Positions 1-64,000 of a stretch of 64,000 bases of DNA are shown here, one piece after another. Position 1 is the first letter of the stretch. Each line of letters starts with the position of its first letter. The stretch is from assembly GCA_963664295.1 (NCBI GenBank), contig OY760935.1, positions 832,001 to 896,000 of the forward strand. The letters are read 5' to 3'. The notes under the pieces were generated by a model. It had not been told where the DNA came from. It made no database searches and was given only the letters and a program-made list of their open reading frames with translations. Source of the DNA: Candidatus Altimarinota bacterium. Its GTDB lineage: Bacteria > Patescibacteriota > Gracilibacteria > CAIRYL01 > GCA-016699755. The position numbers and the translations under genes were made by a program.

Positions 1-970
1 AGAAACCAACACAATGCCACAATGGGCTGGTTCGAGTTGGTATTGGCTTCGCTTTATGGATGCAAAAAATGACCAGGCTTTTTGCTCACAAAAAAATGAA
101 AATTTCTGGGGCCCTGTAGATTTATATGTAGGTGGCGCAGAACATGCCGTGCTCCATCTTCTTTATTCTCGCTTTTGGCACAAATTATTATTTGATTTAA
201 ATGAAGTACACACAAGAGAACCATTCAAAGCATTAAGAAATCAAGGAATGATACTAGCAGAAGATGGACAAAAAATGAGCAAATCTCTTGGCAATGTTGT
301 AAATCCTGATGAAATTATTGAAAAATATGGAGCAGATACACTCCGAGTTTATGAAATGTTTATGGGTCCTTTTGAGCAAGCAAAAGCTTGGAGCACTTCT
401 AGTGTAGAAGGTATTTATAAATTTCTACAAAGAGTTTGGATACTTTTCCAAAAACCATTTGACGAAATTCGTCCTGATGGAACTTGTGAAACAGGCATGA
501 AACAAGAAATAAGAACCCTAATTCATAAAACAGTTAAAAAGGTCACCCTAGATATTGAAAATTTTAAATTCAATACAGCAATTTCGCAGATGATGATTTT
601 TACAAACGAGGCTAGCAAGTGGGAAAAACTACCTAAAAAAACTATGGAAAAATTCATCAAACTACTTTCAACTTTTGCTCCTCATCTTGGCGAAGAAATT
701 TGGAGCACAGTTTTGGGATATAATAAAACAATAGCCTATGAACCATGGCCAACTTGGGACGAAGATTTAACAAAAGATGCGGAAATGGAAATGCCTATAC
801 AAATTAATGGGAAACTAAGGGCAACTGTAAAAGTGTCAGCAGACATAAACAAAGAGGACGCAATCAATACAGCAAAATCAGATCCAAAAGTTCAAAAATG
901 GCTAGAAGAAAAAGAGATAATCAAAGAAATTTTCGTGCCGGGCAAGCTCGTAAATCTAGTAGTAAAATGA
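1..970 (+). CDS. leuS: Leucine--tRNA ligase, C-terminal part (begins upstream of window)
   Basis: MPQWAGSSWY, YVGGAEHAVLHLLYSRF, KMSKS motif, C-terminal QINGKLR domain. Confidence 0.97.
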   Translation, partial: ETNTMPQWAGSSWYWLRFMDAKNDQAFCSQKNENFWGPVDLYVGGAEHAVLHLLYSRFWHKLLFDLNEVHTREPFKALRNQGMILAEDGQKMSKSLGNVVNPDEIIEKYGADTLRVYEMFMGPFEQAKAWSTSSVEGIYKFLQRVWILFQKPFDEIRPDGTCETGMKQEIRTLIHKTVKKVTLDIENFKFNTAISQMMIFTNEASKWEKLPKKTMEKFIKLLSTFAPHLGEEIWSTVLGYNKTIAYEPWPTWDEDLTKDAEMEMPIQINGKLRATVKVSADINKEDAINTAKSDPKVQKWLEEKEIIKEIFVPGKLVNLVVK

Positions 971-1332
971 AAAAAACAGACTTAATCATAGAAAATCACA
1001 AAGAAATTTGGGAATTTATTAGTAAAAATTGTTTACGCAAAAAATTTTGCTGGCATGAATTTATTGTTATACCAAAAAATAAATTTAAAGAAGTACAAGG
1101 CTTGTTCGAAAAGCACAAAAATTTATTTTTCAAAGAAGTCGAATACAGAAGTAAACATTTTCTTCGCCATGTCCATGCTATTGACTTTGGCGATGTTGTG
1201 ATTTGCCATCGTGATTTTGTAAATCACAAAAAAACCAAACTAATCGGACTTATTTTGCACACTATTCTAGATTTTATTCCTTATATTTTCATGTCTTTTT
1301 TAAAGCTAAAAAAACCAATTAGATATTTTTAG
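967..1332 (+). CDS. Hypothetical protein (~121 aa), start overlapping leuS stop (ATGA)
   Basis: ATG at 967 is in frame with ORF 898..1332 and gives a 4-bp overlap; no recognised motif. Confidence 0.6.
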   Translation: MKKTDLIIENHKEIWEFISKNCLRKKFCWHEFIVIPKNKFKEVQGLFEKHKNLFFKEVEYRSKHFLRHVHAIDFGDVVICHRDFVNHKKTKLIGLILHTILDFIPYIFMSFLKLKKPIRYF

Positions 1333-1391
1333 TTTTTCTCTTGAAAATATCGCAAAAATAAGCGAAAATCTTTCAGTAATCTTTACTTAAC

Positions 1392-2279
1392 ATGAAATTT
1401 AATATTATAAAAAACAAAGTTTGGTGGTTTTCCTTCTCAGCTGTTTTAGTTCTCGCTAGTTTAATTCTTATTTTTAGCGGTGGCTTAAAGTGGGGAATTG
1501 ACTTCAGCGGTGGCACTTTAATTGATATTTCTTTTGGAAAATCAGTTGAAGCAAGTGAAATAGAAAATATTTTTGCTAATACTGTTGGAGAAGACAAAGG
1601 TCAACAAATAACTTCCACGGAAGATGGTGTTATTATTCGCTCTCGCGAAATTACAAACGAAGAACAAGAAGCATTTTTGGGATCATTAAAAGAAAAAAGC
1701 TACAACTATACAGTTAATAGAAGTCAATCAGTTGGCCCTAGAGTGGGAGATGTTTTCAAAAAAAGAGCTTACTGGGCACTTGGCATTGCACTTTTAACCA
1801 TTGTTGCTTTTATTGCTCTTTCTTTCCGCAAAATGCCTAGTCATATTTCTCCTTGGAAATTCGGCATCTCTGCAATTATTGCTCTTGCACATGATGTAAT
1901 TATCACAACTGGCGTCTTTGCTTTACTTGGTTTTATCGCTGGCGTAGAAATTGATGCCTTATTCATCACAGCTTTGCTTACTGTTATGGGCTTTTCTGTT
2001 CATGATACTATTGTTGTTTTTGACAGGCTTAGGGAAAATTTAAAACAAGAAAAATCTCTTAAAAAATTCCCTGATGTAGCAGAAAAAGCACTCTGGCAAA
2101 CAATGACAAGATCAATCAATACTTCTATTTCAACTTTATTTGTTCTTGTTGCTTTGCTTGTTCTTGGAAGTAGCACTTTATTTTATTTCATACTTGCCTT
2201 AGTGGTTGGTATTTTGATTGGAACTTATTCTTCTATTTTCCTTGCCACTCCAATATTAGTTGCTTGGCAAAAAAAATAA
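1392..2279 (+). CDS. secF: Protein translocase subunit SecF
   Basis: GIDFSGG, VGPRVG, ALAHD, GFSVHDTIVVFDRLRE, GTYSSIFLA motifs. Confidence 0.96.
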   Translation: MKFNIIKNKVWWFSFSAVLVLASLILIFSGGLKWGIDFSGGTLIDISFGKSVEASEIENIFANTVGEDKGQQITSTEDGVIIRSREITNEEQEAFLGSLKEKSYNYTVNRSQSVGPRVGDVFKKRAYWALGIALLTIVAFIALSFRKMPSHISPWKFGISAIIALAHDVIITTGVFALLGFIAGVEIDALFITALLTVMGFSVHDTIVVFDRLRENLKQEKSLKKFPDVAEKALWQTMTRSINTSISTLFVLVALLVLGSSTLFYFILALVVGILIGTYSSIFLATPILVAWQKK

Positions 2280-2290
2280 ATCAAGCTCAC

Positions 2291-2320
2291 AAAAGCCTCT
2301 AGCAATAGAGGTTTTTTTTT
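2291..2320 (+). terminator. Intrinsic terminator after secF
   Basis: cctcta-GCAA-tagagg hairpin followed by a T-run. Confidence 0.8.
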
Positions 2321-2353
2321 GTAATAATCAATTAGCTTTTGTTCTTTAAATAC

Positions 2354-2430
2354 GCCCGCGTAGCTCAATTGGATAGAGTACCCGGCTTCGAACCGGTTGG
2401 TTGGGGGTTCAAGTCCCTCCGCGGGCGCCA
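2354..2430 (+). tRNA. tRNA-Arg (anticodon TCG)
   Basis: gcccgcg/cgcgggc acceptor stem, D-arm tagctcaattggatagag, anticodon loop ctTCGaa, T-loop ttcaagt, encoded CCA. Confidence 0.95.
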
Positions 2431-2444
2431 TAAAAGCACAACTT

Positions 2445-3839
2445 ATGCAAAAAACTGATTTTTTGATTATCGGCAGTGGTATAGCAGGATTAGCACTAGC
2501 GCTAGAGCTATCACAAATTGGCGAAGTAGTAATATTAACAAAAAAAGACATTTCCGCAGGCTCAACCGGACTTGCCCAAGGTGGCATTGCCGGTGTTCGA
2601 GATACTTCAAAAGACACTTTTGAACAGCATTTCGAAGACACAATTAAGGCAGGCAGTAATCATAACGACAAAAAGGCTGTGCAATTTTTAGTCAAAAACG
2701 CCCCCTCTGCCTTAAAAAAATTAGAAAAATATGGAGTTAAATTTGACTTTTCTTTACACAAAGAAGGAGGACACTCTCTTCCTCGAATTTCCCATGTTGC
2801 TGATGAAACCGGCAGAGCAGTACAGGAAATTCTCACTGAACAAGTGAAAAAAAATAAAAAAATAAAAATAATCGAAAATGCATTCACAACAGATTTGTTG
2901 GTAAAAAATAAAACCGCTTATGGCGTTTCCTGGTTTGATGGTGAAAAATCAAATAATTTTTATGCACAAAAAATAATTCTTTCTACTGGTGGCTGTGGGC
3001 AAATATATAAAAAAACCACTAATCCTTCAGTGGCAACAGGCGATGGTATAGCCATGGCAATTAGAGCAGGCGCAAAAACAAAAGATCTCGAATTTGTGCA
3101 ATTTCACCCTACTGCTTTTGACTATCCACGCGATCCACTTTTTTTGCTCTCCGAAGCCCTGCGCGGTGATGGCGCCTATCTTGTAAATGAAAAAGAGGAG
3201 CGTTTTACAGACGAACTGGCACCAAGAGATAAAGTTGCCCGAGCAATTTTTCGACAAAAAAAAGCTTTTCTGGATTTTCGTCATGAAAAAAGAGAAGAAC
3301 TTGCTAAAAAATTTCCTAATATTTTTGAAAATCTGCTTACAGCAGGCTACGACCTCTCAAAAAACCTAGTACCAATAACACCTGCTGGTCATTTTATGTG
3401 CGGAGGCGTGCTTGTTGACACCAATGGCGAAACTTCAATAAAAAATCTTTTTGCCTTAGGCGAAGTAGCCTGCACAGGAGTACATGGAGCAAATCGCCTT
3501 GCTTCAAACTCCCTCTTAGAGGCAGTTGTTTTTGCTCAAGCTATTTTTGATAACCTTAAAAAATCTCCACCAATTACCAATTTCCCTATTTTTGAAATTA
3601 AAGAATTTATTCCAGAAAAAGACTCTGACAAAAAAACTCGCAAAAAACTACAAGAAATAATGTGGGAAAAAATTGGCCTAATTCGCACAGAAAAAGGATT
3701 AAAAGAAGCAATAAAAAAACTAAACCACCTTAAAGCAAAAGGCACAGAGACAAAAAACTTGTTAACAACAGCAATTCAAGTCGCAAAATCCGCCCACGCA
3801 AGAAAAAAATCCCTAGGCGCACATTTTATAGAAAATTAA
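2445..3839 (+). CDS. nadB: L-aspartate oxidase
   Basis: IIGSGIAG FAD motif, AQGGIA, EGGHS, QFHPT, LLSEALRG, HGANRLASNSLLEA; start moved to ATG 2445 after the tRNA. Confidence 0.9.
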   Translation: MQKTDFLIIGSGIAGLALALELSQIGEVVILTKKDISAGSTGLAQGGIAGVRDTSKDTFEQHFEDTIKAGSNHNDKKAVQFLVKNAPSALKKLEKYGVKFDFSLHKEGGHSLPRISHVADETGRAVQEILTEQVKKNKKIKIIENAFTTDLLVKNKTAYGVSWFDGEKSNNFYAQKIILSTGGCGQIYKKTTNPSVATGDGIAMAIRAGAKTKDLEFVQFHPTAFDYPRDPLFLLSEALRGDGAYLVNEKEERFTDELAPRDKVARAIFRQKKAFLDFRHEKREELAKKFPNIFENLLTAGYDLSKNLVPITPAGHFMCGGVLVDTNGETSIKNLFALGEVACTGVHGANRLASNSLLEAVVFAQAIFDNLKKSPPITNFPIFEIKEFIPEKDSDKKTRKKLQEIMWEKIGLIRTEKGLKEAIKKLNHLKAKGTETKNLLTTAIQVAKSAHARKKSLGAHFIEN

Positions 3840-4891
3840 TTTTTTTCAACAAAAACAGTTTGAGTTGGGAAAGCAAAAATAATTTTCTCTTTTTCAAAGG
3901 AGTCATGAATAGCAAAATTCAATTCCTCTCTTTTTTCACAGAAAATTTTATATTCTTTAGATAAAACAAAAAACACCACCTCAAAATTCAGCGAAAAATC
4001 ACCAAATTCTTTAAAAGCAACTCTATCTATTTCCAAATTCTCAATTTTTTTACCAGCATTAGTCACTAAAGCTTTAATTTTTTTCAACTTATCAGCAGAA
4101 GTAGAATACTCAACACCAATCACAAAATCACCACGCCTTTTTTTCATCTTACGATAATTTTGAATACGAGAAGCAGTTAAGTCTTGATTAGCAACAATAA
4201 TCTCCTCACCAGTCAAAGATTCAATACGAGTAGTTTTAATGCCAATTTTTTTCACAGTACCTTTAATTCCATCAAAGCTAATATAGTCACCTGCTTTAAA
4301 AGGCTTATCTAAAAAAATCGAAAAAGAAGAAAACATATCTCCCAAAACAGTTTGCAAAGCAAGAGCAACAGCAATACCACCAATACCTAAACCAGCAATC
4401 AAAGAAGAAACATTAACTCCTAGGTTCTGCATCAAAAACAAACCAGCTAAAACCCAAATAACAATTTTCAATAAACGACCAGCAAAATCAATCGCACTCG
4501 CACTATCTTGATTTTTTTCAGCAACCTGCCCAACACCATAAGTGATGATCTTGTTTACAGCCTTAACAATTTCAAAAATAACAACCACAAAAACAAAAAA
4601 CTTCAGCCAATGCTCAACAGTAAAAGGCAAATAAACAAATTGCGTAGATAAATAAAGAGAAACAGCAAATACAAATAAACCATTAATATCTTTAACAATA
4701 TCAACTAATAAATCATCAATAGTACTTTTTGTCTTTTTGCTTATTTTTTTAATAGTTTTAACAGCACTTTTCTTTGCAAAAGGAATAACAAAAGAAAAAA
4801 TAATAAAAAACAAAACAGCAATAAGCCATTTATCTAAGCTATTGTTCCAAAATTCATAATTTAAAAAATCTTTCAGCATATCTAAGCTCAT
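3836..4891 (-). CDS. Small-conductance mechanosensitive channel (MscS family)
   Basis: SLIAGLGIGGIAVALALQ..LGD, DKPFKAGD, FAFPTQT. Confidence 0.95.
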   Translation of the reverse strand: MSLDMLKDFLNYEFWNNSLDKWLIAVLFFIIFSFVIPFAKKSAVKTIKKISKKTKSTIDDLLVDIVKDINGLFVFAVSLYLSTQFVYLPFTVEHWLKFFVFVVVIFEIVKAVNKIITYGVGQVAEKNQDSASAIDFAGRLLKIVIWVLAGLFLMQNLGVNVSSLIAGLGIGGIAVALALQTVLGDMFSSFSIFLDKPFKAGDYISFDGIKGTVKKIGIKTTRIESLTGEEIIVANQDLTASRIQNYRKMKKRRGDFVIGVEYSTSADKLKKIKALVTNAGKKIENLEIDRVAFKEFGDFSLNFEVVFFVLSKEYKIFCEKREELNFAIHDSFEKEKIIFAFPTQTVFVEKN

Positions 4892-4960
4892 TTTTTCAAA
4901 AAAAATTCACCTCAATTCTCTCAAAAAAAGTTCAAAAAGCCAAATTATTAAACAAAGCTG

Positions 4961-4988
4961 TTGACATAAGTAGTAATTAGCTTATAAT
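4961..4988 (+). promoter_or_regulatory. Sigma70-type promoter for ORF 5021
   Basis: TTGACA (4961-4966), 16-nt spacer, TATAAT (4983-4988). Confidence 0.75.
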
Positions 4989-5020
4989 GTGCTCCTTTTT
5001 TATTTTTATATACCATTATT

Positions 5021-5920
5021 ATGAATAATACAGGAGCAGAAAAAAGAATTTATGTGCCAGAACAACAAGAAACAACACAAAAGCCAATGCCTCGTAAAAT
5101 AAAACCCGCACTAGTTCTTCCAAATAGTCGAGGAGCATTTAATAGGCAAGGTGGAATACAAATAAATCCAGAAAATATGATTTTTATGCGTGCTAATGAT
5201 CCAGTATTTGTCTCAGAAGATGGACATTTATGTCTACAAGCAAAAATGGACAACAAAGGAGAAACGCCCTTAATAATCAATACTACAAATCAAGAAACTA
5301 CAGAAATATTACCAGGATTAACACCGGTAAATGGCTATGAAAAATCCGTAAAAGGACCAAATGGAAAAAATTGCGACATACTACTTGGTGGTTCAATAGC
5401 AAGAGGAATAGACAAAAGGGCTCAGCTAATCATGGAAAAAATAATGAATATGCAAGCAGGAGAATCACTAAGCCTAAAAGCACATGGTGGACTTTTTCGC
5501 AAAGAAGACTTTGACGGTGCACCATTTACAGCCGATAACACCAGAACATTTGCCAGCGAAGTGATTGAGCAAGTAATGGCAGTCACAAAAAATCTATTAA
5601 CATCTAAAGAATTAAAGTTAAGCCAAAAAGGCACAGAGCTAATGTTAGAAAAACAACCACTAAAAAAACTTTTTAGTAATTTTATAAAGCATTTACGAGA
5701 ATTAGTAGGCAATAAATCAATAGATGTCAAAGAAGTGACAACAGAAGGTCAGATGATAATTCTAACAATATCCTATGCACAAGGAATAAAAAGCAAACTC
5801 GTCAAAGTTAAGCTTTTCTTCCAAGATATTGCAGAATTAGAAAAAGACGATGAATTTAAGTTCGATGTAGGAGCTATGATCGAAGAAGGCATAGAAGACA
5901 TAATCACATTCCGAAATTAA
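5021..5920 (+). CDS. Hypothetical protein (299 aa)
   Basis: Long ORF with consensus promoter; no recognised motif. Confidence 0.75.
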   Translation: MNNTGAEKRIYVPEQQETTQKPMPRKIKPALVLPNSRGAFNRQGGIQINPENMIFMRANDPVFVSEDGHLCLQAKMDNKGETPLIINTTNQETTEILPGLTPVNGYEKSVKGPNGKNCDILLGGSIARGIDKRAQLIMEKIMNMQAGESLSLKAHGGLFRKEDFDGAPFTADNTRTFASEVIEQVMAVTKNLLTSKELKLSQKGTELMLEKQPLKKLFSNFIKHLRELVGNKSIDVKEVTTEGQMIILTISYAQGIKSKLVKVKLFFQDIAELEKDDEFKFDVGAMIEEGIEDIITFRN

Positions 5921-6726
5921 ACAGCCTCCAATTCTTTCATAGCCTGAGCAAACTCTTCTTCATTTGGCGCTTTTCCGTGCCAACCAACCTGATTTTCCAT
6001 ATAACTAACACCCTTCCCCTTAGTTGTGTGAGCAATAATCGCAACAGGCTTGTCTCTTACTTCAATCGCTTTTTTAAGTGTGTCTTCAATTTGATCAAAA
6101 TCATGACCCATGCACTCCAAAACCTCCCAACCACAAGCAGAAAATTTCTTCGCAACATCACCAAGCCCACAAACCTCATCAGTAGCACCATCAATCTGCA
6201 AGCCATTTTTATCCACAATCGCCACTAAATTACCCAATTTTTCCTGTGCTGAGCTCATAACAGCCTCCCAAATTTGCCCCTCTTGAAGCTCGCCATCACC
6301 ATGAAGCGAAAAAACCTTATTCGGCTTATTGTCAATTTTCAAGCCCATTGCAATCCCCTTTGCAACAGAAAGTCCCTGTCCCAAAGAGCCAGAACAAACT
6401 TCAACCCCAGGAATATGATTCGTTGGATGACCTTGCAAAAGAGCATTAACCTGCCTCAATTCAAATAAATTATCTTTTTCAAAAAATCCAGCCTCGGCCA
6501 AAACAGCATAAAGCGCAGGCGCCGCATGACCCTTAGATAAAACAAAATAATCACGCTTATCCCATTTTGGATTTTTTTCATCAAAACTAACAAACCCCCC
6601 AAAATAAAGCGTGGTCAAAATATCAATACAAGAAAGAGAAGGTCCAGGATGACCACTCCCCGAAGCATAAAGCATTTTAATAATATCAGCACGCAAATTA
6701 TTTGCAATTTCTGGTAATTTTTTCAC
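5917..6726 (-). CDS. Transketolase, N-terminal (TPP-binding) subunit
   Basis: SGHPGPSLS, LSKGHAAP, LQGHP, GSLGQG, GDGELQEGQIWEA; likely GTG start at 6726. Confidence 0.93.
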   Translation of the reverse strand: MKKLPEIANNLRADIIKMLYASGSGHPGPSLSCIDILTTLYFGGFVSFDEKNPKWDKRDYFVLSKGHAAPALYAVLAEAGFFEKDNLFELRQVNALLQGHPTNHIPGVEVCSGSLGQGLSVAKGIAMGLKIDNKPNKVFSLHGDGELQEGQIWEAVMSSAQEKLGNLVAIVDKNGLQIDGATDEVCGLGDVAKKFSACGWEVLECMGHDFDQIEDTLKKAIEVRDKPVAIIAHTTKGKGVSYMENQVGWHGKAPNEEEFAQAMKELEAV

Positions 6727-6836
6727 TCTATTATAAAAAAGCTTTTTTATTTTAAAGAACTCTCTGTTAAATGTCAGCCTTTTTATCAAAAACCTTGATT
6801 TTTTTGCACAATAAAGGCAAAATTGGCAGGTCTTTT

Positions 6837-6913
<77 letters not shown>

Positions 6914-6949
6914 TTAATGTCATGACAAAAAAGTAATAATTTAAATTAA

Positions 6950-7921
6950 ATGACCATCTCTGAAAAAAATCCATGCAGACTGAAATATTTTCCGATCTCA
7001 TTCTTTTCAATAATTTTGGGATTAGCAGGTTTTACTATTGCCAGTCAAAAGTTTGAACATCTGTTTTTACATAACACTATTTTAAGTTCGGTTATTTTGA
7101 CCTTTACAATTCTGCTTTTTGTATTGTTAAGTGCATTATATAGCTATAAAATTTTAAATTTTGCAAACAAAGTTAAAGAAGAATTTGATAGTCCTATAAA
7201 AATCAATTTTTTTCCGACTTTTTCAATTTCTATACTATTAATAAGTATCGCTTTGTTGGATGTAAACTTAGTGCTCTCAAAATATTTTTGGATGGCGGGA
7301 ACAATATCCCACTTTCTTTTTACTTTAAAGATCGTTTCTGTTTGGATTCAACATTCAAAATTTGAAATTACACATATGAATCCTGCGTGGTTTATTCCCG
7401 CTGTAGGAAATATCCTTGTCCCTGTAGCAGGATCTGCTCATGCTTCACCAGAAATTTCCTGGTTTTTCTATAGTATAGGTCTACTTTTTTGGATTATTTT
7501 ACTGATAGTATTTTTTAATCGGATTATTTTTCATAATCCTTTACCACAAAAATTATTGCCAACATTATTTATTTTGATAGCACCACCTGCTGTTGGCTTT
7601 ATTTCATACGTTAAATTAACCGAAAATATTAATGAATTTAGCAGAATTTTATACTATTTTGCCTTATTTTTAGTGATTTTATTATTTTTTCAGTGGAGGT
7701 TGTTTTACAAAATTAAATTTTATCTTTCCTGGTGGGCGTATTCTTTTCCTGTCGCAGCTATTACTATTGCAAGTTTTTTAATGTTCAAAGAAACTAATTT
7801 ATTAGCATTCAAGTTTGTTTTTATCGGACTATATTTTATTTTGTCCGTAATTGTTGCCTTCTTGCTAATTAAGACAATTATTCAGATAAAAAATAAAGCT
7901 ATTTGTGTTGAGGAAGATTAG
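6950..7921 (+). CDS. SLAC1/TehA (TDT) family anion channel
   Basis: About 10 TM segments; NPAWFIPAVGN, LPTLFILIAPP, SWWAYSFP. Confidence 0.92.
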   Translation: MTISEKNPCRLKYFPISFFSIILGLAGFTIASQKFEHLFLHNTILSSVILTFTILLFVLLSALYSYKILNFANKVKEEFDSPIKINFFPTFSISILLISIALLDVNLVLSKYFWMAGTISHFLFTLKIVSVWIQHSKFEITHMNPAWFIPAVGNILVPVAGSAHASPEISWFFYSIGLLFWIILLIVFFNRIIFHNPLPQKLLPTLFILIAPPAVGFISYVKLTENINEFSRILYYFALFLVILLFFQWRLFYKIKFYLSWWAYSFPVAAITIASFLMFKETNLLAFKFVFIGLYFILSVIVAFLLIKTIIQIKNKAICVEED

Positions 7922-8174
7922 ATATGTATTCAAAGGAATCCGAATTTTGAGCGAGATATTCTTTCAAATCCTTGATAACCTGACAAAGAATTGTATTACA
8001 CCGTTTGGTTACTGGTTCAATATCTGTCTTGAAAGCCCCACTAATAAAAATAGTCTGGCGAAACATGGGCATTAATGATTCTAGAGCAATATTAAAAAAT
8101 CGTTTTGAAGATTTAGACTTAGACCTAAATACTCTATTAAAAAATATTTAATAAATTTAATCATCAAAACCCAT

Positions 8175-8939
8175 ATGAATATTACAAAAAAACAAATCAC
8201 ATCTCTTTTTTGGTCAAAAACTAATGCTATTTCTATATTATTAGTATTGTTAATAGCCATATATTTTCATTTTGAACCAACCGTGGGCCTTTTTGACCTA
8301 AGCACAAGCACATGGTCTTTTTATCCAAAAACCATAATACCTCTTTTTTTAATGTTTATTTGTATGAATATTATGGGTTATTCATTAACAATAGAGAGGC
8401 GATGGTTAAAATCAGGAGTATTTATGACAACATTTTATATATTATTTTTATTGATTGCTTATGTTTTTGAGCATGACAAATGTAGCGATATGGGCTGTGG
8501 ATTTGTCTGGATTATATTTTTTAGCAGTCTCCCTACCTCGTTAATCATTTTCATACCTCTAATTGGCTTACTTGCAATTCCTTTAATTTTGGCACAATGG
8601 TTTTTTGTTGGTGTCATTATTGGAGCCATATTCAACACAAAACCATTTCGATGGATAGGAAGACAATTAATTTCTAAATTTTCTATCTATGGAGCAATTG
8701 CTGTTACTACTATTTTTTTATTAACTGCCAGTTTTTATTTTCTTCCTGGCGAAACTGCGGATAAAATATTTAGCATTTTATGGGAACGCCACCGTTTTGA
8801 TGATTCAATTCTTGCAAGACAATTTCTTACTATCGGCATGATAGGCGCCTTCATAGGTATTACATTTGGACTATGTCTTAAGCTTATAGTAAATATAATA
8901 CTTTTCATAAGTAAGATTTTTAAAAAAATATTTAATTAA
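8175..8939 (+). CDS. Hypothetical integral membrane protein
   Basis: Multiple hydrophobic segments, CxxMGCG loop. Confidence 0.75.
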   Translation: MNITKKQITSLFWSKTNAISILLVLLIAIYFHFEPTVGLFDLSTSTWSFYPKTIIPLFLMFICMNIMGYSLTIERRWLKSGVFMTTFYILFLLIAYVFEHDKCSDMGCGFVWIIFFSSLPTSLIIFIPLIGLLAIPLILAQWFFVGVIIGAIFNTKPFRWIGRQLISKFSIYGAIAVTTIFLLTASFYFLPGETADKIFSILWERHRFDDSILARQFLTIGMIGAFIGITFGLCLKLIVNIILFISKIFKKIFN

Positions 8940-8946
8940 AAAACCT

Positions 8947-9678
8947 ATGAACTCAGAAGTTTACAAAAAAAACTTTACTATTGGAGAAATTCTTAGTTTT
9001 TCCTGGGAAATTTTTACAAAAAATTTCAAATTAATTGCGAGCTTATTTTTAAGCATATACATACCTCTAAGCATTTTAAGTTATAGAATTGCACTAAAAA
9101 CAAACGAAGAAAATCTTGTAAGAGAGTTAACACTAAATTTTATAATTGGCATAATTGCACTTGTTGCAAGCTTGGCGGTTATATATGTTGCCAAGCAAAC
9201 AATAGACAATAAATCCACAAATTTTACAGAATCTATTGAATTTGCTATTTCTAAGTGGCTACCAGCAATCACAACAAATATATTAATGGGAATACTTTTG
9301 GTAATACTTTTTATACTACTAATTGTTCCTGGGATAATTTTTTCTATCTATTGGGCATTTGTTTTGCCAATTGTGGCCCTAAAAGACATGCGCATGATGA
9401 AGGCTTTGGGTTATAGCAAAAGCATTGTGCAAGGAAGATGGTGGAAGCTTCTTGGCTATCTCGTAGTAATTACCATTGTAGGAATATTGGCTGGCATAGG
9501 TATTGGCATTGGCGAAGGAATAATAATATATGTTTTTTTGCAAATCACTAATAGCATGATTATACCTGTAATCATCATAAGCACCTTTAACGCCTTGATG
9601 ACTGCCTATTTTGTTGTTGTGTCTACTGTGCTTTTTGTTAACTTTGACAGCACAAAAAAATTGCCAACAAGCAACTAA
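8947..9678 (+). CDS. Integral membrane protein (YciC / GDPD membrane-anchor-like)
   Basis: LLIVPGII..W...ALGYSKSIVQGRWW pattern. Confidence 0.75.
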   Translation: MNSEVYKKNFTIGEILSFSWEIFTKNFKLIASLFLSIYIPLSILSYRIALKTNEENLVRELTLNFIIGIIALVASLAVIYVAKQTIDNKSTNFTESIEFAISKWLPAITTNILMGILLVILFILLIVPGIIFSIYWAFVLPIVALKDMRMMKALGYSKSIVQGRWWKLLGYLVVITIVGILAGIGIGIGEGIIIYVFLQITNSMIIPVIIISTFNALMTAYFVVVSTVLFVNFDSTKKLPTSN

Positions 9679-9705
9679 TTTTCAAGATATATAATCCCAA
9701 CACCA

Positions 9706-10032
9706 ATGGTACCAATAGAATTTCTTAGGCAATTTCGCATCTTCGAATATGCTATTTTTGATTTTATAGCAGCATTTTTAGGTATGTACCTCCTTGCTCC
9801 ATTGTTATCAAAAATATTTCTTAAATTATTCAAACTTGATATACCAAAACATAATTGGCTATACCTAACCTTACCTATTGGTATTACAACCCACTTACTT
9901 GTTGGCAAGATAACTCCAATGACAAAAGATTTCATAGATCCAAGTGGACACTATATTGTAAAAATATTTATTTTAATATTATTATTTTTAGGTATTAGAA
10001 ATATAAAAATAAAAACAAATAAACCCAATTAA
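9706..10032 (+). CDS. Small hypothetical membrane protein
   Basis: 108-aa ORF with about 3 hydrophobic segments. Confidence 0.7.
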   Translation: MVPIEFLRQFRIFEYAIFDFIAAFLGMYLLAPLLSKIFLKLFKLDIPKHNWLYLTLPIGITTHLLVGKITPMTKDFIDPSGHYIVKIFILILLFLGIRNIKIKTNKPN

Positions 10033-10075
10033 AACACTACTTCCCCTCTTAGATAAAACCCGCTAAAATAAACCC

Positions 10076-11098
10076 ATGAATACATTTGGGAAAAATTTTC
10101 GGGTCACAAGTTTTGGTGAATCCCATGGCACAGCCCTTGGCGCTGTGATAGATGGTTGTCCTGCGGGATTAAAATTAAAATTAACTGATATCCAAAAAGA
10201 GCTTGATCGCAGAAAACCAGGTCAAAGCAAAATAACCACCCCTCGCAAAGAAAAAGACCAAGCAGAAATTCTTAGTGGAATTTTTGAAGATAAAACCTTA
10301 GGCACACCAATAGCGATAATAGTTCGCAACAAAGATGCAAAAAGCAAAGATTATAAAAAATTAAAAAATATTTTTCGTCCAGGCCACGCAGATCAAATAT
10401 GGGAAGAAAAATATGGACACAGGGATTATCGTGGAGGCGGAAGAAGTAGCGGGCGCGAAACAATTGGACGCGTTATTGGCGGAGCAATTGCAAAAAAACT
10501 CTTAGGCAAAACAAAAATAATTGCTCACACAGAAGTTGTTGGAAATATTTTTGCAGAAAAATTTAATATTAAAGAAATTGAAAAAAACCCTTTGCGTTGC
10601 GCAGATAAAAACAAAGCCAAAGAAATGATGGAAGCAATTAAGCAAGCACAGAAAGAAAAAGATTCTCTTGGTGGCATTGTGCGTATTGAAATTATCAATC
10701 CTCCAAAATATTTAGGTGAACCTGTTTTCGAGAAACTGCAAGCACGACTTGCTGAAGCACTTTTATCAATTGGTGCTGTACGCAGTTTTGAATTTGGCTC
10801 TGGCTTGTGTGTTGCAGACATGAAAGGCAGTGAACAAAATCTAGAAAAAGAAGGTATTTCAGGAGGAATATCTACTGGAAACAATATTTCCATTGCTATT
10901 GCAGTTAAGCCAACTCCTAGCATTGCCCAAAAACAACAAGCACTAAACAACAAGGGTAAAAAAGTTGATATTGAAATAAAAGGTCGCCATGACCCTGTAA
11001 TTATTCCACGCCTAATCCCAGTTGCCGAAGCAATGTGTGCTATGGTTCTTGCTGATCTTTTACTTGAACCACCTTCTTTTGTTTCTCAATTAAAATGA
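10076..11098 (+). CDS. aroC: Chorismate synthase
   Basis: FGESHG, RPGHAD, RGGGRSSGRET, GRHDP. Confidence 0.96.
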   Translation: MNTFGKNFRVTSFGESHGTALGAVIDGCPAGLKLKLTDIQKELDRRKPGQSKITTPRKEKDQAEILSGIFEDKTLGTPIAIIVRNKDAKSKDYKKLKNIFRPGHADQIWEEKYGHRDYRGGGRSSGRETIGRVIGGAIAKKLLGKTKIIAHTEVVGNIFAEKFNIKEIEKNPLRCADKNKAKEMMEAIKQAQKEKDSLGGIVRIEIINPPKYLGEPVFEKLQARLAEALLSIGAVRSFEFGSGLCVADMKGSEQNLEKEGISGGISTGNNISIAIAVKPTPSIAQKQQALNNKGKKVDIEIKGRHDPVIIPRLIPVAEAMCAMVLADLLLEPPSFVSQLK

Positions 11099-11820
11099 GA
11101 AAAAAAATCATAGAATTAACAAAAAACTTCCAGAATTTTTTCCAAAAAACTGGAGCAAAAAAAGCAATTATTGGTGTTTCCGGAGGAATAGACTCCGCTT
11201 GCTCACTTGCTCTTTCTGTGCGTGCATTGGGAGCAAAAAATGTAATTGCTCTACTAATGCCACACAAAGATTTTTCTAGCAAAAAAAATCTCCAAGATGC
11301 AGAAAGTCTTGTTAAATCTCTTGAAGTTGAATATCAAAAAATAGAAATTTCTCCTTTTACTAAACAATTTTTTGATCTCAATTTTGCAAAAAAAGATTTT
11401 ACCAGAGCAAATCTTATGGCACGTGTGCGCATGGTCTTGCTTTATGCTCTGGCGAATGAAAAAAACGGCCTAGTCATTGGCACTTGTAATAAAACCGAAA
11501 TTTTAATTGGCTATTTTACAAAATATGGTGATGGCGGAGCAGATGTGGAACTCCTCGGCTCCCTTTGGAAAACCGAAGTTTTTGAACTCGCAAAAAAACT
11601 TGGCCTACCAGAAACTTTTTATACCAAAAAACCAAGCGCAGAGTTATTTGAAAACCATTATGACGAAGATGAAATTGGGGTAAATTATGCAGAAATAGAT
11701 AAAATTCTTCAAAAAATAGAAACTAATAATAAATTCAAACCGCAAACAAAAGCTGAAAAAAAGGTATTTTCTTTGTATCAAAACTCAAATCACAAAAGAC
11801 ACTTGCCTCCTATTATTTAA
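11095..11820 (+). CDS. nadE: NH3-dependent NAD+ synthetase
   Basis: GVSGGIDS, NLMARVRM, GYFTKYGDG, KPSAEL. Confidence 0.95.
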   Translation: MRKKIIELTKNFQNFFQKTGAKKAIIGVSGGIDSACSLALSVRALGAKNVIALLMPHKDFSSKKNLQDAESLVKSLEVEYQKIEISPFTKQFFDLNFAKKDFTRANLMARVRMVLLYALANEKNGLVIGTCNKTEILIGYFTKYGDGGADVELLGSLWKTEVFELAKKLGLPETFYTKKPSAELFENHYDEDEIGVNYAEIDKILQKIETNNKFKPQTKAEKKVFSLYQNSNHKRHLPPII

Positions 11821-11852
11821 TGTGGCAAAATTAGACACCAATTTTTATTATC

Positions 11853-12233
11853 ATGAAAACTCCCCAAGAAAATATACCAGAAGCAAAGAAAAAGCCTGAA
11901 TTGGTGTTAGTAAAAAATCACTTAACAATAATTGCGCATATTTTTAGCTCTGAATTTGCTACGGCAATGCGCACCGAGCCAATAAGCGGACAAAGCTCTG
12001 GCGCAAAAACAGAAAATACTATTCGTGCCAAAGCACGCGTGTTACACAGATTGCATGAAACAGCTCAACAAACATTAAACAATCCTGAACATGAAGCAAA
12101 AGAATTTACTGAATTACAAAAAGCAATAAAAGAAGCTGTGCAAGAGCTTACTCCAGAGGAAATAATGAAAACTGTAGAAAAAATTCGTAATAAAATAGGC
12201 GGAAAAAATTCTATTATTTACCGCTCAAAATAA
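11853..12233 (+). CDS. Hypothetical protein (126 aa)
   Basis: ORF only. Confidence 0.65.
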   Translation: MKTPQENIPEAKKKPELVLVKNHLTIIAHIFSSEFATAMRTEPISGQSSGAKTENTIRAKARVLHRLHETAQQTLNNPEHEAKEFTELQKAIKEAVQELTPEEIMKTVEKIRNKIGGKNSIIYRSK

Positions 12234-12283
12234 TTTGACTTTTAAGCACTAAAAAACTAAACTTTTTAGGCGTTTTTCATCGT

Positions 12284-12360
12284 GTCACGGTAGCTCAGTT
12301 GGTAAGAGCGCAGGATTCATAACCCTGAGGTCGGGAGTTCAAATCTCCCCCGTGGCACCA
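12284..12360 (+). tRNA. tRNA with CAT anticodon (elongator Met likely; Ile2 not excluded)
   Basis: gtcacgg/ccgtggc acceptor, ttCATaa loop, gggag-ttcaaat-ctccc T-arm, CCA; lacks initiator C1:A72 mismatch and three consecutive G-C pairs. Confidence 0.92.
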
Positions 12361-12362
12361 TT

Positions 12363-12465
12363 TTTATCGAGGGCTTGCGTCGCCCCCCTCAGTGGCAAAG
12401 CCACTGAGACTCCCCCCTCTCGCTCACTTCATTCGCCTTTGGCGAATTATGTTCGCTATTTTTTT
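12363..12465 (+). repeat. GC-rich hairpin block A1 downstream of tRNA-Met
   Basis: tttatcgagggcttgcgtcgc start; hairpins ctcagtggc-aaa-gccactgag (12388-12408) and attcgcc-ttt-ggcgaat (12431-12447); start and end motifs recur at ~13526-13605. Confidence 0.7.
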
Positions 12466-12517
12466 AGCAAAAATTATGACCCAGAGTGGAGCAAGCTAGA
12501 GTAAATATGGCACGATT
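12464..12517 (+). repeat. 54-bp direct repeat, copy 1 (block B)
   Basis: ttagcaaaaattatgacccagagtggagcaagctagagtaaatatggcacgatt; 50/54 identical to 13474-13527. Confidence 0.9.
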
Positions 12518-12597
12518 ATAAAATTTCTAAATAAATATTTTTATATAAAACAAAAACCCCTATCATAAAAAGAAAGGGGCTTTCAAAAATTACAATC

Positions 12598-13317
12598 CTA
12601 CTCACCTTTTTTTAATACTTTATTAAGAATTGTATCTTTATCTATTTTCTTGGTGCAAAAAAACCAATCCTTACATTCCAATCCTTCTTCTTTCCCTTCC
12701 ATTCGGTCTTTTGCTGTATTACATGACCCAGCTGGTGAAATAATCACATCATCACCTGGTCTCCAATCAGCTGGAGTTGCAATACCAAATTCATCTGCAG
12801 TTTTCAAAGCGATCAATGTTCTATAAAGTTCATCAAAATTTCGACCAGTACTTAGTGGATAATATAAAATTGTTCTGATAACTCCTTTGGGGTCAATATA
12901 AAATACAGCGCGAACCGCTTTTGTATTACTTTCTCCAGGCTGAATCATTCCGTATTTTTTTGCAACATTCATTGTAATATCCTCAATTAACGGAAATTTA
13001 ACCTCAACATTTTTCATTCCTTTATATTCAATTTTATCTTTTATTGTTCTTAGCCACGCGATATGACTATACAAACCGTCAACAGAAAGACCAACAAGTT
13101 TGCAATTAGCTTCAGCAAATTTTTCTTCCATGCTTGCGAAAGTAATAAATTCTGAAGTACATACAGGAGTAAAATCAGCTGGATGACTAAAAAGTATTAC
13201 CCAATTCCCCTCATAGTCTTTCGGGAAATTTATGTCTCCCTGAGTTGTAACGGCTTTAAATTCTGGTGCCTTATCTCCAATTCTTGGCATAGAATTTATT
13301 TTTTCTTCATTTTCCAT
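12598..13317 (-). CDS. Peroxiredoxin (Prx6/TdxH-type)
   Basis: FSHPADFTPVCTSE, GRNFDE, TPADW, C-terminal CxDWFFC. Confidence 0.95.
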   Translation of the reverse strand: MENEEKINSMPRIGDKAPEFKAVTTQGDINFPKDYEGNWVILFSHPADFTPVCTSEFITFASMEEKFAEANCKLVGLSVDGLYSHIAWLRTIKDKIEYKGMKNVEVKFPLIEDITMNVAKKYGMIQPGESNTKAVRAVFYIDPKGVIRTILYYPLSTGRNFDELYRTLIALKTADEFGIATPADWRPGDDVIISPAGSCNTAKDRMEGKEEGLECKDWFFCTKKIDKDTILNKVLKKGE

Positions 13318-13473
13318 GTGTTTAAAGTTAAATTATTAAGTATTGCCATTTTAGAAAGTTATAAAAAATTATGCAATTTTTATTAGATTACAATTTGCAT
13401 ATCTTTGGTAAAGGGTAAATAAAACCTCTTCCTATGCCAAAAAGTAATTTGGCAATCCTATATTACCATTCGC

Positions 13474-13527
13474 TTAGCAAAAATTACGATCCAGAACGGA
13501 GCAAGCTAGAGTAAATATGGCACGATT
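13474..13527 (+). repeat. 54-bp direct repeat, copy 2 (block B), running into a second copy of the block-A start
   Basis: ttagcaaaaattacgatccagaacggagcaagctagagtaaatatggcacgatt, then tatcgggggcttgcgtcgc. Confidence 0.9.
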
Positions 13528-13643
13528 TATCGGGGGCTTGCGTCGCTCTCACAAGTCTCCATTTTCTTGCTTAACTCAAATAAAGCTTAGCTCGCTATTA
13601 TTTTTATTCCTTATATAATAAAAATAATTTCACAAGCTTATAA

Positions 13644-14105
13644 ATGAAAAATTATCAAAAATTAATAATTGCTCTTATTTTGCCTTTCTTGGTCAGTTTT
13701 TTTGGACAAATATTTACAAATCCATCAATTGACACTTGGTACATTCTTTTAAACAAACCTGAATTAGCTCCACCCAATTGGGTTTTTGCTCCTGTCTGGA
13801 CAATATTATATTTAATGATGGGTTTTGCTTTTTATTTAGTCTGGAAAAATAAAAAACCAAAAAAAATTGCTATTTATTTTTTTATAATTCAATTAATTTT
13901 TAATGCAATTTGGTCTCCTGCTTTTTTTGGTTTTCATAAAATTTTAATTGCTTTAATTATTATTATAATTCTTGATATATTGGTAATTTTCACAATTTAT
14001 TTTTTCTTTAGAATAAATAAACATGCCTCTTTTTTACTTATTCCTTACTTAATCTGGATTTTATTTGCTAGTTTTTTAAATTATCAATTCCTAATTCTAA
14101 ACTAA
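13644..14105 (+). CDS. tspO: TspO/MBR tryptophan-rich sensory protein
   Basis: WY..LNKP..APPNWVFAPVWTILY, LIPYLIW..FAS.LN. Confidence 0.94.
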   Translation: MKNYQKLIIALILPFLVSFFGQIFTNPSIDTWYILLNKPELAPPNWVFAPVWTILYLMMGFAFYLVWKNKKPKKIAIYFFIIQLIFNAIWSPAFFGFHKILIALIIIIILDILVIFTIYFFFRINKHASFLLIPYLIWILFASFLNYQFLILN

Positions 14106-14111
14106 TATTTT

Positions 14112-14522
14112 TTATTCCTCCAACATAATCCAATCGTCCATATTTGAATAAACACTTTTATCAAACTCAAAAGGACTAATTTCTTCAGCTTTTTTAATTT
14201 CAACCAAAACCAAGTATCGTTTTCCTACTCATCTTTTTTTCTGCACATCAGTAAAATTTAATTTATCCTGATTTTTTTCTACTAAGGCAACTGACTCTTC
14301 TTTGTCCATTTTTTCAGAATTAAAAACATTTTTCACAAAAGCCTGCAAAGAAATTATCCCCTCACCGTTATTTCTAATAAAATAAAGCAAATCGCCAACA
14401 TCAACACGACCATACGGCAATTTTCTACCTGTTGCCCCTCGAATAATCATATTTTTTTCTTTATTTATAATTTTTTCATACTCCTGCGCTTTTATATCAA
14501 GATAAACTACATGTTTTTTCAT
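14112..14522 (-). pseudogene. ASCH/PUA-like hypothetical gene interrupted by one in-frame TGA at 14229-14231
   Basis: Frame stays open after the TGA: ...DVQKKR*VGKRYLVLVEIKKAEEISPFEFDKSVYSNMDDWIMLEE* (TAA at 14112-14114). Confidence 0.75.
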
Positions 14523-14836
14523 TATTTCTGACTAAACCTATAACTAAGCCAAAAAAGACCCCCAACAATAAAAGGAGGAATATTCACAATTAAAACCCCA
14601 AGCCAGTCATCTTGATCAAAAAAGAACACTGAAAAAATTCCCAAAAATATATATAAACAAGCTCCAAATCTCTCCCATTTCCAAGCAATAAGTAAGGTTA
14701 ATAAAATAACCAAACTCGGCAAAGAGTGCATCAAAAAGCCAATTGAAAAAATTGGCTCATCAAAAGCAAAAAGTTCCAAAAAAAGAGCAAAAATAATAAT
14801 TGCTACTCTTGGTGTCCAAAATAAAAATTGTTTCAT
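14522..14836 (-). CDS. Small membrane protein (about 4 TM)
   Basis: WTPR..., LLIAWKWERFG, PPFIVGGLFWL pattern. Confidence 0.8.
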   Translation of the reverse strand: MKQFLFWTPRVAIIIFALFLELFAFDEPIFSIGFLMHSLPSLVILLTLLIAWKWERFGACLYIFLGIFSVFFFDQDDWLGVLIVNIPPFIVGGLFWLSYRFSQK

Positions 14837-14955
14837 AGAAATATTAAATTAACCTGAGCTTATTTTAATGTTTTTTTAAAATTACAACAATTTTTTAATC
14901 TTAAATTGTATTTATTATTTATTTTGAATTATTCTAGAAGAAATTAAGTTATTTT

Positions 14956-15648
14956 ATGGAGCAAAATCCCTTCAAAGACATTTTTATTTTCAAGCACTAT
15001 TCAACGCACGACAAAATGCAAGTTATTAAAGCGCTTGATTTTGCAAAAAACGCACACAAAAGCCAAAAAAGAGCTAATGGAGATCCGTATATAGTTCACC
15101 CTATTGCAGTTGCAAAAATAGTATTGGAACTAAAAGCAATTCCGGAAATTACGGAAGCTAGCCTTTTGCATGACACAATCGAGGATACTTCTGTTAATTT
15201 TGAAGATATTCATCATGAATTCGGCTTTCATGTGGCAAAAATAGTAAACACAGTATCAAAATCACACAAAATACAATTACTAGAGCATAATAGCGAAGAA
15301 GAACGCAAAGCTCTTCATCATATGTTTTTAGAGACAATCAAAGATCCAAAATCTGCACTGGTCAAAGTTGCGGACAGATTAAATAATATACGCACAATAG
15401 ACGCATTAACAGCAGAACAGGAAAACAGAATTTCTCGTGAAACAATTAAGGCTTATGTGCCACTTGCTTTTGAGATGGGAATTCCAAAAATAGCAGAAGA
15501 GCTCCACAATCTTGCAAAAAAACATCTAGATAAAAAAGCTTATAATCATGCACTTGAGGTTATGAAAAAATATGATCAAGAAATCAAAGAAAAAGGCTAT
15601 CACAAAGATGCAATTGACCACTGCGCATTTGAATTTTTTCAAACCTGA
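14956..15648 (+). CDS. Stand-alone RelA/SpoT-type HD hydrolase (small alarmone hydrolase-like)
   Basis: RANGDPYIVHPIAVA, LLHDTIEDT, VKVADRLNNIRT; no synthetase domain. Confidence 0.88.
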   Translation: MEQNPFKDIFIFKHYSTHDKMQVIKALDFAKNAHKSQKRANGDPYIVHPIAVAKIVLELKAIPEITEASLLHDTIEDTSVNFEDIHHEFGFHVAKIVNTVSKSHKIQLLEHNSEEERKALHHMFLETIKDPKSALVKVADRLNNIRTIDALTAEQENRISRETIKAYVPLAFEMGIPKIAEELHNLAKKHLDKKAYNHALEVMKKYDQEIKEKGYHKDAIDHCAFEFFQT

Positions 15649-15697
15649 CCAAAATCAAAAAAAATGTTAGGATTTAATTGAATATTTTTTATAAAAA

Positions 15698-16441
15698 ATG
15701 ATTAAAATAGTCTTAATAAGACATGGACAAAGCACATGGAACAAAAAAAAGTTATTTACAGGCTGGACTGATGTCGATTTAACAGAACAAGGTGTACAAG
15801 AAGCTGAAAATGCGGGAAAAACCCTAAAAAAAGAGGGTTTTGAATTTGATATTGCTTATACCTCTCTTTTAAAAAGAAGCATAAAAACTCTCTGGATTGC
15901 TCTTGATAAAATGGATCAATGCTGGCTTACTGTCAAAAAATCTTGGAGATTAAACGAAAGACATTATGGCGCGTTGCAGGGCTTAAGTAAGGTAGAAACT
16001 GCAAAAAAACACGGTGATGAACAAGTTCATATTTGGAGAAGAAGTTATGATGTACCACCTCCACCACTTGAGGAAACTGATGAAAGATACCCAGGAAACG
16101 ATCCACGCTATAAAAACATAAATCCCCAAGACATACCAAAATCAGAATGCCTAAAAGACACAGTGGAAAGGTTCTTGCCATATTGGCACGAAGAAATTGT
16201 GCCTCAGCTTAAAAAAGGTAAAAAAATCATAATTGTAGCACACGGAAACTCTCTGCGAGCTTTAGTAAAATATCTAGACAATATTTCTGACCAAGAAATA
16301 ACAAAATTAAACATACCAACAGGTGTGCCATTGGTTTATGAATTAGACTATGATTTAAAGCCAATTAGTCATTATTATCTTGGTGACCAAGAAGCCATAA
16401 AAAAAGCCACAGAAGCAGAAAAAAACCAAACCAAAGCATAA
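15698..16441 (+). CDS. gpmA: 2,3-bisphosphoglycerate-dependent phosphoglycerate mutase
   Basis: [33 protein letters not shown]. Confidence 0.97.
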
Positions 16442-16522
16442 AAAGAAAAACTCAATTTTTATCTTACTTTTACCTGGACAAAAAAAGTAAAAAATGTTAT
16501 AGTTATATAACTATAAATCTTA

Positions 16523-19066
16523 ATGAAAAACTTTGCTCACTTATATCAGGTATTTATTTGGTGGTTCACTCACGGAGTGAGAAACTTTTGGCAATTTTTA
16601 TATAAACAAATTAAGCTTACTTACTATGGTTTTTCTATTAGAATTCTTTGGAAAAACCTCTTAGAGCCTCTTTATGGTGCTGGTGAAAAATTTTACGAAA
16701 GACTGATTTCAATTTTTGTAAGATTTTTTCACTTTTTAATTTTGTTTTTAATCGCCAATATTTTTGTTGTAGCAATTTATATATTAGCAATAGGATTTTT
16801 AATTTCTCCATTTTTACCAATTTATTTTATTTACACACAAAATTATGCAACAGCAGTAATTATTTATATCTTTACTTTAACTATTTATTTCCTATTAAAA
16901 GAAAAAACCAAGCCAAATCTAAAAAAACAATTATCCAAAAAAGAGCCAAAGGACTTATTAACTTTCGCAAGTCGAGAAATTAATACTATTTTTAGGCAAA
17001 AAAAATCTTTACAAGAAAAAGTTCAAAACATTTTAAAAAGCCCAAAAGGGGAAAGAATTTTAATAAAACTAGAGCTAAACAACATAAACATAAACCTATT
17101 GGAATTTAATCATCATCAAGACACACTCTTAAAAAATGCCCTTAAAAATGCCTATAATCACAACAAAACTCATATAAATATGAGTGATATTATTGAGGCA
17201 CTATGGCAACTAAGAAAAAAAGAAGATCCTTTTTGGAAAAACATTAAATTAAAAAAACATGAAATAGGGGAATTTTTTGTTTTAAATGCACAAAGAACTA
17301 ATCTTTATAAATTTCAACAAGAATGGGCTAGTTATGCATTTTTTCAAAATAAATACGGCATAGACAAAGGTCTAACATCAGCACTCACCAGAAATGTAAA
17401 CGAATACACAAGAGATACAACTCGCAATAGATCATCATCAAGCATCACGCCATTAGTAGGCAGAGCAAAAGAATGGCAACAAATAATCGATACTTTAAAA
17501 TACAAAGGCGGGGCAAGTCTTTTAATAGGACCATCAGGAGTGGGAAAATCAAGAATAATAGAACACTTGGCCGAAGAGGTGGCAGTAGATCATGTACCAA
17601 ACTATCTCCATGACATGCGTGTCGTGGAGCTTGATTCAGGCAGAATTCTTTCATCAAATAATCCAAGCTCCAGCCTAATAGGCGTACTTGATGAAGTTTC
17701 CAGCTCAAAACATATAATTCTGACAATAGACAATCTTATTTCTCTTAGTGGCGACGATTTTGCTTCAATTTCATTATTAAACATTCTTTCAAAATACATA
17801 GAAAACAAACAAATCCGCCTAATCGCCACAAGTACAAGTGGTGATTATAGTAGATTTTTAAACAACCACCCTAGTCATATCCGATGGTTTACAAAAATAT
17901 TTTTAGAAGAGCCTAATGATGCAAATTTGAAAAAAATTCTCTATCACCATGCACTAAATTTAGAAAAAAAACATAATACAATTTGCACACATAGGGTTTT
18001 CACAACTCTCTTAGAAGCTTCAAAAAAACACGCTAGTAATGTTTCTCATCCAGCAAAATCGCTTCAATTACTCGAAGAAACTTTTTCAAACAACACACAT
18101 AAAAACTATATAACAAGTGAAGACATTAAAAAAACTTTAGAAAAAAATACTGGTATAAAAATCACAGATATTCAGGAAGATGAAAAAGAAAAATTAAGCA
18201 ATCTGGAAGGAGAAATCCACAAAACAATAGTTGCACAAGATGATGCAGTGAATAAAGTATCTGACGCGCTAAGAAGAGCAAGATTAGATTTGCATGACTA
18301 CGAAAGTCCAATTGCTAAATTTCTTTTTGTTGGACCAACTGGCGTAGGTAAAACCGAACTTGCAAAAACAGTAGCTCGTATTCATTTTGGATCAGAAAAA
18401 AATATGCTCCGCCTTGATATGTCCGAATATCAAGACACAAAAGCAATAGAGAGATTGATAGGTGACGGACAAAATCCTGGTGCACTTACAGAGCCAGTAA
18501 AAAATAAAGCTCATATCTTAATTCTTTTAGATGAGATTGAAAAAGCCCATCCTAATATTCTTCATCTGTTTCTTCAACTTCTTGATGACGGTCGCCTCAC
18601 AGACGGCAAAGGCGTGACAATAGACTTCCGCAACACAATAATTATAGCCACCTCAAACGCAGGCGCAGAATATCTTTGGGATTCGCTCAAAAAAAACTTG
18701 GAATTCAAAGAAGTAAGCACAAAACTACACGAAGAAATCCTGCCAAAACATTTCAAACCTGAATTTCTAAACCGTTTTTCATACACAACAATCTTTCATC
18801 CACTCAACGAAGAACAAATTTTTGCAATTGCCAAAAAATTGCTCATAAAAAATAAAAATTTATTTAAAGAAAAAGGCTTAAATATCGAATTTACAAAAGA
18901 TGCTCCAAAAATCATTGCTCAAGATGCTTTTTCAATCGAAAGAGGTGCCAGACCATTAAAAAATCTCATAGTCGAGAGACTGGAATCGCAAATAGCCAAA
19001 TCTTTATTGCAAAACAAAGATGCAAAAAATTTCATCTTTGATGGTAAAAACCTAAAAACAAAATAA
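16523..19066 (+). CDS. ClpA/B-family AAA+ ATPase with N-terminal membrane segments
   Basis: Walker A GPSGVGKS and GPTGVGKT, RLDMSEY, LLDEIEKAHP, GRLTD, GARPL; hydrophobic stretch at ~aa 60-125. Confidence 0.9.
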   Translation: MKNFAHLYQVFIWWFTHGVRNFWQFLYKQIKLTYYGFSIRILWKNLLEPLYGAGEKFYERLISIFVRFFHFLILFLIANIFVVAIYILAIGFLISPFLPIYFIYTQNYATAVIIYIFTLTIYFLLKEKTKPNLKKQLSKKEPKDLLTFASREINTIFRQKKSLQEKVQNILKSPKGERILIKLELNNININLLEFNHHQDTLLKNALKNAYNHNKTHINMSDIIEALWQLRKKEDPFWKNIKLKKHEIGEFFVLNAQRTNLYKFQQEWASYAFFQNKYGIDKGLTSALTRNVNEYTRDTTRNRSSSSITPLVGRAKEWQQIIDTLKYKGGASLLIGPSGVGKSRIIEHLAEEVAVDHVPNYLHDMRVVELDSGRILSSNNPSSSLIGVLDEVSSSKHIILTIDNLISLSGDDFASISLLNILSKYIENKQIRLIATSTSGDYSRFLNNHPSHIRWFTKIFLEEPNDANLKKILYHHALNLEKKHNTICTHRVFTTLLEASKKHASNVSHPAKSLQLLEETFSNNTHKNYITSEDIKKTLEKNTGIKITDIQEDEKEKLSNLEGEIHKTIVAQDDAVNKVSDALRRARLDLHDYESPIAKFLFVGPTGVGKTELAKTVARIHFGSEKNMLRLDMSEYQDTKAIERLIGDGQNPGALTEPVKNKAHILILLDEIEKAHPNILHLFLQLLDDGRLTDGKGVTIDFRNTIIIATSNAGAEYLWDSLKKNLEFKEVSTKLHEEILPKHFKPEFLNRFSYTTIFHPLNEEQIFAIAKKLLIKNKNLFKEKGLNIEFTKDAPKIIAQDAFSIERGARPLKNLIVERLESQIAKSLLQNKDAKNFIFDGKNLKTK

Positions 19067-19085
19067 AAATTTAAACAAAAATAAA

Positions 19086-19394
19086 ATGTCACATCATCAC
19101 CAAGTAAAACTAATTCTTTTAAACAAGTATCAAGTTCCTCACAAGTGCATAATTACCCATTTTACTCATGCACATGGGCATGGAGGACAAAATGTAAATA
19201 AAAATGCAACAAAGGTACAACTTCGAGTTGAGCTTTTTAATTTACCTTTTTCTGAAGAAATAACTGAAAAACTGCTAAAAAAATTTCCCAAAGGACACAT
19301 TGAGACACAATCGCAAAGAACAAAACATCAACACCAAAACCTGGAAATTGCTCTAGAAAAAATGCAAAATATACTAGAAGAAGCTTTGGTGTAA
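19086..19394 (+). CDS. ArfB/YaeJ-like GGQ peptidyl-tRNA hydrolase domain protein
   Basis: GHGGQNVNKNATKVQLR and SQRTKHQHQN motifs. Confidence 0.82.
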   Translation: MSHHHQVKLILLNKYQVPHKCIITHFTHAHGHGGQNVNKNATKVQLRVELFNLPFSEEITEKLLKKFPKGHIETQSQRTKHQHQNLEIALEKMQNILEEALV

Positions 19395-19398
19395 AAAA

Positions 19399-20103
19399 AT
19401 GACAGCAGAAAAAATCAAAAAAGAGCTAAAAAAGCTCACGAACCCAAAAAAAGCAATAACGCTCGCTCGTTTTTTTAAAACAGGCAAAGGAGAATATAGT
19501 GAGGGCGATCTTTTTTTAGGCATCACAGTTCCAGAACAAAGAAAAATAGCTATCAAAAATAAAAACATAAAATTAAACGAACTGAAAAAGCTAATTAAAA
19601 GCAAATTCCATGAAGAACGTCTAACTGCCTTGCTTATTTTGGTTGTAAAATTTCAAAAAAAAGACCCAAAAGAACAAGAAAAAATCTATAATTTTTATTT
19701 AAAATATACAAAACTTATTAACAATTGGGATTTAGTTGATCTTTCTGCGCCAAAAATAGTAGGTGCATATTTATTAAACAAAAAAATCAAAAGAGAAACT
19801 CTTTATAAGCTGATAAAATCAAAAAATATTTGGGAAAGAAGAATTGCCATACTCAGCACATATACTTTTATAAAAAACAACGACTTTCAAGATTGCTTAA
19901 ATTTTTGCGAATTATTATTGCAAGACAAAGAAGATTTAATACACAAAGCAAGTGGCTGGATGTTGCGCGAAATTGGAAAAATAGACCAAGAAATAGAAGA
20001 AAATTTTCTTAAAAAATATTACCAAAAAATGCCCAGAACTATGCTTCGTTATGCAATTGAAAAATTCTCCGAACAAAAAAGAAAATTCTATTTAAAAAAA
20101 TAA
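19399..20103 (+). CDS. DNA alkylation repair protein (AlkD-like)
   Basis: FFKTGKGEYSEGD.FLG, NNWDLVD, DLIHKASGWMLRE, MPRTMLRYAIE. Confidence 0.92.
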   Translation: MTAEKIKKELKKLTNPKKAITLARFFKTGKGEYSEGDLFLGITVPEQRKIAIKNKNIKLNELKKLIKSKFHEERLTALLILVVKFQKKDPKEQEKIYNFYLKYTKLINNWDLVDLSAPKIVGAYLLNKKIKRETLYKLIKSKNIWERRIAILSTYTFIKNNDFQDCLNFCELLLQDKEDLIHKASGWMLREIGKIDQEIEENFLKKYYQKMPRTMLRYAIEKFSEQKRKFYLKK

Positions 20104-20165
20104 TCAAAAAAACACTAAAGCCTTAAAGAAGACTTTTTAAAAAAACATAAAATTTAGTGAATTAT

Positions 20166-20369
20166 TTACTTTCCAGCCTTAACAAGAACAGAAATTAAAT
20201 AATAAACCGAGGCAATACCAACAAGGTCGTAAACAACTTTACTCGCAGTTGTCATATCGCCAGCAAGATTAGCAACGAGGTCAAAGTCAAAAAAACCAAT
20301 AAGACCCCAGTTGAGCGCACCCACAACAACAAGGATGAACGCAGTCCAGTCTAAAAAGTTATACTTCAT
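20166..20369 (-). CDS. DUF378 family small membrane protein
   Basis: LVVVGALNWGLIGFFDFDLVA. Confidence 0.9.
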   Translation of the reverse strand: MKYNFLDWTAFILVVVGALNWGLIGFFDFDLVANLAGDMTTASKVVYDLVGIASVYYLISVLVKAGK

Positions 20370-20423
20370 AACAAAAGACTAAAGTTGTCTATAAAATAGA
20401 TTATTTTTTCTTAAAATGCAAAT

Positions 20424-21563
20424 TTAAGAACAAAGTATTTTTTTATTAAATAGTAAACCCGCACATTTTAATTGTTTATACAAAAGATAGAAAAACGCAA
20501 AAACCTCCACAAAAATAAAGAATAAAATTACAAAATATAAAAACAAACTTTGTGTAAACAAATTAAAAACAAAACTACCCAAAACCGCATAAGCAACAAT
20601 AGGGCAAATTAATCCCCACTGAGAAACAAAAAATTCCTTAAAAAAGTCTTTTTTAAAAAAATCTTTTAAAAGACTAAGCCCAAAAAGCATATACCAAGTT
20701 TCAAAAGCAAAGGCAAAAGTCATTAAAATCATAAAAAAATTACCCAAATGTGCTCCATGATGATTTTCTAAAAAATGTCCAATTCTAAATCCACTAATTG
20801 CAAAAAGTGTGACATTAGGAACAACAATCAACATACTTGGCAAAAATTGTTTCTCTGGCAAGCCTGTTTGCATGAAATGACTTTTAAAAATAGAAATTAA
20901 CTTAACTAAAAGCAAAAATAAGCCCATAGATCCGGATATAAGCGATAAAAAGAAGGCAAGATTAGCAATTTCTGGATTTTTCGCCATAGCTGCAATTCCT
21001 GTGCCTGTCACAGTAGCCATACCAAGAGCAAAAGGATGCAAAAGCCAACCAAAATGAATTTTGCTGATATCAAAACTATTAACAAAAGAAATTTTTAACA
21101 ATTTAATTTCCATAAACATAAGCCACAACCAAAACAAAGCCCAAAAAATAAACCCACTGAGCATAAAATCTTGCAAATTATCAGCCAAATAAGGAACAAA
21201 ATAGCGCACAGCACCAATAAATACATTGATAGTCATAAAAATTGAGATAAATGGCGCTAATATGCCTACATTTTGCAAGGGATCTTGCATAAAATCTTTA
21301 TATTCTTTTGTTTTTAACCATTTCCAAAGTTGAACCAAGAAAATAATTGTTAAAACAATATGAATTAAAGCAAAAACAACCATCATTGTTTCAATTGCGC
21401 CAAACAAAAGTATATGAAAAAGATCAAGATTATTGTGAACATCAGCAAATTTAATCAAGCCTTTGCCATGAGGAATTGTGTAATTAAAAAAGGCAAAACC
21501 ACTAATAGCAATGCCTCCTGCACCTAAAGATGCCAAAAAAAGTAATGGTGAAAATTTTTTCAT
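20424..21563 (-). CDS. TsoY-family polytopic membrane protein
   Basis: FSPLLFLASLGAGG N-terminus, W.LICP..A near C-terminus, about 10 TM; start at ATG 21563; family call from memory. Confidence 0.7.
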   Translation of the reverse strand: MKKFSPLLFLASLGAGGIAISGFAFFNYTIPHGKGLIKFADVHNNLDLFHILLFGAIETMMVVFALIHIVLTIIFLVQLWKWLKTKEYKDFMQDPLQNVGILAPFISIFMTINVFIGAVRYFVPYLADNLQDFMLSGFIFWALFWLWLMFMEIKLLKISFVNSFDISKIHFGWLLHPFALGMATVTGTGIAAMAKNPEIANLAFFLSLISGSMGLFLLLVKLISIFKSHFMQTGLPEKQFLPSMLIVVPNVTLFAISGFRIGHFLENHHGAHLGNFFMILMTFAFAFETWYMLFGLSLLKDFFKKDFFKEFFVSQWGLICPIVAYAVLGSFVFNLFTQSLFLYFVILFFIFVEVFAFFYLLYKQLKCAGLLFNKKILCS

Positions 21564-21573
21564 AATTAAAAAA

Positions 21574-21813
21574 TTAAATTTTAGTAAGCTCAGATAGGAT
21601 TTTTTTAAATTCATCTCTATCTTTTTGACAAGAAAATTGAAGACAATTCTCAAGATTATTAGCAATAAATTTACTTGTTAAGGAATTAACACTAGACTTA
21701 ACGGCTTTTAATTGAATTAAAACAGAAAAACAGTCTCTTTTTTCTGCCAACATTTTTTTAATTCCCCCTAATTGTCCAATAATATTGTTAATTAATTGCT
21801 CTTCGTTTTTCAT
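21574..21813 (-). CDS. CsoR/RcnR-family repressor, CstR-like
   Basis: IIGQLGGIKKM...RDC..VLIQLKAVKSS...NLENC. Confidence 0.9.
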   Translation of the reverse strand: MKNEEQLINNIIGQLGGIKKMLAEKRDCFSVLIQLKAVKSSVNSLTSKFIANNLENCLQFSCQKDRDEFKKILSELTKI

Positions 21814-21835
21814 AATTAAAACTAAATTCATAAAA

Positions 21836-21865
21836 ATAGTAACATACACCCCTAGGGGGTGTCAA
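21836..21865 (-). promoter_or_regulatory. Promoter with CsoR-family operator between -35 and -10
   Basis: Minus strand reads TTGACA-ccccctaggggtgtaTGt-TACTAT; C-tract/G-tract near-palindrome typical of CsoR-family operators. Confidence 0.8.
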
Positions 21866-21920
21866 ATATTTTTATAAATACACCAAAAAAACTACTAAAA
21901 TGAAATTATATAATTATTTT

Positions 21921-22706
21921 TTATACACTTTCGTAGCCTATTTTAGTAATTTTTCTTAATTTTGATTTTGTAGCATTCCAAGCAGTAAAATCACGCAGGT
22001 CAGGACGAATTATTTCAACTCTTTTGTCGTTTGGAATAAAATTAAGCTGATTATAAAAAATAATTCTTGTGGCTCTTTCAATAACTTGTCGAAGATTTTT
22101 TATTTTTTGAAATCTCTTACTTTCAGAAAAATCAACGTCTTTTGGGAAACTACCAGCAACATCAACAGCATAAATTTTCTCTCCCTTATAACGCTTAATT
22201 GCAATATCAACAGGCAAATTCAAGCTCAATCCGCCATCAACTAACCATTTTTTTTCTGTTGGGTGAAAAAATGGCTCAAAAACAAAAGGCACTGAAATAG
22301 AAGAGCGCACAGCATCAGCAATTTTACCGGAATTAATAATAACTCTCTCCCCTGTTGTAAAGTCAGTTGTGCCAACATAAAAAGGACAATCTAGGTCTTT
22401 AAACTCCTTTCCTTCATATAATTCATCTATAAGATTATAGAATTTTTTTCCTCTTATAATTCCAAAATTATTTGCGGAAATATCAAAAGCCAAAGAAAAT
22501 AAATTAGTCTCCTGAAGAATTTTTTCTGCTTCTTTTGGGGTTTTACCGCAAGCAAAAAGACCTGCCACAATCGAGCCAGCAGAAACTCCTGTAAAAAAAT
22601 CAAATTGATAATTTTTTTCTACCAATTTTTGTGCCACTCCAATGTGGGACGCTCCTAATGCCGCTCCTCCTGATAGCACCAATGCTGTTTTCTTATTCTT
22701 TTTCAC
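21921..22706 (-). CDS. Patatin-like phospholipase
   Basis: SGGAALG, GVSAG nucleophile, DGG. Confidence 0.93.
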   Translation of the reverse strand: MKKNKKTALVLSGGAALGASHIGVAQKLVEKNYQFDFFTGVSAGSIVAGLFACGKTPKEAEKILQETNLFSLAFDISANNFGIIRGKKFYNLIDELYEGKEFKDLDCPFYVGTTDFTTGERVIINSGKIADAVRSSISVPFVFEPFFHPTEKKWLVDGGLSLNLPVDIAIKRYKGEKIYAVDVAGSFPKDVDFSESKRFQKIKNLRQVIERATRIIFYNQLNFIPNDKRVEIIRPDLRDFTAWNATKSKLRKITKIGYESV

Positions 22707-22734
22707 ATATTATTTAAAATCTTTTTTATTTTAT

Positions 22735-22763
22735 AAAAAAGAGCTCCCAAAGGGAACTCTTTT
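22735..22763 (-). terminator. Intrinsic terminator after LPXTG protein gene
   Basis: aaaagagctccc-aaa-gggaactctttt hairpin flanked by A/T runs. Confidence 0.7.
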
Positions 22764-22786
22764 AAAAACTATGACAATTTACTAAT

Positions 22787-24088
22787 TTATTTTTTTCTTA
22801 ATCTTGAAACACCAGCTAATGCAAGACCTGCGCCAAGTGCAACTAAAGCAATTGGACCTGTTTGCGGTAAGGCAGGAAGACGAACAGAACGAATAACACC
22901 GTCACTTTCGTTACCAGCTTGGTCACGAGTAGTTAACTTAAATGTATGTTCTGTTTCTGGTTTTGCTGAAAGTTCATAATCAGTATCAGTCTGAGCAAGA
23001 AGTTTACCAGCATCCCATGTTGTACCTTTATCTAAAGAATGATAAAGAATTTGATCAACAATTTCACTTGCTGTATCAGCACTTAATGTCCAAGAAAGCT
23101 TTACCAAGAAATCACTTGCCCTTGCTTTAAAGCTAACCATAAAATTAGTGACATCTGCAGGTGCTTCTGTATCAACAGGAGCAATAGCAGTTTCGTCTTC
23201 ATTGCCTGTTAATCCTGTGTCACCAACTTCTGGCGAAATAATGTTATCCAAAATACCGCCTTCTGCTTCATCGCCTTCGTTATCATCAGCCTCAGGTTCA
23301 ACTTCACCTTCACCAGCAACTGGATGATCTTCTTCAAAAGTTTCCTTGTCAGTACCTGTAAATACTGCTGAGTCAGTAGCACCACTTTCAATTGGATTGC
23401 CGTCTTCATCAGTAATCAAAGCACTAACAGTCACTTTATAGTCTTTATCGGCAACTTGTTCATCTGTTTGAAGAATTACACGATAATGAACTTCTTCTTC
23501 ATTTTCTTCTCCTTTGTTTTGAACATCATATTCAGCAGACCAAACAAGTAAAAACTTACTATCATCATCTGCTTCTGTGATTGTAAAAGAAAGTTCTGGA
23601 TTTTCTTCTGGAAGAACAATGTTTTTTGAGAACTCAACTGCAACTGATTCTTTTGTGCGAGCTGATGAAGCTGTGACAGTTGGCGCTTCAACATCTGCAC
23701 CTTCTATAGAAGGAACTAATCTAAGTTCTTCACTAATTTCACCCTCTGTGTCGTTTTGACCAACTGCTTGGACAGCAACATAAACAGGACTACCATTTGT
23801 AAGATTAGAAATTGTTGCGCTTGCTTCAGTGACTTCAATTACATCTTCATATTCATCTGCAAGACCTTCTGCAACTGATGTTTTGCTTGAATAAACCTTA
23901 AAGCTTGACGCATCGTTGCCATTTTTATCAGGAGAGGCACTCCATTCCAATGAAACTTCCTCATCGCCAGGAGTTCCAGTAAAACCACTAATAACTAATG
24001 TGGTTTCAGCGTCATCCTCAAAAAGTGCCTGTGTTGGCGCTATGAATGCCAAAAGCGAGAGCATGACTGCAAAAGCTGTTTTTTTCAT
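22787..24088 (-). CDS. Acidic surface protein with FN3/Ig-like domains and LPQTG sorting signal
   Basis: Signal peptide; FN3-like VSLEW...ISNLTNG.PVYVAVQAV; C-terminal LPQTG + hydrophobic helix + RLRKK. Confidence 0.85.
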   Translation of the reverse strand: MKKTAFAVMLSLLAFIAPTQALFEDDAETTLVISGFTGTPGDEEVSLEWSASPDKNGNDASSFKVYSSKTSVAEGLADEYEDVIEVTEASATISNLTNGSPVYVAVQAVGQNDTEGEISEELRLVPSIEGADVEAPTVTASSARTKESVAVEFSKNIVLPEENPELSFTITEADDDSKFLLVWSAEYDVQNKGEENEEEVHYRVILQTDEQVADKDYKVTVSALITDEDGNPIESGATDSAVFTGTDKETFEEDHPVAGEGEVEPEADDNEGDEAEGGILDNIISPEVGDTGLTGNEDETAIAPVDTEAPADVTNFMVSFKARASDFLVKLSWTLSADTASEIVDQILYHSLDKGTTWDAGKLLAQTDTDYELSAKPETEHTFKLTTRDQAGNESDGVIRSVRLPALPQTGPIALVALGAGLALAGVSRLRKK

Positions 24089-24173
24089 TTTTATTTTTGA
24101 TTAAATTTTAGTAAATTAAAAAAGTTATCACATTATTGTCGCATATTTTTTCCAAAAAGTCAATAATACAAGC

Positions 24174-25022
24174 ATGCAAATACACTTTTATTCATTTTTA
24201 AAAATAATTCCAAAAAACCAGATAAGCACCTATGGTGATTTTGCTAAATTTTTTGGTCTCCCAAACCATGCTCGCTATATAGGAAAACTGCTTAATCAGA
24301 ACAAAAACCCTGATAAATATCCTTGTTTTAAGATAGTTGAAGCAAGTGGATTTTTAGGTGGATTTGCATTGGGCTTGGAGGAAAAAATCAAAAGATTAGA
24401 AAAAATAAATATAAGTATAAAAAATAAAAAAATTAAAAATTTTTCTAAAAATCTTTGGAAACCAGAATTTTATAATTATTTTTTAGGCATACCTTTAGAC
24501 AAAAAATCACAAAAAAAATTTAAAAAACTACAAAATAAAATTAAAAAAATCATTCCTGAGAAAATAATTAGCCTACAAAATCCAGAAACAGCACACATAA
24601 CAATTAATTTTTTAGGAAAAATCAGTCTAAACAACCTAAAAATCCTTGTTAATAAGTTTAAAAAACTAAAATTCAGTAAATTTTCTGTAAAAATGGAAAA
24701 AATTGATTTTTTTGGAACACCATCAAGCAGAATAATTTGTTTTATTGACTGCAAAAAAGGCATAAAAGAACTAAGTAAGTTAAATAAATTATTAAAATCA
24801 GATGAAAAACAAAAATTCCACCCCCACATCACAATTTTTCGCATAAAAGATGCTAAAAAATTTCAAAAATACGAAAATAAAATCAAAAAAACACTAGAAA
24901 AAACCAGTTTAAATTTTGAAATAAATAAATTAAGATTATATACCGCAGTTGGTAATATTCACCAAATTCCCCTTATCGATTTTGACAATGATGAAAAAGT
25001 TTCAGTGGCAAGAGCAAATTAA
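24174..25022 (+). CDS. Fusion of MGMT/ATL-type DNA-binding domain and 2H phosphoesterase (ThpR-like)
   Basis: IPKNQISTYG...PCFKIV...LGGF N-domain; two HITI motifs in C-domain. Confidence 0.8.
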   Translation: MQIHFYSFLKIIPKNQISTYGDFAKFFGLPNHARYIGKLLNQNKNPDKYPCFKIVEASGFLGGFALGLEEKIKRLEKINISIKNKKIKNFSKNLWKPEFYNYFLGIPLDKKSQKKFKKLQNKIKKIIPEKIISLQNPETAHITINFLGKISLNNLKILVNKFKKLKFSKFSVKMEKIDFFGTPSSRIICFIDCKKGIKELSKLNKLLKSDEKQKFHPHITIFRIKDAKKFQKYENKIKKTLEKTSLNFEINKLRLYTAVGNIHQIPLIDFDNDEKVSVARAN

Positions 25023-25941
25023 GCCAATTTATTGCCTTGCACCCATGGACGGCTGGACAGATAGTGCTTTTCGACAAGTGATCAAGAAAATCAGTCCCGA
25101 AGTGCATGTTTTTACTGAATTTGTTTGTGTTGATGGTATAACTCACAAAAAAAGAAGCAAAAAACTACTCGAAAAAGCCATAAAACATGAAAAAATCGAA
25201 AAACCATTAATTGTGCAATTATTTGGCAGAGATCCTGAAAAATTTGCACTAGCCTCAGAAATGATGGAGGAATTGGGCGCTGGTGCTATTGATATTAATT
25301 TTGGCTGTCCTGCAAAAAAAGTAATTTCATCAGGGCATGGCGCACATTTGCTTAAAGAACCAGATTTGGCTGAAAAAATTGTAAAAGCTACAAAAAAAGC
25401 TACAAAACTAGATGTTTCTGTAAAAACCCGCTTGGGCTGGGACAATCCTGAGCAAATTTTTGATTTTGGAAAAATGCTTATTGAGGCAGGAGCAGACGCA
25501 TTAACTTTTCATGGACGCACAGCAAAACAGGCTTTTGCTGGCAAAGCAGATTACAAAAACATTTTTTTATTTAAAGAAAAAAACCCAAAACAAATCATAA
25601 TTGGCAATGGTGACATCACAAACAAAGAAAAAGCAAAAAAAATTCTTCAAAAATTAGATGGAATTATGATTGGCAGAGAAGCAACTCGCAATTTTTGGAT
25701 TTTTCGCGAAATTATTGATGATAATTTTCAATTACCATCTTTTGACGAACGCGCAAAAATGCTTATTTGGCAAGCAGAACAAACAGAAAAAAGTAAAGGA
25801 AAATACGGCGTAATCGCTATGCGTAAATTTTTTGCTACTTTTGTGCGTGGCTTTGAAGGAGCAAGTGAAATTCGTCAAAACTTAATGCAAGTAGAAAAAG
25901 CAAGTGAAGCAAAAAAAATCTTAAGTAAAATTGCTATCTAA
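24988..25941 (+). CDS. tRNA-dihydrouridine synthase
   Basis: LAPMDG, IDINFGCP, VKTRLG, HGRT, NGDI, GIMIGR. Confidence 0.94.
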   Translation: MMKKFQWQEQIKPIYCLAPMDGWTDSAFRQVIKKISPEVHVFTEFVCVDGITHKKRSKKLLEKAIKHEKIEKPLIVQLFGRDPEKFALASEMMEELGAGAIDINFGCPAKKVISSGHGAHLLKEPDLAEKIVKATKKATKLDVSVKTRLGWDNPEQIFDFGKMLIEAGADALTFHGRTAKQAFAGKADYKNIFLFKEKNPKQIIIGNGDITNKEKAKKILQKLDGIMIGREATRNFWIFREIIDDNFQLPSFDERAKMLIWQAEQTEKSKGKYGVIAMRKFFATFVRGFEGASEIRQNLMQVEKASEAKKILSKIAI

Positions 25942-25970
25942 AGTTTTTTTTGAGAAAATCAAGTTTGCAT

Positions 25971-27176
25971 ATGAATATAGAAAAAATAGACCGCTGGCTA
26001 CTTATTGTGTTTATTGGTCTCTTGATTTTTGGTGTTTTTATGATCAACTCAGTGAGCACCTATGAATCACTAATATTGATGATAAAATCAAAAGGATCAG
26101 ACTATTGCCTGCCTGAAAGCGGGAATAATTGTAATAATTTTTATTTTATTCGCCACATTAAGCATGTGCTCATGGCACTTCCTCTTTTTTTTCTTGCACT
26201 TTTTATCCCCATTCACTCTTATCGCAAAATAGCTCCTTTGTTATTTGTTATTTCGTTGGTTCTGCTTTTTGTTTTATTTATTGAAGGAGTTGGCTCAGAT
26301 TATGGTACTGCTCGTAGTTGGATAAATGTGCCAATTTTGCCTTCTATCCAGCCATCGGAAGTTATGAAGCTAGCAATTATTTTCTATTTGGCAATTTGGA
26401 TGGAAAAAAAGGAAAATGAAGTACGCACCTTTCAACAAGGCTTTTTACCTTTTGTAATTTTACTTTCTGTTTCTCTGCTTCCTCTTGCGCTTCAGCCAGA
26501 TTTTGGTTCAGTTTTGGTTATTGGACTAATTGCTGTAAGTATGTTTTTTGTAGCTGGAGGTAATATCTTACATATTATCACAGGAGGCACTATTGCCTCA
26601 CTTCTTGCTTGGCCAATTATTCTTTCACATACTTATATTCGTCAAAGGTTTTTGGCTTTTATAGACCCAGAAAATCCAGCCCTTCAGGATTTTGCTTATC
26701 ATATTAAACAATCTTTAATTACTATTGGCAGTGGAGGTGTTTATGGTGTTGGTTACAACGAAAGTGGACAAAAAAATGGCTGGCTACCAGAAATCCAATC
26801 AGATACTATTTTTGCGGCAGCCGCAGAAGAAATGGGTTTTATTCGAGTTATTTTTCTTGTTTTAGCTTTTTTTATTATTGCTTATAGGGGCTTTAGGGTT
26901 GCAGAACGAAGCAATGATCGTTTTTCCAAGCTTGTTGCTACTGGTATAACTGCCTGGATTGTTTTTCAGGCTTTAATAAATATTGCAGTGACCCTAAGCC
27001 TTATCCCGCCAACCGGCATTACCCTGCCTTTTATTTCTTATGGTGGCTCATCTCTCACAACAATAATGTTTGCATCAGGCATACTTCTGCATATTTCCAT
27101 GAACCAAGAAGGTTCAAAATTTTTCTATAAACGAAATAGAATAAAAAGATCAAACTATCGCCCAATGCGAAGATGA
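25971..27176 (+). CDS. ftsW: SEDS peptidoglycan polymerase FtsW
   Basis: ARSW, IQPSE, QPDFG, LPE.QSD.IFA, P.TGITLPFISYGGSS; adjacent to murG. Confidence 0.9.
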   Translation: MNIEKIDRWLLIVFIGLLIFGVFMINSVSTYESLILMIKSKGSDYCLPESGNNCNNFYFIRHIKHVLMALPLFFLALFIPIHSYRKIAPLLFVISLVLLFVLFIEGVGSDYGTARSWINVPILPSIQPSEVMKLAIIFYLAIWMEKKENEVRTFQQGFLPFVILLSVSLLPLALQPDFGSVLVIGLIAVSMFFVAGGNILHIITGGTIASLLAWPIILSHTYIRQRFLAFIDPENPALQDFAYHIKQSLITIGSGGVYGVGYNESGQKNGWLPEIQSDTIFAAAAEEMGFIRVIFLVLAFFIIAYRGFRVAERSNDRFSKLVATGITAWIVFQALINIAVTLSLIPPTGITLPFISYGGSSLTTIMFASGILLHISMNQEGSKFFYKRNRIKRSNYRPMRR

Positions 27177-28213
27177 AAAAAGAAATTATCATTGTTGCTG
27201 GCGGTTCTGGAGGTCATATTACCCCTGCACTTGCTGTTGCTTCAGAATTTAATAAAAAAAATATTCTTTTTCTATGTTCAAAAAAAGCATTAGACCAAAA
27301 AATAATCTCCGAAGCAGGATATGAATACAAAAAAATGCTTTCCGGCAAGCTCCGAAGATACTTTTCTTGGCAAAATTTTATTGATTTTTTCTTATTTTTA
27401 GCTGGAATTTTTCAGTCTTTCTTTTTTTTGCTAATAAATCGGCCAAAAATCATTTTTTCCAAAGGTGGCTTTGTGTCTTTGCCTGTTGGCATTAGCGCCT
27501 GGATACTCCGAATTCCATTTATTCTCCATGAAAGCGACGCAAAAATGGGACTAGCCAATAAAATTCTTTCTCGGTTTGCAAAAAAAACCTTAACAGCAAT
27601 GCCAAGCAAAAAACACACTCATGCTGGCACGCCAATTCGTAAAGAAATATTAAGAGGAAAAAAAGATAAAGCACAAAAATTTTTAAATTTTAAAAACCCA
27701 AAAAAACCTCTTATTTTTATTATTGGCGGATCACAAGGAGCACTGGTAATCAATAAAAAAATAAAAAAAATCCAAAGAAAATTTGAAAAAATAGCTAATA
27801 TTGCTGTGCTTACAGGTCATGGCAAAAAAATATTCAAAAACTCAGATTCATTAAAAGCATTTGAATTTTTAAACAAAGAATATAGCCATGTTCTCACTTT
27901 ATCTGACTTAGTTATTTCTCGTGCTGGTGCAAACTCTATTGCTGAAATTTCTGCCACAAAAAAACCATGTATTTTAATTCCTCTACCAGGCTCTGCTAAT
28001 AATCACCAAGAAAAAAATGCAAAATTATTGGAACAAAAAAAAGCCTGTATTTATTTATCACAAAAAAATCTCAACGAACAAAAACTATTTAAAACAATAG
28101 AAAACCTATTAAAAAACAAACAAAAACAATTAGTTCTTAAAAAGAATATCTCAAAACTATTTAATCCTAATTCAAGCAAAAAAATTGCTGAAGAAATTAA
28201 AAAATTTCTTTAA
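27173..28213 (+). CDS. murG: Lipid II GlcNAc transferase MurG
   Basis: GGSGGHITP, KGGFVS, HES, GGSQGA, SRAGA, HQ..NA. Confidence 0.95.
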   Translation: MKKEIIIVAGGSGGHITPALAVASEFNKKNILFLCSKKALDQKIISEAGYEYKKMLSGKLRRYFSWQNFIDFFLFLAGIFQSFFFLLINRPKIIFSKGGFVSLPVGISAWILRIPFILHESDAKMGLANKILSRFAKKTLTAMPSKKHTHAGTPIRKEILRGKKDKAQKFLNFKNPKKPLIFIIGGSQGALVINKKIKKIQRKFEKIANIAVLTGHGKKIFKNSDSLKAFEFLNKEYSHVLTLSDLVISRAGANSIAEISATKKPCILIPLPGSANNHQEKNAKLLEQKKACIYLSQKNLNEQKLFKTIENLLKNKQKQLVLKKNISKLFNPNSSKKIAEEIKKFL

Positions 28214-29071
28214 TTATTTATCTTTCTTACTGCTTACTGGAATTTTGTCAGTTTCGTTGATAATTAATGTTGGTGAAATGCCTTTTTCTGTAAGGATAAC
28301 TTTTGAGTTGTAGGTTAAGCTATCACGAGTCACTTCCCAGGCTTTTAGTTTTTGTGCTTTGTCCTTAAAGGTTTCTTCTGCTGCGGTATTTACTAAACGA
28401 ATTGCCTCTGCTTCACCATTAGCTCTTTCTATTTGTGATTGCTTATCTGCTTGTGCTTCAATTATTCTTGCTTCCGCAATCTGACGAGTTGCTTCTTTTT
28501 CTGCTGTTGCGGCTGTAATTCTTGCTTCTTTTTCTCTTTCTGCTGTCACAACTTTGTCCATAGCAGTTTGTACGTCCTGTGATGGGCGAACATCTTGAAG
28601 CTCAACACGCAAAATATCAATACCCCAAGCTTCTGTTTGTGAATCTAGTTCTGTCTCAATTTTTGCGTTAATTGTCTGCCTATTTGCATTTACTTCTGTA
28701 AAATCAAGCTCGCCAACAATAGAACGCAAAGTTGTCTGAGCAAGAGAAGGAATGGCAGTGTAATAATTATCAACATTATAAACTGCCTTCATAACATCTT
28801 TTATTTTAAAATAAACCACAGCATCAATACTAAGATTAAGATTATCTTTAGTAATCACTGTTTGTTTTGCAATATCTAAACGAATTTCTGTCACACGCAC
28901 TTTATACATCTTATCAACAAATGGAATAATCCACCTAAGACCTTGTTCTGTTGTGCGATTGTATTTACCAAATCTTTCAATAATCCCTTTTTCTATTGGT
29001 CGAATTACACGAAAACCAAACAAAACAAAAAGGAAAAAAATTGTTCCAATAGTGACAAAAGTACCTTCCAT
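28214..29071 (-). CDS. SPFH/stomatin-like (band 7) protein
   Basis: IERFGKY, VITKDN, QTTLRSIVG, AEREKEA. Confidence 0.93.
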   Translation of the reverse strand: MEGTFVTIGTIFFLFVLFGFRVIRPIEKGIIERFGKYNRTTEQGLRWIIPFVDKMYKVRVTEIRLDIAKQTVITKDNLNLSIDAVVYFKIKDVMKAVYNVDNYYTAIPSLAQTTLRSIVGELDFTEVNANRQTINAKIETELDSQTEAWGIDILRVELQDVRPSQDVQTAMDKVVTAEREKEARITAATAEKEATRQIAEARIIEAQADKQSQIERANGEAEAIRLVNTAAEETFKDKAQKLKAWEVTRDSLTYNSKVILTEKGISPTLIINETDKIPVSSKKDK

Positions 29072-29105
29072 ATTTTTAAAGAAAAATCATGCTCATAATA
29101 AGCAT

Positions 29106-29450
29106 TTATTCTTGCTTAAGCAAGCGCCTGTTTTGTAAAAGCTTAAAAAAACTTGGATCCTCTTCTTGAAAATTTTCAAAAGCCTGTCGCACGCTCTCCT
29201 GCGCTTCAACAATATCAAAAGCATTGCGTAAATTATCTCTATTTAATGGCAACCTAGCTCCTCTTTGATCAATAAAAATAGCATGACCATTGTTTGAGCC
29301 CATAAAAAAAGCCACTAAATTAAAAGATTGATTAAAACGAGACATTACAGCATATATTTTTCCTGGCTCCAGATCTTCTGGTGATAAATAACCAGATGTT
29401 TCTCTCATTTTCTTTATTGTGCTTTCTGGCAAATTAGGGGAATTATTCAT
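29106..29450 (-). CDS. Hypothetical protein (114 aa)
   Basis: ORF only. Confidence 0.6.
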   Translation of the reverse strand: MNNSPNLPESTIKKMRETSGYLSPEDLEPGKIYAVMSRFNQSFNLVAFFMGSNNGHAIFIDQRGARLPLNRDNLRNAFDIVEAQESVRQAFENFQEEDPSFFKLLQNRRLLKQE

Positions 29451-29501
29451 AAAGAATTTATTATTATTTTAGACCCCAGTTTAGCGAAAAAAATAAAGAA
29501 A

Positions 29502-30500
29502 TCAATCTAAAAATGGAACAATATCAGAAGCGATGTTTAGCATGTTATTAAGCCATTTATTAAGCTCATCAATATCTCTTTGATCAATTTCCACTTTACG
29601 AAAAAAATTGGTTTTCATTTTTTTCATCATTCTGCCTTTAAAAGCAAAAAGTGCAATATCGTCTTTAAATTGTAGAGTGAATGGCTTTTGCTCTCTTGCC
29701 ATTTGCAAAATGCGCACCTGAACAGAAGGAGAAAGAGTGCCTACTATGTCTAATTCCTTATCTGCCCTTTTGCCGTTATAGAAAAAAGCAAACTTGTCAT
29801 TAAACTCTGCTGACTCCATTTCAATTTCTTTTGAACCAAAAAAGTTTAAAAACTTCCGCCCTAATCCTTCTGGTTCAAGTCTAAAATCTGATTTTAATTT
29901 TTTGTTTAATTTAATGGCAACTATTGTGTTGTAATATGTTTTTTTACTTGATCTGCCTTTTGAATCTTTTGTTTTGGTGACATATGCAAACACGCCAGCA
30001 TAAAAAGACACTTTTTGTGTGCCCGAATCAAAATCTCCCCAAAACTCATCTTGCATATTTTGATCTTGATTTCCTTTGTAAAAAATTTCCGGATATTTTC
30101 TTTTAAACAATCTCCAACGACTAGGTTTTTCTGCTGGGGAATAAGTCCAGTTATTTGCCTTAGCAATCATCAGCTTTACAATATCTCTTTGGACTAAAAA
30201 TATTTTTCGTATATACCAAATCACAAACACAAAAGGCAAAACAACAACACCTGCGGCATTATCTAATTCTGCTAAAATTCGCAAAAAAGGCCCTAAGAAA
30301 AAAACAGAAATCCCCACTAAAAGAAAAACGGGTATAAAACACAAAAAAAGCTTAAAACGAATGCTGTTGGGATGCTTTTTATAAGCATTATATTTTTTAT
30401 TAAGCTCATTTAAATCTCTTTCAAATAAAGCTGGTCTTACATCTTCATCAATTGGATCCCATATTTTGCTTTTTTCTGCTTTTTTTACTGAATTTATCAT
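29502..30500 (-). CDS. Two-TM membrane protein, DUF3137-like; tandem paralog 1
   Basis: Two N-terminal TM segments, IEMESAEFNDKF..LSPSVQ; similar to the next ORF. Confidence 0.8.
   Translation of the reverse strand: MINSVKKAEKSKIWDPIDEDVRPALFERDLNELNKKYNAYKKHPNSIRFKLFLCFIPVFLLVGISVFFLGPFLRILAELDNAAGVVVLPFVFVIWYIRKIFLVQRDIVKLMIAKANNWTYSPAEKPSRWRLFKRKYPEIFYKGNQDQNMQDEFWGDFDSGTQKVSFYAGVFAYVTKTKDSKGRSSKKTYYNTIVAIKLNKKLKSDFRLEPEGLGRKFLNFFGSKEIEMESAEFNDKFAFFYNGKRADKELDIVGTLSPSVQVRILQMAREQKPFTLQFKDDIALFAFKGRMMKKMKTNFFRKVEIDQRDIDELNKWLNNMLNIASDIVPFLD
30353..30478. repeat. 126-bp exact repeat, copy 1 (within paralog 1)
   Basis: Identical to 31344-31469. Confidence 0.92.
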
Positions 30501-30501
30501 C

Positions 30502-31704
30502 TTAATCTAAAAATGGAATAATTTCTGAGGCTATATTTAACATGTCATCAAACCTTTTTTTAATCTTATTAACATCTCGTTGGTCAACTTTCACCTTACG
30601 TAAAAAATTCGTCTTCATATAATCACTTTCTGTAGGCTTAAACGCAAAAAGCACCATGTCTTCTTTAAATTGAATAACAGTTGGCTTTTGTCTTTTAATT
30701 ATTTGTATAATACGAACTTGCACAGATGGCGAAAGAGTCATAAAAATATCCAACTCCTTATCTGCCCTTTTGCCATTATAAAAAATATCAAATCTATCAC
30801 TAAGGAAAGCTGATTCTGTTTCAATTTCCTTTGGTCTTTCTTTGTAAAAATTATATCTTGATTCAAGACGAAAATCTGACCTTAATTTTTTATCAAGCTT
30901 AATGATAAATATTTCTTGATAAACCTTTTCTCGAGTTATTAATGATCGCACCATTGTTAAATCACTTACAAATGTAAAAGTACTCATATAAAAAAACCTT
31001 TTTTGTGTTCCATGCCTAAAAATTCCCCAAAATTCATCTTGTATACTTCGATTTTTAGTGCCTGCATTAAATATTTCTGGAAATTTTTTCTTAAATAATT
31101 TCCAGCGACTAAGCTTTTCTTTGGGTGAATATGTCCAATTGTTTTCCTTGGCTATCATTAATTTTGCAAGGTCTTTCTGTGTTGCAGAAATTCTTTGCTT
31201 ATAGCAAACAGATGGTATAAACGGTATTAATAACAAAAACAACCATCCTCTATCTTGTTTATCAAAAAAATTAAAATCATTATTTATTCCATAAAGAACC
31301 ATAGGAACAAGGGCTATCAAGGGAATAAGTGACAAGAAAAAAATAAAACGAATGCTGTTGGGATGCTTTTTATAAGCATTATATTTTTTATTAAGCTCAT
31401 TTAAATCTCTTTCAAATAAAGCTGGTCTTACATCTTCATCAATTGGATCCCATATTTTGCTTTTTTCTGAAGATATTTTTTGTTCTTTTTTGTATAAATC
31501 GGTTTTTTTTCGCAAAAAATCTTTAATTAAAGGAATAAAAGCAACAGGTAAATTTTCATTCATAAATTCTTCCATTATTGCTACTATTTCTTCTTTTTTT
31601 GCACCTGCAGAAATGGCGTCATTAAAAACTTCTTCAGGTTTTTTGCCTTTTTTTAATTCTTGAAGTGCAATTTCTTTAACTTGTTTTTTTAATTCTGGTT
31701 TCAT
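30502..31704 (-). CDS. Two-TM membrane protein, DUF3137-like; tandem paralog 2 with N-terminal extension
   Basis: Likely start MKPELKK at 31704; shares many motifs with the 29502..30500 product. Confidence 0.8.
   Translation of the reverse strand: MKPELKKQVKEIALQELKKGKKPEEVFNDAISAGAKKEEIVAIMEEFMNENLPVAFIPLIKDFLRKKTDLYKKEQKISSEKSKIWDPIDEDVRPALFERDLNELNKKYNAYKKHPNSIRFIFFLSLIPLIALVPMVLYGINNDFNFFDKQDRGWLFLLLIPFIPSVCYKQRISATQKDLAKLMIAKENNWTYSPKEKLSRWKLFKKKFPEIFNAGTKNRSIQDEFWGIFRHGTQKRFFYMSTFTFVSDLTMVRSLITREKVYQEIFIIKLDKKLRSDFRLESRYNFYKERPKEIETESAFLSDRFDIFYNGKRADKELDIFMTLSPSVQVRIIQIIKRQKPTVIQFKEDMVLFAFKPTESDYMKTNFLRKVKVDQRDVNKIKKRFDDMLNIASEIIPFLD
31344..31469. repeat. 126-bp exact repeat, copy 2 (within paralog 2)
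   Basis: Identical to 30353-30478. Confidence 0.92.
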
Positions 31705-31763
31705 TATCTTTACTTTACAAAAAAAGCCCAGGCCATACAATAAATAAGTATTTTTTAATAAAA

Positions 31764-32444
31764 ATGAATGAATTAATTTTCTTTTCTTTGCTAATTTTCC
31801 TGGCAAGCACGCTTTTAATTGCCTTGAAAGCTGGTAAAATTTATGTTTTTGCGGTTATTGCAATACTTTCTGTTTTATTGAATGTTTTTGTCTTAAAACC
31901 TTTTACAATTTTTGGCTTAACAACATATGGGGGCAATGTAATGTATGGTTGTATTTTTTTTGCTACCGACCTTCTAGCGGAGCATTATTCAAAAAAAGAA
32001 GCTTTGAAAGGTGTAAAAATTGGCTTCTTAAGCCTATTTCTTTATTTTGTTGTTTCCACTGTTTATGTGTATATCGCACCTGATCTTGCTACAGAAGGTG
32101 GTGCTGAGGTTCAAAATGCAATAGAAACTTTGTTCTTGCCTGCTGGCGGAATTGTTGTTGCTTCCATTACTGCTTTTTTAATTAGCAATACCAGCGATAT
32201 TTTTATTTACGACTTTTTGCACAAAAAAACAGGAGAAAAATTCCTTTGGATAAGAAATAATTTGTCTACTATTACATCACAATTTTTAGATACAATTATT
32301 TTCACTTCAATAGCAGTATTTTTTGGATTTTTTGATATTCAGGCATTTTGGGAAATTGTCCTTTTTGCCTATGTGTTTAAGGTCTTGGTGGCTGTATTAG
32401 ACACTCCGTTTTTATATTTATCAAAAATAATTATTAAAAAATGA
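31764..32444 (+). CDS. yhhQ: Queuosine precursor transporter (YhhQ/Vut_1)
   Basis: FATDLLAEHY, ASITAFLIS, LWIRNNLST..SQFLDT, DTPFLY; overlaps tgt start. Confidence 0.9.
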   Translation: MNELIFFSLLIFLASTLLIALKAGKIYVFAVIAILSVLLNVFVLKPFTIFGLTTYGGNVMYGCIFFATDLLAEHYSKKEALKGVKIGFLSLFLYFVVSTVYVYIAPDLATEGGAEVQNAIETLFLPAGGIVVASITAFLISNTSDIFIYDFLHKKTGEKFLWIRNNLSTITSQFLDTIIFTSIAVFFGFFDIQAFWEIVLFAYVFKVLVAVLDTPFLYLSKIIIKK

Positions 32445-33607
32445 GTTTTTTTAAAATCGAAAAACAGGATAAAAAAACCAAAGCACGAGCAGGAGTAATC
32501 AATACTCTGCATGGTGAATTAAAAACTCCCATGATTATGATTGTGGGAACAAAGGCTACAGTAAAAGGAATTACCACTGCCCAGCTTGATGAAATTGGTG
32601 TTCCCGTTGTGTTGGCAAATACCTACCACCTCTATCTTAATCCTGGACAAAAAATCATCAAAAAGGCGGGTGGATTGCATGGTTTTATGAACTGGGATAA
32701 GCCTATTTTTACTGACTCTGGTGGTTTTCAAATTTTTTCTATGGGTCATGGCACAGTGGCAGATGAGATAAAAGGGCGAGGCAATCGCCATAAACAAAAA
32801 ACTCTCTTAAAATTAAGTGAAGAAGGTGCTGTGTTTAAATCATATCTAGACGGCTCAGAGCACTTATTAACCCCTGAAAAATCAATTCAAATTCAACACG
32901 ATCTTGGCGCAGACATGATTGCTGTTCTTGATGAATGCACACCTTTTCATGTGAGTAAAAGATATACGGAAAAATCCATGAAAATGACTCATCGTTGGCT
33001 TCTGCGTTGTATCGACGAGCATAAAAAATTAAAATCAAAACAAGCTTTATATGGGATTATTCAAGGTGGTGTTTATCCTGATTTACGAAAAGCTTCGACT
33101 GAGTTTGTAGCCAAACAAGAGACTGCTGGCATTTGTATTGGTGGTTCTCTTGGAAAAAACAAAACCCAAATGAACGCAACTGTACAAATGACGACCGAAA
33201 TGATTGGCGCTAGCAAGCCTATTCATCTTTTAGGCATTGGTGGCGACTTAGAAGATCTTGTCTGGGGCGTAGAAGCTGGTATTGATACTTTTGATTGCGT
33301 TGCCCCAACTCGCAATGCTCGTCATGGCACTTTATTTTGTTCTGAGGCAAAAAATAAAAAATTACAAATTACAAATAGTCGCTTTCGCACAGATCTTTCA
33401 CCAATTGATAAAAATTGCTCTTGCTATGTTTGCAAAAACTTTAGCAGAGCTTATTTAAGCTATCTTTTGCGTGCCAATGAAATGCTAGGCACTCAACTTT
33501 GCACCTATCATAATATTCATTTTGTGGTTAATTTTATGAAAAAAATTCGCCAGGCAATATTGGAAGATAGGCTATATGAATTTAAAAAAGACTTCTTTTC
33601 CTATTGA
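32441..33607 (+). CDS. tgt: tRNA-guanine transglycosylase
   Basis: LANTYHL, TDSGGFQ, LDEC, GIIQGG, DTFDCVAPTR, CSCYVC zinc site. Confidence 0.96.
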   Translation: MSFFKIEKQDKKTKARAGVINTLHGELKTPMIMIVGTKATVKGITTAQLDEIGVPVVLANTYHLYLNPGQKIIKKAGGLHGFMNWDKPIFTDSGGFQIFSMGHGTVADEIKGRGNRHKQKTLLKLSEEGAVFKSYLDGSEHLLTPEKSIQIQHDLGADMIAVLDECTPFHVSKRYTEKSMKMTHRWLLRCIDEHKKLKSKQALYGIIQGGVYPDLRKASTEFVAKQETAGICIGGSLGKNKTQMNATVQMTTEMIGASKPIHLLGIGGDLEDLVWGVEAGIDTFDCVAPTRNARHGTLFCSEAKNKKLQITNSRFRTDLSPIDKNCSCYVCKNFSRAYLSYLLRANEMLGTQLCTYHNIHFVVNFMKKIRQAILEDRLYEFKKDFFSY

Positions 33608-33631
33608 CAAATATAATTTTATTTGTAAAAT
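33604..33631 (+). promoter_or_regulatory. Putative sigma70 promoter for ORF 33653
   Basis: TTGACA (overlapping tgt stop), 16-nt spacer, TAAAAT. Confidence 0.55.
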
Positions 33632-33652
33632 TATATCCTATAATAAAAATAC

Positions 33653-34069
33653 ATGGACAATCTTGCTCATGCTAGTGATATCAATGGTGCCATTATAGAT
33701 ACCAATCCAATAACAACTAATTGGTTTAATGATTTAAATAAACTAGCAAATGACTTAAAAATTGGATTAAAAAAAATTAATTCAATAGAAAATGAACAAG
33801 TAAGAGAAGCTGTGCAAGAACAAATTGAGCGCTTTTTAAAAATCATTGATAACTACCCTGTGGTAATATTGGCTGACACTGTTAGTGGTCTAAAATATTC
33901 TAATCCTGCTTTATATGCAGAATTAACAAGATTAAAATCTATGATATTTGAAATTATTGGCCAACCAAATGTCGCATTTTTGCATGGAGAATTTATTGGC
34001 CAACTAAGAAGTTTTTTAAATGGCATTGATAAGGCAAAGGAAAAAATACCGTCAGCAATAGTTAATTAG
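33653..34069 (+). CDS. Hypothetical protein (138 aa)
   Basis: ORF with upstream promoter-like motif. Confidence 0.65.
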   Translation: MDNLAHASDINGAIIDTNPITTNWFNDLNKLANDLKIGLKKINSIENEQVREAVQEQIERFLKIIDNYPVVILADTVSGLKYSNPALYAELTRLKSMIFEIIGQPNVAFLHGEFIGQLRSFLNGIDKAKEKIPSAIVN

Positions 34070-34107
34070 TTATTTTAAAAAATAAAAATAAAAACTAAAC
34101 TGAGATT

Positions 34108-35991
34108 ATGAGTATAAAAATTACTGATAATCAAAAAAGAGCAATTTACCACACCCAAGGACCACTAATAATATCTGCAGGTCCAGGCAGTGGAAAAACT
34201 TTTGTTGTGGTTGAAAAAATTCTCTATTTAATAAATGAGAAAAAAACAAATCCTCAAAAAATATTAGCAACAAGCTTTACTAATAAATCAGCAGATGAAA
34301 TAAGGCAAAGGTTAAACATGAAAAACATGCCTTTAGTGAGCACTTTTCATAGTCTCGCTTTTAATATTTTAAAAAAAGAAAAAATAAACTTTAAAATTGC
34401 TAATAATAAAAAAATTCAGGCTATTTTTAAAAATATTCTTAAAAAATTTCCTGAAATAAAAATAAATCAGGCAAAATTAATAATCAACAACTACAAAGCC
34501 GGTGAAAAAACACTAAAGAACCAAGAAAAAAGGCTATATCAACTTTATCAAAATGCCTTAAGCGAAAATGGTTTACTTGATTTTGATGATTTAATTTTAA
34601 ATTGTTTGGATTTATTTCAAAAAAATCCTGAAATTTTAGAAAAATGGCAAAATAATTTTGAATATATTATTTGCGACGAATTTCAAGATGCAAACAAAAC
34701 CCAAGCTAATTTAATAAATTTATTAGCAAAAAAACATAAAAATATTTGTGTTGTTGGTGATGTTAATCAAGCTATTTATAGTTTTCGTGGTACAAGCCCA
34801 AAAAATCTTTTATTTTTTAAAGAAAAATATCCACAAACAGAAATCGTGGATTTAAATGAAAATTTTCGTTCCACAAAAAACATAGTGCAAACTACAAACT
34901 ACCTAATAGGTCATAATCAAGAAAAATTAAGCAAAAAAATAAGCACCAATAACCCAGAAGGAGAGAAAATAGAAGCAATAAAAACGCATACTAGCTGGCA
35001 AGAAGCTGATTTTATTGCTGAGAAAATTGAAGAAATTATTGGTGGCACTTCAAGCGCAACAATCCATACACAGGATATTGGCAGAGAAAAAATAAAGTTT
35101 AATTTTGATGATATTGCGATTATTTTTCGCACCAATTCTTTGGGCAAATTTTTGGAAACTGCTTTATTGAAAAAGAATATTCCCTGCAATCTCGTTGGTG
35201 CGGATAATTTTTTTGAAAAACCTGAAATAAATCAAATAATTGCACTATTGTCTACTTTTGATGAAGAAGATAATCAGGAGGCATGGGAAATAGTGCTTAA
35301 AAATTTTGTTAAAAATTTAGATAAAAAAATATTATTAAATATAATAAATAGCCCACTTCCTTTGATTACATTGGAAAAAACTGCAGAAACAGAGATAAAA
35401 GTTGCTGAATTTTTAAAAAAATATAAAAAAATAGATTTAAATCTTAATTTAAGAGAACAAATAAAAAATATTTATGAAATATTTAATTTAAAAGAAAAAT
35501 ATCTTGATGGCACAGAAAAAAACGCCAAAAAATATAATAATTTAAGACAATTACTTAATATTACGATTTCTTATGAAAATTTAGAAGCAAAAACAGCAAG
35601 ACAAGAGCTAATTAAAAACGCTCAAATCTCTACCAAAGAGGACTTATATGAAATTAAAGAAAAATCAGTCACCCTACTTACTGCTCATTCTGCAAAAGGG
35701 CTTGAATTTCCGATCGTTTTTGTGGTGGGCGCAGAAGAAGATTTATTTCCCTGCTTAAAAAACAATGAAAATAATCTAGAAGAAGAACGAAGAATTTTTT
35801 ATGTTGCAATCAGTCGAGCAAAAGAAAAGCTATATATTACCTACACAGATAAGCGACAATTATTTGGCAAAGATTTTTATCCATTAACTTCAAGATTTTT
35901 AAAAGAATTACCTGCAGAAAATATTGAAAACAAAGAGCTAATAAAGAAAAAACGCAAACACGAAGATCAAGCAAGCTTGTTTAATTTCTAA
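34108..35991 (+). CDS. UvrD/PcrA/Rep superfamily 1 helicase
   Basis: AGPGSGKT, DEFQD, VGDVNQAIYSFRG, NFRS, TAHSAKGLEF, EERRIFYVAISRA. Confidence 0.95.
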   Translation: MSIKITDNQKRAIYHTQGPLIISAGPGSGKTFVVVEKILYLINEKKTNPQKILATSFTNKSADEIRQRLNMKNMPLVSTFHSLAFNILKKEKINFKIANNKKIQAIFKNILKKFPEIKINQAKLIINNYKAGEKTLKNQEKRLYQLYQNALSENGLLDFDDLILNCLDLFQKNPEILEKWQNNFEYIICDEFQDANKTQANLINLLAKKHKNICVVGDVNQAIYSFRGTSPKNLLFFKEKYPQTEIVDLNENFRSTKNIVQTTNYLIGHNQEKLSKKISTNNPEGEKIEAIKTHTSWQEADFIAEKIEEIIGGTSSATIHTQDIGREKIKFNFDDIAIIFRTNSLGKFLETALLKKNIPCNLVGADNFFEKPEINQIIALLSTFDEEDNQEAWEIVLKNFVKNLDKKILLNIINSPLPLITLEKTAETEIKVAEFLKKYKKIDLNLNLREQIKNIYEIFNLKEKYLDGTEKNAKKYNNLRQLLNITISYENLEAKTARQELIKNAQISTKEDLYEIKEKSVTLLTAHSAKGLEFPIVFVVGAEEDLFPCLKNNENNLEEERRIFYVAISRAKEKLYITYTDKRQLFGKDFYPLTSRFLKELPAENIENKELIKKKRKHEDQASLFNF

Positions 35992-36103
35992 GCTAAAAGC
36001 AATTTTTTGCTCAACATATTTTAAAAAAAATACAATAGCAAATACTTGCAAAAATTCATAAATTGTTGTTTTATATATGCCTTTTTCAATTTTTAAAAAA
36101 ATA

Positions 36104-37336
36104 ATGAAATCTTTAAAGCTATCAATTAGTTATTTTGCCCTGCTTGCAATCTGCCTGCTTGCATTAGTAGGAGTAGCAAAAGCTGATGATTCAGTTGATC
36201 TAAGTATCACAAAAACAATCAACAACTCAAATTCTTTCACTGCTCGTCAGGGAGAAATTGTTGAGATTGAGCTTACTTGTGCCAACAATGGCCCAAGCAC
36301 AGCAACAAGTATTACTGTTTCTGATAATTACAGTAATCGCTACAAAATTAAAAATGTGTCTAATCTGCCTGATGAATGTGAAGACACAGGTAAAACTGTT
36401 GAATGTAAGATTGATGAAATCGCAAGCGGAGATGATCTCACTTTAACTTATTCCGCAGAAGTAAGCATCACAGCTTCTTCTGGTAATAGTGAAAATTTCG
36501 CTAATATTTCTTCACCTTTAAATGATATCAATATTGACAACAATAGTGATTCAGCAATTTTGAGAGTTATTCAAAGCAGAGCTGTTAATCTAAGAATTGT
36601 TGACAATGTACAACTAAGCCTAACAAAAATGGCAGTAGGAACAAGTGGACAATGGGAAGAAGGAGACACTGCAGAAACTGCAATAGCTATTAGCTCAGAC
36701 GACACACAAGAAGTAGTATATCAAACACTTGTTTACAACGATGGCAGTCAAACAGCTTATAATGTTGAAATTAGTGATGTTTTTGCAGGTAAAAATGTAG
36801 AAATGACTAAGATTAACGATATTAGTGGTGCAACTTGGGATAGCAAAAAAGATGTTTTTGTTATTGAGCGCATAGAAGCAAAAGAAATAGTCGCAATTGT
36901 TTATAGCGCTACTCTACAACGCACAGGCAAAGGCAAAATGGAAGCTGTTAATGTTGCCACTGTTGAAAATGCAGAATACAAAAAAGGTCTTATGACAGAT
37001 CCTGCAAGAGTAAATATTGAGGGCATTGGCTCTACTGACCCTGCCTTTGTTGTTGGCGAAGCCAAAAAAGATGAAGAACCAAAAAAAGTTGTCACAACAA
37101 AAGCACCAACAACAAAAGTAGAAGTAAAAAATAACGCTGTATTAGTGGAAACAGATGATGTAATTGTAAGAGCAGATGACAATAGAGTAAGCGTTTCAGC
37201 AGAAACAGTTAGAGTAAATACTGCCACTGAAACACCTGATGAATTACCAGAAACAGGAAGTAATATGTTGCTAATTTTAATCGCATCATTGCTTGCAGGT
37301 TTTGGTATTCGCAAATTTGCCACCAGAAAAGCATAA
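36104..37336 (+). CDS. Surface protein with DUF11-like domain and LPETG sorting signal
   Basis: Signal peptide; VDLSITKT...N.GPS.A; C-terminal LPETG + hydrophobic helix + RKFATRKA. Confidence 0.85.
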   Translation: MKSLKLSISYFALLAICLLALVGVAKADDSVDLSITKTINNSNSFTARQGEIVEIELTCANNGPSTATSITVSDNYSNRYKIKNVSNLPDECEDTGKTVECKIDEIASGDDLTLTYSAEVSITASSGNSENFANISSPLNDINIDNNSDSAILRVIQSRAVNLRIVDNVQLSLTKMAVGTSGQWEEGDTAETAIAISSDDTQEVVYQTLVYNDGSQTAYNVEISDVFAGKNVEMTKINDISGATWDSKKDVFVIERIEAKEIVAIVYSATLQRTGKGKMEAVNVATVENAEYKKGLMTDPARVNIEGIGSTDPAFVVGEAKKDEEPKKVVTTKAPTTKVEVKNNAVLVETDDVIVRADDNRVSVSAETVRVNTATETPDELPETGSNMLLILIASLLAGFGIRKFATRKA

Positions 37337-37369
37337 AAATAGCTCGTAAGGATTCATTTTAATAACAAG

Positions 37370-37403
37370 AAAAGCATTAGCCTAATGGGTTGGTGCTTTT
37401 TTT
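37370..37403 (+). terminator. Intrinsic terminator
   Basis: aaaagcattagcc...ggttggtgctttt hairpin plus T-run. Confidence 0.7.
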
Positions 37404-37461
37404 GTGTAATTTTTTTAAATAAAAAAGTGCTAAAATAAGCTCATAAATATTAATTATATAA

Positions 37462-38202
37462 ATGAAAATATCTGTTTTGTGTGAAAATTCTGTTAGCGAT
37501 ATTGGCTTTCTTGGCGAATGGGGTTTGTCGCTATTTATCTCTGTTGGTGGCAAGAATATTCTTTTTGATACTGGCTATTCTGATGTTTTTGTACACAATG
37601 CAAAAGAGATGAAGGTTAATTTGGAAAAAACTGATTTTATTGTGCTTTCGCATTATCACAATGATCACACAAGGGGCTTGAGTTTTTACAAATTTGCAGA
37701 AAAAAAAGATATTATTTTTCATCCTGATTTAATTGGTAAATTGCCCAAAAAAGAAGCTAGAAATATTGAAAATAATTTTAATGTAATTAAATCAAAAGAA
37801 CCTTTGGAGTTTATTGAAAATGTTTTTTATTTAAGTGAAATACCTCGCAAAAACAATTTTGAAAAAGGTGTTTATAAAACCGATCCAATGAAAGAAGATT
37901 CAGCAATTGCAATCAAAACAAAAAAAGGTGCTGTGGTGATTAGTGGTTGTTCTCATGCGGGAATTTGCAATATTTGTGAATATGCTAAAAAAATCACAGG
38001 ACAAAGCCTATATGCTGTGATTGGTGGTTTTCATTTGTCTGAAAACAATGATGGGCTTATGCAAAAAACAATAGCTTATTTTAAACAAGAAAATCCTGAA
38101 CTTCTTTTTCCTATGCATTGCGTGGAGTTTCCTGCTTTGTGTGCTTTTTATTCTGCTTTTAATATTCAAAAACTTTCTGCAGGTGATTTTATTGAGATGT
38201 AA
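37462..38202 (+). CDS. MBL-fold metallo-hydrolase
   Basis: EWGLS, LFDTG, SHYHNDH, GCSHAG, GGFH, PMHC. Confidence 0.92.
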   Translation: MKISVLCENSVSDIGFLGEWGLSLFISVGGKNILFDTGYSDVFVHNAKEMKVNLEKTDFIVLSHYHNDHTRGLSFYKFAEKKDIIFHPDLIGKLPKKEARNIENNFNVIKSKEPLEFIENVFYLSEIPRKNNFEKGVYKTDPMKEDSAIAIKTKKGAVVISGCSHAGICNICEYAKKITGQSLYAVIGGFHLSENNDGLMQKTIAYFKQENPELLFPMHCVEFPALCAFYSAFNIQKLSAGDFIEM

Positions 38203-38214
38203 ATTATGAAAATA

Positions 38215-38889
38215 TTAAAAACATAAAAAATTACAAACAATTAATTTCGCCTTTTCAAAAAAATTGAAAAAAGATTCGCCATTATTAAGTGCAAAATAAA
38301 AAAATAATAAATTAAATACTGTTCCCAAGATATGTAGTGTAATATTTTTAATTTTATTTATTTTTGTTTCCTTTTTTAAGGGAAATAAAAAAACATATTC
38401 TAAAATTTTCATAACAGAATGTATGTCTGTAAACTTTAAAAAACTTAAAAAATTTACATTAGCAATTAATCTGCCAAAAAAAACATATATAAATGCTACC
38501 CAAAAATTAATTTCTAAAACCTGATTGAATAATAAAATAATAAACAAAAGAAAAACTACAAGAGATATTCTTTTAAGCTCTGTTATGTCTTTACTTATTT
38601 TTTCTTGATCTACTTCTGTTTTTTTATCGTAAAAAACAGACAACCTTAAATTTCCTAAATTTAGGATAACCTCTATCACCAAGGGTATTGCAAAAGAAGA
38701 TGTTGTTAATAAAATTGCAACTAAAAAATATGGTGGCAAAGTTATGGCAACATCAGTAATACTTAAAGTTATAACTGAAACAAGGACTGTAATAAATATT
38801 GTATTGCAAATTAAAATTAAACTATTTTTATGTTGCTCATATTCATAATTAATTTTTTCTTTTTTTTCTGTCTGACTTAAATCACTCAT
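38215..38889 (-). CDS. Hypothetical membrane protein
   Basis: Several hydrophobic segments; very AT-rich. Confidence 0.65.
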   Translation of the reverse strand: MSDLSQTEKKEKINYEYEQHKNSLILICNTIFITVLVSVITLSITDVAITLPPYFLVAILLTTSSFAIPLVIEVILNLGNLRLSVFYDKKTEVDQEKISKDITELKRISLVVFLLFIILLFNQVLEINFWVAFIYVFFGRLIANVNFLSFLKFTDIHSVMKILEYVFLFPLKKETKINKIKNITLHILGTVFNLLFFYFALNNGESFFNFFEKAKLIVCNFLCF

Positions 38890-39092
38890 TCAATATGATA
38901 AAATTTATTTAACTAAAAATTTATCTATTTTAATTATAGATCGTATGATTATAAGGCGCAAATTCATTTCGAACTAACTTAAAATTTTTCTGCTTTATAA
39001 AACTAGTTAAAACTCTTCGGGCACAATTAAAAAATATACAATAAGCAACCTGAGCATTGTAAACAACTACACACTCATCACAATAACAAAAA

Positions 39093-39147
39093 TTAAACAA
39101 AAGGATTATAAGCCCACTGTAACAAGGCTTGTCTTTGTTTTTTGCGA
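39093..39147. repeat. 55-bp exact direct repeat, copy 1 (duplicated 3' end of gene 46002..46562)
   Basis: ttaaacaaaaggattataagcccactgtaacaaggcttgtctttgttttttgcga, identical to 46002-46056. Confidence 0.95.
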
Positions 39148-39226
39148 TATAAGTATAAAAATATTTACGCACTTAATGTTGTGCACACTTCTTTTAATTT
39201 TTTAAGAATATTTTTTGGAGGATAAA

Positions 39227-42200
39227 TTAAACCACTAAGTCCAACACAGTAGCACATCTATCTACTTCACGAGTTGACATAATAAAGTCTATTATTTCAT
39301 CAGATTCCCCTGATTGCGACTGGCTAAATTTTAAACGAGCAATATTAGCAGCTTTTACAAATATTAAAATAGATAATAAGGCTGTCTCTGCTTTATTAAA
39401 AACGCTCAAATCTCCCTGAATTTCTTGTGTTTTTATTAATTTTGCTTCTTGTTGGTTGATTACAACATTCCATAAATCTTGGAATTCGCTTTGCGTTAAA
39501 TCTCTCAAAACATCAACATTACGATAAACCATCATAGCCTCTTCCGATGAATATAAATTACCTTCTCCCCCCCGATTGCCATCAATTGCTCCTATGACTT
39601 CCATTTTTAAAATTTCCTTTTCCTCCTGTGTTTCTGGCTTAGAAAGCATAATTAACTCAAGAATAGATTTAGCAATCATTTCTGCTTTACCAACATTACT
39701 TCCAACATTATTTAGACCCTCAAGATGAAGGATATCTTTTGCAATATCACGAACAGTTAGATTGCGATCATCTTTTTGCCTGCTTAAGTCCGCCATTGAC
39801 ATTTTTGCTGGTGGATAATCCACTGTCACATAATCCACTCTTCCTTTTGCATCAGGTGATAGCTGTCTAACGCCTTTATAACCTTTGCGCGCATTCATCG
39901 ACCCTGTGATTATTACACTTGGGTCTGCTTTTATTGTTTTTCCATCAGATGTAGTAATTGTGCGCCTGTGTGAAAGTAATGCATTAAAAAACTTCACCAT
40001 ATCTTCAGAAAGAGTGTTGTATTCATTAAAATACAAACATGCTCCTGGAGTCTCTAAAGCTTGGACAACTGCTGACGGAACTTTGATTGTTTTTCCGTCA
40101 AACTCAAAACTATAAGTTGCGTCACTAATTTCTGTCCATTTACTACAGTCAAAAGCAAAAAGTTCCCTATTTGTTTCTGCTAATAAAATATCAAGCAAAA
40201 AATCTTTTCCCGTTCCTGTGTCTCCTTCAAAAATTAACATACCTTTACCTGATTTTAATTGCATTTTCAAAAAAAGAGCTGCTTTTTTTAAATCATCTTT
40301 CACCCTATCTGTATAAACATAGTGCTCATTTAAAGTCGGCACATTTCTTTCTCTGTGACCATTAAATACTCCTAATTTTTTATAAACACTAGCAAGATAA
40401 ATTGCCTTTTTTTCTATGTCTGAAATTTTACTATCTTCTTCTTGCAACTCTTTTCTTAGGGCAATTAGTTCTTTTGGTGTTTTTTGTAGATATTTTTTAT
40501 ATGCTACTAATAATTTTGAATAATTTTCTTGGCTAACTTGATAAGCAAAATCTGACTCTAAAATATGCCTATCGCTAGGCGTAATTTTTCTTTTACCATT
40601 ATCCCTAAAAGAAAGAAAAACTTGGTCTCCTTGAATTTCTGGCTCTAGTTTCCAATTTACCCTTCTTGTTTTTACTCTAGCGTCTTCAAAATATAAATCA
40701 GGATCATTTTGCAAAAAAGAAAGCTCTCCTTTGAACTTAAGAAATTCTTGATTGACCTCTCTTTTGCGAGCTCTGATTCTATCCTTAAGATAAAGTTTTT
40801 TTCGCTCTTGCGCTCTTGGTGGCAATGCTTCAATGTCTGCAATTATTCTTTGATATGATTTTTTTCTTGAAAGCACACGCTCTTCCAAATTTTGAACTGA
40901 CTCAATCCCAGTAAGCATAAAATCAATTGCATCATTAATCTGTTGCATTCTTTTTTCCAGCTCTTGTCTTGCTTGAACTTTTTTTTGTGCTTCTTTTTGA
41001 CTAATTACACCTGCTCTTGATTTTAATGCTGACACAATATCAGCACGAATGTGAGCCTCTGATAACTCATGGTCTCTCGGAATTCTTCTGGCAACTGAGT
41101 CGCTTTTCAAAAGCTCTAAAAGGCCGTTATAATCTGGATCTTCCTCTTGAAAAGCTTGCAAATCTTCTGAAGTTTCAATAGTGCGAATTTTTGCCAAAAT
41201 TTTACCTTTTCTCTCTCCCAGGTCTTCAAAAAGTTGTTCATTGTCGACTTTTAAATAATCCTTCATTTTTTTGGCCAGCTTATCTTGCAACTTTCCTATT
41301 TCTTTATCTTTTTTAGGTTTTCTTTTGTCTAGTGAAACTTTTTTTAGTGTTTCAGCCATTTGAGTCAATTCACTTTGTGCGCTTGTTATTCCATCTAAAT
41401 TGCTAATATTGTCTAATTGTCCACGAATATCATCAACATTTTCGTATATTTTTGCGACTTGTATATCTTCTTCTTTTGATGCTATTGCTTGTGTTGCGAG
41501 CCCCACTAACTCATTTGCCAACTTAGTGCCCACCTTACTAACCATAGCAAGCCTTTCTTGCTCTAAGGCCATTCTTAGTTCTTGAATGTCTTCAGTAGAA
41601 GCAGCTTTATTGATTTGTTTTTGAAGTTTTTTAAGTATTTTTTGTTGAATTTTTTGGTTTTGTGGATCTAATTGGTCTAATTCTTCTGGACTTTGATCTC
41701 CGCCTTGCAATGTTGACTCTTGGCCAAATAAAGAGGCTACTTTTTTAGCTTCTTCCATTGAGGCTATTTTTGCTTTTGTTGCTTGTATTACTTTTTTTCT
41801 TTGTTCTCCACTGTCGCAAAAAATTTTGATCCTAGCCAATTTTGGATATTCATCATGTTGTGGAGTATAAGAAACCTGCAAGGTATCACTATTAATAAAC
41901 TTAAGATCGCACTCTTTCATATGTTGCCTTTCGCCCTCTTTCCAAGGCTCAAAATTTGGCATATCAACATTGCCTTTAATAAAAAGTCGTTTTTGACCAG
42001 AAGCTTCTTCTGTGAGAATTACTGTACGATTAACAGATAAAATTTTTTCACCACCAGACATGCCAAAATTGCATGGGCGAAGTCCATCATAAGGATTATC
42101 AAAATCAAAACGCATCCATGTGCCATCATTTTTAATAAGAAATATATTATTACGATTAAAGACATAAAGACTCTCTGGCTTATAATCATCCAAAGGAAAG

Positions 42201-42955
42201 TTAAAACCTTGCTCATTAACTTGCAAATAATGATCTCTCTCGTCTTGAGCAATAATGGCTTTCGTACCATCATAACCAACAGAAAAACTTGTGCCATCAG
42301 CTACATTTGAGACAGATTGCTTCATTCTTGCGCCATACATATACCACCTTTCGGATTCCTTTGCCATTGCATACACTTTTCCATTGTTGATTTGTATACT
42401 ATTCAGATCAACTGAATCCCACTCACAAACTCCTTCTTCTGTTAACAAAAGACCATCACGTATAACAGCCCCCACTGTACCATCAGAGCCAACGGTAATA
42501 CTTTCTGGCTTAAAGCCAGATTCTTTAGAAAAAACTTCATTATTTACTACTAATTTATCGTCTATCAATGCTGCTACTGTGCCATCAGCACCAACTTTAA
42601 TACTATCCGGATTAACTTCGCCCTTCCATCTTTTACCATTAACCCATAATTGCTTCTTCGATGGAGCATCTGCTTTTTGAAAATATGTTAATGGGTTTTT
42701 ATCAACTGCTGCTGCCACTGTGCCATCAGGGCTAAGGCGTATATTTTTTGCAAAACCGCCTCCTAAAAGTTTCCAAGTTTTATCACCAAGAGATATTTTT
42801 CCATAACCAACATCAACTGGCTTAATCCACTCAGTTACACAACTCTGCTGTTCCTCTAAACTTGATAATTGTTTTTGCAAATCTTCTAATGAAGGTTCTT
42901 TTTTGGAAAAATTAAAATGTTTACCCAATTTTTGCCCTAAATCATTTAATTTCAT
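39227..42955 (-). CDS. Large AAA+ ATPase (MoxR/CbbQ/dynein-related) with N-terminal beta-repeats and coiled coil
   Basis: Walker A GDTGTGKD, Walker B CLYFNEYN, SMN sensor I, STRE; repeated [PAS]DGTV[AG]A motifs. Confidence 0.88.
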   Translation of the reverse strand: MKLNDLGQKLGKHFNFSKKEPSLEDLQKQLSSLEEQQSCVTEWIKPVDVGYGKISLGDKTWKLLGGGFAKNIRLSPDGTVAAAVDKNPLTYFQKADAPSKKQLWVNGKRWKGEVNPDSIKVGADGTVAALIDDKLVVNNEVFSKESGFKPESITVGSDGTVGAVIRDGLLLTEEGVCEWDSVDLNSIQINNGKVYAMAKESERWYMYGARMKQSVSNVADGTSFSVGYDGTKAIIAQDERDHYLQVNEQGFNFPLDDYKPESLYVFNRNNIFLIKNDGTWMRFDFDNPYDGLRPCNFGMSGGEKILSVNRTVILTEEASGQKRLFIKGNVDMPNFEPWKEGERQHMKECDLKFINSDTLQVSYTPQHDEYPKLARIKIFCDSGEQRKKVIQATKAKIASMEEAKKVASLFGQESTLQGGDQSPEELDQLDPQNQKIQQKILKKLQKQINKAASTEDIQELRMALEQERLAMVSKVGTKLANELVGLATQAIASKEEDIQVAKIYENVDDIRGQLDNISNLDGITSAQSELTQMAETLKKVSLDKRKPKKDKEIGKLQDKLAKKMKDYLKVDNEQLFEDLGERKGKILAKIRTIETSEDLQAFQEEDPDYNGLLELLKSDSVARRIPRDHELSEAHIRADIVSALKSRAGVISQKEAQKKVQARQELEKRMQQINDAIDFMLTGIESVQNLEERVLSRKKSYQRIIADIEALPPRAQERKKLYLKDRIRARKREVNQEFLKFKGELSFLQNDPDLYFEDARVKTRRVNWKLEPEIQGDQVFLSFRDNGKRKITPSDRHILESDFAYQVSQENYSKLLVAYKKYLQKTPKELIALRKELQEEDSKISDIEKKAIYLASVYKKLGVFNGHRERNVPTLNEHYVYTDRVKDDLKKAALFLKMQLKSGKGMLIFEGDTGTGKDFLLDILLAETNRELFAFDCSKWTEISDATYSFEFDGKTIKVPSAVVQALETPGACLYFNEYNTLSEDMVKFFNALLSHRRTITTSDGKTIKADPSVIITGSMNARKGYKGVRQLSPDAKGRVDYVTVDYPPAKMSMADLSRQKDDRNLTVRDIAKDILHLEGLNNVGSNVGKAEMIAKSILELIMLSKPETQEEKEILKMEVIGAIDGNRGGEGNLYSSEEAMMVYRNVDVLRDLTQSEFQDLWNVVINQQEAKLIKTQEIQGDLSVFNKAETALLSILIFVKAANIARLKFSQSQSGESDEIIDFIMSTREVDRCATVLDLVV

Positions 42956-43025
42956 TTTGTTTTTTAAAATTTTTGTTTTTATTTTTTAAATATTATATAA
43001 TTATACAATATTAATATATAATTTT

Positions 43026-45893
43026 CTAGTCATTATTAATGCGTAATTTTCTAGTCATTTTATTAATTGATACTCTTAGTACTGTGAAAGCTTCTTTGAG
43101 CAACGAGCTATAATCATCAACAACGACTGTGCCTTTTCCTCTTTCTCCAAAATATTGCTCCATTGGTGTTATTTGATCTATTTCATGCTGACTTGCACCT
43201 TGCAACCCTCGCAAGAAAAAGCCCATTGCTAAATGTTTTGAACGAACTCCTTCGCCATTATATTCATTCCAGCCATTTATAAATCTTGTTAATTTATCAT
43301 CTTGCAACGCGCCAAAAGTTTCTCCATCTGAGATTGCAAAAAGCGCACTCATGTAATCTGGGTAATTTTTTTTATGCTCATTTAAATCATTGTTCATTTG
43401 CCATATTGCTTCTCCCATGTCAGTGCCCCCGCGACCAGTATAAACAACTTTATTGTTTCTGATTGAAGTTAACATTTTCATAAGCTCATATTTCATTCTT
43501 GGTTGTTCGCTAAACTGCTTTCCAAATTTCACCACCTTCTCTGTGTAGTCATCAAAAAGATAAATTGCTAAATCAACGTCAAATTTCTCTAGACCAAGAG
43601 CGAACAATAATAATGTTTTTAGGCTTTCTTTCAGCTTATCCCCACACATGGACATAGATATGTCTAAAAGAAAACCAACCATCATTCTTGCTTCGCTACT
43701 TTCTTTAATTTCACGAGATTTAATAACTTTACCTTGTAATCTTTTATCATATTTTCCCAGTGCTCTTACATCTAACTTGCTCCCTGATCTTCTGTTTATA
43801 TTTCCATATTGAATACTTGTTTTTTTGGGCAAAATTCTTTCCATCATTCGTGTAAATTTAACAATATCAGGTTTAACCTCCTGCAATAAAGTGTTGTATT
43901 CATCAAACAAAATTTCTTCTTCTATTGTTGGCTGTTCTTGGTCACCTTCTATAAAACCATTATTTTTCATGTTTTTAATCTTATTCGCTCTTTCTTTTTC
44001 TAATTGTTCTCTTCTTGCTTTTGCTTTTTCTTCAATTTCATCTTTGTGTTGCCATGGCATATCTTCATTTTTTAATAAATCATCTATTTGATCAGGTCGT
44101 TTTGCCTGGTCAATTTGATCTCTTAATTCTTCCTTTCTTCTTTCATCCACCTTTTCTTGTCTTTCAAATTCATCAATTTCTTCTTTTGCTTTTTCAGCAT
44201 CACTACTCATAGCTGTATTGAGATCGGGTCGATATTCGCCATTTTTGCCTTTTTTCATTTGCATAATACTTGGCATATCTTCATTAAGCTGCTCTGATTG
44301 CTCTCCATCTAACTCTGCACGAGCTTTTTCTGCAAGTTCTTTTTTTTCTTTATCTGATAATCCATCTATAGCCTCTTTTATCTTTTGTTTTAAGTCATCA
44401 GGAATCTGATTAATATCAATTGGCTTATTTTTCATTGCTTCCCCAATTTTTACCTGAGTGTCTTTTGATATATCTTCCAGCTCTTCTCCTTTGTCTTGTT
44501 TTTCTTCTTGATTTTCTCCACCTTGTTCACCAGAACCTGATTCTTTGTCTTGATTGCCTGCATCAGGTGTTTCATTTCCTAATTCTTTGTCTTGATCTGC
44601 ATGATTTTCATCTTCTTGTCCTACTGAACCCTTACTTGCTTCTCCTTCTTCATTTTGACCACCTTCTTGATTTTCACCCTCTTGTTCGTCTGAGTCTGAT
44701 TCTTGATCTTGATTGCTTTGTTCTCCTGAAGCTGGTTTTCGCTCTCCATCTTCTTGGCCCTCTGATCCTTCTTTTTGATCTGTCTTCTTATCTTCGTCCT
44801 GCGTTTGTTCTTCTTTTGCTCCTGACTGATCTTGATTTTCCTGACTCTGTCCACCTGGCGAAGATGATTCTCCTTCCTGACTTTCCTCTTGTTGCCCCGA
44901 CCGTGGCTGATTTTGTCTTTCTATTTCTTTTTTTATTTGATCTTGTAAGTCAGGTGGCAAATTATTAAATGGACTTGAGTTATCACCTTGACCACTTGCT
45001 TGTGCTTGATCCATAAGATTTTCTATTTCTTTATCTTGAACTGCTTGTTGTTCTAGCACTTTATATTCTGGCCATATTTGCTTAGTTAATATAATATTTG
45101 CTTCTTCTGCATTTGACACAAAATATTGTGCAACTGCTGGCTCTATTTTATTAAACACTTTTTGCACATCTGGTGATAATGACTTCCTTGCTTCTTCAAA
45201 CTCTTTCTCGCTCATCATTCCCAAAAAATCTTTTACCATTTTTAATTTTACAAGTAAGGCAATTTGTCTAGTAACTGGGTTTTTATGCCAACGTTCTACT
45301 GAGCCTATGTAATCTTCATGAAGCTTTATTTGCTTTCTTCTTTTAATTTCAGACTCACCAACTCCTAAATAAGTTATCCTACCATCTGCAAGTCCATTTG
45401 CAATCAATCCCATACTGGAAGGCAAATAACCTTCGTCCATAGCTTGGCGCATGTTTTGAAAACCATACTTATAGTTATCATGAACAGCATGCCAAGTTTC
45501 ATGATCAAGAGTTGCCATTAATACATCTTCTTCTGTTTCTGCTATTTGATCTTCCACATAAAAAATAGTCTGTGGCTTAAAAAGTGCATCATTAACATGA
45601 TCCAATGAATCAGTCTCTTTTGTTTCTAAAAACCTAACAAGTTCACCATGTAAGTATTCATCTTTTGATCCATCAAAAGAACATTTCCAAGCTTGCTCAG
45701 GATCATTTTTTGGCAGAGGCAAAACCTCAATTCCATATTGAGCATAGTATTTTGCAATAAAAGATATTGCCTTTTTTAAGCGATAAATTTCTTCTTTGGT
45801 TTTTGGTGCTTTTTTTTCGGGCGCTTGAGGCTTTTTTATGCTTTCCTGTTGTTTTTCCGGCAATGAATTAGGCTGATTAGAATATAATCCCAT
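43026..45893 (-). CDS. vWA protein with N-terminal HEXXH domain and acidic low-complexity linker
   Basis: DHETWH; E/Q/D/G-rich linker; MIDAS DISMS, GGTD, ISDG. Confidence 0.88.
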   Translation of the reverse strand: MGLYSNQPNSLPEKQQESIKKPQAPEKKAPKTKEEIYRLKKAISFIAKYYAQYGIEVLPLPKNDPEQAWKCSFDGSKDEYLHGELVRFLETKETDSLDHVNDALFKPQTIFYVEDQIAETEEDVLMATLDHETWHAVHDNYKYGFQNMRQAMDEGYLPSSMGLIANGLADGRITYLGVGESEIKRRKQIKLHEDYIGSVERWHKNPVTRQIALLVKLKMVKDFLGMMSEKEFEEARKSLSPDVQKVFNKIEPAVAQYFVSNAEEANIILTKQIWPEYKVLEQQAVQDKEIENLMDQAQASGQGDNSSPFNNLPPDLQDQIKKEIERQNQPRSGQQEESQEGESSSPGGQSQENQDQSGAKEEQTQDEDKKTDQKEGSEGQEDGERKPASGEQSNQDQESDSDEQEGENQEGGQNEEGEASKGSVGQEDENHADQDKELGNETPDAGNQDKESGSGEQGGENQEEKQDKGEELEDISKDTQVKIGEAMKNKPIDINQIPDDLKQKIKEAIDGLSDKEKKELAEKARAELDGEQSEQLNEDMPSIMQMKKGKNGEYRPDLNTAMSSDAEKAKEEIDEFERQEKVDERRKEELRDQIDQAKRPDQIDDLLKNEDMPWQHKDEIEEKAKARREQLEKERANKIKNMKNNGFIEGDQEQPTIEEEILFDEYNTLLQEVKPDIVKFTRMMERILPKKTSIQYGNINRRSGSKLDVRALGKYDKRLQGKVIKSREIKESSEARMMVGFLLDISMSMCGDKLKESLKTLLLFALGLEKFDVDLAIYLFDDYTEKVVKFGKQFSEQPRMKYELMKMLTSIRNNKVVYTGRGGTDMGEAIWQMNNDLNEHKKNYPDYMSALFAISDGETFGALQDDKLTRFINGWNEYNGEGVRSKHLAMGFFLRGLQGASQHEIDQITPMEQYFGERGKGTVVVDDYSSLLKEAFTVLRVSINKMTRKLRINND

Positions 45894-46001
45894 TTATTAT
45901 TTATTTTAAATCTTAATATTATAACATAAAAAATAAATAATAGCAAATCTATAAATTCACCAAATATAATAAAACAAATAGGTAAAATTTTAATCCAATT
46001 T

Positions 46002-46056
46002 TTAAACAAAAGGATTATAAGCCCACTGTAACAAGGCTTGTCTTTGTTTTTTGCGA
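46002..46056. repeat. 55-bp exact direct repeat, copy 2 (true 3' end of gene 46002..46562)
   Basis: Identical to 39093-39147; ends exactly at the stop codon. Confidence 0.95.
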
Positions 46057-46562
46057 CAATCTAAGTCGCCTGCAAAACAATGTTTTTTGACTTGTGCTTG
46101 GTGTCTTTTAAATGCTCGCCAGCGTTTTATTTGCCTTTGATCTAGTTCTTGGTCACGCCTGCCAAGATAATAACGGCAATACCACTGAAACCAACCTCTT
46201 ACGTCAGGATCATTTGGCAATATCCAGCCTTTTTCTCGCCAAATTTGTAATGACTGACGGGATTTTATCTTAAAAAAATTTTTGCTGACATCTGGTTTTT
46301 GAGAAGAAAGGCTTTTTATGGCTTGTTCATACCACTCTTTTGGTAATTCTCTTGTGCAATCATTGAGATATTTTCCCTCAAATACGCCCATTTTTAACAT
46401 TTCTGCTGGGCTTAACTCTGGTCTAAAATTTGGATCAAAAATTTTTCCCACTGGCGCACTCAAAATATAATGATAATTTTTTTGCATTAAATCATTAGCA
46501 ACAATCTTGTCACCGATTTTGTAGTCTTTTTGGCTTTTTGCTTTGGCAAGATTAATTGTCAT
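46002..46562 (-). CDS. Conserved hypothetical protein (186 aa)
   Basis: P.EML.MGVFEGKY, W..KGWI...D.RGWFQWYCRYYLGRR, RQALLQWAY motifs. Confidence 0.85.
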   Translation of the reverse strand: MTINLAKAKSQKDYKIGDKIVANDLMQKNYHYILSAPVGKIFDPNFRPELSPAEMLKMGVFEGKYLNDCTRELPKEWYEQAIKSLSSQKPDVSKNFFKIKSRQSLQIWREKGWILPNDPDVRGWFQWYCRYYLGRRDQELDQRQIKRWRAFKRHQAQVKKHCFAGDLDCRKKQRQALLQWAYNPFV

Positions 46563-46680
46563 TTTGCTTATTAGGCTAATTTTATTATATATTTTTTTTA
46601 ATTTATTTAAACCTGTTCAATAAACCTTGTTTAAGGTAAAATTTTCAAGCACAATTTATACATAATTATTTTACCTAAAT

Positions 46681-48990
46681 ATGGCAGAACAAAGCTTAGA
46701 CATGAGCACAATGCAAGATGCTGATATTGCTAAATTTCTCAAAGATAACCAAATTGGTCTTACTGTTTCTGAGGCTCGTAAAATTCAAGATGAAATCTTA
46801 AATCGCCCACCTACTATGACCGAATTGGTTGTTTGGGGTATTCAGGGATCTGAACATTCTAGTTATAAATCGAGTAAAAAATATTTAAAAAATCTGCTTA
46901 CTGAAGGCGAAAATGTAATTCTTGGCCCTTCGGAGGATAGCGGTATTATTAAATTTTGTGAGGCTGGCGGAAAAACTTTTGGACTTGTTTTGTCGCATGA
47001 AAGTCATAATCACCCTTCGCAAGTTGTGCCTTATGAAGGTGCGGCTACTGGCGTTGGTGGTATTGTGCGTGATATTGCTTGTATGGGTGCTAAGGTGATT
47101 GGCTGTGCGGACATGCTTCGCTTTGGTGATATAAATCGCAATGAAACTAAGCTTATTGCTAGTGGTGTAATTGAGGGAATTGCTGGTTATGGCAATCCTC
47201 TTGGTGTTCCTAATCTTGGTGGTGATTGTTTTTTTCATTCTAGTTTTAATGAAAATTGTCTTGTTAATGTTGGCTCTGTGGGCTTAATTGAGGCTGATAA
47301 AATTCTTCATTCTTATGTGCCTGCTGATGCCAAAAATGAGGAATATGAATTTATTTTAGTTGGTAAACCAACTGATCGTAGTGGTTTTGGTGGTGCTAGT
47401 TTTGCTTCTGCTGTGCTTGACGAAAAAGACAAAGAACAAAACAAAGGTGCTGTTCAAGAGCCTAATCCTTTTCTTGAGCGTCATCTTTTGGCTAGTTTTT
47501 ATGATTTATTTAAAATTCTTGATCAAGAAAATTTACTTCCAAAAATAGGATTTAAAGACCTTGGCGCTGGTGGGGTGCTTTGCGCTACTGTTGAGCTAGC
47601 GGAAAGCGCTGGTTTTGGCGCAGAGGTTTTTGTGGAAAATATTCATGTAGCAGAAGAAAACCTTCCTCCTGCGGTTGTGCTTTGCTCAGAAACACAAGAG
47701 AGATTTTGTTTTGCTGTACCAAAAACTTTAACTACTTTGTTTTTGGATCATTTTAATAAAAAATGGGCTTTGCCTGATGTTTCTGCTGGTGCAATGGCGA
47801 GTGTTGTTGGTCATGTACGTCAAGATGGCATTTATCGAGCTACTCTTAATGGTGAAGTTGTTTGCAATGCCCCTGCTAGTAGTATTACTGAAGGACTTAC
47901 TGTTGATCGCCCATTCCAAAAACCTACCAAAGAATTGAAAGAACTTGTGATTGATTTTTCTATAATTGATTATGATCAACTTTTAAAAGAGTTGTTGGGC
48001 AGAGAAAATCTTTGTTCTTTGGAGAGAATTTATGAAAATTACGACCAAACTGTGCAGGGGAATGCAGTTTTGGAGCGTTGGCAAGCTGAAGCTAGTGTTT
48101 GTGCTCCGCTTCGAGACAGAGAAGATTTAACAGAAATAGAAAAGAAAAATGCTTTTGCTGTAGGCATTGGTGGCAATGCGCTTATTGGTGAAATTTCTCC
48201 TTATTGGCAAGGTGTTTATGCTGTGCTAAATGCTATTCAAAAATCTGCATCAGTTGGAGCAAAAACAATTGGTCTTACTGATTGTCTTTGTTATGGCAGT
48301 CCGGAAGTTCCAGAAGAAATGTGGGAATTTGTTGAGGGCATTCGCGGTGTTAGTGAAACATCCAAGGAATTTAATACGCCTTTTGTAAGTGGCAATGTTT
48401 CTCTTTATAATCGGGGAATGAAAGGCTCAGTTAATCCTTGTGTCACTATTTGTGCTTTTGCAACAATGGACAATCAAGACAATGCCAAAAAAAATAGCTT
48501 TCAAGAAGAAGGTAATGCGATTTATATTATTGGAGAAAGGCCTGTTGAGCTTGGCGGAAGTGAATTTACTGCTCATCTGGAACAACTTGGCAACAAAACT
48601 CCTGCTTTAAATTTTGAACAAGCTCAAAAAATTACTAATTTTGTTATTGAGGCTAATCCTATTATAAAAAGCTCATCTGTTATTAAAGAGGGTGGTCTTT
48701 TGGTTAATCTTGCAACAATGGCAATCAGGGCAAAAAAAGGTTTTGATGTCGATTTATCTGAATTTATACCTGAACAATTATTCTCTGAATTTAATGGATT
48801 TATTGTTGAAATTGCCAATACTGAAGAATTTGAAAATCTTGCTCAAAAAAAAGGCGTAAAAGTGCAAAAAATCGGCACAATCCAAGGAGATAAAATGCAG
48901 GGAAAAATGCCTTTAGAAAAAGAATTAAATCTTGATCTAAAAGAGGCAGAAAAAATCTGGAAAAACGCACTTAGAAAAAAATTAGGCTAA
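46681..48990 (+). CDS. purL: Phosphoribosylformylglycinamidine synthase subunit PurL
   Basis: SEHSSYKSS, ESHNHPS, GAATGVGG, DLGAGG, SETQER, VSGNVSLYN. Confidence 0.96.
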   Translation: MAEQSLDMSTMQDADIAKFLKDNQIGLTVSEARKIQDEILNRPPTMTELVVWGIQGSEHSSYKSSKKYLKNLLTEGENVILGPSEDSGIIKFCEAGGKTFGLVLSHESHNHPSQVVPYEGAATGVGGIVRDIACMGAKVIGCADMLRFGDINRNETKLIASGVIEGIAGYGNPLGVPNLGGDCFFHSSFNENCLVNVGSVGLIEADKILHSYVPADAKNEEYEFILVGKPTDRSGFGGASFASAVLDEKDKEQNKGAVQEPNPFLERHLLASFYDLFKILDQENLLPKIGFKDLGAGGVLCATVELAESAGFGAEVFVENIHVAEENLPPAVVLCSETQERFCFAVPKTLTTLFLDHFNKKWALPDVSAGAMASVVGHVRQDGIYRATLNGEVVCNAPASSITEGLTVDRPFQKPTKELKELVIDFSIIDYDQLLKELLGRENLCSLERIYENYDQTVQGNAVLERWQAEASVCAPLRDREDLTEIEKKNAFAVGIGGNALIGEISPYWQGVYAVLNAIQKSASVGAKTIGLTDCLCYGSPEVPEEMWEFVEGIRGVSETSKEFNTPFVSGNVSLYNRGMKGSVNPCVTICAFATMDNQDNAKKNSFQEEGNAIYIIGERPVELGGSEFTAHLEQLGNKTPALNFEQAQKITNFVIEANPIIKSSSVIKEGGLLVNLATMAIRAKKGFDVDLSEFIPEQLFSEFNGFIVEIANTEEFENLAQKKGVKVQKIGTIQGDKMQGKMPLEKELNLDLKEAEKIWKNALRKKLG

Positions 48991-49758
48991 TTATTCAGAG
49001 TCTCCATTTTGATTAAGCTTACCTCTATAAATAAAACTAGTGGTTTCTCTCGGATCCAAAATATCAATACTCTCTAACTGAAACCTTATTTCCTGAACAT
49101 CAGCACCTAATTTACCAAGATTAGTAAGCTCTTGCCTTAATACATCTTGAAAATTTTTATTATTTCTTTCTTTTGCTAAGATATTAATTCCTTCTTGCGC
49201 AAGAATAATCCTTGCTTCTATTAAGCGAGGCATTGCATTGGCAACAATAGAAGTGTCAATTTGTATATCTAAATTTTTTATTAAAGCTAAAGTTGCTTGA
49301 ATTTTCAGCAAACCAACAGAAGCAATAACAACTTCTTCTTCTGGGTCTTCAATTTCTCTAAATTTTTCAAGTAAATCTTCTTGCCATTTTTCCGCCACCT
49401 TCTGCAATAAAGCAGGAACTTGCGCAAGTTCAGGAATGTCAAGATTAGCATCTTGCGCCTCTCCAAAGGGAACTTTAATTTTTTCCCAAACTTCTTGCGG
49501 AGTTAATAAATTGCCACTTTGCAATGCTTTCTTACAATTTTCTAATGCTTCTTTGCAATCTTCTTGAATTAATCTTGCCACCTCAGAGCCAGCTTGCAGT
49601 CCTTTTTCTTGATTGCCGCTTATAGCTTGCATAACCGGACTTTTTTCTACTTGCCCTCGAAACCAGCCTGCAAATTTTTGTAATGGATTGTCTTTTTCTG
49701 GATTATTTTGGCTTTTTAATCCTACTTCTTGACTTTTTTCAAGTTTATTTCCTTTCAT
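48991..49758 (-). CDS. Hypothetical helical protein (255 aa)
   Basis: ORF with minus-strand TTGACA-17-TATATT upstream. Confidence 0.7.
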   Translation of the reverse strand: MKGNKLEKSQEVGLKSQNNPEKDNPLQKFAGWFRGQVEKSPVMQAISGNQEKGLQAGSEVARLIQEDCKEALENCKKALQSGNLLTPQEVWEKIKVPFGEAQDANLDIPELAQVPALLQKVAEKWQEDLLEKFREIEDPEEEVVIASVGLLKIQATLALIKNLDIQIDTSIVANAMPRLIEARIILAQEGINILAKERNNKNFQDVLRQELTNLGKLGADVQEIRFQLESIDILDPRETTSFIYRGKLNQNGDSE

Positions 49759-49811
49759 AACAAAATAAATAAGGGCAACTAATATAATTCCTTGTAATTA
49801 ATATGTCAATC

Positions 49812-50477
49812 TTAAAAATTTTCAGGAGAAATAATTATTGTAAACTCCCCTTTTTGCCTTTGTTTATCCTGCTTAAGAGCTTTTTTTAATTCCCCAACTG
49901 TACCGCGCAAATATTCTTCATAAATTTTGGTTAATTCACGAGCAATACAAATTTTACGATCAGGAGTAAAAATCTCTTCTGCTTGTTCGAGAAATTTCAT
50001 AATTCTATGTGTGGATTCATAAAGCACAGCTGTATGCGATAAGTTATTTATTTTTTCTAATATCTTTTTGCGCCCTTTTTTGTGTGGCAAAAAGCCAAAA
50101 AATTCAAAATGGCTAGCAGGAAAACCAGAAGCAGAAAGAGCGGTAATCACTGCACTTGCCCCAGGCAAAGCACTCACAGAAATATTGTTTTCATAAGTCG
50201 CAGAAACCAAGCGACTACCCGGATCAGAAACACAAGGAGTGCCAGCATCTGAGCTTAATGCGATTTTTTTGCCTTCTTTTAGTAATTTAATTATTTTTTC
50301 TGGATCTGACCCAGCATGAAACGAGATTGTCGGAGTTTTTATATTAAAATGACTAAGGAGTTTTTTTGTATGACGGGTGTCCTCCGAGGCTATAAAATCA
50401 ACCTCTTGAAAAACTTTTATTGCCCTTGAAGTCAAGTCTTCAAGGTTGCCAATGGGAGTGGGTACGATATAAAGCAT
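49812..50477 (-). CDS. rsmI: 16S rRNA (cytidine1402-2'-O)-methyltransferase
   Basis: PTPIGNLED, EDTR, SDAGTP..SDPG, YES.HR, ARELTK.YEE. Confidence 0.96.
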   Translation of the reverse strand: MLYIVPTPIGNLEDLTSRAIKVFQEVDFIASEDTRHTKKLLSHFNIKTPTISFHAGSDPEKIIKLLKEGKKIALSSDAGTPCVSDPGSRLVSATYENNISVSALPGASAVITALSASGFPASHFEFFGFLPHKKGRKKILEKINNLSHTAVLYESTHRIMKFLEQAEEIFTPDRKICIARELTKIYEEYLRGTVGELKKALKQDKQRQKGEFTIIISPENF

Positions 50478-50604
50478 GAACTAATTATATTTTTTTTGTT
50501 TATTTTTGTCATTATTTAAAAAATTTTATTTTTTTGTGCAAATTAACACTAAAGCCTTGACTTTTTACTAAAAAATATTAAAATATAATACCTTAATTTT
50601 ATTT

Positions 50605-51912
50605 GTGAACAAAACAGAAAAAAAATACCATTATCAGGCAATAGCATCAAAAACAATAGCTAAAGTTAAAAGAGGTGACAGAGAACAAACAGGCATCAAG
50701 CATTATCGCAACGAAGAAACAATGGCTATCTTAAGTTTTTTAAATAATAGCGATAGCAACAGAGTTATGGTTTGTGGTGGCATGGGCTCTGCTGGAAAAA
50801 CAGCTACAGCTGATCAAATTAGATTAAAAAATAAATCAATAGCTTATATTGATGGAACAAGAAGTATGTTTGATGGCGATCTTTCTGACTCAAAGCTATT
50901 TCAAACATTACTAAACCATTTAAGAAAACAAGGCGCTAATCATCAGCACTTGTTTATTGATGAAACTATATGGTGGACCACAGATAAAATCAGAGAACAA
51001 ATGAAAAGGCTTATAGAAAAACTATTGGACCATTTTGATAAAATTGTCATGTTTGGCGGAGGAGCAAGTTTTACTGCTGATGAACAAAATGAAGAAATAG
51101 CAAAACTCATTCCTGGTTCAATTGGGGTACAAGAAAATCCGTTCTACATAAAGCCACTAAATATCACACAAACAAGTCAATTTATCAGATCAAAGTTTCT
51201 CAGTATATATAAAATACCTTTTTCAAAGGAAATTGCTGAAATCATTGCTAGTTCTTACATAGAATATTTTCGCATTTTAAGAATTGTCGGACTTACTTGC
51301 GACATGTTTCCTCTTCTTTATCAGGAATACCACTATGTCGATGAAGAAGATAGAGGTGTCAACTGGGATGCATTAAGCACAATGGGGATGCGCAATCTTG
51401 TTAAGCATAATGGATATTTTGTCTCAGCATACGACGCTTTTGATGAACAAGAAGATGCTTTTTTACAAGCTACAACTGCTCTACAAAAAAATCCTGAATG
51501 GCACCATTTTGAGGCAACGCTAAATAAACAAGAGGAGCAAAAAGAGGCAAGATTTCAACAAAAAATGTCATATAGAACTAGACGAAAAAAAGTGCATAAA
51601 GAGGCAGATGAGCTAAGAATGATACATATGGGCAATAAATGTTTAAACGAAACAAATCTTCTTCGAGAAGATTTGAGACAACAACACAATTATGCAACTG
51701 AATCACTTGAAAAAATCTTAGAAGAAAATTTTCCAGACTTAGATCCAGTCAAAAAAGAAGCACTAACGCTAGAATTATTAGCAATACAAGAGGCTGAACT
51801 AGAAGAGGCACTAGAACTTCTAAGGCAAAGACAAGAAGATGAAATCATCTTACGTGAACAATTTGCACAAAAAAGACAAAACTTTGAAATGGAATTATCA
51901 AAATTAATTTAA
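50605..51912 (+). CDS. Hypothetical protein with divergent P-loop-like motifs and C-terminal coiled coil
   Basis: GGMGSAGKT and LFIDE motifs; GTG start. Confidence 0.65.
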   Translation: MNKTEKKYHYQAIASKTIAKVKRGDREQTGIKHYRNEETMAILSFLNNSDSNRVMVCGGMGSAGKTATADQIRLKNKSIAYIDGTRSMFDGDLSDSKLFQTLLNHLRKQGANHQHLFIDETIWWTTDKIREQMKRLIEKLLDHFDKIVMFGGGASFTADEQNEEIAKLIPGSIGVQENPFYIKPLNITQTSQFIRSKFLSIYKIPFSKEIAEIIASSYIEYFRILRIVGLTCDMFPLLYQEYHYVDEEDRGVNWDALSTMGMRNLVKHNGYFVSAYDAFDEQEDAFLQATTALQKNPEWHHFEATLNKQEEQKEARFQQKMSYRTRRKKVHKEADELRMIHMGNKCLNETNLLREDLRQQHNYATESLEKILEENFPDLDPVKKEALTLELLAIQEAELEEALELLRQRQEDEIILREQFAQKRQNFEMELSKLI

Positions 51913-51915
51913 AAA

Positions 51916-53238
51916 CTAATTCCTTAACTCTCTCATGTGTTCCACTCTTTTATTTAATAATTCTTTTGTTCCAATATCTTTTCTGTGAAAAACAGGGCCT
52001 TTTACTGCTTTTGTTGCCTGTTCTGCTAACTCCTCGGCTTCTTTGATTGTGTCTGCTATGCCTGTGAAAGAAATTGCTCTTGAGCCTTTTAGATAAAGCT
52101 TGCCATCTTTTGCGTCAATGCTGGCAAAATTCACCTCTACATTATCAGGAATAAGTCCAATATCTAGTTCAATTTCTACATTTTTTACTGGCTTATCTGG
52201 ATAACCCTCTGGCACAATATACTTACAAACAGTAGCTTTGTTTGCGAATTTTATTTCTGTTTCTGCTAATTTCTCGTTAATCACTGCCTCGCAAACTTCT
52301 ACAAAATCACTTTCTAAAATTGGCAAAACATTCATTGCTTCAGGATCACCAAAACGCGCGTTGTATTCAATCAAGCGCACGCCATTTGGAGTGGCAATAA
52401 ATCCGCCATACATTATGCCGTGATATTTTTCTCCACATTCTTTTTCCAGCGCTTCCATGACCGCACGAGTAATGTCTGCTCCTTCTTGTAAATCCTGTGG
52501 AATTAAAAATGGCAAATTATGATCAGCAGAAGAAACTGTGCCCATTCCTCCTGTGTTTGGACCTTCGTCATTTTCATATGCTCTTTTGTTGTCTTGCACT
52601 AATGGCATTGGGACTATTGTATGACCATCAGCAAAAAACATAGCAGAAAACTCTTGTCCTACTAATTTTTCTTCAATAATTACTCTATCTGAATTTTCTA
52701 GACACTCTTTTGCGAATTCCAAGCCTTCGGCAATAGTGCCAAAATGATCTCCTTGCACTTTTACGCCTTTTCCTCCTAATAATCCATCATATTTCACTAC
52801 AATTTCTCCTAAACTTTCTGCATATTCCTCCATTCCGTCTGTATTATTAAACACCTTAAAATCAGGGTTTGCCGGGATATTATATTTTTTGACTAATTCA
52901 CGAGTAAAACTTTTTGAGCTTTCTAAGCGAGCCAAGGATTTATTTGGTGCCATGCTTTTTATGCCCAATGTCAAAAGTTCATCACCTGCACCCTCTGCAA
53001 TTGGATCATCTGGCCCTACTATTGCAAAATCTGGTTCTACTTTTTTTGCAAACTCTTTTAAATCTGCAAAATTCATCAAATTATCTGTTATATAAACTTC
53101 TGCTGCTATTTCTGCAATTCCAGGGTTTTTTGCATTCATAAAAACATAAATTTCTGGATTTTGTGGGCTTTTTTTAAGTGCCTTACAAATTGCATGTTCT
53201 CTGGCTCCATTGCCAACAACTAATACTTTTTTACTCAT
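51916..53238 (-). CDS. purD: Phosphoribosylamine--glycine ligase
   Basis: VGNGAREHA, LESSK, GGKGV, GPNTGGMG, IEYNARFGDPE; start ATG 53238. Confidence 0.96.
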   Translation of the reverse strand: MSKKVLVVGNGAREHAICKALKKSPQNPEIYVFMNAKNPGIAEIAAEVYITDNLMNFADLKEFAKKVEPDFAIVGPDDPIAEGAGDELLTLGIKSMAPNKSLARLESSKSFTRELVKKYNIPANPDFKVFNNTDGMEEYAESLGEIVVKYDGLLGGKGVKVQGDHFGTIAEGLEFAKECLENSDRVIIEEKLVGQEFSAMFFADGHTIVPMPLVQDNKRAYENDEGPNTGGMGTVSSADHNLPFLIPQDLQEGADITRAVMEALEKECGEKYHGIMYGGFIATPNGVRLIEYNARFGDPEAMNVLPILESDFVEVCEAVINEKLAETEIKFANKATVCKYIVPEGYPDKPVKNVEIELDIGLIPDNVEVNFASIDAKDGKLYLKGSRAISFTGIADTIKEAEELAEQATKAVKGPVFHRKDIGTKELLNKRVEHMRELRN

Positions 53239-53352
53239 AATAATTATACAAAGATAGTGAAGATTTTCCTTGATTTTTGCCAAAATCGCAAGAAAAATTA
53301 ACTTGAAAATAAGCACAAGTCATTCTAAACTTCTTCCTCATTTTAATTATTC

Positions 53353-54120
53353 ATGCATAATCCTGATCACAAAAAAGTTGATAATGCAGAAAAAGATGCA
53401 ATTGAAGATCTGTTTTATTATGGCAAACGAACAATAATTGAAAATAATCATATGGAAGTCTTGAGCCCAAAGATGACTTTTGATAATCTTCGCCTTTTGA
53501 CAAATGGTGACCCATGCTCAAATGAGTTAATTGATTTATTAAGTAGCCAAAAAGGAGTTGAAAAAATATTAAAACTTTTTGACTTAGATCTTTATTTTTT
53601 TAGGGGCATTTTTGACACTAATAATGGACAAACAAAAAATCTTGTAAAGCTTAGTGAAAACGGTGTCCACACCACAAATGGCGCAGAAATATGGCTTCCC
53701 TGGGAGCTTGCAACAATTATTAAAATTATTGGCGATGAATTTTATAAAAAATTTAAACAACATTTAGAAATTTGTTCAGGTTATCGTAGTCCTGCTTATC
53801 AAATTTACTTAATTTGCTACTATGGCTCTCGCATTTTTGATAAAAATGGGGTGCATCTTGGGCACAGGACTCTTGAAGAAGTTTTAAAAACCGCTGCTCC
53901 TCCTGGCTGTAGCGAGCACCAACTTGTTTATAATCCTGCTTTTGATGTGACTAATTTTCGCACTGACACTGCCTTAATGACAATTCCAGAAATTCGTCAA
54001 ATAATTGAATGGAAATGGTTTAAGCGCAGGGCAGAAGAAATGGAAATAGAAGAAACCTATGGACAAGGCACAAATAATAATGGCCTTGGTGAACCTTGGC
54101 ATTTTCGAAAAATATCTTAA
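53353..54120 (+). CDS. M15 family D,D-carboxypeptidase-like protein (VanY-like)
   Basis: SGYRS..YQ, APPGCSEHQ...AFD, EPWHF. Confidence 0.82.
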   Translation: MHNPDHKKVDNAEKDAIEDLFYYGKRTIIENNHMEVLSPKMTFDNLRLLTNGDPCSNELIDLLSSQKGVEKILKLFDLDLYFFRGIFDTNNGQTKNLVKLSENGVHTTNGAEIWLPWELATIIKIIGDEFYKKFKQHLEICSGYRSPAYQIYLICYYGSRIFDKNGVHLGHRTLEEVLKTAAPPGCSEHQLVYNPAFDVTNFRTDTALMTIPEIRQIIEWKWFKRRAEEMEIEETYGQGTNNNGLGEPWHFRKIS

Positions 54121-55604
54121 TTAAAACGGTAGATAAAAACAGCAGAGTCTATGCTTTCTTGTTCTTCAAAAATCAAATCAGTATTAAATTCAATATAACT
54201 CAATACATCTTGGGGAATTTTTTCAGATGCATATTGATCAAAAACAATAAAACCTTTTTGATTTAATACTAATTTATGTAAATCAACCAAATCTGTAATT
54301 GGCTTTGAATTTGTGTGGCGAATTTTAAAATCAGTATTATCCCAATTAACCTGCTCTTCTAGATCAAAAGGTAAAAAATAATCTGTTTTGCCTATATAAA
54401 AATCTGTTATTTCCGGGTAAGCAGAAATAATAATTTCTTCATTTTGCAAATTGTCTTTAATAAATTGATGAGCTTTTTTAAAATCCGGTTGAGGGCTTTT
54501 TACGCGATAATCATCAGAATATTTAAGACTATCTGACTCCAGATAATATTTTTCCTGAGGAAAATAAACAAGTTCATTAGAAAAAAAGGACAATAAAACA
54601 AACAAAATAATCCATAAAAATTTTAAGCGTGGACTAGCTTTATAAAAACCTGTTTCCAAATAAACCATAGCCAAAATTATCATTAAAGGAAAAAGAGGGA
54701 ATAAATAACGATAATTAAGCAAGGGCACAAAAAAAGACAAACACAAAAAATAAACAACAAAACAAGCACCCACAAAAACAATTACTTTTTTTTCTTTTTT
54801 GTCAAAATTAACAGAGCGCATCATAAAAGCCAGCAAGGCTAATAAAAATATCCACAAATGAGAATGAATTAAAAAGCGCAAATAAAAACCTAAATAATTA
54901 TTAAATTCAAATAAATTTGTATCTAAAACTAAAAAATCAACAGCAAAAAGCCCAATTCCAAAAATTAAAATTGTTAAAATATATGAACGATGTTTTTTAA
55001 ATTCACCAAAAACAAAAAAACCAATAAAGGCAAAAATCAATAAAAACAAGCCAAGCTTATGGGACAAAAAAGCACAAATTGCAAAAAATATGAAAAATAA
55101 AAAATCTTTTAATTTTTCTTTTTCATAAAAAGAAAATAGAAACAACAAAGCTAATAAAAAGAAAAATTGAAGTTGGCTGTACATTCTTGCCTGCATAGAC
55201 CAAACAATTTGCCACTGCGAAAGCACCAAAAATAAAGAACTTAAATAAGGAACTGCTTTTTGTTTGGGAAATATTTTTTTTGCCAAAAAAAAGCTAATCA
55301 AAACACTCAAAACACCAAAAATTGCTGGAAAAAATCTATAAGCAAATTCATTTTCGCCAAAAATCTTAACACCTAAAAATAAAAAGAAATTATGCAATAA
55401 TGCTGTTTTGTCAAAATTATCCAAAAAAATAACCTGCCAGCCTGAGTCTAAAATTCTTTTTACTAAAGCAATAGAAAATCCCTCATCCATCCACAAAGAA
55501 GCAGAATAAAGATTATAAAAACGAAAAAAAGTAGCTAAAACTAGCAAAAAAATTAAAAACAATGCTGTGTGGCGATTTTGAAAAATTTTTTTTACTTTAT
55601 TCAT
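54117..55604 (-). CDS. GT-C polytopic glycosyltransferase (ArnT/PMT-like, family 39)
   Basis: SLWMDE, GENEFAYR, SMQARMYS; many TM segments. Confidence 0.88.
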   Translation of the reverse strand: MNKVKKIFQNRHTALFLIFLLVLATFFRFYNLYSASLWMDEGFSIALVKRILDSGWQVIFLDNFDKTALLHNFFLFLGVKIFGENEFAYRFFPAIFGVLSVLISFFLAKKIFPKQKAVPYLSSLFLVLSQWQIVWSMQARMYSQLQFFFLLALLFLFSFYEKEKLKDFLFFIFFAICAFLSHKLGLFLLIFAFIGFFVFGEFKKHRSYILTILIFGIGLFAVDFLVLDTNLFEFNNYLGFYLRFLIHSHLWIFLLALLAFMMRSVNFDKKEKKVIVFVGACFVVYFLCLSFFVPLLNYRYLFPLFPLMIILAMVYLETGFYKASPRLKFLWIILFVLLSFFSNELVYFPQEKYYLESDSLKYSDDYRVKSPQPDFKKAHQFIKDNLQNEEIIISAYPEITDFYIGKTDYFLPFDLEEQVNWDNTDFKIRHTNSKPITDLVDLHKLVLNQKGFIVFDQYASEKIPQDVLSYIEFNTDLIFEEQESIDSAVFIYRFN

Positions 55605-55668
55605 AGTAATTATTTTATCTATTTTTAAAATAAAAATCTATAACAGTCAATTAAAAAATAAAAAAAAG

Positions 55669-55696
55669 TTGACAAAAAAAATAATAGCTATAAAAT
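55669..55696 (+). promoter_or_regulatory. Putative rpoB promoter
   Basis: TTGACA, 16-nt spacer, TAAAAT. Confidence 0.55.
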
Positions 55697-55769
55697 GAGA
55701 CAGCATATTTTTATGCACAGAATTATAAATAATAAATTTGACTTTAAGACGCTTTTTTAGTTGTTTTGC

Positions 55770-58700
55770 ATGGCTTCAAGAAATACGAAAAAGACCTCAC
55801 AAAAAACAACTTCTGTAAAGGGCCTTCCTTTTCAGCCTGTTAAGACTGAAAATGAGCGCTTATTTTTCACAGAAGGAAATGAAGGCTTTAAAATGCCTAA
55901 CTTAATTGAGGTTCAACTCCAATCTCATGAATGGTTTTTGACCAGTGGTCTAAAAGAACTGTTCGAGGAAATTTCTCCTATTACTGATTTTTCCGGAAAG
56001 AAAATGGAACTACATTTTCTTTCACACACTTTTGACAAACCAAAGTTTTCTCCGGAACAAGCTCGCAAACGCAATGGTTCTTATGAGGCCAATTTGCGCG
56101 CGCATGTTCGCTTAATCAACAAAGAAACCGGGGAAATCAAAGAGCAGGATGTCTTCTTGGGATCTATCCCTTTGATGACAGAAAAAGGAACTTTTGTTGT
56201 TAATGGTATTGAGCGTGTTGTTGTTAACCAGCTTGTTCGCAGTCCTGGCGTTTTCTTTTCTGAAAGCACAACCATACCTGGATATTTTAATGCAAAATTA
56301 ATTCCAAAAAGAGGTGTTTGGTTAGAAATTGAAACTGATAAAAAAGGTATTATTACTGTTAAAATTGATCGCAAAAGAAAAATACCTGTCACTCAACTAC
56401 TTCGAATATTTGGTTATGATACTGACAAAAAAGTTATTGATTTATTTAAAGACTTATCAGTTGACATTAAAGATGACTTTATTTTAAAAACTCTTGAAAA
56501 AGATAGTGCCGATGATGTAAAAATTGCTTATCAGGAAGTTTATAAAAAAATTCGTCCTGGCGACATGGCTACCCCAGAAAATGCAAAAAGTATGATTGAC
56601 GCCATGTTTTTTGATTTTAAACGTTATGACCTTGGGCCTATTGCTCGCTATAAAATAAACAAACGCTTTGGCACAAAAATTAAAGATGATATTAAAAGTC
56701 GTGTTTTCCAAGTTGAAGACTTTGTAAATATTGTACGCAAGCTTATTGAGCTTAATGTTAAAGGAGGAAGGGAAGATGATATTGATCATCTTGCTAATAG
56801 GCGTGTCCGCAGTGTTGGTGAATTAGTACAAAATAAGTTTAGGGTTGGTCTTTTAAGATTAGACAGAATTGCTAAAGACCGCATGACTGTTATGGATCTT
56901 GAAACTGTCACTCCTACTCAACTTATCAATTCTCGTCCAATTACTGCTTCAATGCGTGAATTTTTTATGAGTTCACAACTTTCTCAATTTATGGATCAAA
57001 CCAATCCATTATCAGAACTAGCTCACAAGCGTAGGCTTTCTGCTATGGGTCCTGGTGGTTTATCACGTGAAAGAGCGAGTTTTGATGTTCGCGATGTGCA
57101 TCCTTCTCATTATGGTAGAATTTGCCCAATCTCTACTCCAGAAGGTCCAAATATTGGTCTTGTTGTGCATTTAGCAAACTATGCTCGTGTTAATGAATAT
57201 GGCTTTATTAAAACTCCTTTTAGAACAGTTGCACACACTGTAAAAAATAATGCTAAAGATTTAATAAATCATATTGTTGATGAAGATATTGCAAAAATTT
57301 GCAAAATCGGCGATATAATTGACGAAAAAATGGCTAAAAAAATAGCCACTGACAAAAAAAAGAAGGATATAAAAGTGCGTGCTTATTTAACAGATGAAGT
57401 TAAATATTATGACGCAGATGAAGAAAATGATCTTTTGATTGCTCAAGCAAACTCAAAACTTGATGAACATGGTCAATTTTTGCGCTCTCGTATTGCGGCT
57501 CGTAAAGCAAATGAGCCATTTCTTGCTCATGTTCGCGACATTACCCATATTGACGTTTCTCCGAAACAGATTATATCTGAAACAACTGCTTTAATTCCTT
57601 TCTTAGAAAACGACGATAATACTCGTGCTTCTATGGGATCAAACATGCAGAGACAGGCTGTGCCTTTGGTTAGGCCTGAATCTCCTATTGTTGGTACTGG
57701 ACTAGAAAAAACTGTTGCCGAGGCTGCTGGTCATTCACTTGTTGCCGAGGGTGATGGTGTTGTGGAAAGTGCTGATGCAGAACAAGTGACTATTAAGTAC
57801 AAAAACGGCAAAACTAAAACCTATGAAATGGAAACTTTTGTTCGCTCAAATCAAGCAATGTGTTTTTCTATGCGTACAATAGTGCGCAAAGGACAAAAAG
57901 TAAAAGCTGGTCAGCCTATTGGAGATGGTGCTTCTGTGGATAATGGTGATATTTCCCTTGGTCGCAACTTGTTTGTTGCTTATATGTCTTGGGGTGGTTA
58001 TAACTTTGAGGATGCGGTTATTCTTTCTTCAAGAGTAGCTCGTGAGGGTCATTATGACTCTATTCATATAGAAAATTATTCTATTGATGTTCGCGAAACA
58101 AAACTGGGTCACGAAATCATTACTCGTGATATTCCAAATGTAGGTGAGGCAAAATTAAAAGACCTTGATGCTGATGGCATTGTACGCATTGGTGCAATGG
58201 TAAACGAAGGTGATCTTTTGGTTGGTAAAATTACACCAAAAGGTGAAACTGAATTAACCCCAGAGGAAAGACTCCTCCAGGCCATTTTTGGCGAAAAAGC
58301 AAAAGATGTACGTGACACATCTCTTCGTCTTCCAGGTGGTGCAGGTGGTAAAGTTGTTGATATTCAAATTTTCTCCAGAGAAGAAGGTCATGAATTGCCA
58401 ACTGGAGTTATTAAACAAATTAGAGTTTTTGTTGCTCAAACCAGAAAAATCCAAGTTGGCGACAAAATGGCTGGTAGGCATGGTAATAAAGGTGTGATTT
58501 CAATTATTGTACCAGAAGAAGATATGCCATTTTTACCTGATGGAACACCAGTTGACATTGTTCTAAATCCACTTGGTGTTGGTTCTCGTATGAATATCGG
58601 ACAGGTTTTAGAAACTCATCTTGGCTGGGTCGGCAAAACACTAGGTGTTAAATTTGCTACCCCTGCTCTTAATGGTATTTCAACTGATCAAATCGACGCC

Positions 58701-59324
58701 TTAGTCAAAGAAGCTGGATTGCCTGAAGACGGCAAAATTCAATTATTTGATGGTCGAACAGGCGAACCTTTCGCAAGAAGAACAACAGTTGGCATTGCTT
58801 ATATGCTTAAGTTGTCTCATATGGTTGAAGATAAAGTACATGCCAGAAGTGTTGGCCCTTATTCTATTGTCACTCAGCAACCACTTGGAGGTAAGGCTCA
58901 ACATGGTGGTCAGAGATTTGGTGAAATGGAGGTATGGGCACTGGAGGCTTATGGCGCAGCACACACTCTTCAAGAAATGCTTACTATCAAATCAGATGAT
59001 GTTATGGGAAGAAGTCGTGCATATGAAAGCATTGTTAAAGGTGAAAAAATTAAAAAACCATCAACACCAGAATCATTTAATGTTCTTGTGCATGAGCTTA
59101 GAGCTTTGGGTATTGATGTTGATTTGATTGACGAACAAAACCAGCATCTTGAACTAGAAGATGTCACTGATCTTGACGATGAAGATATTGAGGACGATAA
59201 AATTGAAGAATTAGAAACTGATGAAAAAGAAAGTGACGAAGATATTCAAAAAGAAATAGAGGGAGAAAGTGAAGAAGGCGCTAGTGCCGAGGAAGAGCTT
59301 AATGAATCATTAGAAGAGTCATAA
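55770..59324 (+). CDS. rpoB: RNA polymerase beta subunit
   Basis: SQLSQFMDQTNPL, TPEGPNIG, GDKMAGRHGNKG, GGQRFGEME; acidic tail. Confidence 0.99.
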   Translation: MASRNTKKTSQKTTSVKGLPFQPVKTENERLFFTEGNEGFKMPNLIEVQLQSHEWFLTSGLKELFEEISPITDFSGKKMELHFLSHTFDKPKFSPEQARKRNGSYEANLRAHVRLINKETGEIKEQDVFLGSIPLMTEKGTFVVNGIERVVVNQLVRSPGVFFSESTTIPGYFNAKLIPKRGVWLEIETDKKGIITVKIDRKRKIPVTQLLRIFGYDTDKKVIDLFKDLSVDIKDDFILKTLEKDSADDVKIAYQEVYKKIRPGDMATPENAKSMIDAMFFDFKRYDLGPIARYKINKRFGTKIKDDIKSRVFQVEDFVNIVRKLIELNVKGGREDDIDHLANRRVRSVGELVQNKFRVGLLRLDRIAKDRMTVMDLETVTPTQLINSRPITASMREFFMSSQLSQFMDQTNPLSELAHKRRLSAMGPGGLSRERASFDVRDVHPSHYGRICPISTPEGPNIGLVVHLANYARVNEYGFIKTPFRTVAHTVKNNAKDLINHIVDEDIAKICKIGDIIDEKMAKKIATDKKKKDIKVRAYLTDEVKYYDADEENDLLIAQANSKLDEHGQFLRSRIAARKANEPFLAHVRDITHIDVSPKQIISETTALIPFLENDDNTRASMGSNMQRQAVPLVRPESPIVGTGLEKTVAEAAGHSLVAEGDGVVESADAEQVTIKYKNGKTKTYEMETFVRSNQAMCFSMRTIVRKGQKVKAGQPIGDGASVDNGDISLGRNLFVAYMSWGGYNFEDAVILSSRVAREGHYDSIHIENYSIDVRETKLGHEIITRDIPNVGEAKLKDLDADGIVRIGAMVNEGDLLVGKITPKGETELTPEERLLQAIFGEKAKDVRDTSLRLPGGAGGKVVDIQIFSREEGHELPTGVIKQIRVFVAQTRKIQVGDKMAGRHGNKGVISIIVPEEDMPFLPDGTPVDIVLNPLGVGSRMNIGQVLETHLGWVGKTLGVKFATPALNGISTDQIDALVKEAGLPEDGKIQLFDGRTGEPFARRTTVGIAYMLKLSHMVEDKVHARSVGPYSIVTQQPLGGKAQHGGQRFGEMEVWALEAYGAAHTLQEMLTIKSDDVMGRSRAYESIVKGEKIKKPSTPESFNVLVHELRALGIDVDLIDEQNQHLELEDVTDLDDEDIEDDKIEELETDEKESDEDIQKEIEGESEEGASAEEELNESLEES

Positions 59325-59367
59325 ATTATTATAAATCCCTTTTTATTTTAAATTTTTTGTTAAATTT

Positions 59368-59913
59368 ATGAAAAATGTAAATCGAGTTTTCTTACTAGGG
59401 AATGTAAGCAGAGAACCAGAAATAAAAATGACTACCTCAAACAAAAAAGTTGCTATTTTTGGGATTGCAACCAATAGAGACTGGACTGTTCAAGACACTG
59501 GCGACAAACAATCTATGACTGAATTTCATAATTGCGTAGCTTGGGGCAGACTTGCTGATTTATGTGAAATGTATTTAACTAAAGGAAAACTTGTTTATGC
59601 CGAAGGATATTTAAAAACCCGATCTTGGGAAGATGAATCTGGAAAAAAACAATTTAGAACAGAAGTTGTTTTGATGGAAATTATTATTCTTGAAAAATTT
59701 TCCAAAAAAGAAGGTGAAGATGATGATTATCCAACAATGGACTTTGAACCTAATGAAGATTACGAAAAAAAAGAAGATGTAAAACCAGAACCTGCAAAAA
59801 AAGAGGAAGTTCAAAATGAAAAACTATTAGAAAAAGCTGAAGAAAAAGAGGAGGCTTCTGACGAAGCTCCTAGCATAAGCACACCTCTTTTTGAAGAAGA
59901 GGAAAATAAATAA
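59368..59913 (+). CDS. ssb: Single-stranded DNA-binding protein
   Basis: NRVFLLGN...PE, ATNR.W, TEFHNCVAWGRLA, KG.LVYAEGYLKTRSW. Confidence 0.92.
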   Translation: MKNVNRVFLLGNVSREPEIKMTTSNKKVAIFGIATNRDWTVQDTGDKQSMTEFHNCVAWGRLADLCEMYLTKGKLVYAEGYLKTRSWEDESGKKQFRTEVVLMEIIILEKFSKKEGEDDDYPTMDFEPNEDYEKKEDVKPEPAKKEEVQNEKLLEKAEEKEEASDEAPSISTPLFEEEENK

Positions 59914-59984
59914 ATTTAATTTTAAATTCTGAACATTACTTTTAGGGAATTTTTCCCTTGAAATAGCTTTTATCACATAATTCA

Positions 59985-62900
59985 ATGCAGCAATTTTCAA
60001 AACCGCAACAAGCAAACTTTTCTGCAATCGCACTGCGTATTGCTTCACCAGAGCAAATTCGCTCTTGGTCTAGTGGTGAAGTGACAAAACCAGAAACAAT
60101 CAATTACCGCACTCAAAAACCAGAATTAGATGGACTTTTTTGTGCGAGAATTTTTGGACCTACCAAGAACTGGGAATGTTATTGTGGAAAATATAAAAGA
60201 ATTCGCTACAAAGGCGTTGTTTGTGAAAAATGTGGAGTAGAGGTCACTCGCTCTGTTGTTCGCCGTGAACGCATGGGTCATATTTCCCTTGCTGTTCCTG
60301 TCACTCATGTTTGGTATCTCAGATCAACTCCTTCTCGAATTGGTCTTTTATTGGACAAACCTGTAAAACCACTTGAACAAGTAGTTTATTTTGCTTCTTA
60401 TATTATTATTTCTGTTGACCAAAAAGCTAAAGAAGAATCTTTGGAGCAACTTGATGCCGACTATAAAAAATACAAAAAACAAGCACAAGATGAAGCAGGC
60501 AAAGAAATTAATAAAATGAAAGCACTTTTGCGTGACAAAAAAATCAAACAAAAAGATTTAGATAAATTTGAAGCAGAACAAGCAACAAAATTAGAAGAGC
60601 TAAACAATGTTCACTCTGAAGCAAAAAAAGACTTACAAAGTTTGGAAGAAGGCAATATTCTTTCTGAAATAGAATATAGAGAATTAAACATGAAATTTGG
60701 TCATGTTTTCACAGCTGGCACAGGTGCTGAATCTCTTCGTATTATTCTTGAAAAAGTTGATCTTGATAAAGAAATTCAAATATTAGAAAAACAGAAAAAA
60801 ACTGCTGTTGGTCAACGCCAAAAGAAAATAATGAAAAGAATTCGCCTTATGCTTTCCTTAAAAAAGGCCGAAATAAGACCCGAATGGACTATTATGGCAG
60901 AATTGCCAATTATTCCACCAGACTTAAGACCAATGGTACAACTTGATGGTGGTCGTTTTGCAGCTTCCGATCTAAATGATTTATATAGAAGAATTATTAA
61001 CAGAAATAACCGTCTAAAAAGACTAATGAGTATTGGTGCTCCAGAGGTTATCTGTCGTAACGAAAAAAGAATGCTTCAAGAAGCAGTAGATACACTAATT
61101 AACAATTCCCCAAGAGCAGGAAGAGCTGTATTTACAGCTGGTGAACGCAAAAAACTACGCTCACTCTCTGATATGCTTAAAGGTAAACAAGGTCGCTTCC
61201 GTCAAAATCTACTTGGTAAACGTGTGGACTATTCTGGTCGTTCTGTGATTGTAGTTGGTCCTCAGTTAAAATTAAATCAATGTGGTTTGCCTAAAAAAAT
61301 GGCTATGAAATTGTTTAAACCATTTGTAATTGGAGAGCTTATTCGTCAAGAATATGCTTATAATGTAAAAGGTGCAGAAAGATTTATAAATTCAGACAAA
61401 AAAGTAGTTTGGGATATTTTAGAAGAAATCACAAAAGATAAATATGTACTTCTAAATCGTGCTCCAACATTGCACAGACTTGGTATTCAAGCTTTTGCTC
61501 CAACCTTAATCGAAGGTAAGGCTATCCAAATTCATCCTCTTGTTTGTGCCGCTTTTAATGCGGATTTCGATGGTGACCAGATGGCTGTTCATCTTCCTCT
61601 TTCTGACGAAGCACAATGGGAAGCAAGGGAAATCATTGCTTCTAACAAAAACCTTCTTAAGCCATCTTCTGGTGGACCAATTGTTTCTCCTACCTTAGAT
61701 ATGGTTTTGGGTTGTTATTTCCTAACCCAAATGCACGAAGGCAAACAAGGAGAAGGTATGGTTTTTGCCGACCTATCAGAAGCTATCAATGCTTATAGAA
61801 TGGGCATTGTGGATTTGCAAGCAAAAGTTAAAATCAGAATTAACGGAGAAATTCGAGAAACAACAGTTGGTAGAGGTATTTTTAACTCATTCGTACCTAA
61901 GCAAATGCCGTATCAAAATGAAACAATGCGCAAAAAAGCTCTTGAAAACTTGCTTTCCGACATTTTTGCCACTACTGATACTGACACAACAGCTCGCTTT
62001 GCTGATCAAGTTAAAAGAATTGGCTTTAAATTTGCAACTAAATCAGGTCTTAGTATCGCAGCTAGTGATATGCTCATTCCGGGCAAAAAGGAAGAAATTA
62101 TCAATGAAGCTGATGAAAAAGTTCGCAGAATTAACAATCAATATTGGAAAGGCTTTATTACAGAACACGAACGCTATATGCACGCTATTAACATTTGGTC
62201 AGAAACCAAAACAAGCATTACCAATGTGATGGTTGACCAATTTAAAGAACAAGAAGAAAACGATATTTTCTATACTGTAGATTCTGGTGCTCGTGGTAAT
62301 TGGGGTCAGATTACACAGCTTTGTGGAATGAAAGGCTTAGTTGCTAATCCAGGTGGTAAAACTATTGAATTGCCTATTAAATCTAACTTAAAAGAAGGAT
62401 TTACAATTCTTGAGTACTTTATTGCTACTCATGGTGGTCGTAAAGGTAAATCAGATACTGCACTTAAAACAGCGGAAGCTGGTTATCTTACTCGTCGTCT
62501 TGTTGACGCAGTTCAAGACATTATCATCAAAGAACAAGACTGTGGCTCAACCCATGAACACATTATCAATAGAGCAGAAAGTAAAACTATTGGTGAAAGA
62601 TTTGCAAAAAGAATTTTTGGCAGAACACTTTCATCTGACTTAATAGACTCAAAAACAGGAGAAGTTATTGGCGTGCGTAATGACATGATTGGCAAAGATC
62701 TTCTTGCTGAAATAGAAGCAAGACAAATAGCTGAAGTAAAAGTGCGCTCAGTTATGACTTGCCAAACAGAAAACGGAATTTGTCAAAAATGTTATGGATT
62801 TGATCTTGGTAGCAACAAAGAGGTAGAAATAGGTACTCCAGTTGGCATTATAGCAGCTCAATCCATTGGTGAGCCTGGTACTCAGTTAACCATGCGTACT

Positions 62901-63821
62901 TTCCATATGGGTGGTGTTGCCGAAGGAACAGATATTACTCAAGGTTTAACTAGAGTAGAAGAATTATTTGAAGCCAGAGCTCCAAAAACTCCTGCTACTC
63001 TTTCTGAAATTAACGGTAAATTGTCAATTGAACATGTTGAAAACGAAACAATTGTTCATATTTTTGCCGAAAACCTAGAAATAGATACCTACCAAGCTGA
63101 CTACAATGCTAAGATCCTTGTTAAAGAAGGCGATAAAGTCACTCAAAATCAAATCTTGATCAAAGGTCAAAGCATTACTCGTGCAAAAAACCCAGGAATA
63201 ATAAAAGAAATAATTGATAACGATAAAGTCTTGGTTAAACATTCTGAATATGCAAAAAAAGATTATACATTCAAGCCTGGAGAAACACTGTTAGTAGAAG
63301 ATGGACAATATGTTAAAAAAGGTGATCCTCTCAATGCAGGACACTTTAACTTGCGTGATTTACTAGAAATGACTGAAACATATACAGTGCAAAAATATCT
63401 CATGAGCGAAGTGCAAACAATCTATGCTTCTCAAGGTCAAACTATCAACGATAAACATATTGAAATTATTGTTAAACAAATGTTCTCTAAGGTTCGTATT
63501 ATTGATCCTCGCGATGTTGAAGAGCTTTTGCCTGGAGAAGTTGTAGATATTCAAAAAATTATTAAACTTAATCAAGGCAAAGGTCGTCCTGCAATTTACG
63601 AAAGACTCCTTCTCGGCCTTACTCGTATTGCACTTGCTACAGAATCATGGCTTTCTGCTGCTTCATTCCAAGAAACAATCAGAGTATTAGTTGAAGCCTC
63701 TACAACTGGTAAAATCGACGAACTTGAAGGCCTCAAAGAAAATGTTATTATTGGGCGCTTAATCCCAGCAGGCCATATCTACCGCAAAAAATTCTATGAA
63801 AAACAAGCTGAAGAACAATAA
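59985..63821 (+). CDS. rpoC: RNA polymerase beta' subunit
   Basis: CxCGKY zinc finger, GKRVDYSGRS, NADFDGD, GEPGTQLTMRTFH. Confidence 0.99.
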   Translation: MQQFSKPQQANFSAIALRIASPEQIRSWSSGEVTKPETINYRTQKPELDGLFCARIFGPTKNWECYCGKYKRIRYKGVVCEKCGVEVTRSVVRRERMGHISLAVPVTHVWYLRSTPSRIGLLLDKPVKPLEQVVYFASYIIISVDQKAKEESLEQLDADYKKYKKQAQDEAGKEINKMKALLRDKKIKQKDLDKFEAEQATKLEELNNVHSEAKKDLQSLEEGNILSEIEYRELNMKFGHVFTAGTGAESLRIILEKVDLDKEIQILEKQKKTAVGQRQKKIMKRIRLMLSLKKAEIRPEWTIMAELPIIPPDLRPMVQLDGGRFAASDLNDLYRRIINRNNRLKRLMSIGAPEVICRNEKRMLQEAVDTLINNSPRAGRAVFTAGERKKLRSLSDMLKGKQGRFRQNLLGKRVDYSGRSVIVVGPQLKLNQCGLPKKMAMKLFKPFVIGELIRQEYAYNVKGAERFINSDKKVVWDILEEITKDKYVLLNRAPTLHRLGIQAFAPTLIEGKAIQIHPLVCAAFNADFDGDQMAVHLPLSDEAQWEAREIIASNKNLLKPSSGGPIVSPTLDMVLGCYFLTQMHEGKQGEGMVFADLSEAINAYRMGIVDLQAKVKIRINGEIRETTVGRGIFNSFVPKQMPYQNETMRKKALENLLSDIFATTDTDTTARFADQVKRIGFKFATKSGLSIAASDMLIPGKKEEIINEADEKVRRINNQYWKGFITEHERYMHAINIWSETKTSITNVMVDQFKEQEENDIFYTVDSGARGNWGQITQLCGMKGLVANPGGKTIELPIKSNLKEGFTILEYFIATHGGRKGKSDTALKTAEAGYLTRRLVDAVQDIIIKEQDCGSTHEHIINRAESKTIGERFAKRIFGRTLSSDLIDSKTGEVIGVRNDMIGKDLLAEIEARQIAEVKVRSVMTCQTENGICQKCYGFDLGSNKEVEIGTPVGIIAAQSIGEPGTQLTMRTFHMGGVAEGTDITQGLTRVEELFEARAPKTPATLSEINGKLSIEHVENETIVHIFAENLEIDTYQADYNAKILVKEGDKVTQNQILIKGQSITRAKNPGIIKEIIDNDKVLVKHSEYAKKDYTFKPGETLLVEDGQYVKKGDPLNAGHFNLRDLLEMTETYTVQKYLMSEVQTIYASQGQTINDKHIEIIVKQMFSKVRIIDPRDVEELLPGEVVDIQKIIKLNQGKGRPAIYERLLLGLTRIALATESWLSAASFQETIRVLVEASTTGKIDELEGLKENVIIGRLIPAGHIYRKKFYEKQAEEQ

Positions 63822-63892
63822 AGGCTTGCCAAAATTTAAAAAATTTGTAAAAATCTCCTAGCGCTCTTATTTTTCTATAATAATTAGTAATT

Positions 63893-64000
63893 ATGCCAAC
63901 AATTAACCAATTAATTCGCAAACCAAGAAAACAGGTGACTAAAAAATCAAAATCACCTGCAATGCAACATACTTTCAATTCTTTAAAAACCCAAGCTGTT
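63893..64000 (+). CDS. rpsL: 30S ribosomal protein S12, N-terminal part (runs off window)
   Basis: MPTINQLIRKPRK...KSKSPA; follows rpoC. Confidence 0.93.
   Translation, partial: MPTINQLIRKPRKQVTKKSKSPAMQHTFNSLKTQAV

Follow-up and report, generated by a model that had tools for sequence, protein, structure and literature searches.

The window, which is the whole stretch of 64,000 nucleotides that was analysed, contains an islet bounded by two direct copies of the 3' end of a protein gene, referred to as the target gene. The features of the locus are given in Table 1. Realignment confirmed the claim of an earlier sequence-only reading that the two copies, 6909 bp apart, form a perfect duplication ending at the TAA (55 of 55 bases identical). 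The 55-mer comprises 17 sense codons, the stop codon and one further base of the 186-aa gene. The match is limited by the TAA of this gene at one end and by the 55th base at the other, and the flanks diverge right after the TAA. The copy search proposed in that reading was carried out over the entire single-contig genome (1,215,430 bp) and detected exactly two full copies, the next match being 17 nt long (E 0.63). As also claimed, the vWA and AAA+ genes are the only two large genes between the repeats, both lie on the minus strand, and no recombinase is present within the islet.

Table 1. Features of the islet and its flanks, with positions in the window
Feature	Position	Strand	Remarks
224-aa low-GC membrane-protein gene	38215..38889	-	ORF; no family match; just outside the left repeat copy
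Left repeat copy	39093..39147	-	Displaced target-gene 3' end, promoterless
Inner segment, 79 bp	39148..39226	-	Likely decayed AAA 3' end plus terminator-like hairpin (39187-39166)
MoxR-type AAA+ ATPase, 1242 aa	39227..42955	-	AAA_5 at residues 907-1036, E 1.3e-13; phrog_249
vWA protein, 955 aa, CobT-like	43026..45893	-	VWA_2 at residues 741-857, E 7e-4, below the curated cut-off
Spacer, 108 bp	45894..46001	-	Precedes the vWA gene; sigma-70-like matches, no more than in shuffles
Right repeat copy	46002..46056	-	Functional 3' end of the target gene
Target gene, 186 aa	46002..46562	-	ORF; conserved family of unassigned function

An origin of the duplication in the assembly itself was considered, as the arrangement is carried by one genome only and all 7 window proteins tested form singleton clusters. 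Metagenome contigs were compared with window 36500-42950, which covers the left-junction side. In each of three runs (X2-X4) from one sample, which is probably the source of the genome and hence not independent of the assembly, the repeat was present as a separate contig of 55 nt, and the contigs branched exactly at both ends of the 55-mer. The depth of this contig was 30.7, 22.5, and 20.4, whereas the 10,981-nt contig next to it reached 17, 16, and 10.2, giving ratios of 1.8, 1.4, and 2.0. A repeat contig at 1.4-2.0 times the depth of its neighbor argues strongly against misassembly, which we regard as extremely improbable, and the duplication thus withstood the misassembly test that the sequence-only reading had named.

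The vWA and AAA genes are surrounded by spacers of 108, 70, and 79 bases. Seven sigma-70-like matches were found over 45800-46750, where 4.3 ± 1.9 were expected. The vWA protein consists of an N-terminal domain, in which an HExxH-like motif was read by eye, a long acidic linker, and a C-terminal vWA domain. Its nearest homologues clear the Pfam cut-offs for VWA/VWA_2, and the Atlas neighbors of one homologue (P0153) are CobT_C/VWA clusters, many of them viral. The AAA_5 ATPase adjoins a vWA protein, which is likewise the arrangement of the MoxR AAA+/vWA pairs (RavA-ViaA, CoxD-CoxE, CobS/CobT-like), where an AAA_5 ATPase stands beside a charged-linker vWA protein according to PMC7159879. The islet differs from these pairs in that its ATPase is truncated and carries ~800 extra N-terminal residues without a family match, and in that it has no third gene (VMAP, iSTAND, FtsH, beta-propeller). 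With two genes only, it lacks the third operon component of a MoxR-vWA ternary conflict system, and no PADLOC match was obtained. By analogy, an intact pair would act as a MoxR/vWA (CobS/CobT-like) remodelling chaperone that captures a protein substrate. In many relatives the vWA partner has a transglutaminase-like domain in place of the acidic linker (L153:11096-14218, L160:11077-14160, L165:11193-14546), and the order AAA-vWA is commoner than vWA-AAA.

At E ≤ 0.001 the AAA family has 531 representatives. Among 401 class genomes the AAA was detected in 27, this genome included, and in a phylum sample it was detected in 4 of 401 genomes; an initial search of genome contigs that used only the AAA had given no match. 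The pair was detected in none of the 7 family genomes and none of the 12 order genomes searched, which indicates that it was gained at some point. The AAA/vWA pair is accessory within the class, and the proposal of an accessory insertion with the displaced target 3' end at its far border was borne out. The codon usage of the cargo is host-like (43rd and 36th percentile among 829 genes), as is its GC3, which fits a related donor.

The target protein matched no Pfam, NCBIfam, PHROG, or PADLOC family. Its family is widespread and highly conserved, with 44 invariant columns in 77 sequences, and is rich in Trp, Arg, and Cys. The AlphaFold model has a pLDDT of 91 and the single-sequence fold one of 41; Foldseek returned no PDB match at E ≤ 0.001 and one unnamed viral structure (E 1.4e-7). 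Homologues of the target occur in 96 of 401 class genomes, and a second C-terminal match was found only in the present genome. To these were added loci from metagenomes, so that 100 target loci, all of distant relatives, were compared: 20 loci from the class, which have 10-18 kb of downstream sequence, and 80 from metagenomes, 26 of which have at least 5 kb. None of the 100 repeats the tail, and the longest exact match was 16 nt. This result speaks against the view of the 186-aa gene as a target of site-specific integration and against a reuse of its 3' end in other genomes, and the same cargo family uses the tails of ftsA, trmD, and mraY elsewhere (see below). Pfam searches of 103 downstream ORFs from 84 of the 100 loci gave one integrase and one transposase domain. 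The integrase, a tyrosine integrase, lies directly behind a target homologue at an unrelated locus of a high-GC bacterium (L082:4890-6915), where no tail repeat occurs within 5.3 kb. No 20-nt piece of the repeat was found in viral contigs. The 224-aa gene on the other flank has a GC3 of 0.147, compared with a genome mean of 0.221, and possibly stood directly behind the target gene before the insertion. The genome set holds no genome of the same genus; the metagenome contigs gave no exact match of 29 nt, and the best target homologues in them were 52-63% identical.

To see the cargo in other surroundings, 72 AAA loci were taken, namely 45 of 52 (7 weak non-family matches were omitted) and 27 more. 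Removal of 5 duplicates and of 2 loci with a mis-called genetic code left 65, of which 44 were testable, in that they contained both genes with 500 bp of flanking sequence at either side. The pair was spanned by a duplication of the tail of the upstream gene in 3 of the 44 testable loci, and 41 were without one. The duplicated tails are those of ftsA (L153, 28 bp, 89% identity), trmD (L160, 87 bp, 90%), and mraY (L168, 73 bp, 96%, with a third copy further on). The AAA/vWA cargo family therefore sits at four different gene tails, including that of the 186-aa gene. Of ~207 slots of 7 kb in the controls, 1 had a spanning event (Fisher p 0.018); the slots are a construct of our own and the loci are not independent. 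None of the three loci contains a tyrosine recombinase, and one of the 72 AAA loci does, 2.3 kb outside the pair. The upstream neighbors of the pair belong to 45 gene families in 47 loci, and over such distances gene order is in any case little conserved. The copy at the trmD locus is identical for ~52 bases and then continues with a different, complete TrmD end. Such a copy, half identical and half an alternative end, points to the meeting of two working alleles, and the attP of an integrase would also give it. A 45-bp leader duplication was observed at a further locus (L155) and a 125-bp repeat near tRNAs at another (L144).

The ATPase of the islet stops 13 residues past the sensor-II arginine, whereas the corresponding tail measures 42-72 residues in all 106 homologues with the motif (150 homologues were compared, 139 of which aligned at the sensor-II arginine column). 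The AAA+ module is thus incomplete in its C-terminal helical part, and the islet ATPase has lost its last helices. The family profile continues beyond the stop codon, through three stops, to window 39131, and the ten codons past the stop scored best in the register of the conserved tail motif of the family, a score equalled by 62 of 901 controls. When the missing tail was sought elsewhere in the genome, no match was obtained (best E 2.6). The cassette appears to be decaying, and the present AAA/vWA copy is probably impaired.

A relative of the host was detected in X1, a seawater metagenome run from a different study, which covers window 36500-38180 at 95-98% identity. One record of this run, a single 375-nt contig with a depth of 2.9, shows in order the target gene's end, its stop codon, 40 other bases, window 39227-39137, and 95 unrelated bases; the alignment was made at 85% likeness, a setting prone to false joints, and rests on this one low-depth contig. 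At the target end, 26 of the 30 bases displayed past the aligned part agree with window 46047-46076. The cargo is missing, and the 91-base inner piece, which includes 11 bases of the left repeat, is present with 3 mismatches, the positions of which are not displayed. The match at the joint is 11 bases, or up to 17 with one extra, and may be a remnant of the repeat; 11-mer matches arise by chance at a rate of 77 in 5710. The 30 bases beyond the inner segment in X1 are absent from the present genome. The AAA gene and the 224-aa gene are both without cover in X1, and this hole alone proves nothing. The tail motif in X1 lies 32 residues from the arginine, compared with 33 in the three closest homologues (counted by eye). 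The 11 extra codons of X1 were not significant against a profile of 52 sequences, as 41% of stop-free random pieces scored as high, and reached 0.9% only against the three closest homologues, which were chosen afterwards. We had at first read X1 as a cargo-free ancestor, and this reading was dropped once the inner segment was seen to resemble the tail of the AAA itself, a modest test. It is likelier that the X1 lineage had the islet and lost its cargo by an imprecise deletion between short matches, in which case the present genome would have lost 42 bases after the premature AAA stop. The less likely alternative takes X1 for the cargo-free ancestor, whose match of 11 bases would have given rise to the joint. 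Neither a clean empty site nor an excised circle was found among the contigs, which cannot reveal a rare one. Thus the search for an empty site advised in the sequence-only reading gave a joint of the target gene with the inner 91 bases of the islet, an imprecise one, rather than a clean empty site.

The host, some of whose kin within the class read TGA as sense, probably belongs to the Patescibacteria, class Gracilibacteria. It carries recA, comEC, and dprA. Its sole tyrosine recombinase is a 306-aa XerC/D-like chromosomal protein at 1158 kb, 280 kb from the islet, and a search of the genome for PF00239, PF07508, PF00078, and PF01797 (resolvase, large serine recombinase, reverse transcriptase, and Y1 transposase) gave no match; the genome-wide recombinase search that had been recommended thus yielded one XerC/D-like protein and no serine recombinase. 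A diversity-generating retroelement does not fit, with no RVT_1 in the genome and with identical repeats that are consequently free of adenine-specific differences. The GC skew has its maximum at 330 kb and its minimum at 982 kb. The islet, at 871-878 kb, is ~105 kb from the minimum and thus far from the skew terminus, which indicates that it is not a dif site. Short tandem duplications of gene 5' ends (G000:C1:360772-361200 and 507733-508525, with periods of 154 bp and 120 bp) as well as numerous amplified fragments of tRNAs show that the genome is prone to local duplication. Palindromic REP-like intergenic repeats occur in at least 20 copies, often in tandem (G000:C1 143100-143600, 233400-234200, 265200-269600, 709500-715500), and no Y1/RAYT transposase accompanies them in the genome. 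Within the window, a 54-nt repeat (12464-12517 and 13474-13527, 93% identity) flanks a single peroxiredoxin-like gene just after a tRNA-Met, and its unit recurs near 97.6 kb and 1133 kb of the genome. Two tandem membrane-protein paralogues (window 29502-31806) share a 149-nt stretch with 95% identity, compared with ~70% elsewhere, which suggests recent gene conversion.

We favor, with a probability of roughly 0.55, a capture of the cargo by RecA and competence through a long anchor of homology on one side and a short joint on the other, by which the tail of the resident gene was displaced. The donor would have been a close relative whose DNA already carried the pair behind the 186-aa gene. This DNA would have recombined by RecA via the 186-aa gene and the DNA upstream of it, and its far end would have joined the resident gene ~55 bases before the stop codon via a short match of 11-17 bases. 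The far joint may have been a linear homology-facilitated illegitimate event (HFIR) or the entry of a circle by one crossover, which would give the same product. As a result, the 186-aa gene would be kept whole and the resident tail left behind the cargo, and the identity would end at the TAA because the strains differ just beyond the stop codon. Later the cassette would have decayed, with truncation of the ATPase here and a likely imprecise deletion of the cargo in a relative. The presence of recA, comEC, and dprA, the lack of a dedicated integrase, and the scattered sites together favor recombination by the host. Against capture, neither a clean empty site nor a donor was seen among the contigs and genomes searched. 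Of the two routes that the sequence-only reading had allowed, homologous recombination is therefore the one we prefer, whereas for mobilization in trans no candidate integrase other than the XerC/D-like protein was found.

A CIME-like remnant, that is, a site-specific element in the gene 3' end that lost its integrase or received it in trans, with the repeats as attL and attR, is a possible but doubtful alternative. The anatomy of the islet is the classical one, in that the direct repeats duplicate the 3' end of the target gene; in PMC5704250, CIMEs and tandem accretion at 3' gene ends likewise place integrase-less cargo between direct repeats of a gene 3' end, and the stacked copies at the mraY locus resemble such accretion (PMC5704250). 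An attP bearing a functional tail is compatible with the synonymous differences of the other copies, as is capture, and these differences do not separate the two; an integrase stands right behind a target homologue in 1 of the 84 loci scanned. Unlike with CIMEs, however, no related integrase-bearing element was found at this target, the same cargo occurs behind unrelated genes, and no cognate integrase was found in the element, in the genome, or in a related element at the site. The complete genome offers no candidate except the XerC/D-like protein, no integrase remnant lies within the islet, and a tyrosine recombinase accompanies just the one AAA locus mentioned above. None of the 100 target loci has a tail repeat, no viral contig carries a 20-nt piece of the repeat, the position is not that of a dif site, and one cargo family would require four different target specificities.

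A local rearrangement that brought in no new DNA is less probable again. It would consist of a microhomology-mediated tandem duplication of target, vWA, and AAA, whose second copy was deleted down to 55 bases. The many local tandem duplications in the genome, including those of tRNA tails, the perfect identity of the repeats, and the host-like codon usage all fit it. It nevertheless requires a second deletion that ends exactly at the stop codon, and it predicts decay at all codon positions, whereas the copies in relatives differ mainly at the third position and one reads as a different allele. The absence of the pair from all family and order genomes searched likewise points to a gain. An active, recently acquired, excisable module, as the sequence-only reading had proposed, is improbable. 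The repeats are perfectly identical, and RecA can loop out DNA between such repeats at low frequency, so that the cargo might be released in this way. The AAA is truncated, however, and X1 appears to have lost its cargo imprecisely; the inner segment is shared with a relative at 95-98% identity, so that the cargo is probably older than that split, and at 2-3% divergence a perfect identity of 55 bp is still expected 19-33% of the time.

The components of the favored capture are known. PMC3240628 gives HFIR joints of 3-10 bp, usually with a deletion, cites S. pneumoniae, A. baylyi, and P. stutzeri for the original descriptions, and reports for E. coli that recircularised DNA, on entering by a single crossover, left 109-950 bp of a gene end in duplicate. 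With HFIR and single-crossover insertion-duplication as described there, the islet shares the absence of an integrase, the presence of RecA and competence genes, and, in the proposed course of events, a long homologous side combined with a short match (PMC3240628). It differs in its duplication of 55 bp and in a candidate short match of 11-17 bp, whereas HFIR normally deletes and has 3-10 bp joints (PMC3240628). Natural competence has been shown in Saccharibacteria, with comEC-dependent transformation (PMC10633639), and frequent exchange is reported for Patescibacteria (PMC12455944). In the literature searched, which was largely open-access, we found no description of HFIR for Patescibacteria and no paper on gene-tail duplications around integrase-free cargo in this group. 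The present work adds the occurrence of a single cargo family at four different gene tails and an imprecise loss in a relative. The cag island of Helicobacter pylori, a naturally competent host, is also integrase-less; it occupies the 3' end of glr and is accompanied by a short direct repeat derived from a protein gene's end. It has one fixed site and a large conserved cargo, whereas the islet family has many sites and a two-gene cargo.

We tentatively suggest that Patescibacteria spread cassettes without an integrase, the tail copy of the upstream gene acting as a portable second homology arm. If so, cargo backed by a tail copy could enter behind that gene in any strain by natural transformation, whatever lies downstream; each transfer would renew the repeat from the allele of the recipient, and any gene end could serve as an attachment site. 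Such a route would explain the stacked tails at mraY and the half-identical, half-allelic copy at trmD. The streamlined Patescibacteria have few mobile elements, yet exchange many genes. If tail duplications were a routine scar of competence-driven capture, they would provide a searchable marker of recent acquisitions, and the mechanism could be tested in transformable Saccharibacteria. Taken singly, the locus is of modest weight, an accessory cassette that appears to be decaying. It is also a warning that an attL/attR-like repeat is no proof of an integrase.

Gene-tail duplications in general were counted in a uniform scan, which gave 8 in 1.02 Mb of AAA neighborhoods, 5 in 1.45 Mb of controls (73 stretches), 2 in 1.22 Mb of the present genome (the second likely due to chance), and 2 in 0.65 Mb of mixed-bacteria loci. 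An enrichment in Patescibacteria is not evident from these counts. In the 8 events of the AAA neighborhoods the mismatches were distributed over the codon positions as 4/3/20, so that 20 of 27 were at the third position, and 18 codons differed synonymously and 7 non-synonymously. The third-position bias gave p 2e-5 against one third, p 0.003-0.01 against a stricter null in which synonymous drift of the working gene is allowed, and p 0.03-0.07 without the ftsZ case. The 5 control events showed no such bias (7/6/6), and the pooled events were not significant (p 0.10-0.23). Co-orientation of the cargo (13 of 15, compared with a background of 66%) was not significant (p 0.07).

More tail duplications around cargo of one or two genes were observed at L145:14123-14848, L151:14482-15316, L153:18115-19929, L232:8027-8947, L233:6833-7973, L032:5725-6614, and L200:1842-2431. 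Their upstream genes are metK, a VanW-like gene, ftsZ, and others, and two of the cargoes look toxin-antitoxin-like by eye. A mirror-image case was found at L164:14385-15246, where a perfect 37-bp copy of the 5' end of the adenylate kinase gene (adk) lies 825 bp upstream, directly behind a vWA gene; start codons were uncurated for such 5'-end duplications.
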